DNA of 64,000 nucleotides from Bacteroidota bacterium (GCA_020436225.1 JAGQYE010000007.1:24385-88384); one strand, 5' to 3'. Shown: positions 1 to 64,000, numbered from the stretch's first letter. The notes: generated from the sequence alone by a model not told the origin. Program-made: numbers and translations.

Positions 1-101
1 TATGGACTTTTATGCAAACCTATAATAAAACCTTCCACCACTTGCTTGGCAAGAATATCTAATTGGTCGAACGAAATAAAATCTTGTTGTTGGATTTGCA
101 T
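1..101 (-). CDS. DUF58-like protein, N-terminal fragment (gene runs off the window start)
   Basis: Hand translation of the minus strand from ATG at 99-101 gives MQIQQQDFISFDQLDILAKQVVEGFIIGLHKSP. This resembles the VEGF-x-x-GLH-x-SP motif near the start of DUF58 (MoxR-associated) proteins. It is not in the ORF track because it is truncated. Confidence 0.4.
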   Translation of the reverse strand, partial: MQIQQQDFISFDQLDILAKQVVEGFIIGLHKSP

Positions 102-107
102 TTTGCT

Positions 108-148
108 AAAATAAAAATGGTTGAACGAAAAAACTATCGTTCAACCAT
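108..148 (-). terminator. Intrinsic terminator of trxA
   Basis: 12-bp perfect stem ATGGTTGAACGA/TCGTTCAACCAT (117-128 / 137-148) with an 8-nt loop. On the minus strand it is followed by TTTTATTTT (108-116), directly downstream of the trxA stop. Confidence 0.75.
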
Positions 149-170
149 TAATTTTTGTGAACAACTTATA

Positions 171-491
171 TTAAGACAAATGAGCTTCGAGTTTCTTTTT
201 CAAATCTGCTTTTGAAGCCACGCCAACGTGTTTATCTACAATTTCGCCGTTTTTGAAAAATAATAAAGTCGGAATACTCATAATGCCATATTGAGCTGCG
301 ATTTCGCGGTTGTCATCAACATTCAATTTTCCGATGGTAGCTTTGCCATCGTATTCTTTAGCTAAATCTTCAACAACAGGTCCAATTAAGCGACATGGTC
401 CGCACCATTCTGCCCAAAAGTCAACCAATGCAACGCCGGAATTGTCTAAAACATTTCCTTTAAAGTTATCGTTTGTGAGTTCTAATGCCAT
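171..491 (-). CDS. trxA: Thioredoxin
   Basis: 106 aa with the WCGPC active site and typical thioredoxin length and layout. Confidence 0.95.
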   Translation of the reverse strand: MALELTNDNFKGNVLDNSGVALVDFWAEWCGPCRLIGPVVEDLAKEYDGKATIGKLNVDDNREIAAQYGIMSIPTLLFFKNGEIVDKHVGVASKADLKKKLEAHLS

Positions 492-537
492 AATTTTGCT
501 TTTTTTATTTTAATAACAATTTTTGTTTTTGAAAGTT

Positions 538-545
538 CAAAGTTA
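538..545 (-). promoter_or_regulatory. Candidate Bacteroidota -7 box (TAACTTTG) for trxA
   Basis: Exact TAnnTTTG match on the minus strand, 46 nt upstream of the trxA ATG. Confidence 0.3.
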
Positions 546-614
546 GCAAATCTAATATTCTTACAAAAATAAGAATCTTCAATTTCGCAATAAACAACAT
601 CTATAATTTACCTA

Positions 615-914
615 TCATCTGAAAATAATTTCTTGAATGATATTATCCTGTAGTTTTTCATTTAGATTTGATTTGATTTTTTCTCTCGCCATAAATAATT
701 CTTGCTTCAGTGCCGCCGATTCCACATAAACGTATAATTTACCATTCTTATAAAACAACTTTTGCGTGTGTTTGGAAATAAATGAACCCATTAATTCGTG
801 CCAATATTTGCGTACATTCATTTCATCCATTTTACTGCCGATACGCATTTCTTTAATCATATCGTCCAATACATCTTTCAATGCTAAAAATTTACTATTT
901 CTGTAATTCGCCAA
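615..914 (-). CDS. DUF721-family protein
   Basis: 99 aa. It sits immediately downstream of recF and overlaps it by 20 nt, which is the conserved genomic position of DUF721 genes. The sequence looks like that family. Confidence 0.65.
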   Translation of the reverse strand: MANYRNSKFLALKDVLDDMIKEMRIGSKMDEMNVRKYWHELMGSFISKHTQKLFYKNGKLYVYVESAALKQELFMAREKIKSNLNEKLQDNIIQEIIFR

Positions 915-2007
915 TTGTTATAATTTTATAAGGATGAATGGAATTTTTATTTATTATTTGTAAGATTCTATTTTCATCGGTATCAGTTATAAATGTTTGT
1001 CCTATTTTCTCTGATTTGATGAGCTCAAAAATTTTATTCACTCTTGTGTTGTCTAATTTATCAAAAATATCGTCAAGAAGCAAAATAGGTTGGATTTGTT
1101 TTTTTTGTTTTAGCCATTCATATTGTGCTAATTTCAATGCGAATAAAAAAGTTTTTTGCTGACCTTGCGAACCAACTTTACGAATTGGATGTCCATTTAA
1201 CTCAAAAATTAAATCATCTGTATGTAAGCCTTTAGTCGTTCTGCCTGAATTTCTATTTTGGTATTCTGTAGATTCTAAAAGAGTAGCAAAATCATGTTGC
1301 CATAAATCTGAAGAATAGCGAATATCTATCAACTCATTTCCATCAAATATTTGTTTATATATTTCTTTAAAAATGGGCATAAATTGCTCTATGAATGATT
1401 TTCTATCTTCAAACAAACTATTACCAAATTGTACAAGTTGCTCATTATAAACAACCAATAGTGATTTATTAAAAGTCCTGCTTTCATAAAAAGATTTCAA
1501 GACAGCATTTCTCTGCAACAAAATCCTGTTATATTCCATCAACTGTTGCAGGTAAGCAGATGACGATTGTGCAATCGTTGCATCCATAAACTTTCGACGA
1601 ATATCGCTTCCAGCTAATAATAATTGGTTGTCGTCCGGCGTAATAATCACGCATGGAAATTTTCCGATATAGGTTGTTCGTTTCTCTAATTTAGATTTAT
1701 CTAACCAAATTTCTTTCTTGCTTTGCTTTTGGTTTTTAATCTCAACTTTATGATTTTCAGAATCTAAAGAAAAATCCGATTCAAGTCTAAAAAAATCTGA
1801 ATCTAAATGTGTAACATAACTATCAGATGAAGATGTATAGCTTTTAGTAAAACAAGAATAGTAAATAGAATCCAATAAATTGGTTTTACCCGTTCCGTTT
1901 TTGCCCACAAGACAATTGAGTTGCTCATCAAAAGAAAAGGCATGGAATTGGTAATTCTTGAAATTGGTGAGCGTAATTTCTCTAATTTTAAGCGATTTTA
2001 CTGCCAT
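895..2007 (-). CDS. recF: DNA replication/repair protein RecF
   Basis: 370 aa with Walker A GKNGTGKTN near the N-terminus, Walker B-like ILLLDDIFDKLD, and the SMC-like ABC ATPase layout typical of RecF. Confidence 0.93.
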   Translation of the reverse strand: MAVKSLKIREITLTNFKNYQFHAFSFDEQLNCLVGKNGTGKTNLLDSIYYSCFTKSYTSSSDSYVTHLDSDFFRLESDFSLDSENHKVEIKNQKQSKKEIWLDKSKLEKRTTYIGKFPCVIITPDDNQLLLAGSDIRRKFMDATIAQSSSAYLQQLMEYNRILLQRNAVLKSFYESRTFNKSLLVVYNEQLVQFGNSLFEDRKSFIEQFMPIFKEIYKQIFDGNELIDIRYSSDLWQHDFATLLESTEYQNRNSGRTTKGLHTDDLIFELNGHPIRKVGSQGQQKTFLFALKLAQYEWLKQKKQIQPILLLDDIFDKLDNTRVNKIFELIKSEKIGQTFITDTDENRILQIINKNSIHPYKIITIGELQK

Positions 2008-2011
2008 TTTT

Positions 2012-2019
2012 CAAAGATA
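2012..2019 (-). promoter_or_regulatory. Candidate -7 box (TATCTTTG) for recF, 4 nt from the ATG
   Basis: Exact TAnnTTTG match on the minus strand. The sequence reads TATCTTTG-aaaa-ATG. Confidence 0.45.
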
Positions 2020-2081
2020 CACGCATTGCGATGAAGAAATAGAATCGTGGATAAAAAATTTTTAAAATACATTAAAAATCG

Positions 2082-2089
2082 TACCTTTG
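2082..2089 (+). promoter_or_regulatory. Candidate -7 box (TACCTTTG) for the TPR protein gene
   Basis: Exact TAnnTTTG match 20 nt upstream of the ATG at 2110. It lies inside the longest-ORF extension (2047), which argues for the 2110 start. Confidence 0.45.
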
Positions 2090-2109
2090 CGCTCAATTTT
2101 ATAATTAAT

Positions 2110-2814
2110 ATGGCAAAGAAGAAAAATAAACAAGAAGAGCACGATATTTTGTTGGAAGGCAATGAACAATTGTCAAATATGTTCAACAATGCAGAATACT
2201 ATTTCGAACAATATAAAAATATTATCATTGGAGTTATAGTAGCCATAATACTTTTAATCGCCGGAATTTGGGGTTATAAAAATTTAATTAAAGGTCCGAA
2301 AGAAGAAAAAGCGCAAAATGCAATTGTTGACGCTCAAAATTATTTCGAGACAGATTCAATGCAATTAGCATTAAATGGAGACGGAAGCAGCTTAGGATTT
2401 GCAGCCATTGCTAAACAATATAGCGGAACGCCAGCCGGAAATAGAGCAAATTTTGGTGCCGGCATTGCCAGCCTTAGATTGGGAAAATATGCCGATGCTA
2501 TTAACTACTTAGATAAATTTTCTACTGAAGATCCTATTTTAAAAGCAAGAAAATACGGTTGTATGGGCGATGCGTATGCTGAGCAAAAACAAATGGATAA
2601 AGCGATAGAAAATTATAAGAAAGCGGTTGATGCAGCTAAAAATGAAATTACAGCACCAACTTACCTTTTCCGCGCTGCACTTGCTCTTGCTCAAAAAGGA
2701 AATAAAAAAGAAGCTTTAGAACTTTATAAAAGAGTGAAAGACGAATATCCTCAATCACAAGAAGGTATGGCTGCACAGATTTATATTGCTCAATTAGAAG
2801 CTCAAGCACTTTAA
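2110..2814 (+). CDS. Membrane-anchored tetratricopeptide-repeat protein (YfgM-like)
   Basis: Starts MAKKKNKQEE, followed by one TM helix (IIIGVIVAIILLIAGIWGY) and TPR-like A/Y/L-rich repeats. The start was moved from 2047 to 2110 because of the upstream promoter box. Confidence 0.6.
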   Translation: MAKKKNKQEEHDILLEGNEQLSNMFNNAEYYFEQYKNIIIGVIVAIILLIAGIWGYKNLIKGPKEEKAQNAIVDAQNYFETDSMQLALNGDGSSLGFAAIAKQYSGTPAGNRANFGAGIASLRLGKYADAINYLDKFSTEDPILKARKYGCMGDAYAEQKQMDKAIENYKKAVDAAKNEITAPTYLFRAALALAQKGNKKEALELYKRVKDEYPQSQEGMAAQIYIAQLEAQAL

Positions 2815-2847
2815 GCAATTAATATTTTATAGAAATTATTTTCGGAT

Positions 2848-3324
2848 ATGGCTTCCGCACTTCAAAATCTTTCCAATTACGATAGTGAAAAAATTCCTTC
2901 CGGGAAAGGAAAGTCGATTGGGATTATTGTGGCAGAATGGAATAAGCATATTACTTTCGAATTACTGAAAGGTTGCGTGGAAACTTTAGAAAAACACGAT
3001 GTTCAGCATGCTGACATTCATATTCGTTTTGTTCCGGGCACATTTGAGTTGCCATTTGCAGCTAAAAGTTTAGCACAAAACCAGCATTTATCTTCTGTAA
3101 TATGTTTAGGTTGTGTAATTAAAGGCGAAACCGACCACGATATTTATATCAATACATCAGTTGCAAATGCATTGCAAAACTTAAATCTACAATTTGACAT
3201 TCCATTTATTTTTGGCGTTTTAACTCCAAATAATGAACAACAAGCACTCGACCGCGCCGGCGGCAAACATGGCAACAAAGGCATTGAAGCAGCAGTTACT
3301 GCATTAAAAATGATTGCACTTTAA
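2848..3324 (+). CDS. ribH: 6,7-dimethyl-8-ribityllumazine synthase
   Basis: 158 aa with typical lumazine synthase sequence (IGIIVAEWN, VPGTFELP, GVLT, RAGGKHGNKG). Confidence 0.92.
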   Translation: MASALQNLSNYDSEKIPSGKGKSIGIIVAEWNKHITFELLKGCVETLEKHDVQHADIHIRFVPGTFELPFAAKSLAQNQHLSSVICLGCVIKGETDHDIYINTSVANALQNLNLQFDIPFIFGVLTPNNEQQALDRAGGKHGNKGIEAAVTALKMIAL

Positions 3325-3433
3325 TCTTTTATTTTTAAATTTCCAATCATGGAAACATTAATATGCAATCTGATGTTTTCTATATAAAAATCCTTGTCTT
3401 TTATTTTTTGTATCTTTAAATACAATTCTGTTT

Positions 3434-4270
3434 ATGCGATTATTTACAATAGATACCGGTTATTTTAAGTTAGATGGTGGAGCCATGTTTGGAGTAGTGC
3501 CCAAAACGATGTGGCAAAAATTAAATCCGCCAGATGAGAATAATATGTGCACTTGGGCAATGCGTTGTCTTTTAATTGAAGACAAAGAAAGGCTAATGTT
3601 AGTTGATACCGGAATGGGCGATTTTATCAGCGATACCTATAAAAAAAGATATCAACCTTTTGGGGAAGATAGCTTAGAAAGTTCTTTAGCTAAACATGGT
3701 TTTACACCAAATGATATCACTGACGTTTTTCTTACACATTTACATTTCGACCATTGTATTGGTGCGCTTAAAGATGATGGTAAAGGAAAACCAACTTTGC
3801 GTTTTCCCAATGCTACACATTGGACTTCTGTTACACAATGGCAATCAGCATTGAATCCAAATGTAAGAGAAAAAGCTTCTTATCTATCTGAATATTTAGA
3901 AGCTATTCAAGCAAGTAATAAATTGAATTTTGTTGAAAACGGCGAACTGAATATGCCAAATGTAGAACTTGAATTTATGTTTGGACATACAGAATCGATG
4001 ATACTTTTGCATATTTATAAAGATGATCAAACAATATCATATTGCGCTGATTTAATTCCATCTCATCACCATATCAAATTGCCATATATCATGGCTTACG
4101 ACATCCGCCCATTAGAAAGTTTAAAAGAAAAAACTATTTTCTTAGAAAAAGCATTAGAAAACAATCACATTCTTTTCTTCGAACATGATAAAGACATTGA
4201 ATGCTGTACATTAAAGCGCACAGAAAAAGGTATAGAATTTGATAAATTGATGAAATTAGCAGAGATATAA
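3434..4270 (+). CDS. MBL-fold metallo-hydrolase
   Basis: 278 aa with the HxHxDH motif (THLHFDH) and the downstream His/Asp pattern of metallo-beta-lactamase-fold enzymes. Confidence 0.8.
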   Translation: MRLFTIDTGYFKLDGGAMFGVVPKTMWQKLNPPDENNMCTWAMRCLLIEDKERLMLVDTGMGDFISDTYKKRYQPFGEDSLESSLAKHGFTPNDITDVFLTHLHFDHCIGALKDDGKGKPTLRFPNATHWTSVTQWQSALNPNVREKASYLSEYLEAIQASNKLNFVENGELNMPNVELEFMFGHTESMILLHIYKDDQTISYCADLIPSHHHIKLPYIMAYDIRPLESLKEKTIFLEKALENNHILFFEHDKDIECCTLKRTEKGIEFDKLMKLAEI

Positions 4271-5799
4271 TGTATTTCTATAGTTTTAAAAAAGATAAAA
4301 ATTCCCATTTAAATCCAAGCATTCTTTGCTTTATATTTTTAATTACTATATGTCAAATTTCATTTGCACAAATGCAAAAAGCTGATGCATTATACAACGA
4401 TTACAAATATGCACAAGCAATAGAAATATATAAACCATTAGCAGATAAAGGAAATTTAAGTGCCATAAGAAAAATTGCTGCGTGTTACAGAAAAATAAAT
4501 GATTACACTAATGCAGAGAAATATTATGCAATTGAAGTGAGCAAAAAAAATGTGATTCCATCTTCCTATTTATATTACGGACAAGTGTTAATGGCAAACG
4601 AAAAATATGAAGATGCGCAACAATGGTTAGAGAAATATTTAGCTTCAACAAATCCTCGCGATTCAACAATTGCCAAAACCTTATTGATTTCCTGTAGAAA
4701 ATCAAAAACAGATTTAACTACAGAACGAAAAATAGAAGTTGAGAATCTGCATCAACTCAACACAAGTGCTTCAGATTTTTGTGCTGTTCCTATAGAAAAT
4801 GGAATTTTATTTACATCTACAAGTGAAGGTAAAACCAACGGAACTTCCGGCGATGCCTACCAACAAATTTATATTGCCCATTACTTAAGCGATTCTACTT
4901 TCAAAATTGAATCCCTAAAAGGTGTAGTTAACTCAAAAAATTACAATAGCGGGCCGGCTTGTGTAGATACACTTCGAGATATATTGTATTTTACCAAAAA
5001 TAATTATCAATATGGAGATGCTGTTTTAAATAAAAAAGGCGATGTAACGCTGAAAATATATTCAGCAAAAAAGAACAATAATGCTTGGAAAGATAGTAAA
5101 GAATTGGAGTTTAACGGGAAAGAATATTCCTGCGCATTTCCAAGCATAAATAGCGATGGAACGATTATCTTTTTTACGTCAGATAGAGCAGGTGGATATG
5201 GCGGAAAAGACATATACTATTCTGTCAACAATAACGGCATTTGGAGTAAACCAAAGAATGCAGGCAATAAAATAAATACTGCCGGAGATGAGCGTTATCC
5301 ATTTATTCATCCGGATGGAACGCTTTACTTCTCCTCTACCGGGCTTCCGGGATTTGGTGGAATGGATATTTATAAGAGTGTTCCGAATAAATTAGGAGAA
5401 TTTGGAAATCCGGAAAATTTAGGAAAGCCTTTTAACAGTCCTACAGACGATTTTGGTTTTTATTTGGATAGAGATGCAGAAACCGGTTTTTTTTCATCTA
5501 ATAGAAATGGTGGTGAAGGAAGTGATGATATTTATCGATTTACATTTTTAGATATTCCGTTAAATTTGAAATTGTATTGCGATGGAAAATTAGCAGACGA
5601 CATCCACGTTAAAATAGAAGAAAATGGAAAAATTATCTCGGAAATAAACACCAACAAAACACTTTCTATATTATTAGATACTAATAAAAACTATCAAATA
5701 ACATGTTCAAAAGTTGGTTTTAAATCAGAAATATTAGAAGTAAAAACCGGCACCTCAAAAAAAGCGATTTATAAATCTGTAAATTTATTGGCAAAGTAA
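4270..5799 (+). CDS. Secreted TPR plus PD40/TolB-like beta-propeller repeat protein
   Basis: 509 aa with a signal-like N-terminus and TPR segments. PD40-type repeats recur (DGTIIFFTSDRAGGYGGKDIYYS, DGTLYFSSTGLPGFGGMDIYKS, TGFFSSNRNGGEGSDDIYRF). This matches the N-terminal architecture of Bacteroidota OmpA-family proteins, but no OmpA domain is seen. Confidence 0.65.
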   Translation: MYFYSFKKDKNSHLNPSILCFIFLITICQISFAQMQKADALYNDYKYAQAIEIYKPLADKGNLSAIRKIAACYRKINDYTNAEKYYAIEVSKKNVIPSSYLYYGQVLMANEKYEDAQQWLEKYLASTNPRDSTIAKTLLISCRKSKTDLTTERKIEVENLHQLNTSASDFCAVPIENGILFTSTSEGKTNGTSGDAYQQIYIAHYLSDSTFKIESLKGVVNSKNYNSGPACVDTLRDILYFTKNNYQYGDAVLNKKGDVTLKIYSAKKNNNAWKDSKELEFNGKEYSCAFPSINSDGTIIFFTSDRAGGYGGKDIYYSVNNNGIWSKPKNAGNKINTAGDERYPFIHPDGTLYFSSTGLPGFGGMDIYKSVPNKLGEFGNPENLGKPFNSPTDDFGFYLDRDAETGFFSSNRNGGEGSDDIYRFTFLDIPLNLKLYCDGKLADDIHVKIEENGKIISEINTNKTLSILLDTNKNYQITCSKVGFKSEILEVKTGTSKKAIYKSVNLLAK

Positions 5800-5832
5800 T
5801 CTAAGCAATCCAATTTCAATTTAAAAAAAACA

Positions 5833-5840
5833 TATTTTTG
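5833..5840 (+). promoter_or_regulatory. Candidate -7 box (TATTTTTG) for the polyprenyl synthase gene
   Basis: Exact TAnnTTTG match 15 nt upstream of the ATG at 5856. It overlaps the TTG start of the longest ORF (5838), so the ATG at 5856 is preferred. Confidence 0.45.
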
Positions 5841-5855
5841 CCTAAATTCAATGCA

Positions 5856-6830
5856 ATGCATTCTATAGAAGAAATACGAACAATTTTCACGTCCTATCTT
5901 CAACAAGAAACCATTCTTCGTGAACCAAAAAATTTATACGAACCGAATACATATTTCTTACAAATTGGCGGCAAACGTTTGCGTCCATGTTTATTGATTT
6001 TGGCAACAGAAATATTTGGTGGCAAAACAGAAGAAGCACTTGCTGCTGCATTGGCAATTGAGTATTTTCATAATTTCACATTGATACATGATGATGTAAT
6101 GGATAAAGCACCTGTTCGAAGAGGCTTTACAACTATCCACGAAAAATACAATTTGAATACAGCAATTTTAAGTGGTGATGTGTTGATGATAAAAGCCTGT
6201 GAATATCTGGCGAAAGTAAATCCAATTTATTTTAAAACCATTTTTGACATCTACACACAAACAGCGATTGAAGTTTGCGAAGGTCAACAATATGATATGG
6301 ACTTTGAAAACGAATCTATTGTTTCGCAAGATGCTTATATAGAAATGATTCGTTTAAAAACAGCTGTGTTATTAGCTGCTGCCATGAAAATTGGTGCTAT
6401 ACTTGGACATGCAAAACAGGAAGATGCTGATTTATTATATACTTATGCCGAAAATTTAGGCATTGCATTTCAAATTCAAGATGATATTCTTGATTGTTAT
6501 GGCGCCGAAAATTTAGTAGGCAAACAAGTTGGTGGCGATATCATCCAAAATAAGAAAACATTGTTGCTCATTTATGCAATAGAACAAAGTAAACAAAACA
6601 ACGATTCAACTTTAAGTGCTATTCTTCAAAATAAATCTATCTCAGATAAAGAAAAAGTAAATGCTGTGTTGGAAATTTATGATCGATACAACACTCAAAA
6701 ATATGCAGAAGAAAAACGCGACAAGTACGTTTTTGATGCACAAGAAGCCTTGCAGAAAATAAATTTAGCTGACAATAAAAAAGATATCTTAAAACAACTA
6801 ATCAGCTATTTAGTTATGCGTGCTTACTAA
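5856..6830 (+). CDS. Polyprenyl diphosphate synthase (trans-isoprenyl, chain length not determinable)
   Basis: Carries both aspartate-rich motifs (IHDDVMD and IQDDILD) and has typical family length. Confidence 0.88.
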   Translation: MHSIEEIRTIFTSYLQQETILREPKNLYEPNTYFLQIGGKRLRPCLLILATEIFGGKTEEALAAALAIEYFHNFTLIHDDVMDKAPVRRGFTTIHEKYNLNTAILSGDVLMIKACEYLAKVNPIYFKTIFDIYTQTAIEVCEGQQYDMDFENESIVSQDAYIEMIRLKTAVLLAAAMKIGAILGHAKQEDADLLYTYAENLGIAFQIQDDILDCYGAENLVGKQVGGDIIQNKKTLLLIYAIEQSKQNNDSTLSAILQNKSISDKEKVNAVLEIYDRYNTQKYAEEKRDKYVFDAQEALQKINLADNKKDILKQLISYLVMRAY

Positions 6831-6831
6831 A

Positions 6832-7272
6832 TTATGGAAGTGCAGTTTTAGCCCAATTTATTACGGCTGACTTTTGTGCTGCTGTCAACTTTGCATCGCG
6901 ATGCACAAGCGTGTAGGAAAACAACGGCATTTCGTCTTTCTCTAAAGTTTCTACAACTTCTTCTAATTTATGTCTTGCTTTTTTATCTGTATAAGATCCA
7001 AAATCAGAGAAATTTAAATGTCTTTTGCCATTGTTAATATGTCTGTTTAACCACCAACTTACCGGTTGTATTTTGCTATACCATGGATATCTTGTATTGT
7101 TGCTATGACAATCATAACAGGCCACTTGCAAAATTTGCTGAACATCTTGAGGAACGTTGGTTACTTTAGTAATATCGGTAGCCATTATTTCTGAGCTCAC
7201 ATTTTTCTTTGGATGAAAGAATTGAATCACCAATAAAACAAGCAGAAATATTATTGTAATTTTACGTTTCAT
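6832..7272 (-). CDS. Haem-binding domain protein (CxxCH)
   Basis: Has an N-terminal TM/signal segment (MKRKITIIFLLVLLVIQFF) and a CYDCH haem c attachment motif. It resembles the Haem_bd family. The start is set at the ATG (7272) rather than the TTG at 7302. Confidence 0.65.
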   Translation of the reverse strand: MKRKITIIFLLVLLVIQFFHPKKNVSSEIMATDITKVTNVPQDVQQILQVACYDCHSNNTRYPWYSKIQPVSWWLNRHINNGKRHLNFSDFGSYTDKKARHKLEEVVETLEKDEMPLFSYTLVHRDAKLTAAQKSAVINWAKTALP

Positions 7273-7376
7273 TTTATCATTTTTTCGTTTAACAATTTTC
7301 AATCAATTAAGTTTAGAAAGAATTATTGACAAACTAATGAAATTTATTTAAAAATAAAAAAAGAAATGAATAGAAT

Positions 7377-8066
7377 ATGAAGAAGTTGATGTTATTATTT
7401 ATTATTTTCTCTGTTGCTTCCATTATAAAGGCATCAAATAGTTATTTAAAGGTGCTTTATATTGCAGATTCTACAATTGAAAAAGATGGACATTTATGCT
7501 TGTTTGTACGAGAAAATCCAAGCGATAGCTTTTCCATTTTTGAGCATCAGATTGAAGGATTTACGTTTGAAAATGGTTATGAATACTGTATTTTAGTAGA
7601 AGTACAAACAAAAGTTGATTCTTCTATTCTAAATAAAAATCCAACTACTTCGACGGTATATACTTTAAGTGAAATTAAATCTAAACACAAAACATCTTCC
7701 TCATTCTCATCTGCAAAAAATTTCATACCAGACAGCAGCAAATGGACTTTATATAAATTGCGTTTACAAGATGGAACCAAAACTTTTACATTGCAACAAG
7801 CATTTATTTTATTTGATGCACAACGCAATATTATTTCCGGCAATACTGATTGCAATACATTTACCGCAGATTTTTCGGTAGATAGCAATCAAATCCAAAT
7901 ACACAACATCATTATTTCAAAAATGACCTGTAAAAAACATTCCATTGAAAAGATGTTTTTACAAATGCTGAATAATTCAACGCAATACATCATAAAAAAG
8001 AAATTACTCTACTTCTATCAACAAAAAAAATTACTCGGAATTTTTATTCGAAAAGCTGATATATAA
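7377..8066 (+). CDS. Secreted DUF4377 plus META (HslJ-like) domain protein
   Basis: 229 aa with a signal peptide. The C-terminal half resembles the META domain (NIISGNTDCNTFTADFSV, ISKMTC). Confidence 0.55.
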   Translation: MKKLMLLFIIFSVASIIKASNSYLKVLYIADSTIEKDGHLCLFVRENPSDSFSIFEHQIEGFTFENGYEYCILVEVQTKVDSSILNKNPTTSTVYTLSEIKSKHKTSSSFSSAKNFIPDSSKWTLYKLRLQDGTKTFTLQQAFILFDAQRNIISGNTDCNTFTADFSVDSNQIQIHNIIISKMTCKKHSIEKMFLQMLNNSTQYIIKKKLLYFYQQKKLLGIFIRKADI

Positions 8067-8095
8067 AAAAGCCTTGAACTACGTTCAAGGCTTTT
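8065..8095. terminator. Bidirectional intrinsic terminator between convergent genes
   Basis: A6 - GCCTTGAAC - tac - GTTCAAGGC - T4. The 9-bp GC-containing stem is flanked by an A-run and a T-run, between the 7377-8066 (+) and 8119-9096 (-) genes. Confidence 0.8.
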
Positions 8096-8118
8096 CATCT
8101 TTAATAAAAATTAGAAAT

Positions 8119-9096
8119 TTATTTATTCACTTTTACTTTGTAAAAACCGGAATTTCCTTTATCATAAACCGTTTCATAAATTGAAATATAAATATTTCCT
8201 TCTTCGCTTGCTGTACCTTCATAGTTAGAGCCGGCTTGAGTGATTGTTCCATAAGTACCAATTCTATAAACCACTGAACCATATTTTGTTTCCATATCAT
8301 CTGTATAGGCAGCATCCTTTTTGCCACTCATCCAACCATCCGGATTGTATGTGCCGCCGGATAAACTTTTCAATACTACTTTTCCGCTTGCAGTAATTGT
8401 AAATTTATCACCAGGTTTTACGCTAACACCTGTATTTACCCAACCTTTATCATTTTCATTTCCTGAAATATTTACATTTCCTTTCAAGATAAATGAACCA
8501 TCTGTTGAAACGATTAATGGAGAAATATCTAAACTTTCAATTTTATCTCTTTTAAAAACTAAATTTCCATAATCAGATTGAATAGTGATATCGCCAAAGT
8601 TTACTGAACCTTCGATATAATTAGAGCCATCGAAGGTAATCGCATCGTTTACATCATCTCCATTTTGCAATCCTGCTTTTTGATATAATGCATCGATTAA
8701 TTGCTCAATCGTGTAATTTTCATTGGAAGAAACCTGATAGAAAGGATTTTCAGTAAAGTTGATAACTGTAGCAAGAATTGGAGTTCCATAGCCTAACAAA
8801 CGCTCGTAAATTGATTTTGCATCTGTTTCTGAAACAGTTTGTAGCTTATTCAAATCAGGCAATACAGCACCATCTTTAGTATGGTCAGATACTATACCTA
8901 ATTTTAAATTCGTTATCTTCTCAATCGGAATTTTTAAATTTCCATAAGCCGAGGAAATAGAAAGATTAGGTAAATCTGCTTTGCCTGTTACCACATCTCC
9001 GTTTTTTAATTTTACTGTTATGTTGACATTGTTCTTAGCCGGAAGAAGACTTGCCAAGCATAAAAGGATAGAAAAAATTGCAATTTTACTTTTCAT
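8119..9096 (-). CDS. Secreted protein with a C-terminal PA-IL/LecA-like (lectin-fold) domain
   Basis: The start is set at MKSKIAIFSILLCLASLL (signal peptide). The C-terminal ~110 aa (KPGDKFTITASGKV, YGSVVYRIG, GNIYISIYE, GNSGFYKVKV) follows the spacing of the Pseudomonas LecA pattern (NPGDVITIVAAG, ALVMKIG, ITLIYND, NNSGSFSVNI). Two internal YGNL-containing repeats lie upstream. Confidence 0.4.
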   Translation of the reverse strand: MKSKIAIFSILLCLASLLPAKNNVNITVKLKNGDVVTGKADLPNLSISSAYGNLKIPIEKITNLKLGIVSDHTKDGAVLPDLNKLQTVSETDAKSIYERLLGYGTPILATVINFTENPFYQVSSNENYTIEQLIDALYQKAGLQNGDDVNDAITFDGSNYIEGSVNFGDITIQSDYGNLVFKRDKIESLDISPLIVSTDGSFILKGNVNISGNENDKGWVNTGVSVKPGDKFTITASGKVVLKSLSGGTYNPDGWMSGKKDAAYTDDMETKYGSVVYRIGTYGTITQAGSNYEGTASEEGNIYISIYETVYDKGNSGFYKVKVNK

Positions 9097-9199
9097 AATT
9101 ATTTGTTTTAATGTTTTTAAATATAGGTTATAAATAGGAAATGTCAAAACATAAATCAAACGAATTAACAAAATATAAGAAGATAGATGAATGTTGATT

Positions 9200-10168
9200 T
9201 TAAATTGAATTCAAACTATCAAAAGAAGCTAATTCTAAATAAGGAGGCACATCGGCTGCTGAATCGTGTACGAATTTTTTCAAAATTCTATTTTTATACA
9301 CCAAAAATATGCCGGGCATTTGGAAAATATCCGCTTCATCAATCTTCCTTCCAAAATTTCTTTTCGTAAACCAAAGATATATGCTTCGCATCCAAACTTT
9401 CCAGCCAAAAACCTGTAACAATGTTCCTCTTTTTAAATGGAAACCTTTATATAAGAAGGATTCTCTATCGGAAATTGAGCTTAAATCATCTAAGTCATAT
9501 TTCTTCAATTCTTGTTCTGCGACATTTGGACAATGCATGTGTACCAAAATAATTTTTGTTCCTTTTGTTTCAATTTTTGGTCTGATATTTTTTATCATTT
9601 CCAAGGTTTCGCAACAAAATGTACATCCAAAATATCGCAAGAAAATTAATAATACAGGCTGTTTTTCAGTCAACTCACTAAGATTTTCTCCATGATTTGT
9701 TTCATATAAAGAAGTCAATTCTGCAATATCAAATTTATGAAGATGAATCATCTCGTTATCTAACAAGTACACATGTTTATAAGCATTATACAAAATAACG
9801 GCAAAAGGCAACAACCAAAAAAGATGATTAGTCAACACCATATTAAACACAACCAAAGGTTCGTCGCCATTTATAAAATAGAAAAGAAAACCAATAACTA
9901 TGGAAACTTTCGCAATAAAACTCATCAACACCACTCTCCAATGACGTAATGGATTAGATGCTGCGAATAAAAAGCCAATACCAAAAATTGATTCGTATAA
10001 TCCGATAAGTTGCCAAATTTGCTTATAATTCGGATGTTGCATTGAACCTAAATCGAACCAAAAACAAGGAAAGAAAATCACCGACAACCCCCAAAGAATA
10101 TGGTACAAGCCGGCGATATACAACACTGCTTTAAACCAAATGGTATCTTTTGAGGAAATTAAATTCAT
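9200..10168 (-). CDS. Membrane protein fused to a thioredoxin-fold (AhpC/TSA-like, CxxC) domain
   Basis: 322 aa. The N-terminal ~130 aa has about 4 hydrophobic helices. The C-terminal domain carries FGCTFCCE (a CxxC in the position typical of peroxiredoxin-like/redoxin proteins). Confidence 0.55.
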   Translation of the reverse strand: MNLISSKDTIWFKAVLYIAGLYHILWGLSVIFFPCFWFDLGSMQHPNYKQIWQLIGLYESIFGIGFLFAASNPLRHWRVVLMSFIAKVSIVIGFLFYFINGDEPLVVFNMVLTNHLFWLLPFAVILYNAYKHVYLLDNEMIHLHKFDIAELTSLYETNHGENLSELTEKQPVLLIFLRYFGCTFCCETLEMIKNIRPKIETKGTKIILVHMHCPNVAEQELKKYDLDDLSSISDRESFLYKGFHLKRGTLLQVFGWKVWMRSIYLWFTKRNFGRKIDEADIFQMPGIFLVYKNRILKKFVHDSAADVPPYLELASFDSLNSI

Positions 10169-10239
10169 AACAACTTTTAACTATTTTTATTAACGAATGG
10201 AAATGAAAAAGGTTTAGTTGCTGTTTTATTTATAATTAA

Positions 10240-11517
10240 TCAAGATAAAAGCTTTAGCTGTAATTCATTTTCAGGTTGATAAAATGCAAAAGCAGAAAAT
10301 CCTTTCGCTTTTAAATCATCCAATTGTTTTTTTGTATTTTTTATCTGGATTTCAACAGATACAATATTGCCTTTCGCTTTTAGAGCATCAACTTTAGCAT
10401 ACAAATCACTTAAATGTTGTGACGCATCCAACTTATATAATATAGCAATTTTCTGTTGGGTTTCAGGAATGGTAAATCCTTGTTCTTCCAAAATAGAAAG
10501 CACGCGCTCAAAGCCTATCGAAAAACCACAAGCCGGAATTTGTTCATCGCTTCCTAAAATTTTTGCAATCATTTTATTATATCTTCCACCACCGGCAATA
10601 GAACTGCGATAACCATCCATGCCAATTTCAAAAATTTGACCGGTATAATAACCCATTCCTCGCACCAATGAAACATCCAACTGTATTTTATATTCTTGAT
10701 TGGAAACAGAACGAATAGTATCTATTACCATTTGCAAATCGTGGATTACATTTTCAGGAATTTCAGGCAAAAGTGTTTTAAGACTTTCAATAGAAAAATC
10801 TATTTGTGTTGTTTGTTTTATTAAAGAAATAAATTGTTGAATGGCATCTGTAGAAAATTGTGCTTGTTCTAATTCTTGTTGAACGCCATCAATTCCGATT
10901 TTATCTAACTTATCAAAAATGATAAAAACCTTTTCGAATTGTGCAGTTTCAAAACCGCAATGTGAAGCTAAACTTTCCAAGATTCTTCTATCATTTACTC
11001 GAATAGTAAAATTGGAAAAGCCTAAAGTTTTTAATGTACCTGAAGTAGCTAAAATTAATTGGGTTTCTGCCAAAACATTATCGATACCAATAATATCAAT
11101 ATCGCATTGTGTAAATTGACGAAAACGGCCTTTTTGCGGTCGTTCTGCGCGCCAAACATTGCCCACTTGAATGGTTTTAAAATGTGCAGGTAATTTAGTT
11201 TTATTGTTGGCATAGAATCGGCACAACGGAACAGTTAAATCGTAACGCAAGCCTAAATCGGCTAAATCATTTTCTGATGAATTGGCTTCTATTTTCAACT
11301 TCTCGCCTCTTTTCAAAATCTTGAACAGCATTTTTTCGTTATCGCCTCCATCTCCACTGGTTAAAAACTGAATGCGTTCTACACAAGGCGTTTCAATTTG
11401 CTCAAAGCCGAATTGTCTGTATGATTCAATAATTTTATTCGTCAGATATCTTCTTAATTCTACATCTTTCGGTGAAAAATCGCGCATGCCTTCTGCCGGA
11501 TTAGTATTCATGTTCAT
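10240..11517 (-). CDS. hisS: Histidine--tRNA ligase
   Basis: 425 aa with class II aaRS motifs (GMRDF, the RYDLTVP region, GGGRY) and a C-terminal anticodon-binding-like domain. Confidence 0.88.
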   Translation of the reverse strand: MNMNTNPAEGMRDFSPKDVELRRYLTNKIIESYRQFGFEQIETPCVERIQFLTSGDGGDNEKMLFKILKRGEKLKIEANSSENDLADLGLRYDLTVPLCRFYANNKTKLPAHFKTIQVGNVWRAERPQKGRFRQFTQCDIDIIGIDNVLAETQLILATSGTLKTLGFSNFTIRVNDRRILESLASHCGFETAQFEKVFIIFDKLDKIGIDGVQQELEQAQFSTDAIQQFISLIKQTTQIDFSIESLKTLLPEIPENVIHDLQMVIDTIRSVSNQEYKIQLDVSLVRGMGYYTGQIFEIGMDGYRSSIAGGGRYNKMIAKILGSDEQIPACGFSIGFERVLSILEEQGFTIPETQQKIAILYKLDASQHLSDLYAKVDALKAKGNIVSVEIQIKNTKKQLDDLKAKGFSAFAFYQPENELQLKLLS

Positions 11518-11525
11518 ATTTATGT

Positions 11526-12083
11526 TTAATATTTTATTTCCACTTCCGAATTAAAATCGCGCATCCAAAAAGATTTTTGTGTAGAATTTATTTTAAAAGA
11601 ATGAAATGGATAATAGTAAATTTTTTGATCGTTTGAAAACAATACAGAAGCAATTCTTTTTTCAATTTCTATAGAAATAATTTTTTCTTGTTGAATAGAA
11701 TCGAATTGAAGAATCATTTTTTTAATTGGAATTTTTGATGACAAAGAGATATAAGAAATACGATGCAACAATGAATCATTTTGAACTAAGAATTTATTTT
11801 GCCAATCTGTTTTGTTGATATCACATTCTAACAACAATTGCATTTCTTCTTGCCAATCTACTTTATCCAATTGCTTTGTTTCTGATTTTCCATTAATAGT
11901 TATTGATTTGATTTCTGTTTTTTGCAGTTTATTATTGCTGTCAATATCTGCTTGAACCAAATGTTTCAAATCAAAATAAACCTTAGACGATGCATTATTT
12001 TGATGTTCATTTTTTTGAGAACAAGCATAAATCAATATCAGACAAAAAACAGGAATTATATATTTCAATTGAGTAGATTTCAT
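11526..12083 (-). CDS. Hypothetical lipoprotein
   Basis: The start is set at MKSTQLKYIIPVFCLILIYAC (lipobox-like IYAC), which removes the overlap with gpmI. No recognisable domain was found. It lies between gpmI and hisS in the same orientation. Confidence 0.45.
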   Translation of the reverse strand: MKSTQLKYIIPVFCLILIYACSQKNEHQNNASSKVYFDLKHLVQADIDSNNKLQKTEIKSITINGKSETKQLDKVDWQEEMQLLLECDINKTDWQNKFLVQNDSLLHRISYISLSSKIPIKKMILQFDSIQQEKIISIEIEKRIASVLFSNDQKIYYYPFHSFKINSTQKSFWMRDFNSEVEIKY

Positions 12084-12087
12084 TAGT

Positions 12088-13614
12088 TTAAAACAAAGGT
12101 GTGCCATCCATTTCTTTGGGAATTTCCAACTGCATCATCTTCAAAATACTTGGCGCAATGTCGGCTAATCTTCCGGGTTGCATAGTCGATTTAAAGAAAT
12201 TACTAATTAAAAATAATGGAACAATATTTTTAGTATGTGCTGTGTTCGGTGTGCCATCTTCATTTACGATATAATCGGCATTGCCATGGTCGGCTGTTAA
12301 AAAAATAGCGTAATCTTTTTCTAATGCTTTCTGTATTACTTGTTGCACACAAGCATCTACAGTTTCTGCAGCTTTAACGGCAGCACTAAATACGCCTGTA
12401 TGGCCGACCATATCGGTGTTGGCAAAATTCAAGCAAATAAAATGCGGTTCTTTTTTTTCTATAAAATCAATAACGGCATCTTTAATTTCATAGGCACTCA
12501 TTTCCGGTTGTAAATCGTAGGTGGCTACTTTCGGCGATGGAATCATAATACGTTCTTCGCCATCAAAAGTTTCCTCTCTTCCGCCTGAAAAAAAGAAAGT
12601 AACATGCGGATATTTTTCAGTTTCAGCAATACGTAATTGTGTCAAACCATTTTTAGAAATTACTTCGCCTAAAGAGTTTTGAATATTTTCTTTCTCAAAT
12701 ATGGATCTAACATTTTTGAAAGTCGCATCATAAACAGTCATCGTTACGTAATACAATGGCAAGGTTTTCATTCCATGTTCAGGCATTGCTTTTTGCGTTA
12801 GCACTGTTGTAATTTCTCGACATCTATCGGTTCTGAAATTAAAACAAATTACCACATCATCTTCTTGAATCGTTGCAATCGGATTATTCTTTTCATCAAC
12901 AATTACAATCGGTACAATAAATTCATCAGTTACATTTTTTTCATACGATGCTTTAATTCCTTCTATCGGGTTTTGAAAAGTAATTCCCTTTCCTTCAGTT
13001 AATAAATCGTATGCCAACTTTATTCTTTCCCAACGTTTATCTCTATCCATCGCATAATAACGACCACAAACTGATGCTATTTTGGTTGATGAATTGGAAC
13101 AATATTCTTGCAAATCATTTATAAATCCTAATCCACTTTTCGGGTCAGTATCTCTGCCGTCCGTAAATGCGTGTACATAACTATTTTCAATGCCATTAGT
13201 TTGTGCAATTTTTATCAATGCTTTAAGATGATTGATATGCGAATGAATGCCGCCATCGGAAACCAAACCGATAAAATGCACGTTTTTGTTTTGTTGTTTT
13301 GCATATTTAAAGGCATTCAACAATTCTATATTTTGAGCTAATTCTCCATCCTTTACGCGTTTATTTATCAGCATTAAATCTTGATAAACTACACGTCCTG
13401 CGCCTAAGTTCATGTGTCCAACTTCCGAATTTCCCATTTGATCTTCCGGCAAACCAACAAATTCTCCATGTGTAAGCAAGCCAGTATTTGGATATTGAAG
13501 AAATAAACTATCTGTAAATGGTGTATTGGCAGCTTCTATAGCACTACTTTTCGGATTGTGATTTATGCCCCAACCATCCATAATTATCAACATTGCTTTC
13601 TGTTGTTTGCTCAC
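12088..13614 (-). CDS. gpmI: 2,3-bisphosphoglycerate-independent phosphoglycerate mutase
   Basis: 508 aa with iPGM hallmarks (IMDGWG, NSEVGHMNLGAGR, DGGIHSH, TADHGNAD). The apparent start is GTG. Confidence 0.93.
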   Translation of the reverse strand: MSKQQKAMLIIMDGWGINHNPKSSAIEAANTPFTDSLFLQYPNTGLLTHGEFVGLPEDQMGNSEVGHMNLGAGRVVYQDLMLINKRVKDGELAQNIELLNAFKYAKQQNKNVHFIGLVSDGGIHSHINHLKALIKIAQTNGIENSYVHAFTDGRDTDPKSGLGFINDLQEYCSNSSTKIASVCGRYYAMDRDKRWERIKLAYDLLTEGKGITFQNPIEGIKASYEKNVTDEFIVPIVIVDEKNNPIATIQEDDVVICFNFRTDRCREITTVLTQKAMPEHGMKTLPLYYVTMTVYDATFKNVRSIFEKENIQNSLGEVISKNGLTQLRIAETEKYPHVTFFFSGGREETFDGEERIMIPSPKVATYDLQPEMSAYEIKDAVIDFIEKKEPHFICLNFANTDMVGHTGVFSAAVKAAETVDACVQQVIQKALEKDYAIFLTADHGNADYIVNEDGTPNTAHTKNIVPLFLISNFFKSTMQPGRLADIAPSILKMMQLEIPKEMDGTPLF

Positions 13615-13699
13615 GATGTTAATTTTTATTAAAAAAAATTCTTTTTAAAACGTAATTTGGCACAAATTATGTGTTATTACAATACAAAAATACGACTTT

Positions 13700-14089
13700 A
13701 TGAAGGTTTTAAGAGTATTATTGATATTTATATTTAGTTTACTATTTAAAACAGGAAATAGTCAAGATATAATTACCACTTTACCATCAGCATTAAAAAG
13801 TGGAAATGCTAATGTTATTGCTAAAAATTTTGATAAACGTATTGATATCACTATCGATGAAAATGCTGATAATTACAGTAGTACTCAAGCAGAAGTTATA
13901 TTAAAAAACTTCTTAAATAAATTTAGTTCTCGACAATTTCAAATTATTCATCAAGGAACTTCTTCCGGAGCAGCTCAATATGCTATTGGAAATCTAAAAA
14001 CCAATTTAGGTTCTTACAGAACTTACGTTTATATTAGAAAAGTAAACAACATTCAATATATCCAAGAAATAAGATTTGAGAAAGAATAA
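13700..14089 (+). CDS. DUF4783-family secreted protein
   Basis: 129 aa with a signal peptide. The sequence looks like DUF4783 (NFDKRIDITI, SSTQAEVILKNFL). Confidence 0.55.
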   Translation: MKVLRVLLIFIFSLLFKTGNSQDIITTLPSALKSGNANVIAKNFDKRIDITIDENADNYSSTQAEVILKNFLNKFSSRQFQIIHQGTSSGAAQYAIGNLKTNLGSYRTYVYIRKVNNIQYIQEIRFEKE

Positions 14090-14104
14090 TTAGGACGATG
14101 TACT

Positions 14105-14112
14105 TATATTTG
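14105..14112 (+). promoter_or_regulatory. Candidate -7 box (TATATTTG) for nadC
   Basis: Exact TAnnTTTG match 19 nt upstream of the ATG at 14132. It sits in the loop of a 9-bp inverted repeat AATTAGGAC/GTCCTAATT (14088-14120). Confidence 0.4.
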
Positions 14113-14131
14113 TCCTAATTTATGCTCAAAC

Positions 14132-14983
14132 ATGATTAACCAAGAAGAACTCAACCAATTTATTGCATTAGCTTTACAGGAAGATGTACGCGAAGGCGAC
14201 CATTCTTCCTTAGCATCTATAGATAAAAACGCACAAGGAAAAGCTCGACTTTTAGTAAAAGACAATGGCATTTTATGTGGTTTAGATGTGGCCAAAGCTA
14301 TTTTTAATGCTGTAGATGCCGATTTAAAAATGGACATTCACATACAAGAAGGCAGTGCAATAAAATACGGCGATATTGCTTTTCATGTCGAAGGTTCAGC
14401 CATTTCTATTTTAACGGCTGAACGATTAGTGCTGAATTGTATGCAACGTATGTGTGGTATTGCAACTAAAACAAATGAATATGTAAAAGCCATTGAAGGC
14501 ACAACAGCCAAAGTGATTGATACCAGAAAAACAACTCCAAATCTTAGATTTTTAGAAAAATATGCTGTTACCGTTGGTGGTGGTTTTAATCATCGGTTTG
14601 GATTGTATGATATGATAATGCTAAAAGATAACCACATCGATTTTTGTGGTGGCATTACAAAAGCGATAAAAAAAGTACAAGCCTATTTACAAGCCAACAA
14701 TTTAGATTTGCGTATTGAAGTGGAAACACGAAAAATTGAAGATGTACAAGAAATTCTTTCTTGTGGTGGCATTCATAGAATTATGTTGGATAATTATACA
14801 CCTGAAAAAGTTAGAGAAGCGGTCGGACTCATCAACAAACAATATGAAACCGAAGCAAGCGGTGGCATTACATTAGACACCATTCGTTCGTATGCAGAAA
14901 CCGACGTCGATTTTATTTCTGTTGGTGCATTAACTCATTCTGTAAGAAGTTTAGATTTAAGCTTAAAAGCAGATATTCATTAA
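14132..14983 (+). CDS. nadC: Nicotinate-nucleotide pyrophosphorylase (carboxylating)
   Basis: 283 aa with typical QPRTase sequence (DTRKTTPNLR, GGGFNHRFGLYD, MLDN, SGG). Confidence 0.92.
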   Translation: MINQEELNQFIALALQEDVREGDHSSLASIDKNAQGKARLLVKDNGILCGLDVAKAIFNAVDADLKMDIHIQEGSAIKYGDIAFHVEGSAISILTAERLVLNCMQRMCGIATKTNEYVKAIEGTTAKVIDTRKTTPNLRFLEKYAVTVGGGFNHRFGLYDMIMLKDNHIDFCGGITKAIKKVQAYLQANNLDLRIEVETRKIEDVQEILSCGGIHRIMLDNYTPEKVREAVGLINKQYETEASGGITLDTIRSYAETDVDFISVGALTHSVRSLDLSLKADIH

Positions 14984-15010
14984 TTCATTTTTATTATCAT
15001 ATAAATCAAA

Positions 15011-15910
15011 ATGAAAAAGAAAGTTCGTTTTATTGTCAACCCAAAATCAGGAAGTAGATTTGGTGCTAAATTTTCTGAAAAATTAGTCAAACAAAATTTG
15101 GATTTAAACAAATTCGATTATGATATTTTCGTAACAAAATACGCAGGACATGCCATCAAAATAACACAGCAATCTTTAATAGAAAATGTCGATATCATTG
15201 CGGTTGCCGGCGGCGATGGCACACAAAATGAAGTTGGGCAAATGTTATTAAATAAGTCCATAACTATGGCAAGCATACCAACCGGATCAGGCAATGCCAA
15301 TGCACGTAAAATGAAAATTCCAATTGATGTTGCCAAGTCTATTCAACTAATTAATACAGGAAAAATTTTTAAAATTGATGCATTGATTTTAAACGGACAA
15401 CCATTTTTTATGTCGGCCGGAATTGGCTATGACGCTCGCGTGGTAGAACAATTCAACAAGTTGCCTTTTCGTGGCGTTGGAGCTTATTTAACAGGCATTT
15501 TATCGACGGCATTCACGTATAAGTTAGCGCATTATTCTATTCAAATTGATGATAAAGAACCTATAGAACGCGAAGCTTTTTCTGTGCTGGCAACTTCAAC
15601 CGGACAATTAGGTTATAATGTAGAATTTACCAAGAATAGTATTTTGAACGATGGGAAATTTGAAATTACTATCGTAAAAAATTTCGACAGAACCAAAGTG
15701 CCAAGTTTAATTTATGAAAGTTTCTTCGGCGATTTAGCTTCGCAAGATATGTTAGAAACGTATCAGGTACAAAAAAAATTGACTGTTCGAGTAGATAATA
15801 TTGAAAGCATACAAATGGACGGCGACTATAAAGGAAAAACAAATTACATTGAAGTAACTTGTCAAAAACAAGCACTCAATTTTTTGGTAGATAAAGATTT
15901 CAAACTTTAA
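15011..15910 (+). CDS. Diacylglycerol/lipid kinase family protein (YegS/BmrU-like)
   Basis: 299 aa with the GGDGT motif (VAGGDGTQNE) and a DAGK catalytic domain layout. Confidence 0.85.
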   Translation: MKKKVRFIVNPKSGSRFGAKFSEKLVKQNLDLNKFDYDIFVTKYAGHAIKITQQSLIENVDIIAVAGGDGTQNEVGQMLLNKSITMASIPTGSGNANARKMKIPIDVAKSIQLINTGKIFKIDALILNGQPFFMSAGIGYDARVVEQFNKLPFRGVGAYLTGILSTAFTYKLAHYSIQIDDKEPIEREAFSVLATSTGQLGYNVEFTKNSILNDGKFEITIVKNFDRTKVPSLIYESFFGDLASQDMLETYQVQKKLTVRVDNIESIQMDGDYKGKTNYIEVTCQKQALNFLVDKDFKL

Positions 15911-15922
15911 TTTTTTGGATTT

Positions 15923-16264
15923 ATGGAAGATTGGAAAAAGAAATTAAGTAGCAAAACCGTATATTCTACAAATCCAAATTTTGTTTTTGAATCAGAAGAA
16001 GAAGTTATTGAAACATTGCCAAAACACCAGCAAACATTATATGTTTCGATAGATAGAAAACAAAGAAAAGGAAAATCGGTAACACTAATTGAAGGTTTTG
16101 TAGGCAAAGAAACAGATTTAGAAACGTTGGCAAAATTGGTAAAAACAAAATGTGGCGTTGGTGGTTCTGCAAAAGATGGTGTTATTCTTATCCAAGGCGA
16201 ATTCAAACAAAAAATAAAAGAAATTTTAGAGAAAGAAACGTATAAAGTAAAACTGAAAGGTTAA
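15923..16264 (+). CDS. Translation initiation factor SUI1/YciH family
   Basis: 113 aa with a SUI1-type core (RKGKSVTLIEGF, KTKCGVGGS, IQGEF). Confidence 0.85.
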   Translation: MEDWKKKLSSKTVYSTNPNFVFESEEEVIETLPKHQQTLYVSIDRKQRKGKSVTLIEGFVGKETDLETLAKLVKTKCGVGGSAKDGVILIQGEFKQKIKEILEKETYKVKLKG

Positions 16265-16279
16265 TTTTCTACTTACTTG

Positions 16280-16798
16280 ATGACTTATTTTGAAATGAAT
16301 ATCCAAAATGAAATAGCGCAATTAAAATCTATTGCAAATAAAAATGCAAAAGCTTATCGAAAAACTATAAAGCAATTAAAATCATTAAAACCATTTGAAG
16401 TTGATGAATTATTTCACACGGCACACGAAGCTGTATTTTCAGAAATAGATTGCTTACAATGTGCCAACTGTTGCAAAACCACGCCGGCATTAATCAACGC
16501 TGAAGATATCAATAGAATAGCCAAACATCTTCAACTTTCTACCAAAGAATTTATTACAAAATATACCCAAAAAGATGACGATAACGACATCGTTTTCAAA
16601 CAAACACCTTGTGTATTTTTAAATGCTGATAATACGTGTTCTATTTACGAAGTGCGACCGTTTGCTTGTAAAGATTATCCGCATACACAACGTAAAAAAA
16701 TGCATCAAGTATTGGAATTAACCCTAAAAAATACAGAAATCTGTCCGGCAGTAAATCATATTTTAAAAAATATTGAAAGTAGTTTAGAAGTAATTTAG
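16280..16798 (+). CDS. YkgJ-family cysteine-cluster protein (UPF0153)
   Basis: Carries the CLQCANCC cluster plus downstream Cys residues (PCVFL, CSIY, FACKDYP). The ATG at 16280 is preferred over the TTG at 16277. Confidence 0.8.
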   Translation: MTYFEMNIQNEIAQLKSIANKNAKAYRKTIKQLKSLKPFEVDELFHTAHEAVFSEIDCLQCANCCKTTPALINAEDINRIAKHLQLSTKEFITKYTQKDDDNDIVFKQTPCVFLNADNTCSIYEVRPFACKDYPHTQRKKMHQVLELTLKNTEICPAVNHILKNIESSLEVI

Positions 16799-16826
16799 AA
16801 GAATAAGAATTGTTTATAATCAATAC

Positions 16827-17336
16827 TTACTTCGTAAACAACTTCAAAATTTTATCCCAAAACCAACTTTCTTCAGCTTTAAAAATACCTTCAATTAACC
16901 TATCTACATTTAACGCCAATTTATGGACATCGCCCACCATCTTTTGGAAATGCTTGGATTCTTCGTCTTTTTTATCTGTATCAATCTGCTTTATTTCATC
17001 TAATAATTTCAAAATCGGATCTAACTCTCTCGTTTTTCTGATTTTTGCAACTTGTTTAGCAATTTTCCAAACATCTTTCTCGCCCACAAAATAATCTCTT
17101 CTTTCTCCTTGTTTAAACACTTTGGATACCAAACTCCAATCTATCAATTCGCGAATATTCATATTGGCATTTCCACGAGAAATCGACAATTCTTCCATGA
17201 TTTCTTCTGTACTTAATGGTTCCTTTGAAAGCATCATTAAAGCGTGAATTTGCGCCATCGTTTTGTTAATTCCCCATTGAGAACCCAAGGCACCCCAAGC
17301 TTGAACAAATTTCTGTTTGGCTTCTTCTATTTGCAT
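16827..17336 (-). CDS. GbsR/MarR-family transcriptional regulator
   Basis: Has a winged-helix region (MAQIHALMMLSKEPLSTEEIMEELSISRGNANMNIRELIDWSLV) typical of Bacteroidota GbsR/MarR regulators. The ATG at 17336 is preferred over the TTG at 17345. Confidence 0.75.
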   Translation of the reverse strand: MQIEEAKQKFVQAWGALGSQWGINKTMAQIHALMMLSKEPLSTEEIMEELSISRGNANMNIRELIDWSLVSKVFKQGERRDYFVGEKDVWKIAKQVAKIRKTRELDPILKLLDEIKQIDTDKKDEESKHFQKMVGDVHKLALNVDRLIEGIFKAEESWFWDKILKLFTK

Positions 17337-17342
17337 AATAAG

Positions 17343-17350
17343 CAAATTTA
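17343..17350 (-). promoter_or_regulatory. Candidate -7 box (TAAATTTG) for the GbsR/MarR gene, 6 nt from the ATG
   Basis: Exact TAnnTTTG match on the minus strand. The sequence reads TAAATTTG-cttatt-ATG. Confidence 0.45.
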
Positions 17351-17376
17351 ATGAAATAGATTAAACTTTCAAAAAC

Positions 17377-17433
17377 CACTGAAAATTCATTGAAAACACA
17401 GAAAATTGACGAAAAATGAACGAATTCTCAGTG
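17377..17433. promoter_or_regulatory. Candidate operator: 12-nt inverted repeat enclosing helically phased GAAAA repeats
   Basis: CACTGAAAATTC (17377-17388) matches GAATTCTCAGTG (17422-17433) at 11 of 12 positions as an inverted repeat. GAAAA motifs start at 17381, 17392, 17401 and 17411 (spacing 11, 9, 10 nt). The element lies in the divergent region between the regulator gene and the candidate sRNA/dnaE. Confidence 0.3.
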
Positions 17434-17452
17434 AAACGCTACGAATACTAAT

Positions 17453-17460
17453 TATGTTTG
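17453..17460 (+). promoter_or_regulatory. Candidate -7 box (TATGTTTG) with no ORF downstream
   Basis: Exact TAnnTTTG match, about 110 nt upstream of a + strand intrinsic terminator and 264 nt upstream of the dnaE ATG. Confidence 0.3.
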
Positions 17461-17464
17461 ATTT

Positions 17465-17605
17465 ATATCAAATAAATAAATAAACTTGTGGTATCAATTT
17501 AACGGAAACCATTAAACTATGAAATTCCTTTCTTGATATCATCAAGAGTATTATAATTCTTAGTTGCGTGTAGCTCAGGTGCAAAGCCTGAGCATTTTTA
17601 TTTTG
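17465..17605 (+). ncRNA. Candidate small RNA or terminated dnaE leader (prediction only)
   Basis: Bounded by the -7 box at 17453-17460 and the terminator at 17573-17610. It contains an internal hairpin TCTTGAT-atc-ATCAAGA (17531-17547). No ORF of 60 aa or more is listed here in the six-frame track, and by hand I found only ATG ORFs of 5 and 11 codons in the 378-bp gap. Confidence 0.25.
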
Positions 17606-17610
17606 TTTTT
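17573..17610 (+). terminator. Orphan intrinsic terminator (+ strand) upstream of dnaE
   Basis: GCTCAGG-tgcaaag-CCTGAGC (7-bp stem, 5 GC pairs) followed by ATTTTTATTTTGTTTTT. There is no T-tract on the other strand, and no + strand gene lies upstream. Confidence 0.6.
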
Positions 17611-17723
17611 CAGTAAGTTACGATGTTGAAAAATAAATGCTTCTTTTTATTTCTATTTTGGTTTTGGCTACTGTAATTTTAAATACTTCAATTTTATTTT
17701 ACAATACAAAATTTATCTGAATT

Positions 17724-20700
17724 ATGTGTGATTTTGCTCCACTTCATTGCCATACTCAATATTCCCTTTTAGACGGTGCTGCCGATATAGAAAATATGAT
17801 AAAAAAAGCAAAAGAAGATAATATGTCTGCAGTTGCTATTACAGACCATGGCAATATGTTTGGTGCTTTTAAATTTTTTAGTGCTTGTCAAAAACACGGC
17901 ATCAAACCTATTTTAGGCTGCGAAGTATATGTTGTAGAAGATAGAGAAAATAAAAATTTTACAAGAGAAAATAAAGACAAACGTTATCATCAACTCTTAC
18001 TGGCTAAAAATGAAGAAGGCTATAGAAACTTAATGAAAATTGTTTCCTTAGGTTATATTGATGGCTTATATATGGATTTTCCTCGAGTAGATAAATCTAT
18101 TATAAAAAAATATAAAGATGGAATCATTGCCACTTCGTGTTGTGTTGGTGCCGAAGTGCCACAAAACATTATGTATAAAGGTGTAGAAGCTGCTGAAAAA
18201 GTATTATTAGAATGGTTGGATATTTTTGGAAATGAAGATTACTACATCGAATTACAACGACATCATCTCGAAAATATTGACAATACAGGCTGGAGTCAAG
18301 AAGCCATAAATATTGAGTTGATGAAACTCGCAAAAAAACATAATTTAAAAGTAATTGCCACCAATGATTCTCATTACGTAAATCAAAAAGACAGCGAAGC
18401 ACACGATATTCTTTTGTGCTTACAAACCGGCAAAGATTTTTCTGAACCAAATCGCTTTAGATTTCCAAACGATAACTTCTTTTTTAAAACACAATATGAA
18501 ATGAAGGAATTGTTTAAAGATATTCCTTCAGCAATAGAAAACACGATGGAAATTGTGGAGAAAGTAAGCTCTTTAGATTTGAAAAGAGAAATCTTATTGC
18601 CTGTTTTTGAGTTGCCAATAGGTTTTAAAGACCAAAACGAATACTTGCGATTTCTAACATTTGAAGGCGCACGAAAACGTTGGGGCGAAATCTTGCCAAT
18701 CGATGTTATTGAACGCTTGGATTTTGAATTAAATACCATACAAGCTATGGGTTTTCCGGGTTATTTTTTAATCGTTCAAGATTTTATTAATGAAGGAAAA
18801 AAACTTGGCGTTTCCATTGGTCCGGGTCGAGGTTCTGCTGCAGGATCTGCGGTGGCTTATGCAATTGGTATTACCAATGTTGATCCAATCAAATATCAAT
18901 TACTCTTCGAGCGTTTCTTAAATCCTGATAGAATTTCAATGCCGGATATTGATATTGATTTTGATGATGAAGGTCGAGAACGTGTTATCAATTATGTGGT
19001 AGAAAAATATGGAACAAATCAAGTAGCACAAATTATTACGTATGGCACTATGGCTGCGAAATCTTCCATTAAAGATGTCGGTCGCGTGTTGAAAGTACCA
19101 TTAGCTGAAACGGATAAGCTTTCCAAATTAGTACCTGAAAAACCGAAAATTACTTTAGAAAAAGCCTACGAAGAAGTCCAAGAATTAAATGCTATGCGCG
19201 ATTTGCCAATGTACAAACAAACATTACAATTGGCGGAAGAATTAGAAGGTTCTATTAGAAATCGTGGCATACATGCATCAGCTTTAATCATAGCGCCGGA
19301 TGAAATTGTAAAATATGTGCCTGTTTGCAAAGCAAAAGATACGCCATTATTGGTTACACAATTTGATGGCAGCATTATTGAAAGCGCAGGCATGTTAAAA
19401 ATGGACTTTTTAGGGTTAAAAACGTTGACCATTTTACGTGATGCTTTAAGGCTCATCAAGAAAAATCATCAAATTGACATCGACTTAGATACGATTCCAT
19501 TAGATGATGCGAAAACCTTTGAACTCTATAAACGCGGCGAAACTATTGGCACTTTCCAATTTGAAAGTGAAGGCATGCAAAAATACTTGCGCGATTTAAA
19601 ACCCGATAAATTCGATGATTTAATTGCGATGAATGCCTTGTATCGTCCCGGCCCGATGGATTATATTCCCAACTTTGCCGCAAGAAAAAATGGCAAAGAA
19701 AAAGTGCAATACGACTTGCCAGAAATGGAAGAAATTCTAAAAGAAACGTATGGCATTACGGTTTATCAAGAGCAAGTAATGTTGCTGTCGCAAAAATTAG
19801 CCAATTTCACAAAAGGAAAAGCAGATGAGTTGCGAAAAGCAATGGGAAAAAAAGACAGAGTCAAATTAGATTCGTTAAAGCCATTGTTTATTGAAGGTTG
19901 TATCAGCAATAAATTAGACGAAAAAATTTGTGAGAAAATTTGGGTGGATTGGGAAAAATTTGCTTCGTATGCATTTAACAAATCACATGCAACTTGCTAT
20001 GCATTTGTGGCATTTCAAACTGCTTACTTAAAAGCGCATTATCCGGCAGAATATATGGCGTCAGTATTATCGCACAATATGAGCGATTTAAAGCAAGTCA
20101 ACTTCTTTTTAAGTGAATGTAGAAGAATGAACTTGCATACCTTAGGACCAGACATTAACGAAAGTGATTTAAAGTTTTCTGTCAACAAAGCAGGCGAAAT
20201 TCGTTTTGCATTGTCTGCAATTAAAGGTGTCGGCGAATCTGCCGTCATGGAAATTATTAAAGAAAGAGATGAGAATGGAAATTTCAAAAATATTTTTGAT
20301 TTAACAAAGCGCATCAATTCCAGAGCAGTAAACAAAAAAAATATAGAATCTTTAGCGTATGCCGGTGCATTTGATAGTTTCCCAAACATACATCGCTCAC
20401 AATATTTTTATCAATATAAAGATGATTCTACATTTATTGAATTAGCTATTAAATTCGGTAACAATGTAAAAGAACGAGAAGCCGCTTCTGCCCTATCTCT
20501 TTTTGGTGGAACAGATGATGCAAAAATTCCGGAACCGGAAATACCACAAACTCCTCCTTGGTCATTATTTGAAAAATTACAAAATGAAAAAGAAGTAATT
20601 GGTATTTATATTTCGGGACATCCTTTAGATGAATTCAGCATTGAAACAAAATTATTTACTAATTCATCTTTTGAAGAAATTGATACCAATAGAAATAAAG

Positions 20701-21200
20701 ATGTAAGCATTGCTTGTTTAGTATCTAGCATTAATAAACGCGTGGACAAGAATGGAAAACCTTGGGCAATTGTTAAATTGGAAGATTTAGAAAACACCAT
20801 TGAAGTTGCTTTATTTAACGAAGAGTACACAAAGTTTTTAGCTTATTTAGAACAAGGCAATAGACTATACATAAATGGTTGTTACAAACAAAGTTACCGC
20901 GACAAAGCGAAGAATGTTTTAAAAATTTATAGTATTGAATACTTGCAAGATGTTTTGGAAAATCATAGCAAAGGATTAAAAATCGTGATTCAATATAAAT
21001 ATCTTGAAGAAGCATTAATCGACCAATTATACAAAGTTATTTCCAAGCATAAAGGCAAGAAAAAATTGACGATAAATCTGTATGATGATGAAGACAAACC
21101 ACTTTCTTTTGAATCATCAAAAATAAATGTAACTATTAGCAAGTCTTTAATGAAAGCACTTGAAGATATTGACCATATTTATCCAATCATTTTAAAATAA
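17724..21200 (+). CDS. dnaE: DNA polymerase III alpha subunit
   Basis: 1158 aa with an N-terminal PHP domain (HCHTQYSLLDGA), a polymerase core (PDIDIDF, GLLKMDFLGL) and an OB-fold region. Confidence 0.96.
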   Translation: MCDFAPLHCHTQYSLLDGAADIENMIKKAKEDNMSAVAITDHGNMFGAFKFFSACQKHGIKPILGCEVYVVEDRENKNFTRENKDKRYHQLLLAKNEEGYRNLMKIVSLGYIDGLYMDFPRVDKSIIKKYKDGIIATSCCVGAEVPQNIMYKGVEAAEKVLLEWLDIFGNEDYYIELQRHHLENIDNTGWSQEAINIELMKLAKKHNLKVIATNDSHYVNQKDSEAHDILLCLQTGKDFSEPNRFRFPNDNFFFKTQYEMKELFKDIPSAIENTMEIVEKVSSLDLKREILLPVFELPIGFKDQNEYLRFLTFEGARKRWGEILPIDVIERLDFELNTIQAMGFPGYFLIVQDFINEGKKLGVSIGPGRGSAAGSAVAYAIGITNVDPIKYQLLFERFLNPDRISMPDIDIDFDDEGRERVINYVVEKYGTNQVAQIITYGTMAAKSSIKDVGRVLKVPLAETDKLSKLVPEKPKITLEKAYEEVQELNAMRDLPMYKQTLQLAEELEGSIRNRGIHASALIIAPDEIVKYVPVCKAKDTPLLVTQFDGSIIESAGMLKMDFLGLKTLTILRDALRLIKKNHQIDIDLDTIPLDDAKTFELYKRGETIGTFQFESEGMQKYLRDLKPDKFDDLIAMNALYRPGPMDYIPNFAARKNGKEKVQYDLPEMEEILKETYGITVYQEQVMLLSQKLANFTKGKADELRKAMGKKDRVKLDSLKPLFIEGCISNKLDEKICEKIWVDWEKFASYAFNKSHATCYAFVAFQTAYLKAHYPAEYMASVLSHNMSDLKQVNFFLSECRRMNLHTLGPDINESDLKFSVNKAGEIRFALSAIKGVGESAVMEIIKERDENGNFKNIFDLTKRINSRAVNKKNIESLAYAGAFDSFPNIHRSQYFYQYKDDSTFIELAIKFGNNVKEREAASALSLFGGTDDAKIPEPEIPQTPPWSLFEKLQNEKEVIGIYISGHPLDEFSIETKLFTNSSFEEIDTNRNKDVSIACLVSSINKRVDKNGKPWAIVKLEDLENTIEVALFNEEYTKFLAYLEQGNRLYINGCYKQSYRDKAKNVLKIYSIEYLQDVLENHSKGLKIVIQYKYLEEALIDQLYKVISKHKGKKKLTINLYDDEDKPLSFESSKINVTISKSLMKALEDIDHIYPIILK

Positions 21201-21205
21201 AAAAG

Positions 21206-21580
21206 ATGGCAATTCCTACACAATTTCAAACTGCAACACCTTACTTAATTGTAAAAGATTGCAAGAATTTTATTGCGTTTATGCAAGCATTATTTGATGC
21301 AACTATTGAAGAACAACATCTTCGAGAAGATGATAAAAACAAAGTAATGCATGCAGAGTTAAAAACAGGCAATGCAAGTATTATGTGTGCCGATTGCACA
21401 GATGAATGGAAAATTCAACCTGCAGGCATTTTTATTTATGTTGATGATGCCGACTCATCTTACAAAAAAGCCATTGAATTAGGTTGCACTACAATAATGG
21501 AATTATGCACTATGCATTACGGCAGAACTTGTGGTGTACAAGATACTTTCGGCAATACTTGGTGGATTACTTCCATTTAA
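21206..21580 (+). CDS. VOC/glyoxalase-fold protein (PhnB-like)
   Basis: 124 aa with the PYLIVKD start and the C-terminal FGNTWWI motif typical of PhnB-like VOC proteins. Confidence 0.7.
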   Translation: MAIPTQFQTATPYLIVKDCKNFIAFMQALFDATIEEQHLREDDKNKVMHAELKTGNASIMCADCTDEWKIQPAGIFIYVDDADSSYKKAIELGCTTIMELCTMHYGRTCGVQDTFGNTWWITSI

Positions 21581-21643
21581 TATCTATATAAAATTCTGTT
21601 AAAAGAATTGAAAAGATAAACAAGCATCTTGCTAATTTTACTT

Positions 21644-21658
21644 TGGCACAGCGATTGT
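21644..21658 (+). promoter_or_regulatory. Sigma-54-like -24/-12 element (TGGCAC-N5-TTGT)
   Basis: TGGCACagcgaTTGTa compared with the consensus TGGCAC-N5-TTGC(A/T), with one mismatch in the -12 box. It lies about 29 nt upstream of the ATG at 21687. Confidence 0.25.
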
Positions 21659-21686
21659 ATTAACTCTTTTAATAAAAACATTTTTT

Positions 21687-22487
21687 ATGAAAAAGATTTT
21701 TACACTCTCATTTTCTATCTTATTTATAAGCTTAAGTTTTGCCTCGGGCGAATTTTTCTTAAAGATAAACAACAGCGGAAATTATACAGTTTCCATTAAC
21801 AACCAAACCATCACTTCATCAACGAATACATTCCGTTTCTTTGATTTGAACAGTGGTAATCAAATTTTAAAAATTTACAGAAACGCTTATGGCGGACAAC
21901 AAATTTTCAGTCGGCCTATTTATATAGAAAATAATGTAAGAATTGTTGCCACTATCGACCGCTATGCTAAACTAAAAATCATTGAAAAAATTCCATTTAC
22001 GAGACAAAATTGGTATGTAGATATGTTGCAAAATTATTTCCCGAGTTGGAATTACCCAAACCAAAATCCTGATTGTAATATTCCTTGGAATGGCGGCGGA
22101 AACGGCGGCTGGAATAATCCTTATCCAAACAATACACCTTATCCAAATCAATATCCGCCGTATGGAAATACTTATCCTTTTGGAAATTATGGATATGGAA
22201 ATTTAATAAACGACAATGATTTAAGTGCATTGTTAAGTACTATGCAAAATGCTTCTTTTGATGATAAGAAATTGGAGATTGCGAAAACAGCTTTAAAAGA
22301 CAGAAAAATTAAAACGAATCAAGTACATCAATTATTACAACATTTCTCGTTCGACCAAAAGAAATTAGATTTAGCAAAATATTGTTACGACAAAACCATC
22401 GACCAAAATAATTATTATACTTTATACAGCGATTTTACATTCAATAGTTATAGTTCCGAATTAGATAAATACATCAATTCTAAATAA
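21687..22487 (+). CDS. Secreted DUF4476-domain protein with an N/P/Y/G-rich linker
   Basis: 266 aa with a signal peptide. A low-complexity stretch (WNGGGNGGWNNPYPNNTPYPNQYPPYGNTYPFGNYGYGN) precedes a C-terminal DUF4476-like duplicated motif (FDDKKLEIAKTAL and FDQKKLDLAKYCY). Confidence 0.7.
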   Translation: MKKIFTLSFSILFISLSFASGEFFLKINNSGNYTVSINNQTITSSTNTFRFFDLNSGNQILKIYRNAYGGQQIFSRPIYIENNVRIVATIDRYAKLKIIEKIPFTRQNWYVDMLQNYFPSWNYPNQNPDCNIPWNGGGNGGWNNPYPNNTPYPNQYPPYGNTYPFGNYGYGNLINDNDLSALLSTMQNASFDDKKLEIAKTALKDRKIKTNQVHQLLQHFSFDQKKLDLAKYCYDKTIDQNNYYTLYSDFTFNSYSSELDKYINSK

Positions 22488-22534
22488 AAGAATGAATATA
22501 CAACCATAATATTTATGATTATCTTACGTTTATA

Positions 22535-22565
22535 ATACCGACAACTTTAGTCGGTATTTTTTTTA
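22535..22565 (+). terminator. Intrinsic terminator of the DUF4476 gene
   Basis: ATACCGAC-aacttta-GTCGGTAT followed by T7. Confidence 0.75.
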
Positions 22566-22619
22566 TACATTTAATTAAACTTTTGAAATTTGGTAGAGTC
22601 TAATTAAAAAATCTATTGC

Positions 22620-23927
22620 ATGAAGAAACATAGTACACTCTTTCTTTTTTTATTTTTTCTCCTACAAATCCAAGCACAAACTTTATATTTCCCGCCTTTA
22701 ACCGGCAATACTTGGGACACACTTTCGCCGAATAGATTTAATTGGTGTACTGAAAACATTGACTCTTTATACAATTACTTGGAAGCGACACACGCTAAAT
22801 CTTTTATGATTTTGAAAGATGGAAAAATTGTATTGGAAAAATATTTCGGCAATTTCACACAAGATTCTATTCATTATTGGGCATCAGCAGGAAAGAGCTT
22901 AACTGCAACATTAATCGGTATTGCACAAGAAAAAGGCTTACTCAACATCAATGATTCTGTGTCGAAATATTTAGGTGTTGGTTGGACAAGTGAATTACCT
23001 GAAAAAGAAAAACTCATCTCCATAAAAAATGTACTTTCTATGACAAGTGGCTTAGATGATAATCCGGCTGCACCTTGTAATGATTTGAGCCAAGCACCAG
23101 CATGTTTACAATATCTTGCAGATGCAGGCACACGTTGGGGTTATCATTCTGGTCCATATAGAAAATTAGAAGATATTATTGAACTTGTAACAGGGAAAAC
23201 CTACACACAAGCAACAGCAGATTTTATTGGAAATAAAATTGGCATGGATGGTTTGTGGTTTAATAGCGTTTTTTATTCAAACACTCGAGCTATGGCGCGT
23301 TTTGGTTTGTTGATGTTGAATAAAGTCATTTGGCAAAACGATACGATTATGAAAGACACATCTTATTTTAATGCAATGACCAACACTTCTCAAAATCTCA
23401 ATAAATCGTATGGATATTTATGGTGGCTAAATGGAAAAAGTTCATATATGTTGCCAACTGTTCAGTTTATATTTCCATCGATGTTGATTCCTACTGGTCC
23501 ACCGGATATGTTTGTTGCCATGGGCAAAGGACATCAACGAATTTATGTTGTGCCAAGTCAAAAAATGGTAGTGGTTCGAGTAGGCGAAACGCCTGATAAT
23601 TCTTTAGCTTGGTCGCCATTCGATACGATTGTTTGGAAATATATTTCTAAATTGGATGATGCTTGTATGACCACATCTATTCATCAAAACATAAAAAAAA
23701 TTGAACTCAAATTATTTCCAAATCCGGCCAATAATTATTTGTTTTTTGATGGATTTTCTTCTAACGAAACAATTCATTTTCGTATTATCAATTCATTAGG
23801 TCGGATTGTAAAAGAAGATGAAACTTTTAATCACAGCATTGATATCTCCGACTTAGAAAAAGGCAATTATTTTATTTCGCTTCAAAACAAAACAGAAGAA
23901 GCAATAAAAGCATTTATCAAGAATTAA
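22620..23927 (+). CDS. Serine hydrolase (beta-lactamase/PBP-like) with a T9SS C-terminal sorting domain
   Basis: 435 aa with a signal peptide and an SxxK motif (SAGK). The C-terminal ~75 aa (LKLFPNPANNYLFF, ISDLEKGNYFISL) is typical of Por/T9SS secretion tails. Confidence 0.8.
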   Translation: MKKHSTLFLFLFFLLQIQAQTLYFPPLTGNTWDTLSPNRFNWCTENIDSLYNYLEATHAKSFMILKDGKIVLEKYFGNFTQDSIHYWASAGKSLTATLIGIAQEKGLLNINDSVSKYLGVGWTSELPEKEKLISIKNVLSMTSGLDDNPAAPCNDLSQAPACLQYLADAGTRWGYHSGPYRKLEDIIELVTGKTYTQATADFIGNKIGMDGLWFNSVFYSNTRAMARFGLLMLNKVIWQNDTIMKDTSYFNAMTNTSQNLNKSYGYLWWLNGKSSYMLPTVQFIFPSMLIPTGPPDMFVAMGKGHQRIYVVPSQKMVVVRVGETPDNSLAWSPFDTIVWKYISKLDDACMTTSIHQNIKKIELKLFPNPANNYLFFDGFSSNETIHFRIINSLGRIVKEDETFNHSIDISDLEKGNYFISLQNKTEEAIKAFIKN

Positions 23928-23967
23928 TTGAAGTAATATTTACTGTACCAAGGCAATCGGCATATAT

Positions 23968-24057
23968 TATCTTAGCAACAGAGTCTCTTAAAATAGACTT
24001 TGCGTCAATATGATTTACGCAGAGTCCACTATGTGAGACTCTGCTTATAAAAAAAAA
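23968..24057. repeat. Array unit 1 (degenerate arms 1 and 2)
   Basis: Arms are ACAGAGTC 23978-23985, GACTTTGC 23996-24003, GCAGAGTC 24019-24026 and GACTCTGC 24037-24044. The A-run is at 24049-24057. Confidence 0.85.
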
Positions 24058-24080
24058 CTTACTGAGCATTTTTAATTATT

Positions 24081-24169
24081 TATCTTCGTAGCAGAGTCTC
24101 TTGAAAAGGACTCTGCGTCATAAACTTTACGCAGAGTCCACTATATGAGACTCTGCTTGTAAAAAAAAA
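24081..24169. repeat. Array unit 2 (all four arms intact)
   Basis: Arms are at 24091-24098, 24109-24116, 24131-24138 and 24149-24156. The A-run is at 24161-24169. Confidence 0.9.
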
Positions 24170-24187
24170 TTACTACTAATTATAATT

Positions 24188-24277
24188 TATCTTCGCAGCA
24201 GAGTCTCTTGAAAAGGACTCTGCGTCAATAAACTTTACGCAGAGCCCACTTTGTGAGACTCTGCTTATAAAAAAAAA
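24188..24277. repeat. Array unit 3 (one arm substitution)
   Basis: Arms are at 24198-24205, 24216-24223, 24239-24246 (GCAGAGCC) and 24257-24264. The A-run is at 24269-24277. Confidence 0.9.
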
Positions 24278-24294
24278 CGGCAATCGGCATATAT

Positions 24295-24381
24295 TATCTT
24301 CGCAGCAGAGTCTCTTGAAAAGGACTTTGAGTCAATAAACTTTACGCAGAGTCCACTATGTGAGGCTCTGCTTGTAAAAAA
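24295..24381. repeat. Array unit 4 (degenerate arms 2 and 4)
   Basis: Arms are at 24305-24312, 24323-24330 (GACTTTGA), 24346-24353 and 24364-24371 (GGCTCTGC). The short A-run is at 24376-24381. Confidence 0.85.
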
Positions 24382-24395
24382 TGGAAAATTAAAAC

Positions 24396-26381
24396 TTACT
24401 GAGCATTTTTTATTATCTGTTCCACTACGCTTGGGTCTAATAAGGTGGTTGTATCGCCTAAATTATTGATATCATTTTCGGCAATTTTCCTTAAAATTCT
24501 ACGCATAATTTTTCCGCTTCGCGTTTTAGGTAATCCAGTTACAATTTGAATTTTATCGGGTTTTGCAATCGGCGAAATAAGTTTACTCACCGTATCTCTA
24601 ATTTCATTTTTAAATGCTGTTAAGTTCAACAAACGCAAACTATCATCTTCTACATCTCCTGTGTTTGGGTCAGTATCAACCAAACCTTTTTCTATACTTT
24701 CTTTATCTACAATCACAAATGCATAAATTCCTTGTCCTTTAATGTCATGCGGATAAGCTACAACAGCGCTTTCCACCACATTCGGATGTTCGTTAATAGC
24801 ATTTTCCACTTCAGCAGTTCCCAAACGATGTCCACTAATATTCATTACATCATCAACACGTCCAATAATTCGGTAATAACCATCTTCATCTCTCCTACAA
24901 CCATCGCCTGTAAAATATAAATTCGGATAAGCCGAAAAATAAACTTGTTTGCAACGATCATGATCGCCATAGGTTGTGCGTATCATGCCTGGCCAAGGAA
25001 ATTTCATACATAAAAAACCTTCAACGTTATTGCCTTCCACTTCGTAGCCACCACTATCTACTAAAATCGGTTGAACTCCCGGCAATGGCAAAGTAGCATA
25101 AGTCGGTTTGGTTGGCGTAATGCCGGCAATCGGAGAAATCATAATGCCACCGGTTTCTGTTTGCCACCAAGTATCAACAATCGGGCATTTTTGTTTGCCA
25201 ATATTTTCGTGATACCAATACCATGCTTCTTCGTTTATCGGTTCTCCAACAGAGCCAATAACTTTCAAAGAATCCAAGCGATAAGGCTCAACATATTCCA
25301 TGCCACTTGCCATCAACGAACGTATTGCTGTTGGTGCTGTATAAAATTTTGAAACACACAATTTATCTACAATAGCCCAAAATCTTCCGGCATCAGGAAA
25401 CGTTGGAATGCCTTCAAACATTACGGTTGTAGCACCATTCAACAATGGTCCATAAACGATGTAAGAATGTCCGGTTATCCAGCCAATGTCTGCGGTACAC
25501 CAATACACATCATCTTCTTCATATTGAAAAACATTCAAAAAAGTATAATACATATACACCATATAACCGGCACAAGTATGCACTACACCTTTAGGTTTTC
25601 CGGTGCTTCCGGAAGTATAAAGCACAAACAACATATCTTCGCTATCCATTTCTACGGCTTCAAAAACTGCTGATGCTTTTTGCATTTCACTGTGCCACCA
25701 AACATCTCTTCCATCTAACATATTAACGTCAGCGTTGGTGCGTTTATATACTATTACTTTTTCAATAGATGTTGTACTTTGCAAGGCTTCATCGCAGATT
25801 TCTTTAAGTGGTACAACTTTATTTCCACGATACAAACCATCAGCCGTGATGAGCATTTTGCAAGTGGCATCGTTAATTCTATCAGCGATGGATTTGGCAG
25901 AAAAACCGGCAAAAACAACAGAATGTATTGCTCCAATACGAGCACAAGCTAATATGGCAATTGCCAACTCCGGAATCATTGGCATATACACGCAAACTCT
26001 GTCGCCTTTGGTAATGCCATTATTTTGTAACACATTGGCAAAGCGGCAAACTTCTTTATGCAATTCTTTATAGGTTAATGTTCGGTTGGGTTCGTTGGTG
26101 TCATTTGCTTCCCAAATAATTGCCGGCTTATCTCCATTTTTCTCTAAATGTCTATCCAAACAATTTTCCGTAATATTTAATTTTCCATTCAAAAACCATT
26201 TTACTGATGGTTCTTCAAAATTCCATTCTAAAGTTTTATCCCATTTTTGTTTCCATTGAAATGTATCGGCAATTTCGCTCCAAAATTGCTCTGGATTTTC
26301 TACACTTTTTTTATAAGTTTCTTGATAGTCTTGGAAAGTTTGAATTTTATGTGGATGCTTTAACTCATTCATAATTGACAT
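24396..26381 (-). CDS. acs: Acetyl-CoA synthetase (AMP-forming)
   Basis: About 660 aa with the AMP-binding signature YTSGSTGKPKG and typical Acs N- and C-terminal regions (PEQFW, SGKIMRRILRKIA). The ATG at 26381 is preferred over the TTG at 26390. Confidence 0.95.
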   Translation of the reverse strand: MSIMNELKHPHKIQTFQDYQETYKKSVENPEQFWSEIADTFQWKQKWDKTLEWNFEEPSVKWFLNGKLNITENCLDRHLEKNGDKPAIIWEANDTNEPNRTLTYKELHKEVCRFANVLQNNGITKGDRVCVYMPMIPELAIAILACARIGAIHSVVFAGFSAKSIADRINDATCKMLITADGLYRGNKVVPLKEICDEALQSTTSIEKVIVYKRTNADVNMLDGRDVWWHSEMQKASAVFEAVEMDSEDMLFVLYTSGSTGKPKGVVHTCAGYMVYMYYTFLNVFQYEEDDVYWCTADIGWITGHSYIVYGPLLNGATTVMFEGIPTFPDAGRFWAIVDKLCVSKFYTAPTAIRSLMASGMEYVEPYRLDSLKVIGSVGEPINEEAWYWYHENIGKQKCPIVDTWWQTETGGIMISPIAGITPTKPTYATLPLPGVQPILVDSGGYEVEGNNVEGFLCMKFPWPGMIRTTYGDHDRCKQVYFSAYPNLYFTGDGCRRDEDGYYRIIGRVDDVMNISGHRLGTAEVENAINEHPNVVESAVVAYPHDIKGQGIYAFVIVDKESIEKGLVDTDPNTGDVEDDSLRLLNLTAFKNEIRDTVSKLISPIAKPDKIQIVTGLPKTRSGKIMRRILRKIAENDINNLGDTTTLLDPSVVEQIIKNAQ

Positions 26382-26433
26382 TTTTATCAATGGTTAATAT
26401 AAGGTTTTTCCATTATCTAAGCATAATTTTAAG

Positions 26434-26441
26434 TAAATTTG
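26434..26441 (+). promoter_or_regulatory. Candidate -7 box (TAAATTTG) for the prolyl oligopeptidase gene
   Basis: Exact TAnnTTTG match 16 nt upstream of the ATG at 26458. Confidence 0.4.
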
Positions 26442-26457
26442 TGCTTTAATTTACTAT

Positions 26458-28599
26458 ATGAAATACTTATTCTTATCTCTTATTGTATTCTTTTCCTCAA
26501 GTGTTTTTGCTAAAAAAAACAAGCATAAAAAGGAAAAATTCACATATCCTACAACTGAAAAAATAAACCATACAGATACTTACTTTGGTACTATTGTAGA
26601 TGATCCATTCCAATGGTTAGAAAATGACACTTCGGCTGCAACAGCTGCTTGGGTAGATGCCGAAAATAAAGTTACGGAAGATTATCTTGCTAAAATTCCA
26701 TATCGAAATAAAATAAAAGAACGTTATAAAGAATTGTATAATTATACAAAATTGGGCAGTCCGATTATTGCCGGAAATTATACTTTTTTTTCTAAAAATG
26801 ATGGCTTACAAAATCAAGCTATAATTTATATCCAAGATGGAACAAATGGAACGCCAAGAGTTTTTATCGACCCAAATAAAATTGACCCAAGCGGTTTAAC
26901 TTCTATTGATATTGCCGGCATTTCGCTCGATAATAAATATGTGTGTGTTTCTATTAGTAAAGCAGGCAGTGATTGGAATACAATTCAAGTTTATGAAACG
27001 GCAAGCGGAAAAAAATTAGCCGATAATCTTGAATGGATAAAATTTAGTGGAGCTGATTGGGATAATAATGGTTTCTATTATTCTCGTTATCCAAAACCTG
27101 AAAGCGGCACCGAGCTTTCTGCTAAAAATGAATATCATTCTGTGTATTACCATAAATTAGGCGATGCACAAGAAAATGATATTTTAATTTATAGAGATAG
27201 TGAGAATCCATTAACCTACAACAGCGTTTATACTTCTGAAGATTTGAACTATTTATTTCTTTATAAATCTATTGGCACTTATGGCAACGAAGTTTATTAT
27301 AAATCTTTGTCAAATTCTTCAACAGATTTCAAGCCATTATTTATAGGTTATAAAAACAATTATTCAATTGTAGATGTAGTTGACAATAAATTTTTAGTTT
27401 ATACAGATGAAGGTGCATCAAACAAACAATTATTGTTGGTTGATCCATTGCATACAGAAATGAAAAATAGGAAAACAGTAATTCCGGAAAATAAAAATGC
27501 ATTGATGGATGGTGTGTATGCTACAGGCGGAAAATTGTTTGTCAAATATCTTCAAAATGCATCGAACAGATTATTTGTTTATGACTTAAACGGAAAAAAC
27601 AAAAAAGAAATTGCATTGCCCGGCACCGGAGAAATAGAAATTTATGCCGGAAGAAAAAATGATCAACGCATCAATTATACTTATACTTCTTTTAATTATC
27701 CGGTTTCTATTTTCACATATAATATTTACACAGGTTATTCCAATTTATTTTTAAAACCTGATTTAAAATTTAATCCTGAAGATTATGAAACCAAGCAAGT
27801 TTGGTATAAAAGTAAAGACGGCACTAAAGTTTCTATGTTTATCGTCCACAAAAAAGGGATAGAATTAAATGGAAAAAACCCGACTTATTTATATGGTTAT
27901 GGTGGTTTCAGTATTAATATGTCGCCTTCGTTTTCTACATCAATTATTTTGTTGCTTGAAAATGGTGGTGTGTATGCCATGCCCAATTTACGCGGTGGCG
28001 CTGAATACGGCGAAGATTGGCACAAAGCCGGTATGTTGATGAACAAGCAAAATGTATTTGATGATTTTATTTATGCTGCCAAATATCTCATCAAGAAAAA
28101 ATATACTTCTAAAGAGAAAATTGCTATTGCAGGCGGTTCAAATGGTGGTTTGTTAGTTGGCGCCTGTATGACACAACAACCGGATTTATTTAAAGTTGCT
28201 TTTCCTGCAGTTGGCGTTATGGATATGTTGAAATATCATAAATTTACGATTGGTTGGGGTTGGGTGCCTGAATTTGGTAGCAGCGAACAAAGCAAAGAAA
28301 TGTTTGAATATCTATATAAATATTCGCCGTATCACAACATCAAAAAAGGAGTAAAATATCCGGCAACATTAATAACTACTGCTGACCACGACGATAGAGT
28401 AGTGCCTGCACATAGTTTTAAGTTTGCAGCTCGCTTACAAGAATATGGCGACAAATCAACTCCATTACTTATTCAAATAGAAAAAAATGCCGGGCATGGT
28501 GCCGGAAAACCTACATCTAAAATTATTGACGAAGTGGGCGACAAATGGAGTTTTTTCTTTTGGAATTTAGGTTATAAAACATTTCCCATACAAAAATAA
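26458..28599 (+). CDS. Prolyl oligopeptidase (S9A family), secreted
   Basis: 713 aa with a signal peptide and an N-terminal beta-propeller region. The catalytic region carries GGSNGGLL (Ser), ADHDDRV (Asp) and AGHGAG (His). Confidence 0.9.
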   Translation: MKYLFLSLIVFFSSSVFAKKNKHKKEKFTYPTTEKINHTDTYFGTIVDDPFQWLENDTSAATAAWVDAENKVTEDYLAKIPYRNKIKERYKELYNYTKLGSPIIAGNYTFFSKNDGLQNQAIIYIQDGTNGTPRVFIDPNKIDPSGLTSIDIAGISLDNKYVCVSISKAGSDWNTIQVYETASGKKLADNLEWIKFSGADWDNNGFYYSRYPKPESGTELSAKNEYHSVYYHKLGDAQENDILIYRDSENPLTYNSVYTSEDLNYLFLYKSIGTYGNEVYYKSLSNSSTDFKPLFIGYKNNYSIVDVVDNKFLVYTDEGASNKQLLLVDPLHTEMKNRKTVIPENKNALMDGVYATGGKLFVKYLQNASNRLFVYDLNGKNKKEIALPGTGEIEIYAGRKNDQRINYTYTSFNYPVSIFTYNIYTGYSNLFLKPDLKFNPEDYETKQVWYKSKDGTKVSMFIVHKKGIELNGKNPTYLYGYGGFSINMSPSFSTSIILLLENGGVYAMPNLRGGAEYGEDWHKAGMLMNKQNVFDDFIYAAKYLIKKKYTSKEKIAIAGGSNGGLLVGACMTQQPDLFKVAFPAVGVMDMLKYHKFTIGWGWVPEFGSSEQSKEMFEYLYKYSPYHNIKKGVKYPATLITTADHDDRVVPAHSFKFAARLQEYGDKSTPLLIQIEKNAGHGAGKPTSKIIDEVGDKWSFFFWNLGYKTFPIQK

Positions 28600-28605
28600 A
28601 TCGGC

Positions 28606-29364
28606 ATGTCTAATACTTCGCGCGTAGATACTACGATGTTTGATGGCGAACATTATTTGGGCAAACCTGCCGATTTTACGGACGTTATCATTTCTCGACG
28701 AGTAAATTTGGTAAAGCAAATTCCTGATTTTGTTCAGCCACAACTCGACTTATTGGAAATTGGTTGCGGCAATGGTGCTTCCATGTTTTTATTGGCTGAT
28801 GATTTTAATGCTTGTTATGGCGTGGAAGTAAACAACGATCATCAAGCGGCATTTGAACAATATAAAAATGGACATGCGATTCAGAATTGCAATTTTCAAG
28901 TGTTTAATGTTGAACAAGAAAATTTGTCAAGAAAATTTGATAGGCTCATCAGCTTTGAAGTGATTGAACATTTAACGAGCGATGATTATGTAAGAAATTA
29001 TTACGATGCATTAAATGCCGATGCATTGGTGGCGATTTCGGTTCCTAACAAATGGTGGATTTTTGAAACACATGGTGCACGTTTGCCTTTATTGCCTTGG
29101 AATAGAGTGCCGTTTTTTTCATGGCTACCAAAATTTATTCACGAGCGATTTGCCAACGCAAGAATTTATACCAAATCAAGGATAAAAAAGGTAATGGAAA
29201 ATGCCGGATTTGAAGTACTTTCGATACAATACATTACAGCGCCAATGGACGTTTTAAAAGAAGGTAAATTAAAGCGATTTGTATTAAAATATATCTTCAA
29301 TACTGAAACGACCAAAATTCCGTTTCTGTCCACTTCTATTTTTGTTGTTGCCAAGAAAAAATAA
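28606..29364 (+). CDS. Class I SAM-dependent methyltransferase
   Basis: 252 aa with motif I LLEIGCGNG and a downstream acidic residue pattern. Confidence 0.8.
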   Translation: MSNTSRVDTTMFDGEHYLGKPADFTDVIISRRVNLVKQIPDFVQPQLDLLEIGCGNGASMFLLADDFNACYGVEVNNDHQAAFEQYKNGHAIQNCNFQVFNVEQENLSRKFDRLISFEVIEHLTSDDYVRNYYDALNADALVAISVPNKWWIFETHGARLPLLPWNRVPFFSWLPKFIHERFANARIYTKSRIKKVMENAGFEVLSIQYITAPMDVLKEGKLKRFVLKYIFNTETTKIPFLSTSIFVVAKKK

Positions 29365-30236
29365 TGTCTGATAAAAATAGCTATAGAAATTTCTGTAAGG
29401 AGCATGAAAAAATTCCCATTTTTTCTCAAGCATTTTGGTTGAATGAAGTAGCAGAAAATTGGGATGTTATCTTAGAGCAAAATAAGAACAATGAAATTAT
29501 TGCTGCATTGCCTTTTTGTTGGAAAGGAAATTTTATTACACAAAGAATTTATTTACCTTTTTTGAATTTCTATCAATCTATTTTATTTTTCAATGTTGAT
29601 GAAAAACATCAACAAGAAATTGCAGAACGTTTATTTAATAAACTTCCGAGAACAATAAAATCGTATTTTAAATTTTTGCTTGAATACGACAATATTCAAT
29701 TAAATACTTTAGGTTTTTCTAAAGAAAATTATTCGACTTATATTATTCAAAAAAATGAGCAATTGCAATTAAGTAATAATCATAAACGCAATGTAAAAAA
29801 AGGAATAGAGCGCAATTATCAAATTAAAGAAAGTAAAAATTTGAAACAGACTTATGAAATGCTTGTTTCTACTTTCATCCGGCAAAAAATAAAATCAAAA
29901 ATAAGTTTTGAAGCATTTCAAAAAATACAAACTAGCATAAAACAACATCAATGCTGTAAAATTGTGGATTGCTTGGATAATGAAAATAATATTTTAGCAT
30001 CTGTATTTATTTTGTCTGACAACCAAACCGTTTATTATATGCTTGGTGGTTATGAAACCAAATATAAAAATTCTGGTGCTATGACTTTTTTATTACATCA
30101 TCTAATAAAAGAAACATTAGACAAGAACAAAACGTTCAACTTTTGCGGAAGTAGCAATAAAAATATTGCTCATTTTTTTGAAGGATTTGGCGCAACAAAA
30201 ACAAGCATCAACATCTGGAAAAAATCGATACTTTAA
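29364..30236 (+). CDS. FemAB-fold / GNAT-like acyltransferase (Acetyltransf_6-like)
   Basis: 290 aa. The start overlaps the methyltransferase stop (TAATG). The C-terminal part (YYMLGGY, NSGAMTFLLHHLI) resembles FemAB/BioF2-like GNAT proteins found in glycan loci. Confidence 0.5.
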   Translation: MSDKNSYRNFCKEHEKIPIFSQAFWLNEVAENWDVILEQNKNNEIIAALPFCWKGNFITQRIYLPFLNFYQSILFFNVDEKHQQEIAERLFNKLPRTIKSYFKFLLEYDNIQLNTLGFSKENYSTYIIQKNEQLQLSNNHKRNVKKGIERNYQIKESKNLKQTYEMLVSTFIRQKIKSKISFEAFQKIQTSIKQHQCCKIVDCLDNENNILASVFILSDNQTVYYMLGGYETKYKNSGAMTFLLHHLIKETLDKNKTFNFCGSSNKNIAHFFEGFGATKTSINIWKKSIL

Positions 30237-31150
30237 TACCACAAACGCGCTTGCACATCGTGTAAATATTGCATACCACGTTCGCCGATAACAACACGTT
30301 TGGCTTGTTTAAAACGGCAGAACATACTTTTGACTGTTTTGAAATAAAGTACAATACTTCCTTTCGTTTTATATAAGAAATAAGCACTCCAAAAAATAAA
30401 ATGCGAAACAACGTATTGCATCGGCAAATGCTTGTACACAACAATCATTTTATTTTCAAAAAAGCGCGCTTGTGTCGTGTCGCTTGGTTCTCTGCCATTC
30501 GGATTTTGCTTGTGGATTGCCAAAATTTCTTTCGTAAATAAAATGGAATATCCGGCTTTTACGGTAGCATAACTCAAATCGTATTCTTCCATGCCATAAA
30601 AAAAATCTTCTTGATAATAACCTGTTTCTGCTATTAAGGATTTTGGAAATACATGACCGTAACCAAAAAATAAATTGTAAAAAACTTCCGTTTTGCCTTC
30701 AATTAATCTTGGATTTTTCAACGGCATATCCCATTTTTTTGTAAAAGGATTTTGTCCTAAAAAGCCAATAATCGCTAATTTTTGTGCTTGGAATTTTTCA
30801 TATAAATGCAACACTTTTGCAATGACATCTTTATTGGCAATTTCGGCATCATCATCTAAAAACAATAAATATTTTCCGTTTGATTTTTGGATACATAAAT
30901 TTCTTCCGCCTGCAACACCTAAATTTTCTGTATGATTGATGTACTGAATTTTTTGTTTATCTGTTTCCGATAAATCGTCAATAAAATTTTGCAAAACAGA
31001 ATAATCAGAAGTAGAACCATTGTTCAACACAACAATTTCTTTTTCCCAGCCTTGCACTTCATCTAATTGCAATACATTTTTTATGGCATCAATGGTATCT
31101 TCTGCCCTATTGTAACTTATAATGATAAATGAAAAAATAGAATTACTCAT
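30233..31150 (-). CDS. Family 2 glycosyltransferase
   Basis: 305 aa with an N-terminal FIIISYNRAEDT, a DxD-type FLDDDA, and one C-terminal hydrophobic segment. Confidence 0.85.
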   Translation of the reverse strand: MSNSIFSFIIISYNRAEDTIDAIKNVLQLDEVQGWEKEIVVLNNGSTSDYSVLQNFIDDLSETDKQKIQYINHTENLGVAGGRNLCIQKSNGKYLLFLDDDAEIANKDVIAKVLHLYEKFQAQKLAIIGFLGQNPFTKKWDMPLKNPRLIEGKTEVFYNLFFGYGHVFPKSLIAETGYYQEDFFYGMEEYDLSYATVKAGYSILFTKEILAIHKQNPNGREPSDTTQARFFENKMIVVYKHLPMQYVVSHFIFWSAYFLYKTKGSIVLYFKTVKSMFCRFKQAKRVVIGERGMQYLHDVQARLWY

Positions 31151-31152
31151 AG

Positions 31153-33837
31153 TTATTCAGCAGCAACGTCTGTCGGTGTTTGTTTACGTTTTCTTTGATA
31201 GAAATACCAACCCAATAATCCAAGAATAATTACATTAAATAAAATATTTCCGGTCAATATTACAGAATTGGTCGTTGCATATAATTTTGGTTTAAACTCG
31301 AAAGTAATTTTATGTTCGCCATGTTTTACTTTCATTCCACGCAAAATATAATTTACACGAATATGGTCAGCCGGTTGACCATCAATATAAGAATGCCAAT
31401 CTTCATTTGGACGGTAAATTACTTCAGAGAAAACAACGAATTCATCTTTCGGAGACTTGAACGAATATTCCAATTTATCCGGATTATTAGTTTCTATTTT
31501 TTTGATAAAACGCGTTTCATTAAATGCGCTGGTGTCAGTATTCAAAACAAAACCGTTCACATAATTTTTAAATTCAGCATTTACAACAGCTGTTCGTGCC
31601 GGATTGATAGAACGAACATTTAAAATTTCTTCTTCAGGAGAATTGACTAATTGAATGGAATTGACAAACCAAGCATTTCCTAACGCAAAGTTATTTACAG
31701 CTACTCCGTTTGCTTCTGTTGATTGTTTCAGGTATTTAGTATTCAACATATTGATAAAATTGGCTTTTGAGAAACCAACTTTATTGATTTGTTGAAAATC
31801 ATAGCTCAATCCGTGTTCAATTACATCTTGGTAGCGTCTTAGTTTTGCCGGATTATAACCTCCGATAGTTCTATGATAATAGGCTGGATTAGCACTATTA
31901 AAAACATCCACCGTAAAATCTGCCATACGTGCATTATCTTTATTTTGTGCCAAGATGGCAGCATCTGCAGGTGTTTCGGGAAATGTATTCATCGCCACCA
32001 TCGACTTTTCTTCAAAATCGTTGTCATTCAAATAGCGCTTATTAATCATCCAAAAATCAATCAACACTAAAACAGCAATGGAAGTCAAAACAACACTATT
32101 ATTTTTTATTTTTTTGTTGAGTGATAAATACAGCAATACAGCAACAATTGCAATCAAGATAAAAGAACGAATGGCATCTGCACGCATCAATGCATTTCTA
32201 TCTTGTTTTAAAGCCGAATAAATATCGTTGGCAAATTGCTCGTTTTGCATTTGAGTAAGCTGCGCTTTAAATTGTATATCCGTTGAATTTCCTTTTTCAT
32301 CAGCTTTTGTTTGAAATGAAAAAATACTTCCTAAAACAATAAAAAATAACAAAAGTCCACCTACAATTCCTGACGATATTTTCAGTGCTTTAAACTTTTC
32401 TTCTTTGGATGTAATTGTTTCATCAAAGAAATCTCTTAAACCCAACAAACCCAAAGTAACCATCAAGATTTGTGTTAATGCCAAAATCATCGTTGGTGCA
32501 CGGAATTTGTTGAATGCTGGAACAAAATCATACAACAACCGATAAAAGAATTCTAAATTTTTTCCTAAGGCTATGAGAATAGTCAGCACAATACTGCCAA
32601 TCAGCCAAGGTTTTAAATTTCCTTTGTAAGCAAAACATCCAAAGAAAAACAAGAAAACAATTATAGCACCTAAATAAATAGGTCCTTGCACAAAAGGCTC
32701 TGTTCCCCAATACAATGGCATTTGTTGGCTAAACTGAGATGCTTGTTGCGGGCTGGCTCCTTTATCAGATAAGGCTTTATAGACATGAGAATTTTCATCT
32801 AAAGAACCGGAAGCAGAACCACCAACAAAATTAGGCACAAACAAAGAACCTAATTCTTCGTAACCAAAACTCCATTGAGTAGCATAATCAAATCCGACGC
32901 CTTTTTCGTGTTTCGTTGGTGCTGTTGACTCTTTGCTTGTAGTTGGATTTGTGCTTGCCTGCATTTTTGCCTGATTGAGAATATCTCCACCACGTGTCGT
33001 TTCTTTAGAAAAATCATTCAAAAAGTAATTATTGAAATTCATCATTCCGGCAACAGCAAAACAAAGAACAAAAATAGATGAGCTTATAAAAGCATGTTTA
33101 ATTTCTTTTTGTTTGATATAGCGAATAAATTCTACCAACACATATAAGCCGACCAACATCAAACTATAATAAGCAATTTGGATATGTGCGCCGGCAATAA
33201 TTTCAAAAGCATAAATGAGTAATAAAATCGTACCCAAAATATATTTTTTGTCAAAGAGTAACCAAACACTTGCCAGCAACGGCAAGAACATAGAAATGGT
33301 AATTACTTTGGTAATATGTCCTGCATCTAAACTCACAAAATTAGCTGTACAAAAACCAACTGCAATAGCACCAATGACTGCATATAAAGTGCGCCGTAAC
33401 AAAACGTAAAAACCAATAAAAGCACCAAGCAACAAGAAAATAATTTCCATTGCCGGATCCGGAATAACACGCAGAACTTTATGAATAAGCAACATTGGCG
33501 TTTGGATTGCCGGATGGAATTCTAATCCACCAATAATGAAGGATGGCATTCCACCAAACATTCTCGACGACCATAATGGCGTGTAACCATTGGCAGCTTT
33601 AAAATCGGCAACTTCTTTGTTCATCGCAATATATTGATTGGAATCATGCGTGGATAATTGCATGCCATTTAACAAAGGTTTGCAGTAGATATATGCCAAA
33701 GCAACAAACATCAACAAAATAATCGGAATTAGAATTTTGTTGGATGGTTGAAACGAAGATGATTGTTTATTTATTGATGCTTTGCGCTCACTTTGTTTTC
33801 TTACCGTGTTAGGCTGGTGCGGTTGCTTTTTTGCCAT
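31153..33837 (-). CDS. YfhO-family polytopic membrane protein (putative extracytoplasmic glycosyltransferase)
   Basis: 894 aa with many TM helices in the N-terminal two thirds, a large C-terminal soluble domain and a final TM. The overall look matches YfhO-family proteins. Confidence 0.7.
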   Translation of the reverse strand: MAKKQPHQPNTVRKQSERKASINKQSSSFQPSNKILIPIILLMFVALAYIYCKPLLNGMQLSTHDSNQYIAMNKEVADFKAANGYTPLWSSRMFGGMPSFIIGGLEFHPAIQTPMLLIHKVLRVIPDPAMEIIFLLLGAFIGFYVLLRRTLYAVIGAIAVGFCTANFVSLDAGHITKVITISMFLPLLASVWLLFDKKYILGTILLLIYAFEIIAGAHIQIAYYSLMLVGLYVLVEFIRYIKQKEIKHAFISSSIFVLCFAVAGMMNFNNYFLNDFSKETTRGGDILNQAKMQASTNPTTSKESTAPTKHEKGVGFDYATQWSFGYEELGSLFVPNFVGGSASGSLDENSHVYKALSDKGASPQQASQFSQQMPLYWGTEPFVQGPIYLGAIIVFLFFFGCFAYKGNLKPWLIGSIVLTILIALGKNLEFFYRLLYDFVPAFNKFRAPTMILALTQILMVTLGLLGLRDFFDETITSKEEKFKALKISSGIVGGLLLFFIVLGSIFSFQTKADEKGNSTDIQFKAQLTQMQNEQFANDIYSALKQDRNALMRADAIRSFILIAIVAVLLYLSLNKKIKNNSVVLTSIAVLVLIDFWMINKRYLNDNDFEEKSMVAMNTFPETPADAAILAQNKDNARMADFTVDVFNSANPAYYHRTIGGYNPAKLRRYQDVIEHGLSYDFQQINKVGFSKANFINMLNTKYLKQSTEANGVAVNNFALGNAWFVNSIQLVNSPEEEILNVRSINPARTAVVNAEFKNYVNGFVLNTDTSAFNETRFIKKIETNNPDKLEYSFKSPKDEFVVFSEVIYRPNEDWHSYIDGQPADHIRVNYILRGMKVKHGEHKITFEFKPKLYATTNSVILTGNILFNVIILGLLGWYFYQRKRKQTPTDVAAE

Positions 33838-33858
33838 GAAAAAATATTTTGTGTGAAT

Positions 33859-34740
33859 TTACAACTTTATCCAATGTGTTGGAATAATGTCTTGTGAATT
33901 TATGCTAACATCGGCAAACCAATGTTGCGGTGCAATGACTATTTTTTGTGGATTATTATTGAGCCAAGCTGCCCACCAACTAAAAGTACTGTTGGCAATA
34001 ATGTTATGTTTGCACATCGACATTAATTGCATATCCATATAAGCAGTTTTATTGGTATTATTGTTGGAAATAAAATGTGCGTCTATATTTAATGCTTGTT
34101 TTACCCAAGCAATGTCATCAGAAAAAACAAAAAATATCGGATTGAAAATTTGTTCTTTAATTTTTGCTATGGATTGTTGATAGTATTCTAAAGAAAGTTG
34201 AGCAAATTTATGCTTGTTTTGTGGCAATGAAATATAATCGCCACGTCGAATATGTATGGAAACTGAATTCGAGTTTTGTATTTTTTCTGATATAGATTTA
34301 TTCTCATTTTCCAATGGAATTTTAAACGAAAAATCTTTTCGTATGATTTCTTCTATCTCAATAAAATATTTTTCTGATTGAAAATTTCCTTTGATGTATG
34401 TATTATCTTTTGCTTGTAAATATGTTGGATTGAAATGATGTTGTGTTTCTTTTAAAAAATGAAATTTTTGTTGGTTGATTTTATCTTGTAATAAATAATT
34501 GGCTTTAGCAAAAGGATACAATAGTTTTGATTGAAAAATATTGCGTTCAAGTATGGCGTCAATAGCAAAAATATCGAGCTCGTATTGTAATTGTGTTGCC
34601 ATTGATTTTATGGGTAACTTGCTTTCTAAAAACTGTGTGTTTAAAAATAATTGAGTGTTGTGTTTTACAGCAAGCGTTTTGGCAAATGCATATTGAAACA
34701 TTTGATTGCCTAATCCACCGCTGAGTACTATTTTTATCAA
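33859..34740 (-). CDS. Alpha-1,2-fucosyltransferase (GT11)
   Basis: 293 aa with GT11 motifs GGLGNQMFQYA, HIRRGDY and STFSWWAAWLN. The apparent start is TTG (34738-34740). Confidence 0.88.
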   Translation of the reverse strand: MIKIVLSGGLGNQMFQYAFAKTLAVKHNTQLFLNTQFLESKLPIKSMATQLQYELDIFAIDAILERNIFQSKLLYPFAKANYLLQDKINQQKFHFLKETQHHFNPTYLQAKDNTYIKGNFQSEKYFIEIEEIIRKDFSFKIPLENENKSISEKIQNSNSVSIHIRRGDYISLPQNKHKFAQLSLEYYQQSIAKIKEQIFNPIFFVFSDDIAWVKQALNIDAHFISNNNTNKTAYMDMQLMSMCKHNIIANSTFSWWAAWLNNNPQKIVIAPQHWFADVSINSQDIIPTHWIKL

Positions 34741-34751
34741 GTTGCTATTAA

Positions 34752-35564
34752 TTAAATAAAAGAATAACCAAAAATTTTATACAAACCTGCACGCACAATC
34801 AATTTAAGATAAAACAATTTTGCGTGTATAAATTGGAATGAGCTTTGTTTATTTTCTCCACGCAAAAAAGCATGACCGCCAAATTTATTTTTATCTAACA
34901 ATAAAGTTTTTTGAACAAACGGCAAATACCAACCTTGCGGATAACAAAAACCCGGATGTAATTTCTTTGGTTCATGTGTTACAAAATAAGCATTAATATG
35001 CGATTCATCGTGCCATTTGGCGATGACATTATTTTCAAAATCTTTGTCTATATTTTGTTTTAAATTTTGGCACATTTTTAAAAATGCAAATGTATTTCCA
35101 CCAATTAAACCGCCTGCAAAATAATGTTTTCCTTTATCGATTGGAATATAAGCCGTCGAATTTGGGTTTGTTTCATAATTGAAATCTTTTCTTTGTAAGT
35201 GATAAGCAACCGGATGAATTTGTCCGACCAAGAAATGTTCATTTTCTGTTGGTAAAATTTCATCTTCATTTATCGTTTTTACAAACGTGTAATTGGCATT
35301 GAAGAAGAAAAGAAAATCCATTTTGCTGAGCTCATCTTCCTTATTTAAAAACAAATGAAAACGCATTAAAGTATCTTTGGGCCAACCTAATTGTACTTGG
35401 AATATTTTGTGAATTCTGTCTGTTTCATCAATAGTTTTGCTATCTGTAAAAACGAAATAATGTTTTTCAGTATTTGGCAATAAATATTGTTCAGCACTTT
35501 CGTAAAAGCCTTTCCAAAACACATCATATTTTCCGGTGCAGATATATAAAATACCTATTTTCAT
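34752..35564 (-). CDS. Bacterial GT6-family glycosyltransferase (ABO/BoGT6a-like alpha-1,3-Gal/GalNAc transferase)
   Basis: 270 aa. MKIGILYICTGKYDVFWKGFY, FFFNANYTF (NxN replacing the DxD), AGGLIGG and WHDESHIN closely follow my recollection of Bacteroides ovatus BoGT6a. Confidence 0.85.
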   Translation of the reverse strand: MKIGILYICTGKYDVFWKGFYESAEQYLLPNTEKHYFVFTDSKTIDETDRIHKIFQVQLGWPKDTLMRFHLFLNKEDELSKMDFLFFFNANYTFVKTINEDEILPTENEHFLVGQIHPVAYHLQRKDFNYETNPNSTAYIPIDKGKHYFAGGLIGGNTFAFLKMCQNLKQNIDKDFENNVIAKWHDESHINAYFVTHEPKKLHPGFCYPQGWYLPFVQKTLLLDKNKFGGHAFLRGENKQSSFQFIHAKLFYLKLIVRAGLYKIFGYSFI

Positions 35565-37009
35565 GCTTGTTTTCTAAGAAATTGTTGCAGGATATTTCTC
35601 CAAAGATAGGCTAATATTAAAATATAAATTAAACCTTTTGTCGCTATTTGTAAAACGATGTTTCCTATGTAATGTGTTGCTAAATAATTGACCAATAAAA
35701 CCAAAGCGATGATTGCCAAATAATCGACAAAACGGATAACTGCCGGCACGCGCGACAGCACAATTTTCTTGCAAATAATATAAGTACAAACCAGCATAAA
35801 GCCATAAGAAATTAAGGTGGTGTAAGCCGCGGCGGCATAGCCATATTTAGGAATAAAAATCCAATTTAAAACAAAGTTTACGATAGCCGAAACAGCAAAG
35901 CTGTAATAAAAATAGTTTACCTTTTTTTCGTAATGAAAATAAAAACTATAGAGTTCGTTTAAATCGTTAAAGATATACGACAAAATGAGAATCGGCATTA
36001 AATGCAATCCTGCATTAAACGCATCGTTCAGTGCTAAAATTTTTCCGCCATCGGCAGCAAAAAAAATAAACAAAGCCGACAACGCTACAACCAACTTGAA
36101 CATACTACGCATTTGTGCAATGACTTCTTCTTCTTTTTTTTGATTAAGTAATTCAAATAGTTTCGGTCGGTTGGCTGTAACAAATGCGGTTGTAATGCCT
36201 GTATAAATTACGGCGAATTTATAAGCATAACTATATAAACCGGCATCATTACTGCCTTTGAAACTATTAATCATTATGGTGTCGAGATAACCTAACACAA
36301 AACCACTTAATCCAATCGGAATAAAGCTAACCGAATATTTTAGAATTTCTCGTTTTGTTTCCGGTTGGAGATTGTCGCTAAATCCAATATATTTTCTGAA
36401 ATAAAAAAGTAAAATAATTAAGCCCAAAACCAATAAAATCAAGTTTTCACCAACAATTCGACCTACGTAATTTCTCTTCCAAAAAATAATAAATAAAATG
36501 GCTGAAAGCACTCGAAGTAACTGTGTGATGAATTGCCAAATTCCGGCTTGCTTACTAAAGTGTTGAGCTGTATTATAAGTATTAAAATAATTAAAAATGA
36601 TGTTTGTAAAAACAGCAATTAAAATCCAGATAAAAAGGTTTTTGGGCAAGCTGACGACATCAATAAATTGCTTTTGAAAGACAAGCATCAGCACTACACA
36701 AATAACAAATGCAATACATGAAGTGCGCAATAAATATTGCATTAAATCTTGTTTGGATAAATGCTCATCAAAATAAAAACGATAAAAACCGTTGAATAAA
36801 TTGAGCGAAACTACTATTCCCAAAACGCGCACAGTATTATTAAACACTTCGTAGATACCGAAATCTGCGGGCAAAAGTAATTTGGTAAAAATGGGCAACG
36901 TTATAACGCTGATAAGTTGTGTAAAAACAAACGCAAGTGTATAAACAGAACCATGTTTTAAGGTTTCGTAAAATGAAAGTGATTTGATATATGCGTTTAT
37001 TTTTTTCAA
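35561..37009 (-). CDS. Wzx-type oligosaccharide flippase (MOP superfamily)
   Basis: 482 aa with about 12-14 TM helices and a polysaccharide-biosynthesis-protein layout. The stop overlaps the GT6 start (ATGA). The apparent start is TTG. Confidence 0.8.
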   Translation of the reverse strand: MKKINAYIKSLSFYETLKHGSVYTLAFVFTQLISVITLPIFTKLLLPADFGIYEVFNNTVRVLGIVVSLNLFNGFYRFYFDEHLSKQDLMQYLLRTSCIAFVICVVLMLVFQKQFIDVVSLPKNLFIWILIAVFTNIIFNYFNTYNTAQHFSKQAGIWQFITQLLRVLSAILFIIFWKRNYVGRIVGENLILLVLGLIILLFYFRKYIGFSDNLQPETKREILKYSVSFIPIGLSGFVLGYLDTIMINSFKGSNDAGLYSYAYKFAVIYTGITTAFVTANRPKLFELLNQKKEEEVIAQMRSMFKLVVALSALFIFFAADGGKILALNDAFNAGLHLMPILILSYIFNDLNELYSFYFHYEKKVNYFYYSFAVSAIVNFVLNWIFIPKYGYAAAAYTTLISYGFMLVCTYIICKKIVLSRVPAVIRFVDYLAIIALVLLVNYLATHYIGNIVLQIATKGLIYILILAYLWRNILQQFLRKQA

Positions 37010-37010
37010 G

Positions 37011-38039
37011 CTACAAAGATACTATCTGCTTATGTAAAAGTGAAAAGGCTAAAATGGCGAATTCTTTCTTCTTCAATTCCAAAGTGGTGGTTGGTTGTAA
37101 TTGTTTTTTAAACTGTGTCAGTGTTTTATAAACTGTGAAATTATAATCGTTTAATCGCAATAATTTTTTCAAGATGCGTTCGTATAAAACTTGTTTTAAA
37201 ATGGCTTTGTCAAAATGTTGGAATGTTGCATTGAGTTCTATTAATTTAGTTATCCATTTTTGCAATTCCGGTAAATCATCGATTTTATTTTTTAGAGAAA
37301 ATTCTACTAAACTGAGGTGAATTTGTTCTTCTTCTTTTGAAAATTGATTGGGAAAATAATATTCTAATTGATTGACAATAATTTTGTTTCTATTTTCACG
37401 TGCTTCTTTCTCTTTTCGATGCGATATACTAGTATTGTAAGACCTATAAGTTGCTAAATAATCAGGCAAAATTTTTCCATTATTATTCAATAATATCCGA
37501 GTCCACAAATCATAATCTTCACAAGGTGGATAATCTTCTCTAAAAACTTCGGTTGGTAAAATAGTTTTCTTAAACATCACAGTTGAAGTAACAATCGGAT
37601 TGAAAAACAATAAATTTATTTTCAATTTTGAAGAATTATAATCAAATTTTAAAGCATTAAAATCTTGCTTTCCGTTCTCTGTTTGAACAACAACACTACT
37701 TGAAACAAAATCTAAATCATTACTATTTTTTAAAAGATTATATTCAACTTCTAAACGATTTGGTTCAGCTATATCATCACTATCTAAGAAAGCGATATAA
37801 GGATAATTTGCCAATTGAATCAACCTATTGCGTACAAATGCTAATCCTTTGTTGCCTTCATTTTGGTAATATTTAATTCGCTTGTCGGTAAAAGAAGAAA
37901 TTAGCTGATGCGTATTATCGGTAGAACCGTCATTCACAATAATTAATTCAAAATCTTTAAAACTTTGGTTTAAAATGCTGTTTATTGCTTGTTTTATATA
38001 TTTTTCTGCATTATATGCCGGCATTAATACACTTATCAT
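37011..38039 (-). CDS. Family 2 glycosyltransferase
   Basis: 342 aa with ISVLMPAYNAEKYI, NDGSTD and FLDSDD motifs. Confidence 0.88.
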   Translation of the reverse strand: MISVLMPAYNAEKYIKQAINSILNQSFKDFELIIVNDGSTDNTHQLISSFTDKRIKYYQNEGNKGLAFVRNRLIQLANYPYIAFLDSDDIAEPNRLEVEYNLLKNSNDLDFVSSSVVVQTENGKQDFNALKFDYNSSKLKINLLFFNPIVTSTVMFKKTILPTEVFREDYPPCEDYDLWTRILLNNNGKILPDYLATYRSYNTSISHRKEKEARENRNKIIVNQLEYYFPNQFSKEEEQIHLSLVEFSLKNKIDDLPELQKWITKLIELNATFQHFDKAILKQVLYERILKKLLRLNDYNFTVYKTLTQFKKQLQPTTTLELKKKEFAILAFSLLHKQIVSL

Positions 38040-38135
38040 GAAATAATTTCAAAAAAATTATTTAAAAATTGTTCTTCTTAATTTTTCCTGCACCTGTAAT
38101 TGTGGCGAATTGATATGACTGGCTCTATTGTTCAT

Positions 38136-39008
38136 CTATTTTAAAATCCAATTTTTAGGAACTAAATCTGCGGATTCGCTCAATACATTGTTCGACCAAT
38201 GTTTTGGCATAATTACAATTTTATGTTCATTTTTATTTAGCCAAGCTGCCCACCAGCTAAAAGTGCTGTTTGCTATTATATTGTGTTTGCAAGATTGCAT
38301 ATAATAAAAATCTTCTATCGTTGATTTTTTCTCAATCAAGGTGCTGTTTATGTCCCATTGCATTTCTTTTTTTACCCAAGCCGCATCATCTGTAAAAATG
38401 AAAAAATGTAAGTGCTCACCTAAAGTTTCTTTTATATGTTTGATTGATTTTACATAATAATCTTTGGAACAAAGTCCGTGTGCTTCCATAGATGCCAAGT
38501 TTCGAATATAATCGCCTCGCCTAATATGAATAGAAACTGAATGCTCATTTTGTATCTGATTGATTAGGTCTAAATCTTTCGGTAAAAATGCTTGTTTTAT
38601 TTCCAACTCTTTTCGAATTATTTGTTCAATAGCCATAAAATATTTATGCGATTGAAAATAACCTCTTATATAATAATTACCTCTTTGTTTCAACAATTCT
38701 TCATCAAATCCATAATCATCAAATTTGTATTTATTCAAATTACCATAAGAAAGAATTTTAGTTGCCATTCGTGCATCAAATGAAAAACTCGGTCCCCTAA
38801 AATTCTTTAATATTTTTTCGTCGGCAATCGTGCTACTTACATTAAACGCATTTAAGCCATAAGGCCGTAGCGTTGTATTCTCAATTTGTTCTTCCAGAAA
38901 AGTGGTGTCAACAAATAACTCTGAATTATTCAAATATGCCAAATGTCGTGCTGCAGCATATTGAAAAAGTTGGTTACCCAACCCGCCCATCAATCGAACT
39001 ACTATCAT
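38136..39008 (-). CDS. Alpha-1,2-fucosyltransferase (GT11), second copy
   Basis: GT11 motifs GGLGNQLFQYA, HIRRGDY and STFSWWAAWLN. The start is set at MIVVRLMGG (39008), which avoids an implausible overlap with the divergent ceramidase ORF. Confidence 0.88.
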   Translation of the reverse strand: MIVVRLMGGLGNQLFQYAAARHLAYLNNSELFVDTTFLEEQIENTTLRPYGLNAFNVSSTIADEKILKNFRGPSFSFDARMATKILSYGNLNKYKFDDYGFDEELLKQRGNYYIRGYFQSHKYFMAIEQIIRKELEIKQAFLPKDLDLINQIQNEHSVSIHIRRGDYIRNLASMEAHGLCSKDYYVKSIKHIKETLGEHLHFFIFTDDAAWVKKEMQWDINSTLIEKKSTIEDFYYMQSCKHNIIANSTFSWWAAWLNKNEHKIVIMPKHWSNNVLSESADLVPKNWILK

Positions 39009-39040
39009 TTTATTATTGAATACAATTTTGTATTTTGGCA

Positions 39041-39048
39041 CAAATTTA
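39041..39048 (-). promoter_or_regulatory. Candidate -7 box (TAAATTTG) for the glycan operon
   Basis: Exact TAnnTTTG match on the minus strand, 32 nt upstream of the ATG at 39008. It is part of the TTTGGCACAAATT 13-mer also present at 13656-13668. Confidence 0.4.
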
Positions 39049-39052
39049 CAAA

Positions 39053-40825
39053 ATGTTATTTATCGGAGTAGGAAAAGGTGATATCACCGCATATTTTAAA
39101 GGAATTGGCATGTTGGGGTATGGATTGCCCCAACATTATATGCAGGCTGTCGAAACACTTATTTATGCGCGTTCCTTTGTATTTGAGCAGTTAGACAAGA
39201 AAGAAAAAGTTTGCATCGTCAATTGTGAATTGGGATTTATAACGCCGTCACTCAAGCAAGGCGTTTTGTCTTACCTACAAACTAATCATCCCGAACTTAA
39301 TTATAATGCCGGGAATTTGTTGCTTTGTGCCCAACATACACATTGTGGCCCAAGTGGTTTTTCACATCATATAATTTATAATTTGTCAACACCGGGATTT
39401 CATCAAGGTGTGTATGATAAAATCGTTGATGGCATCATCAAATCTATTTTAAATGCTGAAAAAAACAAGCAAAAAGCCAACATTCAACTTGGCAAAAGCG
39501 AATTCGCACCGGATATTCCGGTTAGCTTTAATCGAACGATAGATGCGTATAATACTAACCCTGAAGTAAGAAAACTCTCGCACGAAAACAGGCATTTAGG
39601 TGTTGATCGAACAATGACGTTGCTGCATATTATTTCAGAAAATGGTCAACCTTTAGGCAGCATCAATTGGTTTGCAGTTCATACATCAAATTTACCTAAT
39701 AACTATTTTAAACTTTGCTCTGATAACAAAGGCTTTGCCGCAACTTATTTAGAAGAAAGTATGGAACAAGAAAACGAGCATTATGTAGCCGCTTTTGCGC
39801 AAGGTGCTTGCGGTGATGTTTCTGCACGTGTAAAGTACAATCCGAAATTGCCGGCTGCGCGTGGTAAATGGGAAGGTTATTTTTCTGATGATTTAAAAAG
39901 TTCTAAGTTCAACGGCAATCTTCAATTTGAAAAAGCGAAAGAAATAATAAATTCTTCCACCACTGAAATTAAAGATGAAACGATAGACAGCATTTCTGCT
40001 TTCGTCGATTTTAGCAAGATTGATATTCAACCACAATTTGCAAACGGACAAGAAGGTTGCGTTACCAGTCCTTCCTGTATGGGCATTGCTTTCTTAGAAG
40101 GTTCTTTGATGGATGGTCCGGGATTACCTTTATTTTTAGGAAAAATTGCGCGTGTTGTTGCCAGAAAAACAAGAAAAGATGAATTAAAAAAAGCAGTAAA
40201 AAATGGTGGCGATTATGAACAATTTATCTACAGAAAAAATAAAGCACAAGCTGTAAAAGATATTGGCGTTGCCAGTGGCGAACGTAAATTTTTGGGGAAT
40301 TTTGCCGCCGATAAAATTCCATTGCCGGGTTTCAGCGATGAAGTAATTCTAAACATCAAAAAAATAGCAAAACATGGTGGTTTTGACTTAAATAAGCCTT
40401 GGGCTCCTCAAGTATTGACCTTACAAATCATAAAAATAGGAACGATTGCCATTTGTGCTTTTCCATTTGAAATTACAACCGTTTCTTCTTGGAGATTGAA
40501 AAAAACGTTAGAAGATGCATTAAAACCTAAAGGCATCGAATACGTTATTCTTTGTCCTTATTCTAATGAATACAACGGCTATATTACCACGACAGAAGAA
40601 TATCAATTGCAGATGTATGAAGCCGGACATAATGTTTTTGGACAATGGAGTTTAAATGCACTACAACAAAAATTTTCTGAATTATCAACTGAATTTTGCA
40701 AACAAAAAGAAGATAGAAATTTAGGAAATGCACAACAAGATTTTTTTTCAGAAAGCGAACTACAAAAACAAATCTATTTTCCGAGCAAAAGAACTAAAAA
40801 AATGAATAAGCAAGAAAAAGCTTAA
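39053..40825 (+). CDS. Neutral/alkaline ceramidase
   Basis: About 590 aa. The N-terminal GVGKGDIT, MLGYG and AQHTHCGPSGF (the zinc-ligand region of neutral ceramidases) are present, with a C-terminal tail domain. No obvious signal peptide follows the ATG at 39053. Confidence 0.8.
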   Translation: MLFIGVGKGDITAYFKGIGMLGYGLPQHYMQAVETLIYARSFVFEQLDKKEKVCIVNCELGFITPSLKQGVLSYLQTNHPELNYNAGNLLLCAQHTHCGPSGFSHHIIYNLSTPGFHQGVYDKIVDGIIKSILNAEKNKQKANIQLGKSEFAPDIPVSFNRTIDAYNTNPEVRKLSHENRHLGVDRTMTLLHIISENGQPLGSINWFAVHTSNLPNNYFKLCSDNKGFAATYLEESMEQENEHYVAAFAQGACGDVSARVKYNPKLPAARGKWEGYFSDDLKSSKFNGNLQFEKAKEIINSSTTEIKDETIDSISAFVDFSKIDIQPQFANGQEGCVTSPSCMGIAFLEGSLMDGPGLPLFLGKIARVVARKTRKDELKKAVKNGGDYEQFIYRKNKAQAVKDIGVASGERKFLGNFAADKIPLPGFSDEVILNIKKIAKHGGFDLNKPWAPQVLTLQIIKIGTIAICAFPFEITTVSSWRLKKTLEDALKPKGIEYVILCPYSNEYNGYITTTEEYQLQMYEAGHNVFGQWSLNALQQKFSELSTEFCKQKEDRNLGNAQQDFFSESELQKQIYFPSKRTKKMNKQEKA

Positions 40826-40849
40826 TTTTACATAAATCAACTATAGAAT

Positions 40850-41551
40850 ATGAGTAGTAAAATATTTAAAAATGCAGCAGAAGCCTTACAAGGAATTACA
40901 GATGATATGACTATTATTTTTGGTGGGTTTGGCTTGTGTGGATTGCCCGAAAATTGTATTGCTGAAATCGTAAAAAAAGAAATAAAAGGATTGACTTGCA
41001 TATCCAACAACGCCGGTGTAGATGATTTTGGGTTAGGTTTGTTATTGAAAAAACGCCAAATCAAAAAAATGATAGCTTCTTATGTTGGAGAAAATGCTGA
41101 ATTTGAGCGTCAACTTTTGCATGGAGAATTAGAAGTTGAGTTAATTCCGCAAGGCACATTAGCCGAACGTTGTCGTGCAAGCACAGCCGGTATTCCTGCT
41201 TTCTTTACTCCGGCTGGTTATGGCACCGAAGTTGCCGAAGGCAAAGAAACTCGCGAGTTTAACGGGAAAATGTATTTGTTAGAGCAACGTTTTTATGCTG
41301 ATTTTTCTATCGTAAAAGCTTGGAAAGGCGACACTAACGGAAATTTAATTTACCGAGCAGCTACACGTAATTTTAATTTACCAATGGCTGGTGCCGGAAA
41401 AATTACCATTGCCGAAGTGGAAGAACTTGTGCCAGCCGGCGAACTTGATCCTGACCAAATACATACACCTGGAATTTTTGTTAAACGTATCTTCCAAGGT
41501 GAGAAATATGAAAAACGAATTGAAAAAGTTACGGTAAGAAGTAGAGAGTAG
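40850..41551 (+). CDS. scoA: 3-oxoacid CoA-transferase subunit A
   Basis: 233 aa with the typical subunit A sequence (GGFGLCGLPEN, ELIPQGTLAER). Confidence 0.9.
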   Translation: MSSKIFKNAAEALQGITDDMTIIFGGFGLCGLPENCIAEIVKKEIKGLTCISNNAGVDDFGLGLLLKKRQIKKMIASYVGENAEFERQLLHGELEVELIPQGTLAERCRASTAGIPAFFTPAGYGTEVAEGKETREFNGKMYLLEQRFYADFSIVKAWKGDTNGNLIYRAATRNFNLPMAGAGKITIAEVEELVPAGELDPDQIHTPGIFVKRIFQGEKYEKRIEKVTVRSRE

Positions 41552-41586
41552 TGATTTGAGATTTATAAATAAAAAAAACAAGCAAC

Positions 41587-42240
41587 ATGTTAGATAAAAA
41601 TGGAATAGCCAAGCGAATATCAAAAGAGTTGAAAGATGGTTATTATGTAAACTTAGGCATCGGAATTCCGACTTTAGTAGCCAATTACGTACCCGAAGGA
41701 ATTCAAGTTACCTTTCAATCAGAAAATGGATTATTAGGAATGGGTCCTTTTCCATTTGAAGGCGAAGAAGATGCTGATGTCATCAACGCTGGCAAACAAA
41801 CCGTAACGATGTTGCCTGGTGGCGTTTACTTCGATTCGGCTACCAGCTTTGCTATGATAAGAGGCGAACACGTTGATTTAACTGTACTTGGTGCTATGGA
41901 AGTTTCGGAAACTGGCGACATTGCTAATTGGAAAATTCCGGGCAAAATGGTAAAAGGAATGGGCGGCGCCATGGACTTAGTTGCTTCAGCAAAAAATATT
42001 ATTGTTGCCATGCAACATGTTAACAAAGCAGGCGAAAGCAAACTCCTACCAAAATGTACGTTACCTTTAACCGGAATTGGTTGTGTAAAAAAGATAGTAA
42101 CAGAATTAGCTTACTTAGAAGTAACAAAAGACGGTTTTAAACTGTTGGAACGTGCGCCCGGCGTTAGTACAGAACAAATAAAAAATGCAACTTTAGGAAA
42201 ATTAATTATTGATGGCGAAATTCCTGAAATGCAATTATAA
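41587..42240 (+). CDS. scoB: 3-oxoacid CoA-transferase subunit B
   Basis: 217 aa with the SENG catalytic-glutamate motif (FQSENGLLG) and GGAMDL. Confidence 0.9.
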   Translation: MLDKNGIAKRISKELKDGYYVNLGIGIPTLVANYVPEGIQVTFQSENGLLGMGPFPFEGEEDADVINAGKQTVTMLPGGVYFDSATSFAMIRGEHVDLTVLGAMEVSETGDIANWKIPGKMVKGMGGAMDLVASAKNIIVAMQHVNKAGESKLLPKCTLPLTGIGCVKKIVTELAYLEVTKDGFKLLERAPGVSTEQIKNATLGKLIIDGEIPEMQL

Positions 42241-43524
42241 CAAAGGCACATCAATAAACAACTTCACATTTCCATCTTCACCTTTAGAATGTTCTTTCAT
42301 TTCATTTAATTTATTTTCATCATTACAAATAATTAAGAAAAGATATTCATCATTCAATGCACTACTCTTAATTTTTTGATACGGATCTCCGGCAAATGAA
42401 TTTAAGTTGGTAATCTTACAATGATGATTTTTATTGTAATGTGAAGCAATACCTTTCAACAAAATTTCTACATTTTTCGGTGAGCCAACAACCATAATCG
42501 GATATAAGATATTGTCGGTTAATTTCATCTTCGCAACGGCTTTAAACAAACCTTGCGGATTTTCTAATTGGAACGCAAAATATTCGCCCCAATTAATAGC
42601 AAAACAAGCAGCATCCATATTGCCGTTTTCATCCGGCACCATATACACGCGAGAAGATTTTGAATACGCAAAAATTCTATCTAATGTATCCAAGAAATCT
42701 TCTTCCGATTTTAAATGATAGAAAGTATAATGCTCTTTTTGTGCTTTCAGTTTATGATAAAATTCTTTTAGTCTTTCTTTATCATTTGAGATATCAATAC
42801 ACTTTTTAAAATAATCTTTATTTCCGAATATCTTATTAATTTTTGTATTGTTTGAAAATGCCCATTTCTCGTAGTGTTTATTGTATAACTTGGTATTTAA
42901 TTCTAAAGCTTCATTTATTGCTTGATTTTCTTTTCCCATCGCACCATACGTAAAGGCTATATTTTCATCCACGCCAACAATGCTATGCATAATGCTAAAC
43001 ATCAACGTAAAAATCTTCTTACGTCTATAAATTTTTGTATTATTTTCAATACGTTCACTGACGCGCAACATATTGTAATAATAGGCATCATAGCGATTTC
43101 CTTTTAAATACACATCCATTAAATTTACATGGATATAACCCACCACATTAAATTCTTTTCTGCCTTCAGCATTCGTTTTTTGCGGATGTAAAACAATAAC
43201 AACAAGCGCATCTTTATTTATCGACATTACCGACTCCGGAAAATTGTGGAAATAGGCTTGAAATGCAAACTTTCCTTGTCCTTTATTGTTGATGTGTTTC
43301 TCAGGAACGGAAATAATATCTTGGCATTGATGGAAAAAATATTTCGAATCAGGAACATAACCTAAAATATCCAAAACGGCTCCCATATTGGACAAGTTAC
43401 TAATATGTGTAACTATAATTTCTAAGGGTTCTTCAAAAATATCATAAGATTCAATGTCGATTATTTTATAGGAAAAACTTCCATCCGGATTTTTATCAAC
43501 TCGTTTATAATTTCGCTTTTGCAT
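42235..43524 (-). CDS. Hypothetical protein, possibly a GNAT-fold acyltransferase
   Basis: 429-aa clean ORF with its own -7 box. I recognise no diagnostic motif. One stretch (YYYNMLRVSE, YRRKKIFTLMFSIMHSIVG, AMGKENQAINEAL) loosely follows GNAT beta4-alpha3 spacing. Confidence 0.5.
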   Translation of the reverse strand: MQKRNYKRVDKNPDGSFSYKIIDIESYDIFEEPLEIIVTHISNLSNMGAVLDILGYVPDSKYFFHQCQDIISVPEKHINNKGQGKFAFQAYFHNFPESVMSINKDALVVIVLHPQKTNAEGRKEFNVVGYIHVNLMDVYLKGNRYDAYYYNMLRVSERIENNTKIYRRKKIFTLMFSIMHSIVGVDENIAFTYGAMGKENQAINEALELNTKLYNKHYEKWAFSNNTKINKIFGNKDYFKKCIDISNDKERLKEFYHKLKAQKEHYTFYHLKSEEDFLDTLDRIFAYSKSSRVYMVPDENGNMDAACFAINWGEYFAFQLENPQGLFKAVAKMKLTDNILYPIMVVGSPKNVEILLKGIASHYNKNHHCKITNLNSFAGDPYQKIKSSALNDEYLFLIICNDENKLNEMKEHSKGEDGNVKLFIDVPLL

Positions 43525-43540
43525 AAAATATTCTATTCAG

Positions 43541-43548
43541 CAAATGTA
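43541..43548 (-). promoter_or_regulatory. Candidate -7 box (TACATTTG) for the 429-aa hypothetical gene
   Basis: Exact TAnnTTTG match on the minus strand, 16 nt upstream of the ATG at 43524. Confidence 0.4.
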
Positions 43549-43666
43549 AGTTTGATTTTAGATAAAGAATTTTTTCTATTGCTAAATTTAGCACTGCATT
43601 AACGCTATTTTCATCAAAAAACGAAAAATACCAACTTGTAAGTAATGAATATTTAGGAAGAAAAAA

Positions 43667-44791
43667 TCAGTTGACTAATCTGTAATATTTTCCGGGAAGC
43701 ATTTGTACCACACCTTTCAACTCTAAACTGAGCAGTAACGTTGCTATATTGCTTGGCGTTAATGCTGTTTTAAGATATAATTCATCAATAGATGATTTTG
43801 ATTCTGCTTGTAATACGTTGATTATTTTTTGTTCATCTGCATTAAAATCCGAAAATAATTGTGTCTGAATAGAAGATTTATTTTCATTTTGTTTTTTCAC
43901 ATCAATATCCCAACTCATACATTCAATTATATCTTGAGCAGCACAAACTAACTGTGCTTTATTATTTTTAATTAATTTCAAACAACCAGCTGCATATTTA
44001 TCCTCCACTCTACCGGGAAAAGCAAATACATCTCGGTTGTAAGAGTTGGCAATTTCTGCCGTTATTAATGCGCCACCTTCTTCCGCAGATTCTACAACTA
44101 TTGTAGCATCGCTCATACCGGCAACAATTCTGTTTCTACTTGGGAAATTTTGTTTATCCGGATTCGTTTGACTAATAAAATCTGAAATAATAGCACCGTT
44201 TTCTTGTAATTTATCGGCGATGTTTTTATGTTGAAATGGATAAATTCTATCTAATCCATGTGCCAACACCGCAATATTTTGCATATTATACTTTAATGCT
44301 GCTTTGTGTGCGCAAATATCAATTCCATAAGCTAAGCCACTTACTAATGTAATGTCGTGTATAGCTAAGTCGGCAATTAATTTTTCAGTAATGGCACGAC
44401 CTTGTTCTGTACAATGTCGGGTTCCGACAACACTTACAATTTTTTCTTTATTAAAATCAACATTTCCTTTACTGAAAATAAATAAAGGTGCATCTACACA
44501 ATTCAACAAACGTTTAGGATAAGACTTTTGAAAATAGAAATGAACATCAATTTGATGTTGTTGCATAAATTTCATTTCTTTTTCTGCTCGCTGAATGGCT
44601 TGTTTGGTATCTTTAAAAATTGCTGCCGTTTTGGGTCCTATTCCATTAATCTTTTGCAGTTTTGCTGTGCTCATTCCAAACAATTGCTTTGCACTTCCGG
44701 CATAACTAATTAACGTTTTGGCGTTCGCATCTCCAATACCTTTTAATAAACTTAATGCAATTCCATATAGTATTTCATCTTCCATCTTCAT
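43667..44791 (-). CDS. dprA: DNA-processing protein DprA
   Basis: 374 aa with an N-terminal SAM-like region, a Rossmann-like DprA domain (VVGTRHCT, VSGLAYGID) and a C-terminal winged-helix-like tail. Confidence 0.9.
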   Translation of the reverse strand: MKMEDEILYGIALSLLKGIGDANAKTLISYAGSAKQLFGMSTAKLQKINGIGPKTAAIFKDTKQAIQRAEKEMKFMQQHQIDVHFYFQKSYPKRLLNCVDAPLFIFSKGNVDFNKEKIVSVVGTRHCTEQGRAITEKLIADLAIHDITLVSGLAYGIDICAHKAALKYNMQNIAVLAHGLDRIYPFQHKNIADKLQENGAIISDFISQTNPDKQNFPSRNRIVAGMSDATIVVESAEEGGALITAEIANSYNRDVFAFPGRVEDKYAAGCLKLIKNNKAQLVCAAQDIIECMSWDIDVKKQNENKSSIQTQLFSDFNADEQKIINVLQAESKSSIDELYLKTALTPSNIATLLLSLELKGVVQMLPGKYYRLVN

Positions 44792-44863
44792 AAAGAGACT
44801 AAAGTTGGAAATTTTCCATAAAATTATACTCTAAAAAATGAGCATAAATAAGCATCAACCAAA

Positions 44864-46477
44864 CTAAAAATCAGTGTAACGATTGGTTAAATTAGTACGT
44901 AAACTGATACCAAAAAACACATTATTGGATTTAATGCCATCTGTTTTTTGATATCTATAGTTGATAAATGCTTCAGCAGAAAGATTTATTTTTGGATTAA
45001 TCAAATATCCTCCACGAGCTTCTACATTAATAATGTTTGTTTTGATACCTTGAAGAAAATAATTTCCATAAGCTGTACTTAAATCAGGAGTAATCAAATA
45101 GTCGGAAACAAAGATATTACTGCCTTTATGCTCAAATGCCGGATCTAAACCTTGTACTGCATATTGTAGTTTCGCAGAAGCCGTCCAATGTTTTTTCCAG
45201 AAATTAATAAACGTAACCGATTCCAAGAAATTAGCACCAAGTGGATGCGTTAAAGATTGATTGAAATTAGTATAACTTTGTTCAGGTGCCTTATGTGCAT
45301 AAACAAACGGCCGAACGATATTCAACTCCGTTTGGAAGTCGAGATGTTTGACTTTAAAAATATCATATCCTTTGTAGCCAAATTGTGCTGCGATTTTTGT
45401 TCGATAAAATCCTTTTCCACGTCTGGCTGCACTTACATCCATATCATCCAACATCAACTGAGTATAAAAAATTTGTTTTGGAGATGCTTTAAATTTCATT
45501 CCAATTCCTAACACGACGTTATCCGGCGAGCCGAGCGCAAATTCAACCGGTCGAATAAATGCCATCGGAATTAAATAGCTAAATTCAATTCCTCTTTTAC
45601 GAAGTGAGTCGCCTTTGTACCAAGTTACACCTTCAAAAAATGAAAATTGCATCCACTTGGCTACATCAACAGAAATTAAATGAAAAGTGGAATATTTTGT
45701 TCTAAATTTCGATGGGTCATTTCCAACATTAAAACCATCAACAGGTGCATAACGCATTATATTGTACAAGCATGTATATTTAATACGCCAAAAATTGGCT
45801 GTGAGCTTTATATATGGCGTATTTGAAGCATTATCACTCAAAAAAAGCGAGCGATAACCATCGCCGAAAAATTGCTTATCATTACCAATTTGAAAATTGA
45901 AATATTTATTAGGTGAATACGACAAATAACCTGAAAATAATTGAGAATTAATTCTATTATTTTTAAATGTTGCTTTTCGATAACCTGTTAAAACTCCATA
46001 TTTTGTTGCATAATCACTGACTTGTTGCAAGTAATCTTCCGTTACACCTTGATAGGTAAACGACAACGATACTTTCTTCCCTAAGTTGGCATCAAATCGC
46101 GCACCATAGCCAACAGTATAACGCATTTTTTTGCTGTTGATATCATATCCAAACTGAATATCGAGCAATGGATTTACAGCAAAATAAAATTTTCTTTGCT
46201 TGGAAAATGCTGCGAGCATGTCTCCTTTCAATAATCCGAACTTAAATCCTTTCTTAGAAGAATCAGTGTCGAACCCGAGTTCTTGCATAGCAGAATCGCT
46301 AATAGCGTTTTGCACTTCTGCCATATTATATGGTTTCGATGCCGTAATAAAATGTGCATCGGTTTCCAAAAATCTTTCTAATCTGTTTTGCATTTCATAA
46401 TTCAACGGAAAGTTGAGTTGCTGTGCAAAAGAGGAAAAAAACAAAAAGCTGAATAGTATCGTAAAAACTTTTCTCAT
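44864..46477 (-). CDS. Outer-membrane beta-barrel protein (possibly Wzi/capsule-assembly-like)
   Basis: 537 aa with a signal peptide (FFSSFAQQ), alternating-hydrophobic beta-strand character and a C-terminal aromatic residue (YTDF). The family assignment is uncertain. Confidence 0.5.
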   Translation of the reverse strand: MRKVFTILFSFLFFSSFAQQLNFPLNYEMQNRLERFLETDAHFITASKPYNMAEVQNAISDSAMQELGFDTDSSKKGFKFGLLKGDMLAAFSKQRKFYFAVNPLLDIQFGYDINSKKMRYTVGYGARFDANLGKKVSLSFTYQGVTEDYLQQVSDYATKYGVLTGYRKATFKNNRINSQLFSGYLSYSPNKYFNFQIGNDKQFFGDGYRSLFLSDNASNTPYIKLTANFWRIKYTCLYNIMRYAPVDGFNVGNDPSKFRTKYSTFHLISVDVAKWMQFSFFEGVTWYKGDSLRKRGIEFSYLIPMAFIRPVEFALGSPDNVVLGIGMKFKASPKQIFYTQLMLDDMDVSAARRGKGFYRTKIAAQFGYKGYDIFKVKHLDFQTELNIVRPFVYAHKAPEQSYTNFNQSLTHPLGANFLESVTFINFWKKHWTASAKLQYAVQGLDPAFEHKGSNIFVSDYLITPDLSTAYGNYFLQGIKTNIINVEARGGYLINPKINLSAEAFINYRYQKTDGIKSNNVFFGISLRTNLTNRYTDF

Positions 46478-46568
46478 GTTGAAATGTTTGCTAAAATAAT
46501 TGTTTAATTTTTAATAAAATAGATATTACTCAAAAACTTAGTAGCAAAACTTATTTTCAACAAAAAAA

Positions 46569-47024
46569 ATGAACTTTAGAAATATCACTCGATTAATTCG
46601 ATTTTATCCAACTTATGTAGGTGCCGGCATTTCTGTCAAATCTTTTAATGATGATTTTACGCAAGTTACGGTGCAAATGAAAATGCATTGGTATAACCGA
46701 AATGCTGTCGGAACACACTTTGGCGGCTCATTATATAGCATGTGCGACCCATTTTATATGTTTATTTTGATGGAACATTTGGGAAGAGATTATATTGTTT
46801 GGGATAAATCGGCAAGCATTGATTTTGTAAAAGCAGAAAAAGGAACGGTTTATGCAACTTTTGAGATTCCTTTTGAAAGAATTGATGAAATTAAAGCTGA
46901 TGCCGACAAAAAAGGAAAAGGGCTTTATACGTTTAATACTAACATTGTAAATGAACATGGTGAAATTGTAGCAAACGTGGAGAAAGTCGTTTATGTTCGT
47001 TCCAAAAAAATCAAATCAAGTTAA
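46569..47024 (+). CDS. Hotdog-fold protein (DUF4442/YiiD C-terminal-like)
   Basis: 151 aa. The sequence resembles the DUF4442 thioesterase-like family (GTHFGGSLYSMCDP). Confidence 0.5.
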   Translation: MNFRNITRLIRFYPTYVGAGISVKSFNDDFTQVTVQMKMHWYNRNAVGTHFGGSLYSMCDPFYMFILMEHLGRDYIVWDKSASIDFVKAEKGTVYATFEIPFERIDEIKADADKKGKGLYTFNTNIVNEHGEIVANVEKVVYVRSKKIKSS

Positions 47025-47032
47025 TTTTCCTT

Positions 47033-47929
47033 CTAAAATTTCAAGCGTTTTCGGAAACTCTTATTATTTAATAAAGCATGAATAAAAACTGCCGACAAAA
47101 TTATGAGTGTTCCGATATAAAAGTTGCTGTTTAATTCTTTGTTTTCACCTAATAAAATTGCTGCTAAAATAATTCCATAAATAGGTTCAAGGTTGTTGAT
47201 TAATGCCGTTGTAAAAGCATCGCTGGCTTTGAGTGCGTGCAAGAACAAATTAAATGGAATTGCCGTACAGAAAACAGATAAAATAATCAAGTAAATTAAA
47301 TCTATTTTATTTGGAAAAATAAACGAGCTATGATTAAACTTAATGATAAAAGGCAAACAAATAGTTAGAAATAAACTAGAGCAAACCATTTGTACCAACA
47401 TAATTTCATTCGGTGGAATATCTTGTGTGTATTTTTTGTTTAAAATGCCATAAAACGCAGCCAATAACGCAGCAAAAATGCCGACCAAGAATCCCTTCTT
47501 ATAGTTTAAATCCAGCGATTGATTGATAAACAAAATGCCGGGAATGACCATCAATCCAATTAAAATATTAGAAAGTTGAAATGTTGACTTGTCAAACAAT
47601 GGCTCTAAAACGGCAATAAACAAACTCACACAAGCAATACAACTTACTGCTACTGATGCATTCGATAATTTTATTGAACCATACCAAGCTACCCAATGCA
47701 AACACAACAATATGCCGATTCCACCTACAAGCAAAATAGATTTTATAGATAATTGCCGAATGCTTTTTATAATTCCCGGCATAAACAACAAACTAATACT
47801 TACCAACACCACTCGATACCAAACTAACGTAAAACTATCCATAGAAATCAACCTTCCTAAAATGGCAGTTAATCCCCAAAGTATGGTGGCGATGTTCATT
47901 TGCCAATATGCCTTTTTTAAATTGTCCAT
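47033..47929 (-). CDS. EamA/DMT-family transporter
   Basis: 298 aa with about 10 TM helices in two repeated halves. Confidence 0.8.
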   Translation of the reverse strand: MDNLKKAYWQMNIATILWGLTAILGRLISMDSFTLVWYRVVLVSISLLFMPGIIKSIRQLSIKSILLVGGIGILLCLHWVAWYGSIKLSNASVAVSCIACVSLFIAVLEPLFDKSTFQLSNILIGLMVIPGILFINQSLDLNYKKGFLVGIFAALLAAFYGILNKKYTQDIPPNEIMLVQMVCSSLFLTICLPFIIKFNHSSFIFPNKIDLIYLIILSVFCTAIPFNLFLHALKASDAFTTALINNLEPIYGIILAAILLGENKELNSNFYIGTLIILSAVFIHALLNNKSFRKRLKF

Positions 47930-47937
47930 TGCCGATG

Positions 47938-47945
47938 CAAAAATA
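47938..47945 (-). promoter_or_regulatory. Candidate -7 box (TATTTTTG) for the EamA gene
   Basis: Exact TAnnTTTG match on the minus strand, 8 nt upstream of the ATG at 47929. Confidence 0.4.
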
Positions 47946-48022
47946 TGGAAAGAATAGGATTCTTTTTTATAGATTTATTTTTATCAAAATATGTTTAACT
48001 TTAAAGAACAAAAAAATGACTT

Positions 48023-48367
48023 ATGGAAAAGAAATATAAAACGTTTTGGAGTTTTTACCCATATTACTTAACAGAACACAGCAACCCTACTTGTCGTACG
48101 CTTCATTATATAGGCACAACAGGCTTGTTGGCTGTTGTTGCTTGTGCAATTTTCTTTCAAAATGCAAAAATTCTATTCCTTCTGCCTGTAGTTGGATATG
48201 GTTTTGCTTGGTTTGGTCATTTTATCTTTGAAAAAAATAAACCGGCAACATTTCAATATCCACTTTATAGTTTAGGTTCCGATTTTGTGATGTATTATCA
48301 TTTTTTGACCGGACAAGTCAACAAAAAAGTTGAAGAAGCCTTAAAAACCATTACACCTTCAACATAA
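48023..48367 (+). CDS. DUF962 (Mpo1-like) membrane protein
   Basis: 114 aa with FWSFYPYYLTEHSNPTCRTLHYIGT and two TM segments typical of DUF962. Confidence 0.7.
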   Translation: MEKKYKTFWSFYPYYLTEHSNPTCRTLHYIGTTGLLAVVACAIFFQNAKILFLLPVVGYGFAWFGHFIFEKNKPATFQYPLYSLGSDFVMYYHFLTGQVNKKVEEALKTITPST

Positions 48368-48378
48368 TTTTATTTATA

Positions 48379-48432
48379 GGCAGAGTTCTTTACACTCTGT
48401 TAGAGTCCTTGACTCTAACAGAGTGTAAAAAT
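48379..48432. repeat. Solo multi-arm palindrome with the same CAGAGT/GACTCT core as the 24-kb array
   Basis: Has a perfect 17-bp stem, TACACTCTGTTAGAGTC (48391-48407) / GACTCTAACAGAGTGTA (48411-48427), with a 3-nt loop. An upstream CAGAGT (48381-48386) can compete for ACTCTG (48394-48399). It is followed by A5. Confidence 0.8.
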
Positions 48433-48506
48433 CAAGTTATATTAAAATATTAACAATTTAAGCAAGTTTAACATTTTGCGACTATATGTCGTTGTAATTT
48501 TAGTTT

Positions 48507-49997
48507 GTGAATAAGAATCTCATCTTTTTTACTTCTATATTATTGTTCCTCGGATTATTCGGAATCGGAGTAGTACAACTTTTTTGGTTAAAAGGCGCCA
48601 TTAAATCGAGAGAACACGATTTTGACAAAGCTGTATATGAAGCTATGGGCGATATGTCCAGAAAAATTGAAGATTTATCGTACAAGCCAATTGTAACGAA
48701 GATGATGCAATCTCAAAAAATTTACACCAATGAAAAAGGTGAAATTATAGTGGAAATGTCGGGCAACAGCAACCCAGAAGAAGATTATAATTCTTACAAA
48801 CAACAAGAAGAACGCCCCAAACCACATCATCATCCTTTTTCCTATTCAGAAGGTAGCCCAATGTTTTCAAAGCCTGAAACAGATAACAGCTATCCAACAG
48901 AAGTAGATAATTTACAAGAATTTATGTATCAGCAAATGACCAGCTTGCAACCTATTGCAGAATTATTGGATACATCAAAACTAAATTTAATAATTCAAGA
49001 TGCATTGAGTATGCATGGCATCAAAACAAAATTTAGCTATGGAATAACTGAATATACTTCTAATAACTTTGTGTTGTTATCTAAAAATGCACCTCTTACA
49101 AACCTTTATGAAACACCATATGCAGTTGGGCTTTTTCGAAGAAGTATGTTTGACAACAATAAAACTTTAAAACTATTCTTGCCAGATAAAAAGAAATATC
49201 TATACAGCTCAATTTCACCGATGATAATTTCATCAACCTTATTTTTCTTAATGGTTGTTGGTGCGTTTATTCTTTCCTTCAAGATTATTTTTCGCCAGAA
49301 GAAATTGTCGGATATGAAAACGGATTTCATCAACAATATGACGCACGAACTCAAAACACCAATTGCAACAATATCTATTGCAAGCGAAATGTTGAAGGAT
49401 AATTCAATTTCCGAATCCAAAGAAAATAGAGCAAAATATGCCGGCATTATCTTCGATGAAAATAAGCGATTATATAACCATGTAGAGCAAGTTTTGCAAA
49501 TCGCACGATTGGAAAAAGGTGAATTACAACTCAACTTGGAAGACCGCGATATGCATGAAATAATCCAAGCATCATGTAAGCGTTTTAATTTAATTTTAGA
49601 AGAACTTAATGGAAAAATTGAGCTCAACTTAAATGCTACAGAAAGTATTTTTAAAGTTGACGAAATGCATTTCACGGCAGCCATCAACAATTTGATTGAC
49701 AATGCTATAAAATATAACGATAAAGTACCATTAATAAAAATTAACACTTTTGATATCATCACAGGCATACAAATTGAAGTCATTGATAATGGCGTTGGAC
49801 TATCAAAAGAAAACCAACAAAAAATATTTGAAAAATTTTATCGAGTGAGCAAAGGAAATGTACACGATACCAAAGGTTTTGGCTTAGGATTAAGTTATGT
49901 ACAATCAATTATTGAACAACATAATGGAAAAATTTGGGTAGAAAGTAAACTCAAAGAAGGTTCTAAATTTATTATTCAACTTCCAAAAAATATTTAA
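48507..49997 (+). CDS. Sensor histidine kinase
   Basis: 496 aa with two TM segments, an H-box FINNMTHELKTP, an N-box NLIDNAIKY, and G-boxes DNGVGL and GFGLGLS. The apparent start is GTG. Confidence 0.9.
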   Translation: MNKNLIFFTSILLFLGLFGIGVVQLFWLKGAIKSREHDFDKAVYEAMGDMSRKIEDLSYKPIVTKMMQSQKIYTNEKGEIIVEMSGNSNPEEDYNSYKQQEERPKPHHHPFSYSEGSPMFSKPETDNSYPTEVDNLQEFMYQQMTSLQPIAELLDTSKLNLIIQDALSMHGIKTKFSYGITEYTSNNFVLLSKNAPLTNLYETPYAVGLFRRSMFDNNKTLKLFLPDKKKYLYSSISPMIISSTLFFLMVVGAFILSFKIIFRQKKLSDMKTDFINNMTHELKTPIATISIASEMLKDNSISESKENRAKYAGIIFDENKRLYNHVEQVLQIARLEKGELQLNLEDRDMHEIIQASCKRFNLILEELNGKIELNLNATESIFKVDEMHFTAAINNLIDNAIKYNDKVPLIKINTFDIITGIQIEVIDNGVGLSKENQQKIFEKFYRVSKGNVHDTKGFGLGLSYVQSIIEQHNGKIWVESKLKEGSKFIIQLPKNI

Positions 49998-50018
49998 TCA
50001 TTATAAAAAAATTTCACT

Positions 50019-50726
50019 ATGGACAACGTAATTAAAAAGAAGGTTTTATTAGTAGAAGACGATCCAAATTTAGGTATGCTTTTACAAGAATATCTCAAAC
50101 ATAAAAACTTTGAAGTAGAACTAAAACGCGATGGTGTAGAAGGTTTATTCGCCTTCAGAAAATCAAAATACGACATTATTTTATTAGATGTGATGATGCC
50201 GAAAAAAGATGGTTTCACCGTTGCTGAAGAAATACGAAAAGACGATAATGAAGTGCCGATTATTTTCTTGACAGCAAAATCATTGAAAGAAGATAAAATT
50301 AAAGGGCTGACTATTGGAGCAGACGACTACATCACCAAGCCATTCAGCATGGAAATTCTAGAATTGAAGATGAATGCCATTTTGCGTAGAACCGAAAAAC
50401 ACGAAGTGCAAGCTGCTTTAGACGAATACAAAGCCGGAGAATGTGTATTGGATTACAAAAACCACAAACTTCGTGTAAAAGGCAATGAAATTAAATTGAC
50501 GACAAAAGAAAACGAACTTTTGCGCTTGTTTTTTGAGAAGAAAAATCAGGTTTTAGAACGCGAATTGGCGCTAAAACACGTTTGGCAGGATGATAGTTAT
50601 TTTACCGCTAGAAGTATGGATGTGTTTATCTCCAAAATCAGAAAATATTTGAAAGAAGATGAACATCTCCAAATCCTAAACATACACGGACAAGGATACA
50701 AGTTGGTGGAGAATGAAATGGCTTAA
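50019..50726 (+). CDS. OmpR/PhoB-family response regulator
   Basis: 235 aa with a receiver domain (LLVEDD, LLDVMMP, LTAK) plus a winged-helix DNA-binding domain. Confidence 0.92.
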   Translation: MDNVIKKKVLLVEDDPNLGMLLQEYLKHKNFEVELKRDGVEGLFAFRKSKYDIILLDVMMPKKDGFTVAEEIRKDDNEVPIIFLTAKSLKEDKIKGLTIGADDYITKPFSMEILELKMNAILRRTEKHEVQAALDEYKAGECVLDYKNHKLRVKGNEIKLTTKENELLRLFFEKKNQVLERELALKHVWQDDSYFTARSMDVFISKIRKYLKEDEHLQILNIHGQGYKLVENEMA

Positions 50727-50812
50727 GATGAGTAGAAAATAGTTAGTAGAAAGCATTAAGATGGTGTAATATTCTTAATACTTAATACACTTTACTTAAT
50801 ACTCCAAATAAT

Positions 50813-50820
50813 TATCTTTG
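50813..50820 (+). promoter_or_regulatory. Candidate -7 box (TATCTTTG) for dcd, 4 nt from the ATG
   Basis: Exact TAnnTTTG match. The sequence reads TATCTTTG-cgcc-ATG. Confidence 0.45.
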
Positions 50821-50824
50821 CGCC

Positions 50825-51361
50825 ATGATTTTATCGGACAAGCAGATTTTGCAGGAAATTGAAAATGGCACTATTGTCATTGAGCCTTACCAACGTGAAT
50901 ATTTAGGCACCAACTCGTATGATGTGCATTTGAGTAAACATCTAGCAACTTACACACAAGAAGTGTTAGATGCAAAAATGCACAACACCATTCATCATTT
51001 TGAAATTCCGGAAGAAGGTTTTGTGTTAGAACCAGGCGTTTTATATTTAGGTGCTACTTTGGAATATACCGAAACACATGCGCATGTTCCATTTTTAGAA
51101 GGAAAATCTTCGATGGGAAGATTGGGCATCGACATCCATGCAACGGCAGGCAAAGGCGATGTCGGTTTTTGCAATCATTGGACCTTGGAAATTTCTTGTA
51201 TTCAGCCTGTTCGTATTTATGCCGGCATGCCGGTTGGTCAGCTTATTTATTTTAAAGTAGAAGGCGAAATTGAAAATGCGTACAACAAAAAATCTTCAGC
51301 AAAATATAACCAACGCACGCCCAAACCTATGGAAAGCATGATGTGGAAGAATTTTAAGTAG
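50825..51361 (+). CDS. dcd: dCTP deaminase
   Basis: 178 aa with the typical Dcd N-terminus (MILSDKQI) and a dUTPase-like fold sequence (GKSSMGRLGI). Confidence 0.88.
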   Translation: MILSDKQILQEIENGTIVIEPYQREYLGTNSYDVHLSKHLATYTQEVLDAKMHNTIHHFEIPEEGFVLEPGVLYLGATLEYTETHAHVPFLEGKSSMGRLGIDIHATAGKGDVGFCNHWTLEISCIQPVRIYAGMPVGQLIYFKVEGEIENAYNKKSSAKYNQRTPKPMESMMWKNFK

Positions 51362-51414
51362 TTTAAGGAATTTTTACGCTTAATTAGAACACATCTTAAT
51401 AAATAAATTTTGTA

Positions 51415-51422
51415 TAATTTTG
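51415..51422 (+). promoter_or_regulatory. Candidate -7 box (TAATTTTG) for the desaturase gene, 4 nt from the ATG
   Basis: Exact TAnnTTTG match. The sequence reads TAATTTTG-tagc-ATG. Confidence 0.45.
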
Positions 51423-51426
51423 TAGC

Positions 51427-52491
51427 ATGGAAACAGGCACAAAAGGAAAATTCAGCAAAGAGCAATTGCTCGATGATTTAAGAAATTGGAATAGTATTAT
51501 TAAACAATATCAAGTTCCAAGTACGAAAGAAGCAATCATCCAAATTGCCAATAGTTTTTCATTTTACGTTTTGTTGTTAGCCTTGCAATTTTATTTATAC
51601 GATAAATCATTTTTTTGGTCGGCATTGCTGGCTTTATTAAATGGTTTTATGTTGTCGCGAATTTTCATTATCCAACACGATTGCGGACACAGTTCTTTTA
51701 CCAAATACAAAACCTTAAACGAAATTATTGGAACGGTTTGTAGTGTTTGCACTTTAATTCCTTATAAATATTGGGCGCGCAATCATAGTTTTCATCACGC
51801 ACATAACGGACAATTAGAAGTAAGCGATATCGGCGATATTGAAGTGTTTACTACTGAGCAATATGCAACTGCTAATTGGCGTCAAAAATTATATTATCGC
51901 ATTTATAGAAATCCGTTTTATTTGTTTACAATTGGCGGTTTTATTTATGTTGTTATTTACAATCGTTTTGCATTTGTAAATTCTTCTTATTTCAAAAAAG
52001 TTAAGAAAAATGTAAACATCAGCAATGGACTTTTCATTGCAGTTTATGCACTTTGTGCTTATTTATTTGGCGTTGAACGTTTCTTGGTAGTTCAATTTAC
52101 CAACTTATTTTTCTTCGGCATTTATGCACTTTGGTTTTTCTATATCCAACATCAATACGAACATATTTTTAAAGCAAAAAAAGATGAATGGAATTACGTA
52201 GTGGCTGCTATAAAAGGAAGTACATATTACAAATTACCCAGAATTTTTCATTGGCTTTCCGGCAATATCGGCTATCATCATATACATCATTTAAGTCCGG
52301 CAATTCCGAATTATAATTTAAGAAAATGCCATAACGAAAATCCAGTTTTCCTAAAACATACGAACACGATTACTTTTTGGCAAAGTTTAAAAACCTTGCG
52401 TTCAAATCTTTGGGACGAAAAAAATCAAAAAATGATTTCATTTGGTGAATTTAAAAGAATGAGAAAAGTTGCGAAAGCAAACAAATCATAA
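51427..52491 (+). CDS. Membrane fatty acid desaturase
   Basis: 354 aa with three histidine boxes (HDCGH, HSFHH, HHIHH) and TM segments. Confidence 0.9.
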   Translation: METGTKGKFSKEQLLDDLRNWNSIIKQYQVPSTKEAIIQIANSFSFYVLLLALQFYLYDKSFFWSALLALLNGFMLSRIFIIQHDCGHSSFTKYKTLNEIIGTVCSVCTLIPYKYWARNHSFHHAHNGQLEVSDIGDIEVFTTEQYATANWRQKLYYRIYRNPFYLFTIGGFIYVVIYNRFAFVNSSYFKKVKKNVNISNGLFIAVYALCAYLFGVERFLVVQFTNLFFFGIYALWFFYIQHQYEHIFKAKKDEWNYVVAAIKGSTYYKLPRIFHWLSGNIGYHHIHHLSPAIPNYNLRKCHNENPVFLKHTNTITFWQSLKTLRSNLWDEKNQKMISFGEFKRMRKVAKANKS

Positions 52492-53841
52492 TTATTCTTT
52501 GTCATCTTTCTTTTTGTCTTCTTTTTGAAGCGTTGCTTTATCAACTTTATTAATGGCAACACCATCTTTTAAATCTTTGGAGATAGTATTATACGGACCA
52601 ATAATTACATCATCATTCTTTTGTAACCCATTCGTAATTTCGATGTAATAATCATCTTGAATGCCAATCTTCACTTCTTTTTGTTGCGCTTTTCCGTTCT
52701 TATTGACATACACAATTTCTGATGAATGATTGGTGCCGTTATACATAGTATCTTTCGTTGTTACAGCTTGAATCGGTACAGCCAAAACACCTTGTTTTTT
52801 CTTAGTGCTGATTTCTACAGTTGCTGACATTCCGGGCAAAAATGGCTTTGGATTTTCTTGCAATAAATCAGCATAAGAAGACTCTAACAATCTGATTTTA
52901 ACCACAAAATTGGTGGATTGGTCGGCACTCACCAACGCATTGGCTGCTCCTTTTGATGTATTGGCAACTTCCGTTACGATGCCTACAAATTTTCTATCCA
53001 AATAAGCATCTACTTCTACAGAAGCTGTATCTCCCAATTTCACCTTAGTAATTTCACCTTCACTCACATCCACGCGCACTTCCATATAATTAAAATTGGC
53101 AATGCGCATCATTTCTGTTCCGGTCATTTGTAATGTTCCAACCACCTTCTCACCTATCTTCACATTCAACAAAGAAATAATGCCATCCATCGGTGCATAA
53201 ATTGTTGTTTTATCTAAATTCAAAACAGCTTCTCTTATCGTTGCCTCCATAGATTTAATATTATAAGAAGCAGCATCTGCAGTATGTTTCGCAGCTTCTA
53301 TGTCGGCTTTGGCACTATTTACGTTGGCTTGTGCCGTTTTATAAGCTGATTCAGCACTTTCCAAGTCGGCTTTTGAAACTATTTTTTTATCAAATAAATT
53401 CTTTGCGCGAGTGTATGCTTGTTCTGCTGCATCTGCTTGTGCATTAGTTTGAGCCAACATTGCATTAGATTGAACGATGCGAGCTTTCGCAGTTGAAAGT
53501 TGGGCTTTGGTATTATCCAATTGGGCTTTGTATTGCTCTACAATTGCTTGATAACTTTCCGGCTTGATGCGTGCCAACAACTGTCCTTTTTTTACTACAT
53601 CACCTTCTTTTACGTTTAATGCAATTATTTCACCAGAAACATCAGAACTGATTTTAACTTCTTCTTCCGGATAAATTTTTCCGCTTGCCGTAACAGTTTG
53701 TGTGATATTTCGAACTGAAACCATTTGCGTTTCCACATCAAATTTCTTGTTTGCACTTCTATTTTTTGAAATATAAAAGGCAACACCAATTGCGATGACA
53801 GTTACCAATCCGAGAATATATAGTAGCTTATTATCTTTCAT
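52492..53841 (-). CDS. Efflux periplasmic adaptor (HlyD/MacA-like membrane fusion protein)
   Basis: 449 aa with an N-terminal TM, a lipoyl-like domain, a long alanine-rich coiled-coil hairpin and beta-barrel domains. Confidence 0.88.
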   Translation of the reverse strand: MKDNKLLYILGLVTVIAIGVAFYISKNRSANKKFDVETQMVSVRNITQTVTASGKIYPEEEVKISSDVSGEIIALNVKEGDVVKKGQLLARIKPESYQAIVEQYKAQLDNTKAQLSTAKARIVQSNAMLAQTNAQADAAEQAYTRAKNLFDKKIVSKADLESAESAYKTAQANVNSAKADIEAAKHTADAASYNIKSMEATIREAVLNLDKTTIYAPMDGIISLLNVKIGEKVVGTLQMTGTEMMRIANFNYMEVRVDVSEGEITKVKLGDTASVEVDAYLDRKFVGIVTEVANTSKGAANALVSADQSTNFVVKIRLLESSYADLLQENPKPFLPGMSATVEISTKKKQGVLAVPIQAVTTKDTMYNGTNHSSEIVYVNKNGKAQQKEVKIGIQDDYYIEITNGLQKNDDVIIGPYNTISKDLKDGVAINKVDKATLQKEDKKKDDKE

Positions 53842-53855
53842 TTTATTTCTTTTAA

Positions 53856-55286
53856 TTATAGTTCTATCTTTTTTCCTTGATAAAAATCCAACAACTTGCT
53901 GTTGAATAAATATTCATATTTTGCTTGAGTGAGTTTTGAAATAGCATTATCCAAAGAAGTTTTAGCAACATTTAATTCTAATTGACCAATGCTACCTAAA
54001 TCCAAACGTTCTTTAGCGTATTCGTAAGATTTTTTTGAAGTTTCATAATTCTTTTTTGCTGCATTATAATTATTAATGGCTGCTTGTGCTTTTAAGTAAG
54101 CTTGCTGCACAGAATTAAATAAATCTAATGCCGTTTGCTTTTGATTCAATAATGCATTTTGATATTGTAATTTTGATTGTTTAACTGCAGTTTGTGTCTG
54201 AAATTTGTCAAAAATGGGAATATTCAAAGATAATCCAAAAGCATAACTCAGGTTTCTTCTAAGTTGATTACCGTAAGGATTTTTCTTAATTTCTGTAATG
54301 GTTTCCGGAATTAAAACTTGTTGAAAAGTTCCATCTACAAAAGCACCCGAAGGAATAAAAGTTCCGGTAGTTATGGTGTTGGTAATTTTGTTTTGATTGG
54401 TGAAAAATGTATTGATATTTCCTACAAAATTTAAAGTTGGATAATAACCACTTTTGGCAATGGCAATTTGTTTTTTGGCACTTTCTGCTTTTAATCCTAT
54501 ACTTTTAATTTCAGGTCGAAGTTGTAATGCAGAATTATAAATAGATTGCACATCATCTAAAGTTGTTATAGCAAAATCGGTTGGTAATTCAGGAATTTTG
54601 ATTGTTATATTTTTGTTGGGCTCTAATTGCAACAATAATTTCAAATTCAGATAAGATAAATCCAACTGATTTTTAATTTGCTCAATCGATAATTCTTCAT
54701 TGGCAAGTTGTGCATCAATATCCAGCAATGCATTTTCTGCTGCTGCACCTTCTTTAATTAATGCTTGTGTTCGTTCATATTGTTCCTTCGTAATTGAATA
54801 TTGATTGAGTGCTTGTTGATGTTGTTCGTTGGCATTCATAATATTTAGAAAGGCTGTTAAAAGTTGTAGAATAACATTATTCTTCAGCGTTTCTTGATCT
54901 AACTTTAATGCTTGCAAATCCAGTTTGCTTTTCTTAACCGAATTGGGTGTATATAATCCATCAAAAATTGGTTGAGATACATTCAAAGCATAATCTTGAT
55001 AATGCACTATTTGTTGCTCATAGTTAGTAGTAAAGTAATTAAAACTATTTCCAATGCTAACATTATAATTTGAACGTGCATTGATGCTTGGCGAATAATT
55101 CATCTTATTCGATTTCAAAGTCGTTTCTCCTAAGGAAACATTAATATTAGATTGTTGTATTTGGATATTGTTTTCCGTTGCATAATCAATACATTTTTGC
55201 CAATCCCAAACTTCTTGTGCATTCAAATATGAAGAGCAAAAAATGATGATAAAAAAACAAAAAAACGGACGTACGAATTGTTTCAT
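53856..55286 (-). CDS. TolC-family outer membrane efflux protein
   Basis: 476 aa with a signal peptide and the duplicated coiled-coil/beta-barrel repeat structure typical of TolC/OEP proteins. Confidence 0.88.
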   Translation of the reverse strand: MKQFVRPFFCFFIIIFCSSYLNAQEVWDWQKCIDYATENNIQIQQSNINVSLGETTLKSNKMNYSPSINARSNYNVSIGNSFNYFTTNYEQQIVHYQDYALNVSQPIFDGLYTPNSVKKSKLDLQALKLDQETLKNNVILQLLTAFLNIMNANEQHQQALNQYSITKEQYERTQALIKEGAAAENALLDIDAQLANEELSIEQIKNQLDLSYLNLKLLLQLEPNKNITIKIPELPTDFAITTLDDVQSIYNSALQLRPEIKSIGLKAESAKKQIAIAKSGYYPTLNFVGNINTFFTNQNKITNTITTGTFIPSGAFVDGTFQQVLIPETITEIKKNPYGNQLRRNLSYAFGLSLNIPIFDKFQTQTAVKQSKLQYQNALLNQKQTALDLFNSVQQAYLKAQAAINNYNAAKKNYETSKKSYEYAKERLDLGSIGQLELNVAKTSLDNAISKLTQAKYEYLFNSKLLDFYQGKKIEL

Positions 55287-55414
55287 AAATTATGAATTTT
55301 CAATAACATAGAAAGTAATGCATAAGCAATAATTCTATTTCGGCATAAAAGTACATTTAAAAGTTTTATCTTCAATCAAAAATAATAACAAAGTTGGATA
55401 AGCATATCATTTTC

Positions 55415-55813
55415 ATGAAAGAAGCACTGAAATTGGCTCAACTTGCTTTTAGCGAAGATGAAGTTCCGGTTGGCGCCATTGTTGTTTTAGAAGATAAAAT
55501 TATTGGCAAAGGATACAATCAAGTAGAAAAACTAAATGACCCTACTGCGCACGCTGAAATTCTTGCTATTACGGCTGCTTGTAATTTTTTAGGAAGTAAA
55601 TATTTAGACAAATGCACACTTTACGTTACGTTAGAGCCTTGTATGATGTGTGTTGGTGCTATTAGAGAAGCGCAAATTAATAAAGTTGTTTTTGCAGCAC
55701 AAGATACAACTCATAAAAAGCAACAACCGAATTTATTCGAAACAGAAAGTGGCATTTTAGAAGAAGAATCAGCCAACTTAATTAAGACTTTTTTCAAGAA
55801 GAAGAGAATATGA
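55415..55813 (+). CDS. tadA: tRNA-specific adenosine deaminase
   Basis: Carries CDA zinc motifs HAE (AHAEILAI) and PCxxC (EPCMMC). The ATG at 55415 (MKEALKLA) is preferred over the TTG at 55394. Confidence 0.88.
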   Translation: MKEALKLAQLAFSEDEVPVGAIVVLEDKIIGKGYNQVEKLNDPTAHAEILAITAACNFLGSKYLDKCTLYVTLEPCMMCVGAIREAQINKVVFAAQDTTHKKQQPNLFETESGILEEESANLIKTFFKKKRI

Positions 55814-55900
55814 AATAATTCGCTAATTTGATAATTTGGTGAGTTGATGATTACAGCCATTAACAAAATATTGTATTTATTTTATTGATAATAATTTTAA

Positions 55901-55908
55901 TATCTTTG
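55901..55908 (+). promoter_or_regulatory. Candidate -7 box (TATCTTTG) for the small lipoprotein gene, 4 nt from the ATG
   Basis: Exact TAnnTTTG match. The sequence reads TATCTTTG-attt-ATG. Confidence 0.45.
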
Positions 55909-55912
55909 ATTT

Positions 55913-56206
55913 ATGAAAAAATACTACTTCATCATACCAATTATACTTATAGTATTTGCTTGCACTAAATATGGTCTTACTCCTGAGCAACGCAAAGATG
56001 GTTGTATTGATTGCATAGTTCAAACAGAAAGTACTGTTATAGCAACTCAACAAAAAGAAGTAACACAAATGGATTATGCAACTTGGAATTCATTAACTAA
56101 TAGAACGGATTGGTGTAAATACATTGGCACAATAAATAACAGCCAAATAGTTGTGGATACCGGCGTGGCAAAAAAGATTCTAAAATTTACGTTGATTTGT
56201 AATTAA
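55913..56206 (+). CDS. Hypothetical small lipoprotein
   Basis: 97 aa with a lipobox-like IVFAC after a hydrophobic N-terminus. No recognisable domain. Confidence 0.45.
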   Translation: MKKYYFIIPIILIVFACTKYGLTPEQRKDGCIDCIVQTESTVIATQQKEVTQMDYATWNSLTNRTDWCKYIGTINNSQIVVDTGVAKKILKFTLICN

Positions 56207-56235
56207 GTATCGAACCTAACAAGAAAATAAAAAAA

Positions 56236-56331
56236 GGCAAGTTACTTACAGCGCACCGCTCAACCAACTACCTTTGCTGCCTTCCGACCCTGGAGGATTT
56301 GTCAGGAGCTGGTCGTATAAGACTTGCCCGA
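56236..56331 (-). ncRNA. ffs: Signal recognition particle RNA (small bacterial type, 4.5S-like)
   Basis: The minus strand reads GGGCAAGUC...CCAGGGUCGGAAGGCAGCAAAGG...AACUUGCC followed by U7. The CAGG-UC-GGAAGG-CAGC core matches conserved SRP RNA domain IV (E. coli CAGGUCCGGAAGGAAGCAGC). The 5' GGCAAGU pairs with the 3' ACUUGCC, and a -7 box lies 5 nt upstream. End coordinates are accurate to within a few nt. Confidence 0.85.
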
Positions 56332-56334
56332 CCA

Positions 56335-56342
56335 CAAAGATA
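56335..56342 (-). promoter_or_regulatory. -7 box (TATCTTTG) of the SRP RNA gene
   Basis: Exact TAnnTTTG match on the minus strand, 5 nt upstream of the first nucleotide of the SRP RNA closing helix. Confidence 0.55.
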
Positions 56343-56401
56343 ACATTTTTAAAAGCATTTCAAATTTAAAAATAAGGTTAAATAAACAGCCTCACATTTT
56401 T

Positions 56402-56409
56402 TACTTTTG
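56402..56409 (+). promoter_or_regulatory. Candidate -7 box (TACTTTTG) for the carboxyltransferase gene
   Basis: Exact TAnnTTTG match 32 nt upstream of the ATG at 56442. Confidence 0.35.
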
Positions 56410-56441
56410 CTATTCCATTTTTTACTTCTTACTTTTATAAC

Positions 56442-58064
56442 ATGACAGATATCGAATTTAATAAGAATGAAGATAGTATGCGCTTGGCAATAGATGAGTT
56501 GAAAGCAAAACTTCAAAAAGTATATCTTGGCGGCGGACAAAAAAAAATAGATAGCGAACATAAAAAAGGTAAACTCACAGCACGCGAACGCATCGAGTAC
56601 CTTTTAGATAAAAATACGGATAGCATAGAAATTGGTGCATTAGTCGGCGACGACATGTATCTCGAACAAGGTGGTTGTCCAAGTGGTGGCGTGGTGGTGG
56701 TAATTGGTTATATTTCCGGTAGGCAATGTATGGTAGTTGCCAACGATGCCACAGTAAAAGCCGGTGCTTGGTTTCCTATTACAGGTAAAAAAAATCTACG
56801 CGCACAAGAAATTGCTATCGAAAATAAATTGCCTGTTATTTATTTAGTAGATAGTGCCGGCGTTTTCTTGCCCATGCAAGATGAAATTTTTCCTGATAAA
56901 GAAAATTTCGGTCGCATTTTTAGAAACAACGCCAAAATGTCGTCTATGGGCATTCCACAAATTGCTGCCATTATGGGAAGTTGCGTTGCAGGCGGTGCTT
57001 ATTTGCCCATTATGAGCGATGAAAGTTTAATTGTTGATGGAACAGGAAGTATCTTTCTTGCCGGTCCGTATTTAGTGAAAGCAGCTATCGGCGAAACTGT
57101 AGATGCTGAAACTTTGGGTGGCGCAACAGCACAAACTGCAGTAAGTGGCGTTTGCGATTATAAAGTGAAAGACGATAAAGAATGTTTAGATACAATTAAA
57201 AAATTAGTGCAACATTTTGGCGCTTTTGATAATGCCGGATTTGATAGAATTAAATCGAAAAAACCAAAACTCAACGAGAAAGAAATTTATGGCATTTTCT
57301 CTTCTACTAAACCTTATGATGTTACTGAAGTTATAAAACGCTTGGTTGATAATTCTGATTTTACTGAATACAAAGAAGATTACGGAAAAACTATAGTTTG
57401 CGGTTATGCGCGCATGGATGGTTGGAGTGTCGGCATTGTGGCTAACCAACGTTCTGTCGTAAAAAGTGCCAAAGGCGAAGTGCAAATTGGCGGTGTTATT
57501 TATTCCGATTCTGCCGATAAAGCTGCACGTTTTGTTATGCTTTGTAATCAGAAAAAAATTCCATTAGTTTTCTTGCAAGATGTAACCGGATTTATGGTAG
57601 GCAGCCGAAGTGAAAATGGTGGCATCATTAAAGATGGTGCAAAATTAGTTAATGCCGTTTCCAATTCCACTGTCCCGAAATTTACGATTGTAACCGGCAA
57701 TTCGTATGGCGCCGGAAATTATGCGATGTGTGGTAAAGCTTATGACCCACGATTGATGTTGGCATGGCCAAGTGCAAAAATTGCTGTAATGGGTGGCGAA
57801 CAAGCATCAAAAGTAATTTTGCAAATACAAGAATCTTCAATAAAAGCAAAAGGTCAAAGTTTGACAGATGAAGAACGCAACAAAATACTAAACGACATAA
57901 AATCTCGTTATGAGAAAACAACTACAGCATATTATGCCGCAGCAAGACTTTGGGTAGATGCCGTTATCGATCCTTTGGAAACCAGAAAATGGATTTCAAA
58001 AGGAATTGAAGCAGCCAACAATGCTCCGGTTGAAAAATTTAATGTCGGTGTTATTCAAGCTTAA
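56442..58064 (+). CDS. Acyl-CoA carboxylase carboxyltransferase (beta) subunit, methylcrotonyl/propionyl-CoA type
   Basis: 540 aa with the two-domain crotonase-like carboxyltransferase sequence (GKLTARERI, DSAGVFLP, GSCVAGGAY, GNSYGAGNYAM). Confidence 0.88.
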   Translation: MTDIEFNKNEDSMRLAIDELKAKLQKVYLGGGQKKIDSEHKKGKLTARERIEYLLDKNTDSIEIGALVGDDMYLEQGGCPSGGVVVVIGYISGRQCMVVANDATVKAGAWFPITGKKNLRAQEIAIENKLPVIYLVDSAGVFLPMQDEIFPDKENFGRIFRNNAKMSSMGIPQIAAIMGSCVAGGAYLPIMSDESLIVDGTGSIFLAGPYLVKAAIGETVDAETLGGATAQTAVSGVCDYKVKDDKECLDTIKKLVQHFGAFDNAGFDRIKSKKPKLNEKEIYGIFSSTKPYDVTEVIKRLVDNSDFTEYKEDYGKTIVCGYARMDGWSVGIVANQRSVVKSAKGEVQIGGVIYSDSADKAARFVMLCNQKKIPLVFLQDVTGFMVGSRSENGGIIKDGAKLVNAVSNSTVPKFTIVTGNSYGAGNYAMCGKAYDPRLMLAWPSAKIAVMGGEQASKVILQIQESSIKAKGQSLTDEERNKILNDIKSRYEKTTTAYYAAARLWVDAVIDPLETRKWISKGIEAANNAPVEKFNVGVIQA

Positions 58065-58088
58065 GATTAAATAAATAAGTAAATAAAA

Positions 58089-58541
58089 ATGAACAAAAAA
58101 ATTTTAGGATTCGCCATAATCGTATTATTGGCATTTGCATGTAAAAAAGAAAAAACAGACCAAGCAGCCATCGACAAAGCAATTTTATTGCAATATATTG
58201 CCGACAGTAGCTTAACCGTTGATTCATCAACTTCAGGTTTATATTATAGTATAGCAGATACCGGAACTGGGCTTTCACCTAATTCAAGTTCTTATGTTAC
58301 TGTTCATTATAAAGGTTATTTCACCAATGGTACAATTTTCGACCAATCATCCGGAACTCCTATTAAAGGCTTCCTAACAAGTTTTATTGCAGGTTGGCAA
58401 GAAGGTCTTCCTAAAATAAAGAAAGGTGGCAAGATAAAATTACTTATTCCATCTGCTTTAGCTTATGGAGAAAATGGTAATTCTGCAATTCCGGGAAATA
58501 CAGTACTAATCTTTGATGTTGAATTGTTGAATGTAGAATAA
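58089..58541 (+). CDS. FKBP-type peptidyl-prolyl isomerase lipoprotein
   Basis: 150 aa with a lipobox (LAFAC) and an FKBP core (VTVHYKGYFTNGTIFDQS, AYGENG, LIFDVELL). Confidence 0.9.
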   Translation: MNKKILGFAIIVLLAFACKKEKTDQAAIDKAILLQYIADSSLTVDSSTSGLYYSIADTGTGLSPNSSSYVTVHYKGYFTNGTIFDQSSGTPIKGFLTSFIAGWQEGLPKIKKGGKIKLLIPSALAYGENGNSAIPGNTVLIFDVELLNVE

Positions 58542-58548
58542 AAATATT

Positions 58549-59223
58549 CTACAAAGATTTCTCTTTTATCATCGCTTTTTCAGATTGCGCATTAAAGAAA
58601 TGTGCATAATATTTGTGTAACAACATCACAAACATATCGTGTGGTACATCGTGGAATGAACCATAATCTTTTAGGTATTCCATAAATTCGCCACCATTTT
58701 TATCATATTGTTGGAAAATAGAATCGTGTTTACCATCAAACTCTAATGGAGCAACTCCTAAATAATCACAAAGTTCTTTATTAAATGCAGGCGTTGCTTT
58801 CCACCATTCGCCATCTAAATAAATATCTGTACAAGCATGAAAAACCAATACATCAGTATGCAAAATTTCCACTAATTTTTCAACACCAATATGATTGCGA
58901 ACATCAAAAAAACAAAGTCGTGCAGGAATATTCGCAGCACGCAAACAGGCTGCTAACAAACAAGCTTTTTCAATACAATAAGCTTCTTTATTTTGTCTAT
59001 TAAAAATGGAGCTCGCTTTCATGGCTTTGTGGTGCAAATCGATATTGTAAGGATTATAACGCCAACCATCTCTAACAGCATAATATAATTTAATGGCAAT
59101 TTTAGTTTTGTCCACTTCATTACCAATTGTATTCTTCACAAAACGTTTAATATCCGGATGATTACTTTCTATAAAAAAAGTTGGCTCGAGATATAAATCA
59201 ATACCCAATTCTGCATTCTTCAT
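58549..59223 (-). CDS. Transglutaminase-like family protein
   Basis: 224 aa with a transglutaminase-core-like Cys region (EAYCIEKACLLAACLRAANIPAR) and downstream His/Asp residues. Confidence 0.65.
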   Translation of the reverse strand: MKNAELGIDLYLEPTFFIESNHPDIKRFVKNTIGNEVDKTKIAIKLYYAVRDGWRYNPYNIDLHHKAMKASSIFNRQNKEAYCIEKACLLAACLRAANIPARLCFFDVRNHIGVEKLVEILHTDVLVFHACTDIYLDGEWWKATPAFNKELCDYLGVAPLEFDGKHDSIFQQYDKNGGEFMEYLKDYGSFHDVPHDMFVMLLHKYYAHFFNAQSEKAMIKEKSL

Positions 59224-59227
59224 ATCT

Positions 59228-59235
59228 CAAAAGTA
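59228..59235 (-). promoter_or_regulatory. Candidate -7 box (TACTTTTG) for the transglutaminase-like gene, 4 nt from the ATG
   Basis: Exact TAnnTTTG match on the minus strand. The sequence reads TACTTTTG-agat-ATG. Confidence 0.45.
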
Positions 59236-59301
59236 AGCATTACACAAGTTGTTAATAACGAATAAATATTAAGTAATTAAAAAATCATTATTTTCGCCAT
59301 T

Positions 59302-60177
59302 ATGTCAGAAGAATTAGAGCCTAAAACGCCATCCAAACGCAAACCTAATTTTGTTTTTGCCATCATCAGCATTGCCATGATTTTGTTTATCATTGGTTTA
59401 TTTTCTATTGGCGTTTTTTCTGTCCAAAAACAAATCAATCACATTAAAGAAAGTATTCAAATAGACATCAACTTAAAACCAGATGTTTCTGAAAATCAAG
59501 AAAAAGATTTAGCCAATTTCTTGAAAAAACAAGATTACATTTCTAAAGTTACTTTTAAAAGTAAAGAAGAAGCAGCCGCACAATTTGAAAAAGAATTAGG
59601 GCAAAATTTTACGGAAATTTTAGGAAGCAATCCGCTTTACGATGCATATATTGTTAATCTTAAATCGGATTATGCAACACCGGAATTTATTAAAGATATT
59701 AAATCCGAATTTTTAACACATGCCGGCGTGCAAGAAGTATTTTATTCTGAATTAGCATTGAGTACAACCGGTGCCACATTAAAACCGATAACTATCGGAA
59801 TTGTTATTTTAAGTATTATAATGTTAGTTGTTGCATTCTTAGTTATTGACAATACTATTCGCTTAATGATGTATTCTCAACGTTTTTTAATTCGAAGCAT
59901 GCAACTAATTGGTGCCAGCGAATGGTTTATCATCAAACCATTTATTATTAAATCTGTACGTTCCGGAATTATCAGTGCACTTTTAGCAATACTGTGTTTA
60001 GGTGCAATTGTCTATTTAACAATTTATAAGTTTTCTATACCATTGGTAACGCAAGATTTTGTAATTTTGACATCAATAGCAATAGGACTTATCGCATTTG
60101 GAATTTTAATTTCTATCTCGAGTACCTATTTTGCTGTAAACAAATATTTGAAAGTAAAATTAGACGAGCTTTATTAA
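59302..60177 (+). CDS. ftsX: Cell division protein FtsX
   Basis: 291 aa with one TM, a periplasmic domain and three C-terminal TMs. The position upstream of DUF3098-uppP-truB is typical for Bacteroidota ftsX. Confidence 0.8.
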   Translation: MSEELEPKTPSKRKPNFVFAIISIAMILFIIGLFSIGVFSVQKQINHIKESIQIDINLKPDVSENQEKDLANFLKKQDYISKVTFKSKEEAAAQFEKELGQNFTEILGSNPLYDAYIVNLKSDYATPEFIKDIKSEFLTHAGVQEVFYSELALSTTGATLKPITIGIVILSIIMLVVAFLVIDNTIRLMMYSQRFLIRSMQLIGASEWFIIKPFIIKSVRSGIISALLAILCLGAIVYLTIYKFSIPLVTQDFVILTSIAIGLIAFGILISISSTYFAVNKYLKVKLDELY

Positions 60178-60184
60178 AATAGTT

Positions 60185-60538
60185 ATGGCAAAAAATAAAC
60201 CAAAAAGTGTATCTAAACCGATAGCAAAAAGTACAACTTCAGCGAAGAAATCTTCAGTAAGTTCTTCTTCTTGGTTGCCAAATAGTAAAAACAGTACCTT
60301 ATTATTTGATAAAACAAATTATATCATTTTAGGAGTTGGCGCATTGCTTATTGTGCTTGGATATTTGCTAATGATTGGTGGCGGAAGCACTGACCCAAAT
60401 GTATTTAATCCGTCAGAAATTTATTCATTTAGAAGAATAACGCTTGCTCCAATCGTAATTATTATTGGCTTCTTGACTATAGTTGTAGCTATCCTTAAGA
60501 AACCAACTTCTAAAGATGAAGTTTCAAATGTGCAATAA
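60185..60538 (+). CDS. DUF3098 membrane protein
   Basis: 117 aa with a basic N-terminus and two TM segments, in the conserved position between ftsX and uppP. Confidence 0.65.
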   Translation: MAKNKPKSVSKPIAKSTTSAKKSSVSSSSWLPNSKNSTLLFDKTNYIILGVGALLIVLGYLLMIGGGSTDPNVFNPSEIYSFRRITLAPIVIIIGFLTIVVAILKKPTSKDEVSNVQ

Positions 60539-60574
60539 TAATTTGCAACTATCACAATAAATTTCCATTTAATT

Positions 60575-61384
60575 ATGAATATTATTCACGCTATATTCCT
60601 TGCTATTATTGAAGGATTAACCGAGTTTTTGCCTATTTCTTCTACGGCTCACATGATTTTTACCAGTTCCATTTTTGGAATTGAAAAAGACAAATTTGTA
60701 GAAATGTTTCAGGTTTCGATACAATTTGGTGCCATACTTGCCGTAGTGGTTTTATATTGGAAAAAATTCTTCGACTTCAAAAATCTTCAATTTTATTTTA
60801 AGTTAGGTGCAGCTGTAATTCCTGCTTTAATTCTTGGAAAGTTATTTGACGATAAGATAGAAGCCGTTTTAGGCAATCCAATTCCAATTGCCATCGTTTT
60901 AATTTTAGGTGGCATCGTTTTATTATTTATTGATAAAGTTTTTACACAACCTACTATTGAAGATGAAAAAGAAATTCCGTTAAAAACAGCCATTATTATT
61001 GGCTTTTGGCAATGTCTCGCTATGATGCCTGGAACAAGTAGAAGTGCTGCTTCTATTATTGGCGGCATGCAACAAAAACTCAGCAGAAAAGCAGCCGCAG
61101 AATTCTCATTTTTTCTGGCTGTTCCAACCATGTTTGCCGTTACTGCTTATTCTGTTTTCTTAAAAGATTGGGACAATGATATAAAAGGATATGAACTTTT
61201 AATGCAAGGCAATCACTTATTATATTTCTTATTGGGAAATGCAATTGCATTTATCGTTGCCATTCTCGCCATAAAATTTTTCATTGGTGTATTAACTAAA
61301 TACGGCTTTAAACCTTGGGGTTGGTATCGAATAATAATCGGACTAATTTTGTTGATTTATTTCTCATTTTTTCAACATAATTAA
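60575..61384 (+). CDS. uppP: Undecaprenyl-diphosphate phosphatase
   Basis: 269 aa with BacA/UppP motifs (EGLTEFLPISSTAHM, PGTSRSA). Confidence 0.92.
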   Translation: MNIIHAIFLAIIEGLTEFLPISSTAHMIFTSSIFGIEKDKFVEMFQVSIQFGAILAVVVLYWKKFFDFKNLQFYFKLGAAVIPALILGKLFDDKIEAVLGNPIPIAIVLILGGIVLLFIDKVFTQPTIEDEKEIPLKTAIIIGFWQCLAMMPGTSRSAASIIGGMQQKLSRKAAAEFSFFLAVPTMFAVTAYSVFLKDWDNDIKGYELLMQGNHLLYFLLGNAIAFIVAILAIKFFIGVLTKYGFKPWGWYRIIIGLILLIYFSFFQHN

Positions 61385-61405
61385 ATCAACATTTTTTCAG
61401 CATAA

Positions 61406-62092
61406 ATGACATTAGAAATTTTACAAGAAGGCATTGTAATCTTAATTGATAAACCATTAGACTGGACAAGTTTTGATGTGGTCAATAAAATAAAATTTGC
61501 TTTAAAAAAGAAATTCGGCAACATAAAAATCGGACATACCGGCACTTTAGACCCAAAAGCAACGGGCTTGCTTATTTTATGCACAGGAAAAAAAACAAAA
61601 GCTATAGAAAGCATTCAAAATGCCGATAAAGTCTATACAGGAACTTTTTATTTTGGTGCTACAACACCTTGCTACGACACCGAAAAACCCATCGCCCAAC
61701 ACTTTGATATTTCAGCAATTACAAATGAACAATTACATAAAAATGCTGAAAGTTTCTTGGGCGAACAAGAGCAATTTCCACCGGCACATTCGGCTGTAAA
61801 AATTGACGGAAAACGCGCATATGAATTAGCACGCGCCGGAAAAGAAGTCAACATAAAATCAAAAAAAATAAACATAAAAAAGTTTGAGTTGACAAACATC
61901 CAACTTCCTTACATCGATTTTTATGTAGAATGTACCAAAGGCACTTATATCAGAAGTTTAGCAAACGATTTTGGTGCAAGGCTCAATAATGGCGCGTTTT
62001 TATATCATCTTAGACGAACAAAAATTGGAAATTATACGATAGAAAATGCCGAAACTATTGAGCAATTCCTGGAAAAAATCGTAACATTATAA
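61406..62092 (+). CDS. truB: tRNA pseudouridine(55) synthase
   Basis: 228 aa with the catalytic GHTGTLDP motif and YIRSL. Confidence 0.92.
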   Translation: MTLEILQEGIVILIDKPLDWTSFDVVNKIKFALKKKFGNIKIGHTGTLDPKATGLLILCTGKKTKAIESIQNADKVYTGTFYFGATTPCYDTEKPIAQHFDISAITNEQLHKNAESFLGEQEQFPPAHSAVKIDGKRAYELARAGKEVNIKSKKINIKKFELTNIQLPYIDFYVECTKGTYIRSLANDFGARLNNGAFLYHLRRTKIGNYTIENAETIEQFLEKIVTL

Positions 62093-62103
62093 TTTATTTA
62101 AAT

Positions 62104-63036
62104 ATGCAGGTTCACAAAGGCATACATCATCTTCCAACATTCAAAAATGCGGTGCTTACTATTGGTACGTACGATGGCGTTCATTTCGGACATCAACAAA
62201 TTATAAAACGCATCAACGATATTGCAAAGGAAATAAACGGTGAAAGTGTGATGCTTACTTTCGACCCGCATCCACGATTAATTTTAAATCCGAACGACAA
62301 CAAATTAAAGCTCATTTCTACCATTGATGAGAAAGAAGAATTGTTGGAAAAATTTGGATTAGATCATTTAGTTATTGTAGAATTTTCCAAAGATTTCGCC
62401 TCAACTGAAGCAGAAGAATATGTCGAAAATATTCTTATAAAAAAATTTCATCCAAGAAAAATTGTCATCGGCTACGATCATCGTTTTGGGAAAGACAGAA
62501 AAGGAAATATCGAGCTTTTGCGCGTACTTTCATCTAAATATAATTACGAAGTAGAAGAAATTCCGGCTCAAACTTTAGATGAAATTTCTGTAAGCTCCAC
62601 CAAAGTGCGAAACGCTTTATTAGAAGGCAATATCAAACACGCCAACGAGTTTTTAGCACATCCGTTTACCATAAAAGGCAAAGTAGTACACGGCGATAAA
62701 ATTGGTAGAGTGTTAGGTTTTCCAACTGCCAACATCGAAGTTTCTAATCCGCATAAATTAATTCCAGCTTCAGGTGTGTATGCGGTCAAGATAAAAATTA
62801 AAGATAAATTTTACAAAGGTGCGTTGAGTATCGGTTATCGCGAAACTGTTTTTGACAATAGTCATTTGACGATAGAAGTTTTTATTTTGGATTTTGATGG
62901 CGATTTATACAACCAAGAATTAGACATGATTTTTGTTGATTACATTCGACCACAAATCAAATACGAAAATTGGGATTTATTGAAAGCGCAAATAGAAAAA
63001 GACGTTCAAGCGGTTCGTACTGCTATCCAACTTTGA
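62104..63036 (+). CDS. ribF: Bifunctional riboflavin kinase / FAD synthetase
   Basis: 310 aa with an N-terminal FMN adenylyltransferase domain (GTYDGVHFGHQ) and a C-terminal riboflavin kinase domain (GFPTAN, E at IEVFILDF). Confidence 0.92.
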   Translation: MQVHKGIHHLPTFKNAVLTIGTYDGVHFGHQQIIKRINDIAKEINGESVMLTFDPHPRLILNPNDNKLKLISTIDEKEELLEKFGLDHLVIVEFSKDFASTEAEEYVENILIKKFHPRKIVIGYDHRFGKDRKGNIELLRVLSSKYNYEVEEIPAQTLDEISVSSTKVRNALLEGNIKHANEFLAHPFTIKGKVVHGDKIGRVLGFPTANIEVSNPHKLIPASGVYAVKIKIKDKFYKGALSIGYRETVFDNSHLTIEVFILDFDGDLYNQELDMIFVDYIRPQIKYENWDLLKAQIEKDVQAVRTAIQL

Positions 63037-63067
63037 TTTTTTTTGTACCTTGTATAAAACCGAACCT

Positions 63068-63649
63068 ATGTTAGGTATCCAAACATCTGTAACATGTCCT
63101 TGGTGTGGCACTTATTACGCAATACATCCAACCACAACAAACTGCAAAAACTGTGGTGGAATTTTACCTAAAGGAAACAGCAAAGAATTAGGCGAAAAAC
63201 CAAGTTTGCCACCTCGACAATTACCCAAAAAATTCAAACAAAAAGTAATGCTTTGGAAGAATACAAAAGCATTCATCGGATTTATCTTTATTATAGTAGG
63301 CATTCCTACTATTCTTGCATTTGGGTTTGGATTAATCTTTTGTATTCTTGGATATTTTCTTTTTAAAAGTGGAAGAGCCGAAGGTAAAGAAAAAATTATG
63401 GCATTAGAAAATGGCATCGCTACGGAAGGCGAAATCTTAGATGTCAGCTTTGATACTTCAGAATCTATAAATGGAAGAAATCCTTATCAAATACGATATA
63501 TTTTTGCTGATAAGAACGGGCAACAACAAATGGATACAGTAAAAAGTTGGGACGACAATAATGCTTTTCGAGAAAAAGGTGATAAAATTTGGGTGGTTTA
63601 TGTACCCGAAAATCCGCAACAAAGTTCGCCTTGGCCACCAATGGTTTAA
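63068..63649 (+). CDS. Zinc-ribbon plus DUF3592-like membrane protein
   Basis: Two CxxC pairs (CPWCG and CKNCGG) are followed by two TM helices and a C-terminal DUF3592-like beta domain. The ATG at 63068 is preferred over the TTG at 63050. Confidence 0.55.
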   Translation: MLGIQTSVTCPWCGTYYAIHPTTTNCKNCGGILPKGNSKELGEKPSLPPRQLPKKFKQKVMLWKNTKAFIGFIFIIVGIPTILAFGFGLIFCILGYFLFKSGRAEGKEKIMALENGIATEGEILDVSFDTSESINGRNPYQIRYIFADKNGQQQMDTVKSWDDNNAFREKGDKIWVVYVPENPQQSSPWPPMV

Positions 63650-64000
63650 TTATTTTTTATCATGGCAATATGTGGAATATGATCTTCAATATACCACTCA
63701 CCTTCTACAACAAAACCATAACTTTCATAAAATTTTTGCAAGTATAATTGTGCTGAAATTTTAATTGGTTCGTTTGGAAATAATTGTTGCATTTGACGCA
63801 TCGCTTCTTGCATTAATGTTCTGCCTAAACCTTCTTTTCTTCTTTGAGTTTGGCTTACCACTCGACCAATTGAAACGTATTCGTCATAGGAAATTCCTTT
63901 CGGCACTAAACGGCAATATGCTAATAATTCTTCTTTTTCATACAAGAATAAATGACAGCAATGTTTGTCTTTGTCATCAACATCTTTATAAATACAATCT
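63646..64000 (-). CDS. GNAT N-acetyltransferase, ElaA-like (5' end beyond the window)
   Basis: The C-terminal part (GRVVSQTQRRKEGLGRTLM, YESYGF, EDHIPHIAM) follows E. coli ElaA. The reading frame stays open upstream of the listed TTG start through 64000 (DCIYKDVDDKDKHCCHLFL), so the gene is truncated by the window edge. Confidence 0.75.
   Translation of the reverse strand, partial: DCIYKDVDDKDKHCCHLFLYEKEELLAYCRLVPKGISYDEYVSIGRVVSQTQRRKEGLGRTLMQEAMRQMQQLFPNEPIKISAQLYLQKFYESYGFVVEGEWYIEDHIPHIAMIKNN

Follow-up and report, generated by a model that had tools for sequence, protein, structure and literature searches.

The BIMEs of E. coli and the REPINs of Pseudomonas are the classic examples of REP dimers and REP clusters. 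REPs stabilize upstream mRNA in E. coli. An extrahelical base in the stem is typical of the hairpins that are recognized by IS200/IS605-type and REP-associated Y1 enzymes. To our knowledge, REP and REPIN biology comes almost wholly from Proteobacteria. REP dimers and REP clusters that are reiterated together with pieces of flanking DNA, the arrangement found at the locus described here, are known from the literature, and REP heterodimers with differing stems or loops are common (PMC3733652). TnpA-Y1 subclass 2.6 occurs mostly in Bacteroidetes, and the REPs on its flanks are 'atypical' in that they lack GTAG (PMC6006769). In E. coli, gyrase, Pol I, and IHF bind to BIMEs (cited in PMC6006769).

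The locus described here is a tandem array of palindromic units in a 64-kb stretch of Bacteroidota DNA (referred to as the window). The array is probably a BIME-like cluster of a REP/REPIN-type palindromic repeat family of Bacteroidota that occurs mainly in Chitinophagales MAGs. The family was previously uncatalogued, but it is of a well-known kind of bacterial "junk/selfish" DNA, and no new mechanism is required to explain it.

Like the REPs and BIMEs of E. coli, the window family consists of ~30-nt imperfect palindromes with a bulge or mismatch, and two variants of the palindrome are alternately inverted and joined by short linkers of two kinds. In both systems, the repeats are extragenic, often between convergent genes, occur in tandem with a strain-variable copy number, and can form separate hairpins or a single long hairpin. 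In contrast to E. coli REPs, the window family shows no sequence relation to them, has no 5' GTAG tag, belongs to another phylum, and has a seemingly low copy number. The REPINs of Pseudomonas and enterobacteria likewise are non-autonomous inverted REP doublets with a ~90-nt unit and no target-site duplication, and they form subfamilies within a genome and ordered tandem clusters. However, REPINs are defined by a flanking single-copy RAYT, whereas the window family is placed by repeat anatomy. Furthermore, the two halves of the window element are always heterologous in their distal stems, and its core is common to several orders, whereas REPINs are usually lineage-specific. The atypical REPs of subclass 2.6 (Bertels group 5) share with the window family a Bacteroidetes host, the lack of GT[AG]G, short hairpins with 3-4-nt loops, and genomic copies elsewhere, but they (e.g., GCTGGCGCGAGCATATGCTCGTGCC) differ from it in a 5' GCTR tag and an unbulged 9-bp stem (PMC6006769).

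The array in the window

Tandem Repeats Finder detected a single tandem array at 23967-24381 (period 107, 3.8 copies, 85% matches, score 554), and this array outscored every other repeat in the 64-kb window by a wide margin. The pattern GCAGAGTC-N10-GACTCTGC, with up to 3 mismatches allowed, matched eight times in the window against a chance expectation of 0.03, and all eight matches were in the array. Likewise, the exact 8-mer occurred 11 times, only in the array, where 0.35 occurrences were expected in 64 kb. Each unit is ~90 nt long and contains two of these GCAGAGTC-N10-GACTCTGC hairpins (H1 and H2), and the four units together span 23966-24383 (Table 1). A covariance model (R1) located the four units and found no further match in the 64 kb. 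The array occupies the 468-bp gap from the hydrolase stop to the acs stop. Thus, the repeat finder, R1, and the motif count all agree with the earlier note, which had described four units filling a convergent gap of this size. ORFs in the gap reach at most 50 aa, in keeping with the earlier statement that the gap has none of 60 aa or more.

Table 1. Positions of the units, spacers, and flanking genes in the window, and loci that carry the set B repeats
Feature	Position or loci	Strand	Details
Serine hydrolase gene	22620..23927	+	Beta-lactamase fold and T9SS C-terminal sorting domain; upstream convergent gene
Spacer A	23952..23967	.	Left outer flank, ggcaatcggcatatat; second copy at 24279-24294, between units 3 and 4
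Unit 1	23966..24056	+	Degenerate; R1 89.6 bits; H1 23978-24003 (ACAGAGTC...GACTTTGC), H2 24019-24044
Spacer B	24058..24079	.	cttactgagcatttttaattat, between units 1 and 2; copy of right outer flank 24395-24416 (includes acs stop codon)
Unit 2	24079..24168	+	Wholly intact; R1 99.7 bits; H1 24091-24116 = GCAGAGTC-T-CTT-GAA-AAG-GACTCTGC, H2 24131-24156; central linker between H1 and H2
Spacer C	24170-24186	.	ttactactaattataat; resembles a decayed copy of spacer B / right flank
Unit 3	24186..24276	+	R1 104.1 bits; H1 24198-24223, H2 24239-24264; arm 3 = GCAGAGCC
Unit 4	24293..24383	+	Degenerate; R1 96.2 bits; H1 24305-24330 (GACTTTGA), H2 24346-24371 (GAGGCTCTGC); terminal A6
acs, acetyl-CoA synthetase gene	24396..26372	-	Downstream convergent gene; stop codon 24396-24398, 13 nt from unit 4
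Set B, Saprospiraceae MAG GL93	L001, L012, L015, L020, L021, L023, L024, L029		
Set B, Acidobacteriota MAG VAR_17	L008, L013, L018, L025, L027, L031, L033		
Set B, Pyrinomonadaceae	L009, L017		
Set B, Nitrospiraceae	L030		

Two details of the units differ from their first description. Both central units had been called intact; this is correct for unit 2, but unit 3 carries a changed arm 3. An A9 run had been placed at the end of every unit, and unit 4 is an exception. The A-run in the window is no separate feature: the element has an A-rich right terminus (TGRGAAA in the family consensus), which is expanded here.

The 3' coding end of acs (24421-24438, TCCACTACGCTTGGGTCT) is alike in 13 of 18 positions to the H2 loop and arm of the unit (TCCACTATGTGAGACTCT). 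This likeness is probably due to chance, though the adjoining flank segment was co-duplicated into the array.

Several known classes of repeats and RNA elements were considered and rejected. An intrinsic terminator does not fit, as there were 0 sites with a hairpin plus U-tract on either strand in 23600-24700; the A-run follows the hairpin on the + strand, and the T-run precedes the hairpin on the - strand. This agrees with the earlier observation that no hairpin sits directly before a U-tract. A CRISPR array was rejected because the repeats are ~90 nt, the 14-22-nt spacers are flank copies, and none of the five flanking ORFs that were scanned contained a cas domain; a lack of cas had also been noted earlier. 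On anatomy only, a type III toxin-antitoxin RNA array was rejected for having no adjacent toxin gene, and integron attC sites for having no cassettes between units. A DNA-uptake sequence was rejected because the 8-mer is missing from the other 63.6 kb. A candidate IHF site in the central linker, judged by eye, did not match the consensus and was not conserved in other loci.

Database comparisons also gave no assignment. Rfam returned no match for the array at the gathering threshold, and a permissive search returned only sub-threshold miRNA-type hairpin noise. The sole above-threshold Rfam match in the window was a Bacteroidales-type small SRP RNA at 56231-56336 on the - strand (93.9 bits, E = 3.7e-18). 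Two units had no blastn match in plasmid and phage records. Viral contigs gave two IMG/VR matches; the one that was read, L046, lies in high-GC, apparently coding sequence and is not the element. The motif was not found described in the literature on REPIN/RAYT and Bacteroidota, and GCAGAGTC/GACTCTGC are absent from the REP tables (Table S1) of PMC6006769. With no Rfam match and no entry in those tables, the array is still not assignable to a known family, as the earlier note had concluded. The GTAG- and CGTC-tagged REP superfamilies (PMC3733652) were rejected as well, because the feet of the hairpins are (C)CA on the 5' side and GT on the 3' side, and CGTC occurs only in the window copies, where it overlaps the stem. 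The lack of both tags, together with the difference from the subclass 2.6 REPs of Table S1 in PMC6006769, counts against the REP/REPIN reading.

Each unit is a pair of inverted hairpins

The half-unit is a module of ~30 nt. In all half-units of the window and of related loci, it consists of (C)CA-GCAGAGTC, a bulged T, C-N-N, a 3-4-nt loop, N'-N'-G, and GACTCTGC-GT. In other words, each half comprises 26 nt plus conserved flanks, with an invariant 8-bp stem, a T bulge, a variable 3-4-bp stem, and a 3-4-nt loop. Each half is a 20-40-nt imperfect palindrome that forms a stem-loop, as a REP is. H2 is the reverse complement of the H1 architecture with another distal stem and lies 10-15 nt away, and the resulting inverted pair is reiterated in tandem in the manner of a BIME, REP cluster, or REPIN. 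The four-armed unit is an inverted heterodimer of two REP-like hairpins. Fold A, with two separate hairpins per unit, had been drawn with 10-nt loops. The hairpins are present, but their loops are not open: three more base pairs follow the bulged T and leave a 3-nt loop.

The distal stems in the window are T-CTT-GAA-AAG in H1 and T-CAC-ATA-GTG in the reverse complement of H2. Across loci, the distal stems include CTT/AAG, CAC/GTG, CTC/GAG, CCT/AGG, CTG/CAG, CCG/CGG, and CCCG/CGGG, so that pairing is kept while the sequence varies. The 8-bp arms are strictly conserved in sequence, whereas everything between the arms is variable. Beyond the core, the ends are complementary over ~7 nt (TTTCYCA...TGRGAAA), and the whole element is ~85-90 nt long and non-coding.

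Because the two halves are inverted copies, they can form separate hairpins (fold A) or one long hairpin (fold B). Fold B, proposed earlier as a long nested stem, has the minimum free energy on either strand (-39.5/-40.1 kcal/mol, z about -8 to -9). Fold A has -30.6 kcal/mol and is about 9 kcal/mol weaker than fold B. The covariation was evaluated in an alignment of 17 units (A2). Fold A was 97.8% paired in it, and its covariation was 0.142 versus 0.072 in shuffles, a value reached by 0 of 500 shuffles; the compensatory changes were concentrated in the distal stems. Fold B was 91% paired, and its covariation was not significant, since 40 of 500 shuffles reached the value. Thus, the two mutually exclusive folds that had been proposed are both real, but they do not amount to a special switch: the alternative is generic to inverted REP dimers, and covariation is seen only in the distal stems of fold A. 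As judged from the alignment, the hairpin modules are under structural constraint.

The invariant arm sequence with variable DNA between the arms would also suit a multi-site target for a protein that binds double-stranded DNA or cruciforms, such as a nucleoid, gyrase, or partition-like factor. Such a protein would read GCAGAG/CTCTGC half-sites two helical turns apart. Eight sites lie within 415 bp, and the binding of gyrase, Pol I, and IHF to E. coli BIMEs provides a precedent (cited in PMC6006769). However, the distal stem varies freely with its complementarity kept, and this argues for a folded hairpin rather than a duplex operator. Furthermore, the sites lie at convergent 3' ends and at random intergenic positions without regulatory logic, and no candidate binding protein is linked to any copy. 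We consider a duplex target of this kind very unlikely.

Copies of the element in other genomes

One genome per species was scanned for the inner stem GACTCTGCGT-N8-16-ACGCAGAGTC. The scan yielded 36 loci, about eleven of which had exactly the window's architecture. The carriers of this architecture were the Chitinophagales MAGs CAZBED01, JAXLTW01, and DAORIK01, 'Bacteroidetes bacterium GWA2_30_7', a bog Bacteroidetes MAG, and a Cyclobacteriaceae MAG. A few further copies came from a metagenome scan. The element is known from at least 12 unrelated intergenic sites in other Bacteroidota MAGs, chiefly Chitinophagales, and is often in tandem. The covariance model R1, which was built on fold A, recovered all matching loci (37-108 bits, E <=1e-5). 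The earlier note had suggested searching relatives for the unit and had allowed for its having no other copy. Elements of the same architecture were retrieved from other Bacteroidota MAGs and metagenomes, and the number of units in the window's array differs between strains.

The number of sites per genome varies. In CAZBED01, there are 5 sites on 4 contigs, representing at least 3 subtypes, and in MENC01 there are 2. In the window's own genome, one cluster was seen by motif and R1 within the 64 kb scanned, and the density of the element elsewhere is <1 site per 8 kb. This seemingly low copy number counts against the REP/REPIN reading. The core of unit 2 is 83-91% identical to the copies in L005, L019, L032, and L045, whereas the hydrolase ortholog in the L032 genome has 63% protein identity to that of the window. 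The conservation of the element therefore far exceeds that of neutral intergenic DNA, through either constraint or transfer.

Some copies carry additional repeats. In a CAZBED01 subtype (L003:6904-6992, L016:1117-1233, and L034:3967-4078), the H1 distal stem is replaced or expanded by (CCTG)CCTGTC-GGCA-GACAGG(CAGG), the expanded stem being CCTGCCTGTC-GGCA-GACAGG. A related palindrome is present at 7010-7027 of L003, directly to the right of the copy there. The expanded-stem subtype may represent one small repeat nested within another. At the end of a metagenomic contig (L042:13538-14314), there are at least 3 tandem copies of a 318-bp unit, each consisting of one element with a large H1 insertion and a run of GGA(C/T)(G/T)TTCGGAC-like short repeats. 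In GWA2_30_7, the core lies within a longer inverted repeat, ggattcgttacgaaataacatgtgcat ... catgttatttcgtaac, at L007:2850-2990 (= L041) and L028:5815-5960 (= L040). This embedding points to a carrier of a composite or MITE-like kind in that genome.

History of the acs locus

A second genome, GCA_041393035.1, carries the hydrolase protein unchanged on a 471-kb contig. The flanks of the array there are 99.7% and 98.6% identical to those in the window, yet the array has 6 units instead of 4, although assembly collapse of the repeat could account for part of this difference. The extra piece is a 214-bp block made up of 'spacer A - unit - spacer C - unit'. Variation in copy number at the acs-flanking gap, which the earlier note had proposed to look for, is thus seen between strains. 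Two short-read assemblies of the same organism have contig ends within unit 1.

The spacers repeat the DNA just outside the array: spacer A corresponds to the 16 nt to the left of unit 1, and spacer B to the 22 nt to the right of unit 4. The cluster thus grew through units that were reiterated in tandem and took 16-22 nt of flank along. Tandem reiteration with a co-duplicated flank is likewise present in L003, L005, L019, and L042. In three related genera, R1 found no element after the dnaE-glyoxalase-DUF4476-hydrolase block; synteny of the block is kept, and the downstream region differs. The orthologous loci without an element, the flank-copy spacers, and the variation between strains indicate together that the array is a lineage-specific insertion that was later expanded and is still changing.

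The interval that follows this block has different contents in related genera. It contains an S4-domain gene and a GmrSD-type restriction gene ahead of acs in L048 (7351-9543), and S4 and HNH_2-domain genes and others in L052 (7363-10284). In the window (23928-24395), it contains the repeat cluster only. The interval after the hydrolase gene looks like a recombination-prone junction.

Setting of the copies and mode of spread

Every copy is intergenic. Of 15 copies, 13 follow the 3' end of one gene or more, two lie between divergent genes, and most are 20-125 nt past a stop codon. The orientation relative to the transcribed strand is variable. For example, the copies in L005 and L019 are antisense, the copy in L045 is sense, and those in L032 and L043 lie between divergent genes.

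Does the element act mainly as RNA? The units could serve as structured modules in the 3' UTR of acs and/or the hydrolase gene (exonuclease blocks, U-tract-independent terminators, or processing sites) or a small-RNA array, and their conservation would then come from an RNA-binding partner. The position of most copies shortly past a stop codon agrees with this model, as do the very stable folds on both strands (z -7 to -9), the compensatory changes that preserve the hairpins, the lack of a canonical terminator in the gap for either convergent gene, and the stabilization of upstream mRNA by E. coli REPs. However, the orientation is not fixed, Rfam gave no match, and no consistent promoter of the Bacteroidota type or terminator was found at the unit borders; promoter-like sites occurred at chance level. 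In addition, the element is missing from the orthologous acs/hydrolase loci of relatives and is therefore not an acs-linked regulatory feature. Multiple copies at variable locations are the behavior of a repeat family and not of a gene. A mainly RNA-level element is quite unlikely.

The search for a mobilizing enzyme near the copies was negative. Pfam analysis of 134 neighboring ORFs (full tables for 10, the top-25 families for 124) revealed neither a transposase nor a recurrent partner; the families listed were housekeeping families only, and Y1_Tnp was not among them. No ORF with an HUH...Y motif was present in the window or in loci L001-L047. These results uphold the earlier statement that no transposase is nearby. 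The elements are non-autonomous. E. coli REPs, in contrast, have a RayT partner, and the failure of the HUH...Y scan to find a RAYT/Y1 gene in the window and L001-L047 counts against the REP/REPIN reading.

An internally deleted insertion sequence of the DDE-transposase type would give another account of the family. A MITE of this kind would move by cut-and-paste, with TTTCYCAGCAGAGTCTC / GAGACTCTGCTGRGAAA as its terminal inverted repeats, repeated insertion or duplication would account for the array, and the parent insertion sequence would carry TTTCCCAGCAGAGTCTC termini. The size (~85-100 nt), the intergenic AT-rich setting, and the termini that are complementary over ~7 nt beyond the core are all expected of a MITE. 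Likewise, the GWA2_30_7 core is embedded in a longer inverted repeat (ttcgttacgaaataacatg...), and the set B relatives in Acidobacteriota (see below) lie in ~150-bp elements with 21-bp terminal repeats. Cores in longer inverted repeats in these two MAGs (L007/L028 and set B) speak against the REP/REPIN reading, and they would suit a MITE as well as a hairpin 'module' that different elements carry. However, no direct repeat of consistent length or position was found at 17 copies, although the element boundaries are imprecise and the absence of a fixed target-site duplication is weak evidence. The halves of the element are hairpins with covarying distal stems, which would not be expected if a transposase simply recognized terminal repeats. 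Within one genome, the copies fall into diverse subtypes instead of forming a near-identical burst, no transposase lies beside any copy by Pfam of the neighbors and the HUH...Y scan, and there is no similarity to plasmid or phage records.

A comparison with described long-palindrome MITEs leads in the same direction. Correia/NEMIS, RUP, ERIC, and Nezha resemble the window family in being ~100 nt, intergenic, and able to form a long hairpin, and in that they can be co-transcribed into UTRs. In contrast to the window family, they have defined terminal repeats, a fixed target duplication (e.g., TA), and usually a parent insertion sequence, none of which was found here. Conversely, the nested 'palindrome of palindromes' with covarying sub-hairpins is a feature of the window family and not of a MITE. 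We regard a MITE as unlikely. The earlier note had named a REP/BIME-like or MITE-like family as one of its options. The dispersed, intergenic, inverted hairpins support this option in its REP/BIME form.

How would a REP/REPIN-type family of this sort spread? The element may be spread in trans by an enzyme that recognizes the hairpin on single-stranded DNA. Mobilization in trans through single-stranded hairpins by a Y1/HUH enzyme is a tentative proposal, possible rather than likely. The best candidate would be a RAYT-type HUH/Y1 transposase, because Bacteroidetes possess subclass 2.6 with its atypical REPs (PMC6006769), and this makes a RAYT-type partner the most plausible mobilizing enzyme. 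A cluster could then grow by unequal recombination or slippage between units. By analogy with the REPs and BIMEs of E. coli, effects on the host would be secondary; a possible secondary role is the protection of the 3' ends of the two convergent mRNAs or insulation against read-through.

A defined Chitinophagales family provides a handle on whether the Bacteroidetes-specific Y1 subclass services such repeats. Its useful traits are the invariant basal stem, the extrahelical T, the freely covarying distal stems, and a visibly expanding cluster whose size differs between near-identical strains. With this family, REP biology reaches into a phylum that is under-studied and gains a clean test case, though no long-standing question is resolved. 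On the practical side, the cluster breaks short-read assemblies, can serve as a ready strain-typing marker, and should be masked in non-coding RNA screens.

Set B repeats

The genome scan also revealed a second multi-copy family (set B), which spans three phyla (Table 1). Its members are long, near-perfect hairpins whose arms consist of 2-4 tandem CTCTGCG heptamers, with CGCAGAG on the other arm. The top hairpin of set B, GACTCTGCGT-loop-ACGCAGAGTC, is the same as the inner stem of the window element. Because the search used exactly that pattern, the 10-nt inner stem common to the window-type loci (set A) and set B may in part be an artefact and is not counted as evidence.

The two sets could be connected by a common enzyme. 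In this proposal, which we consider quite improbable, the GCAGAG(TC)/CTCTGC(G) hairpin would be the recognition module of an uncharacterized, widespread non-RAYT enzyme acting on single-stranded nucleic acid hairpins. One heptamer would then occur in two architectures: an inverted double hairpin in Chitinophagales and Cytophagales, and a long hairpin with 3-4 tandem CTCTGCG per arm. If true, the proposal would unite the two architectures in a repeat superfamily that crosses phyla and has a new partner protein.

In the long-hairpin architecture, which is multi-copy in Saprospiraceae, Acidobacteriota, and Nitrospiraceae MAGs, the heptamers are about one helical turn apart. The spacing between set B heptamers is 8-11 or 17 nt. 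The terminal repeats of the VAR_17 set B elements have the sequence tagtgtcctaataatgtgttg.
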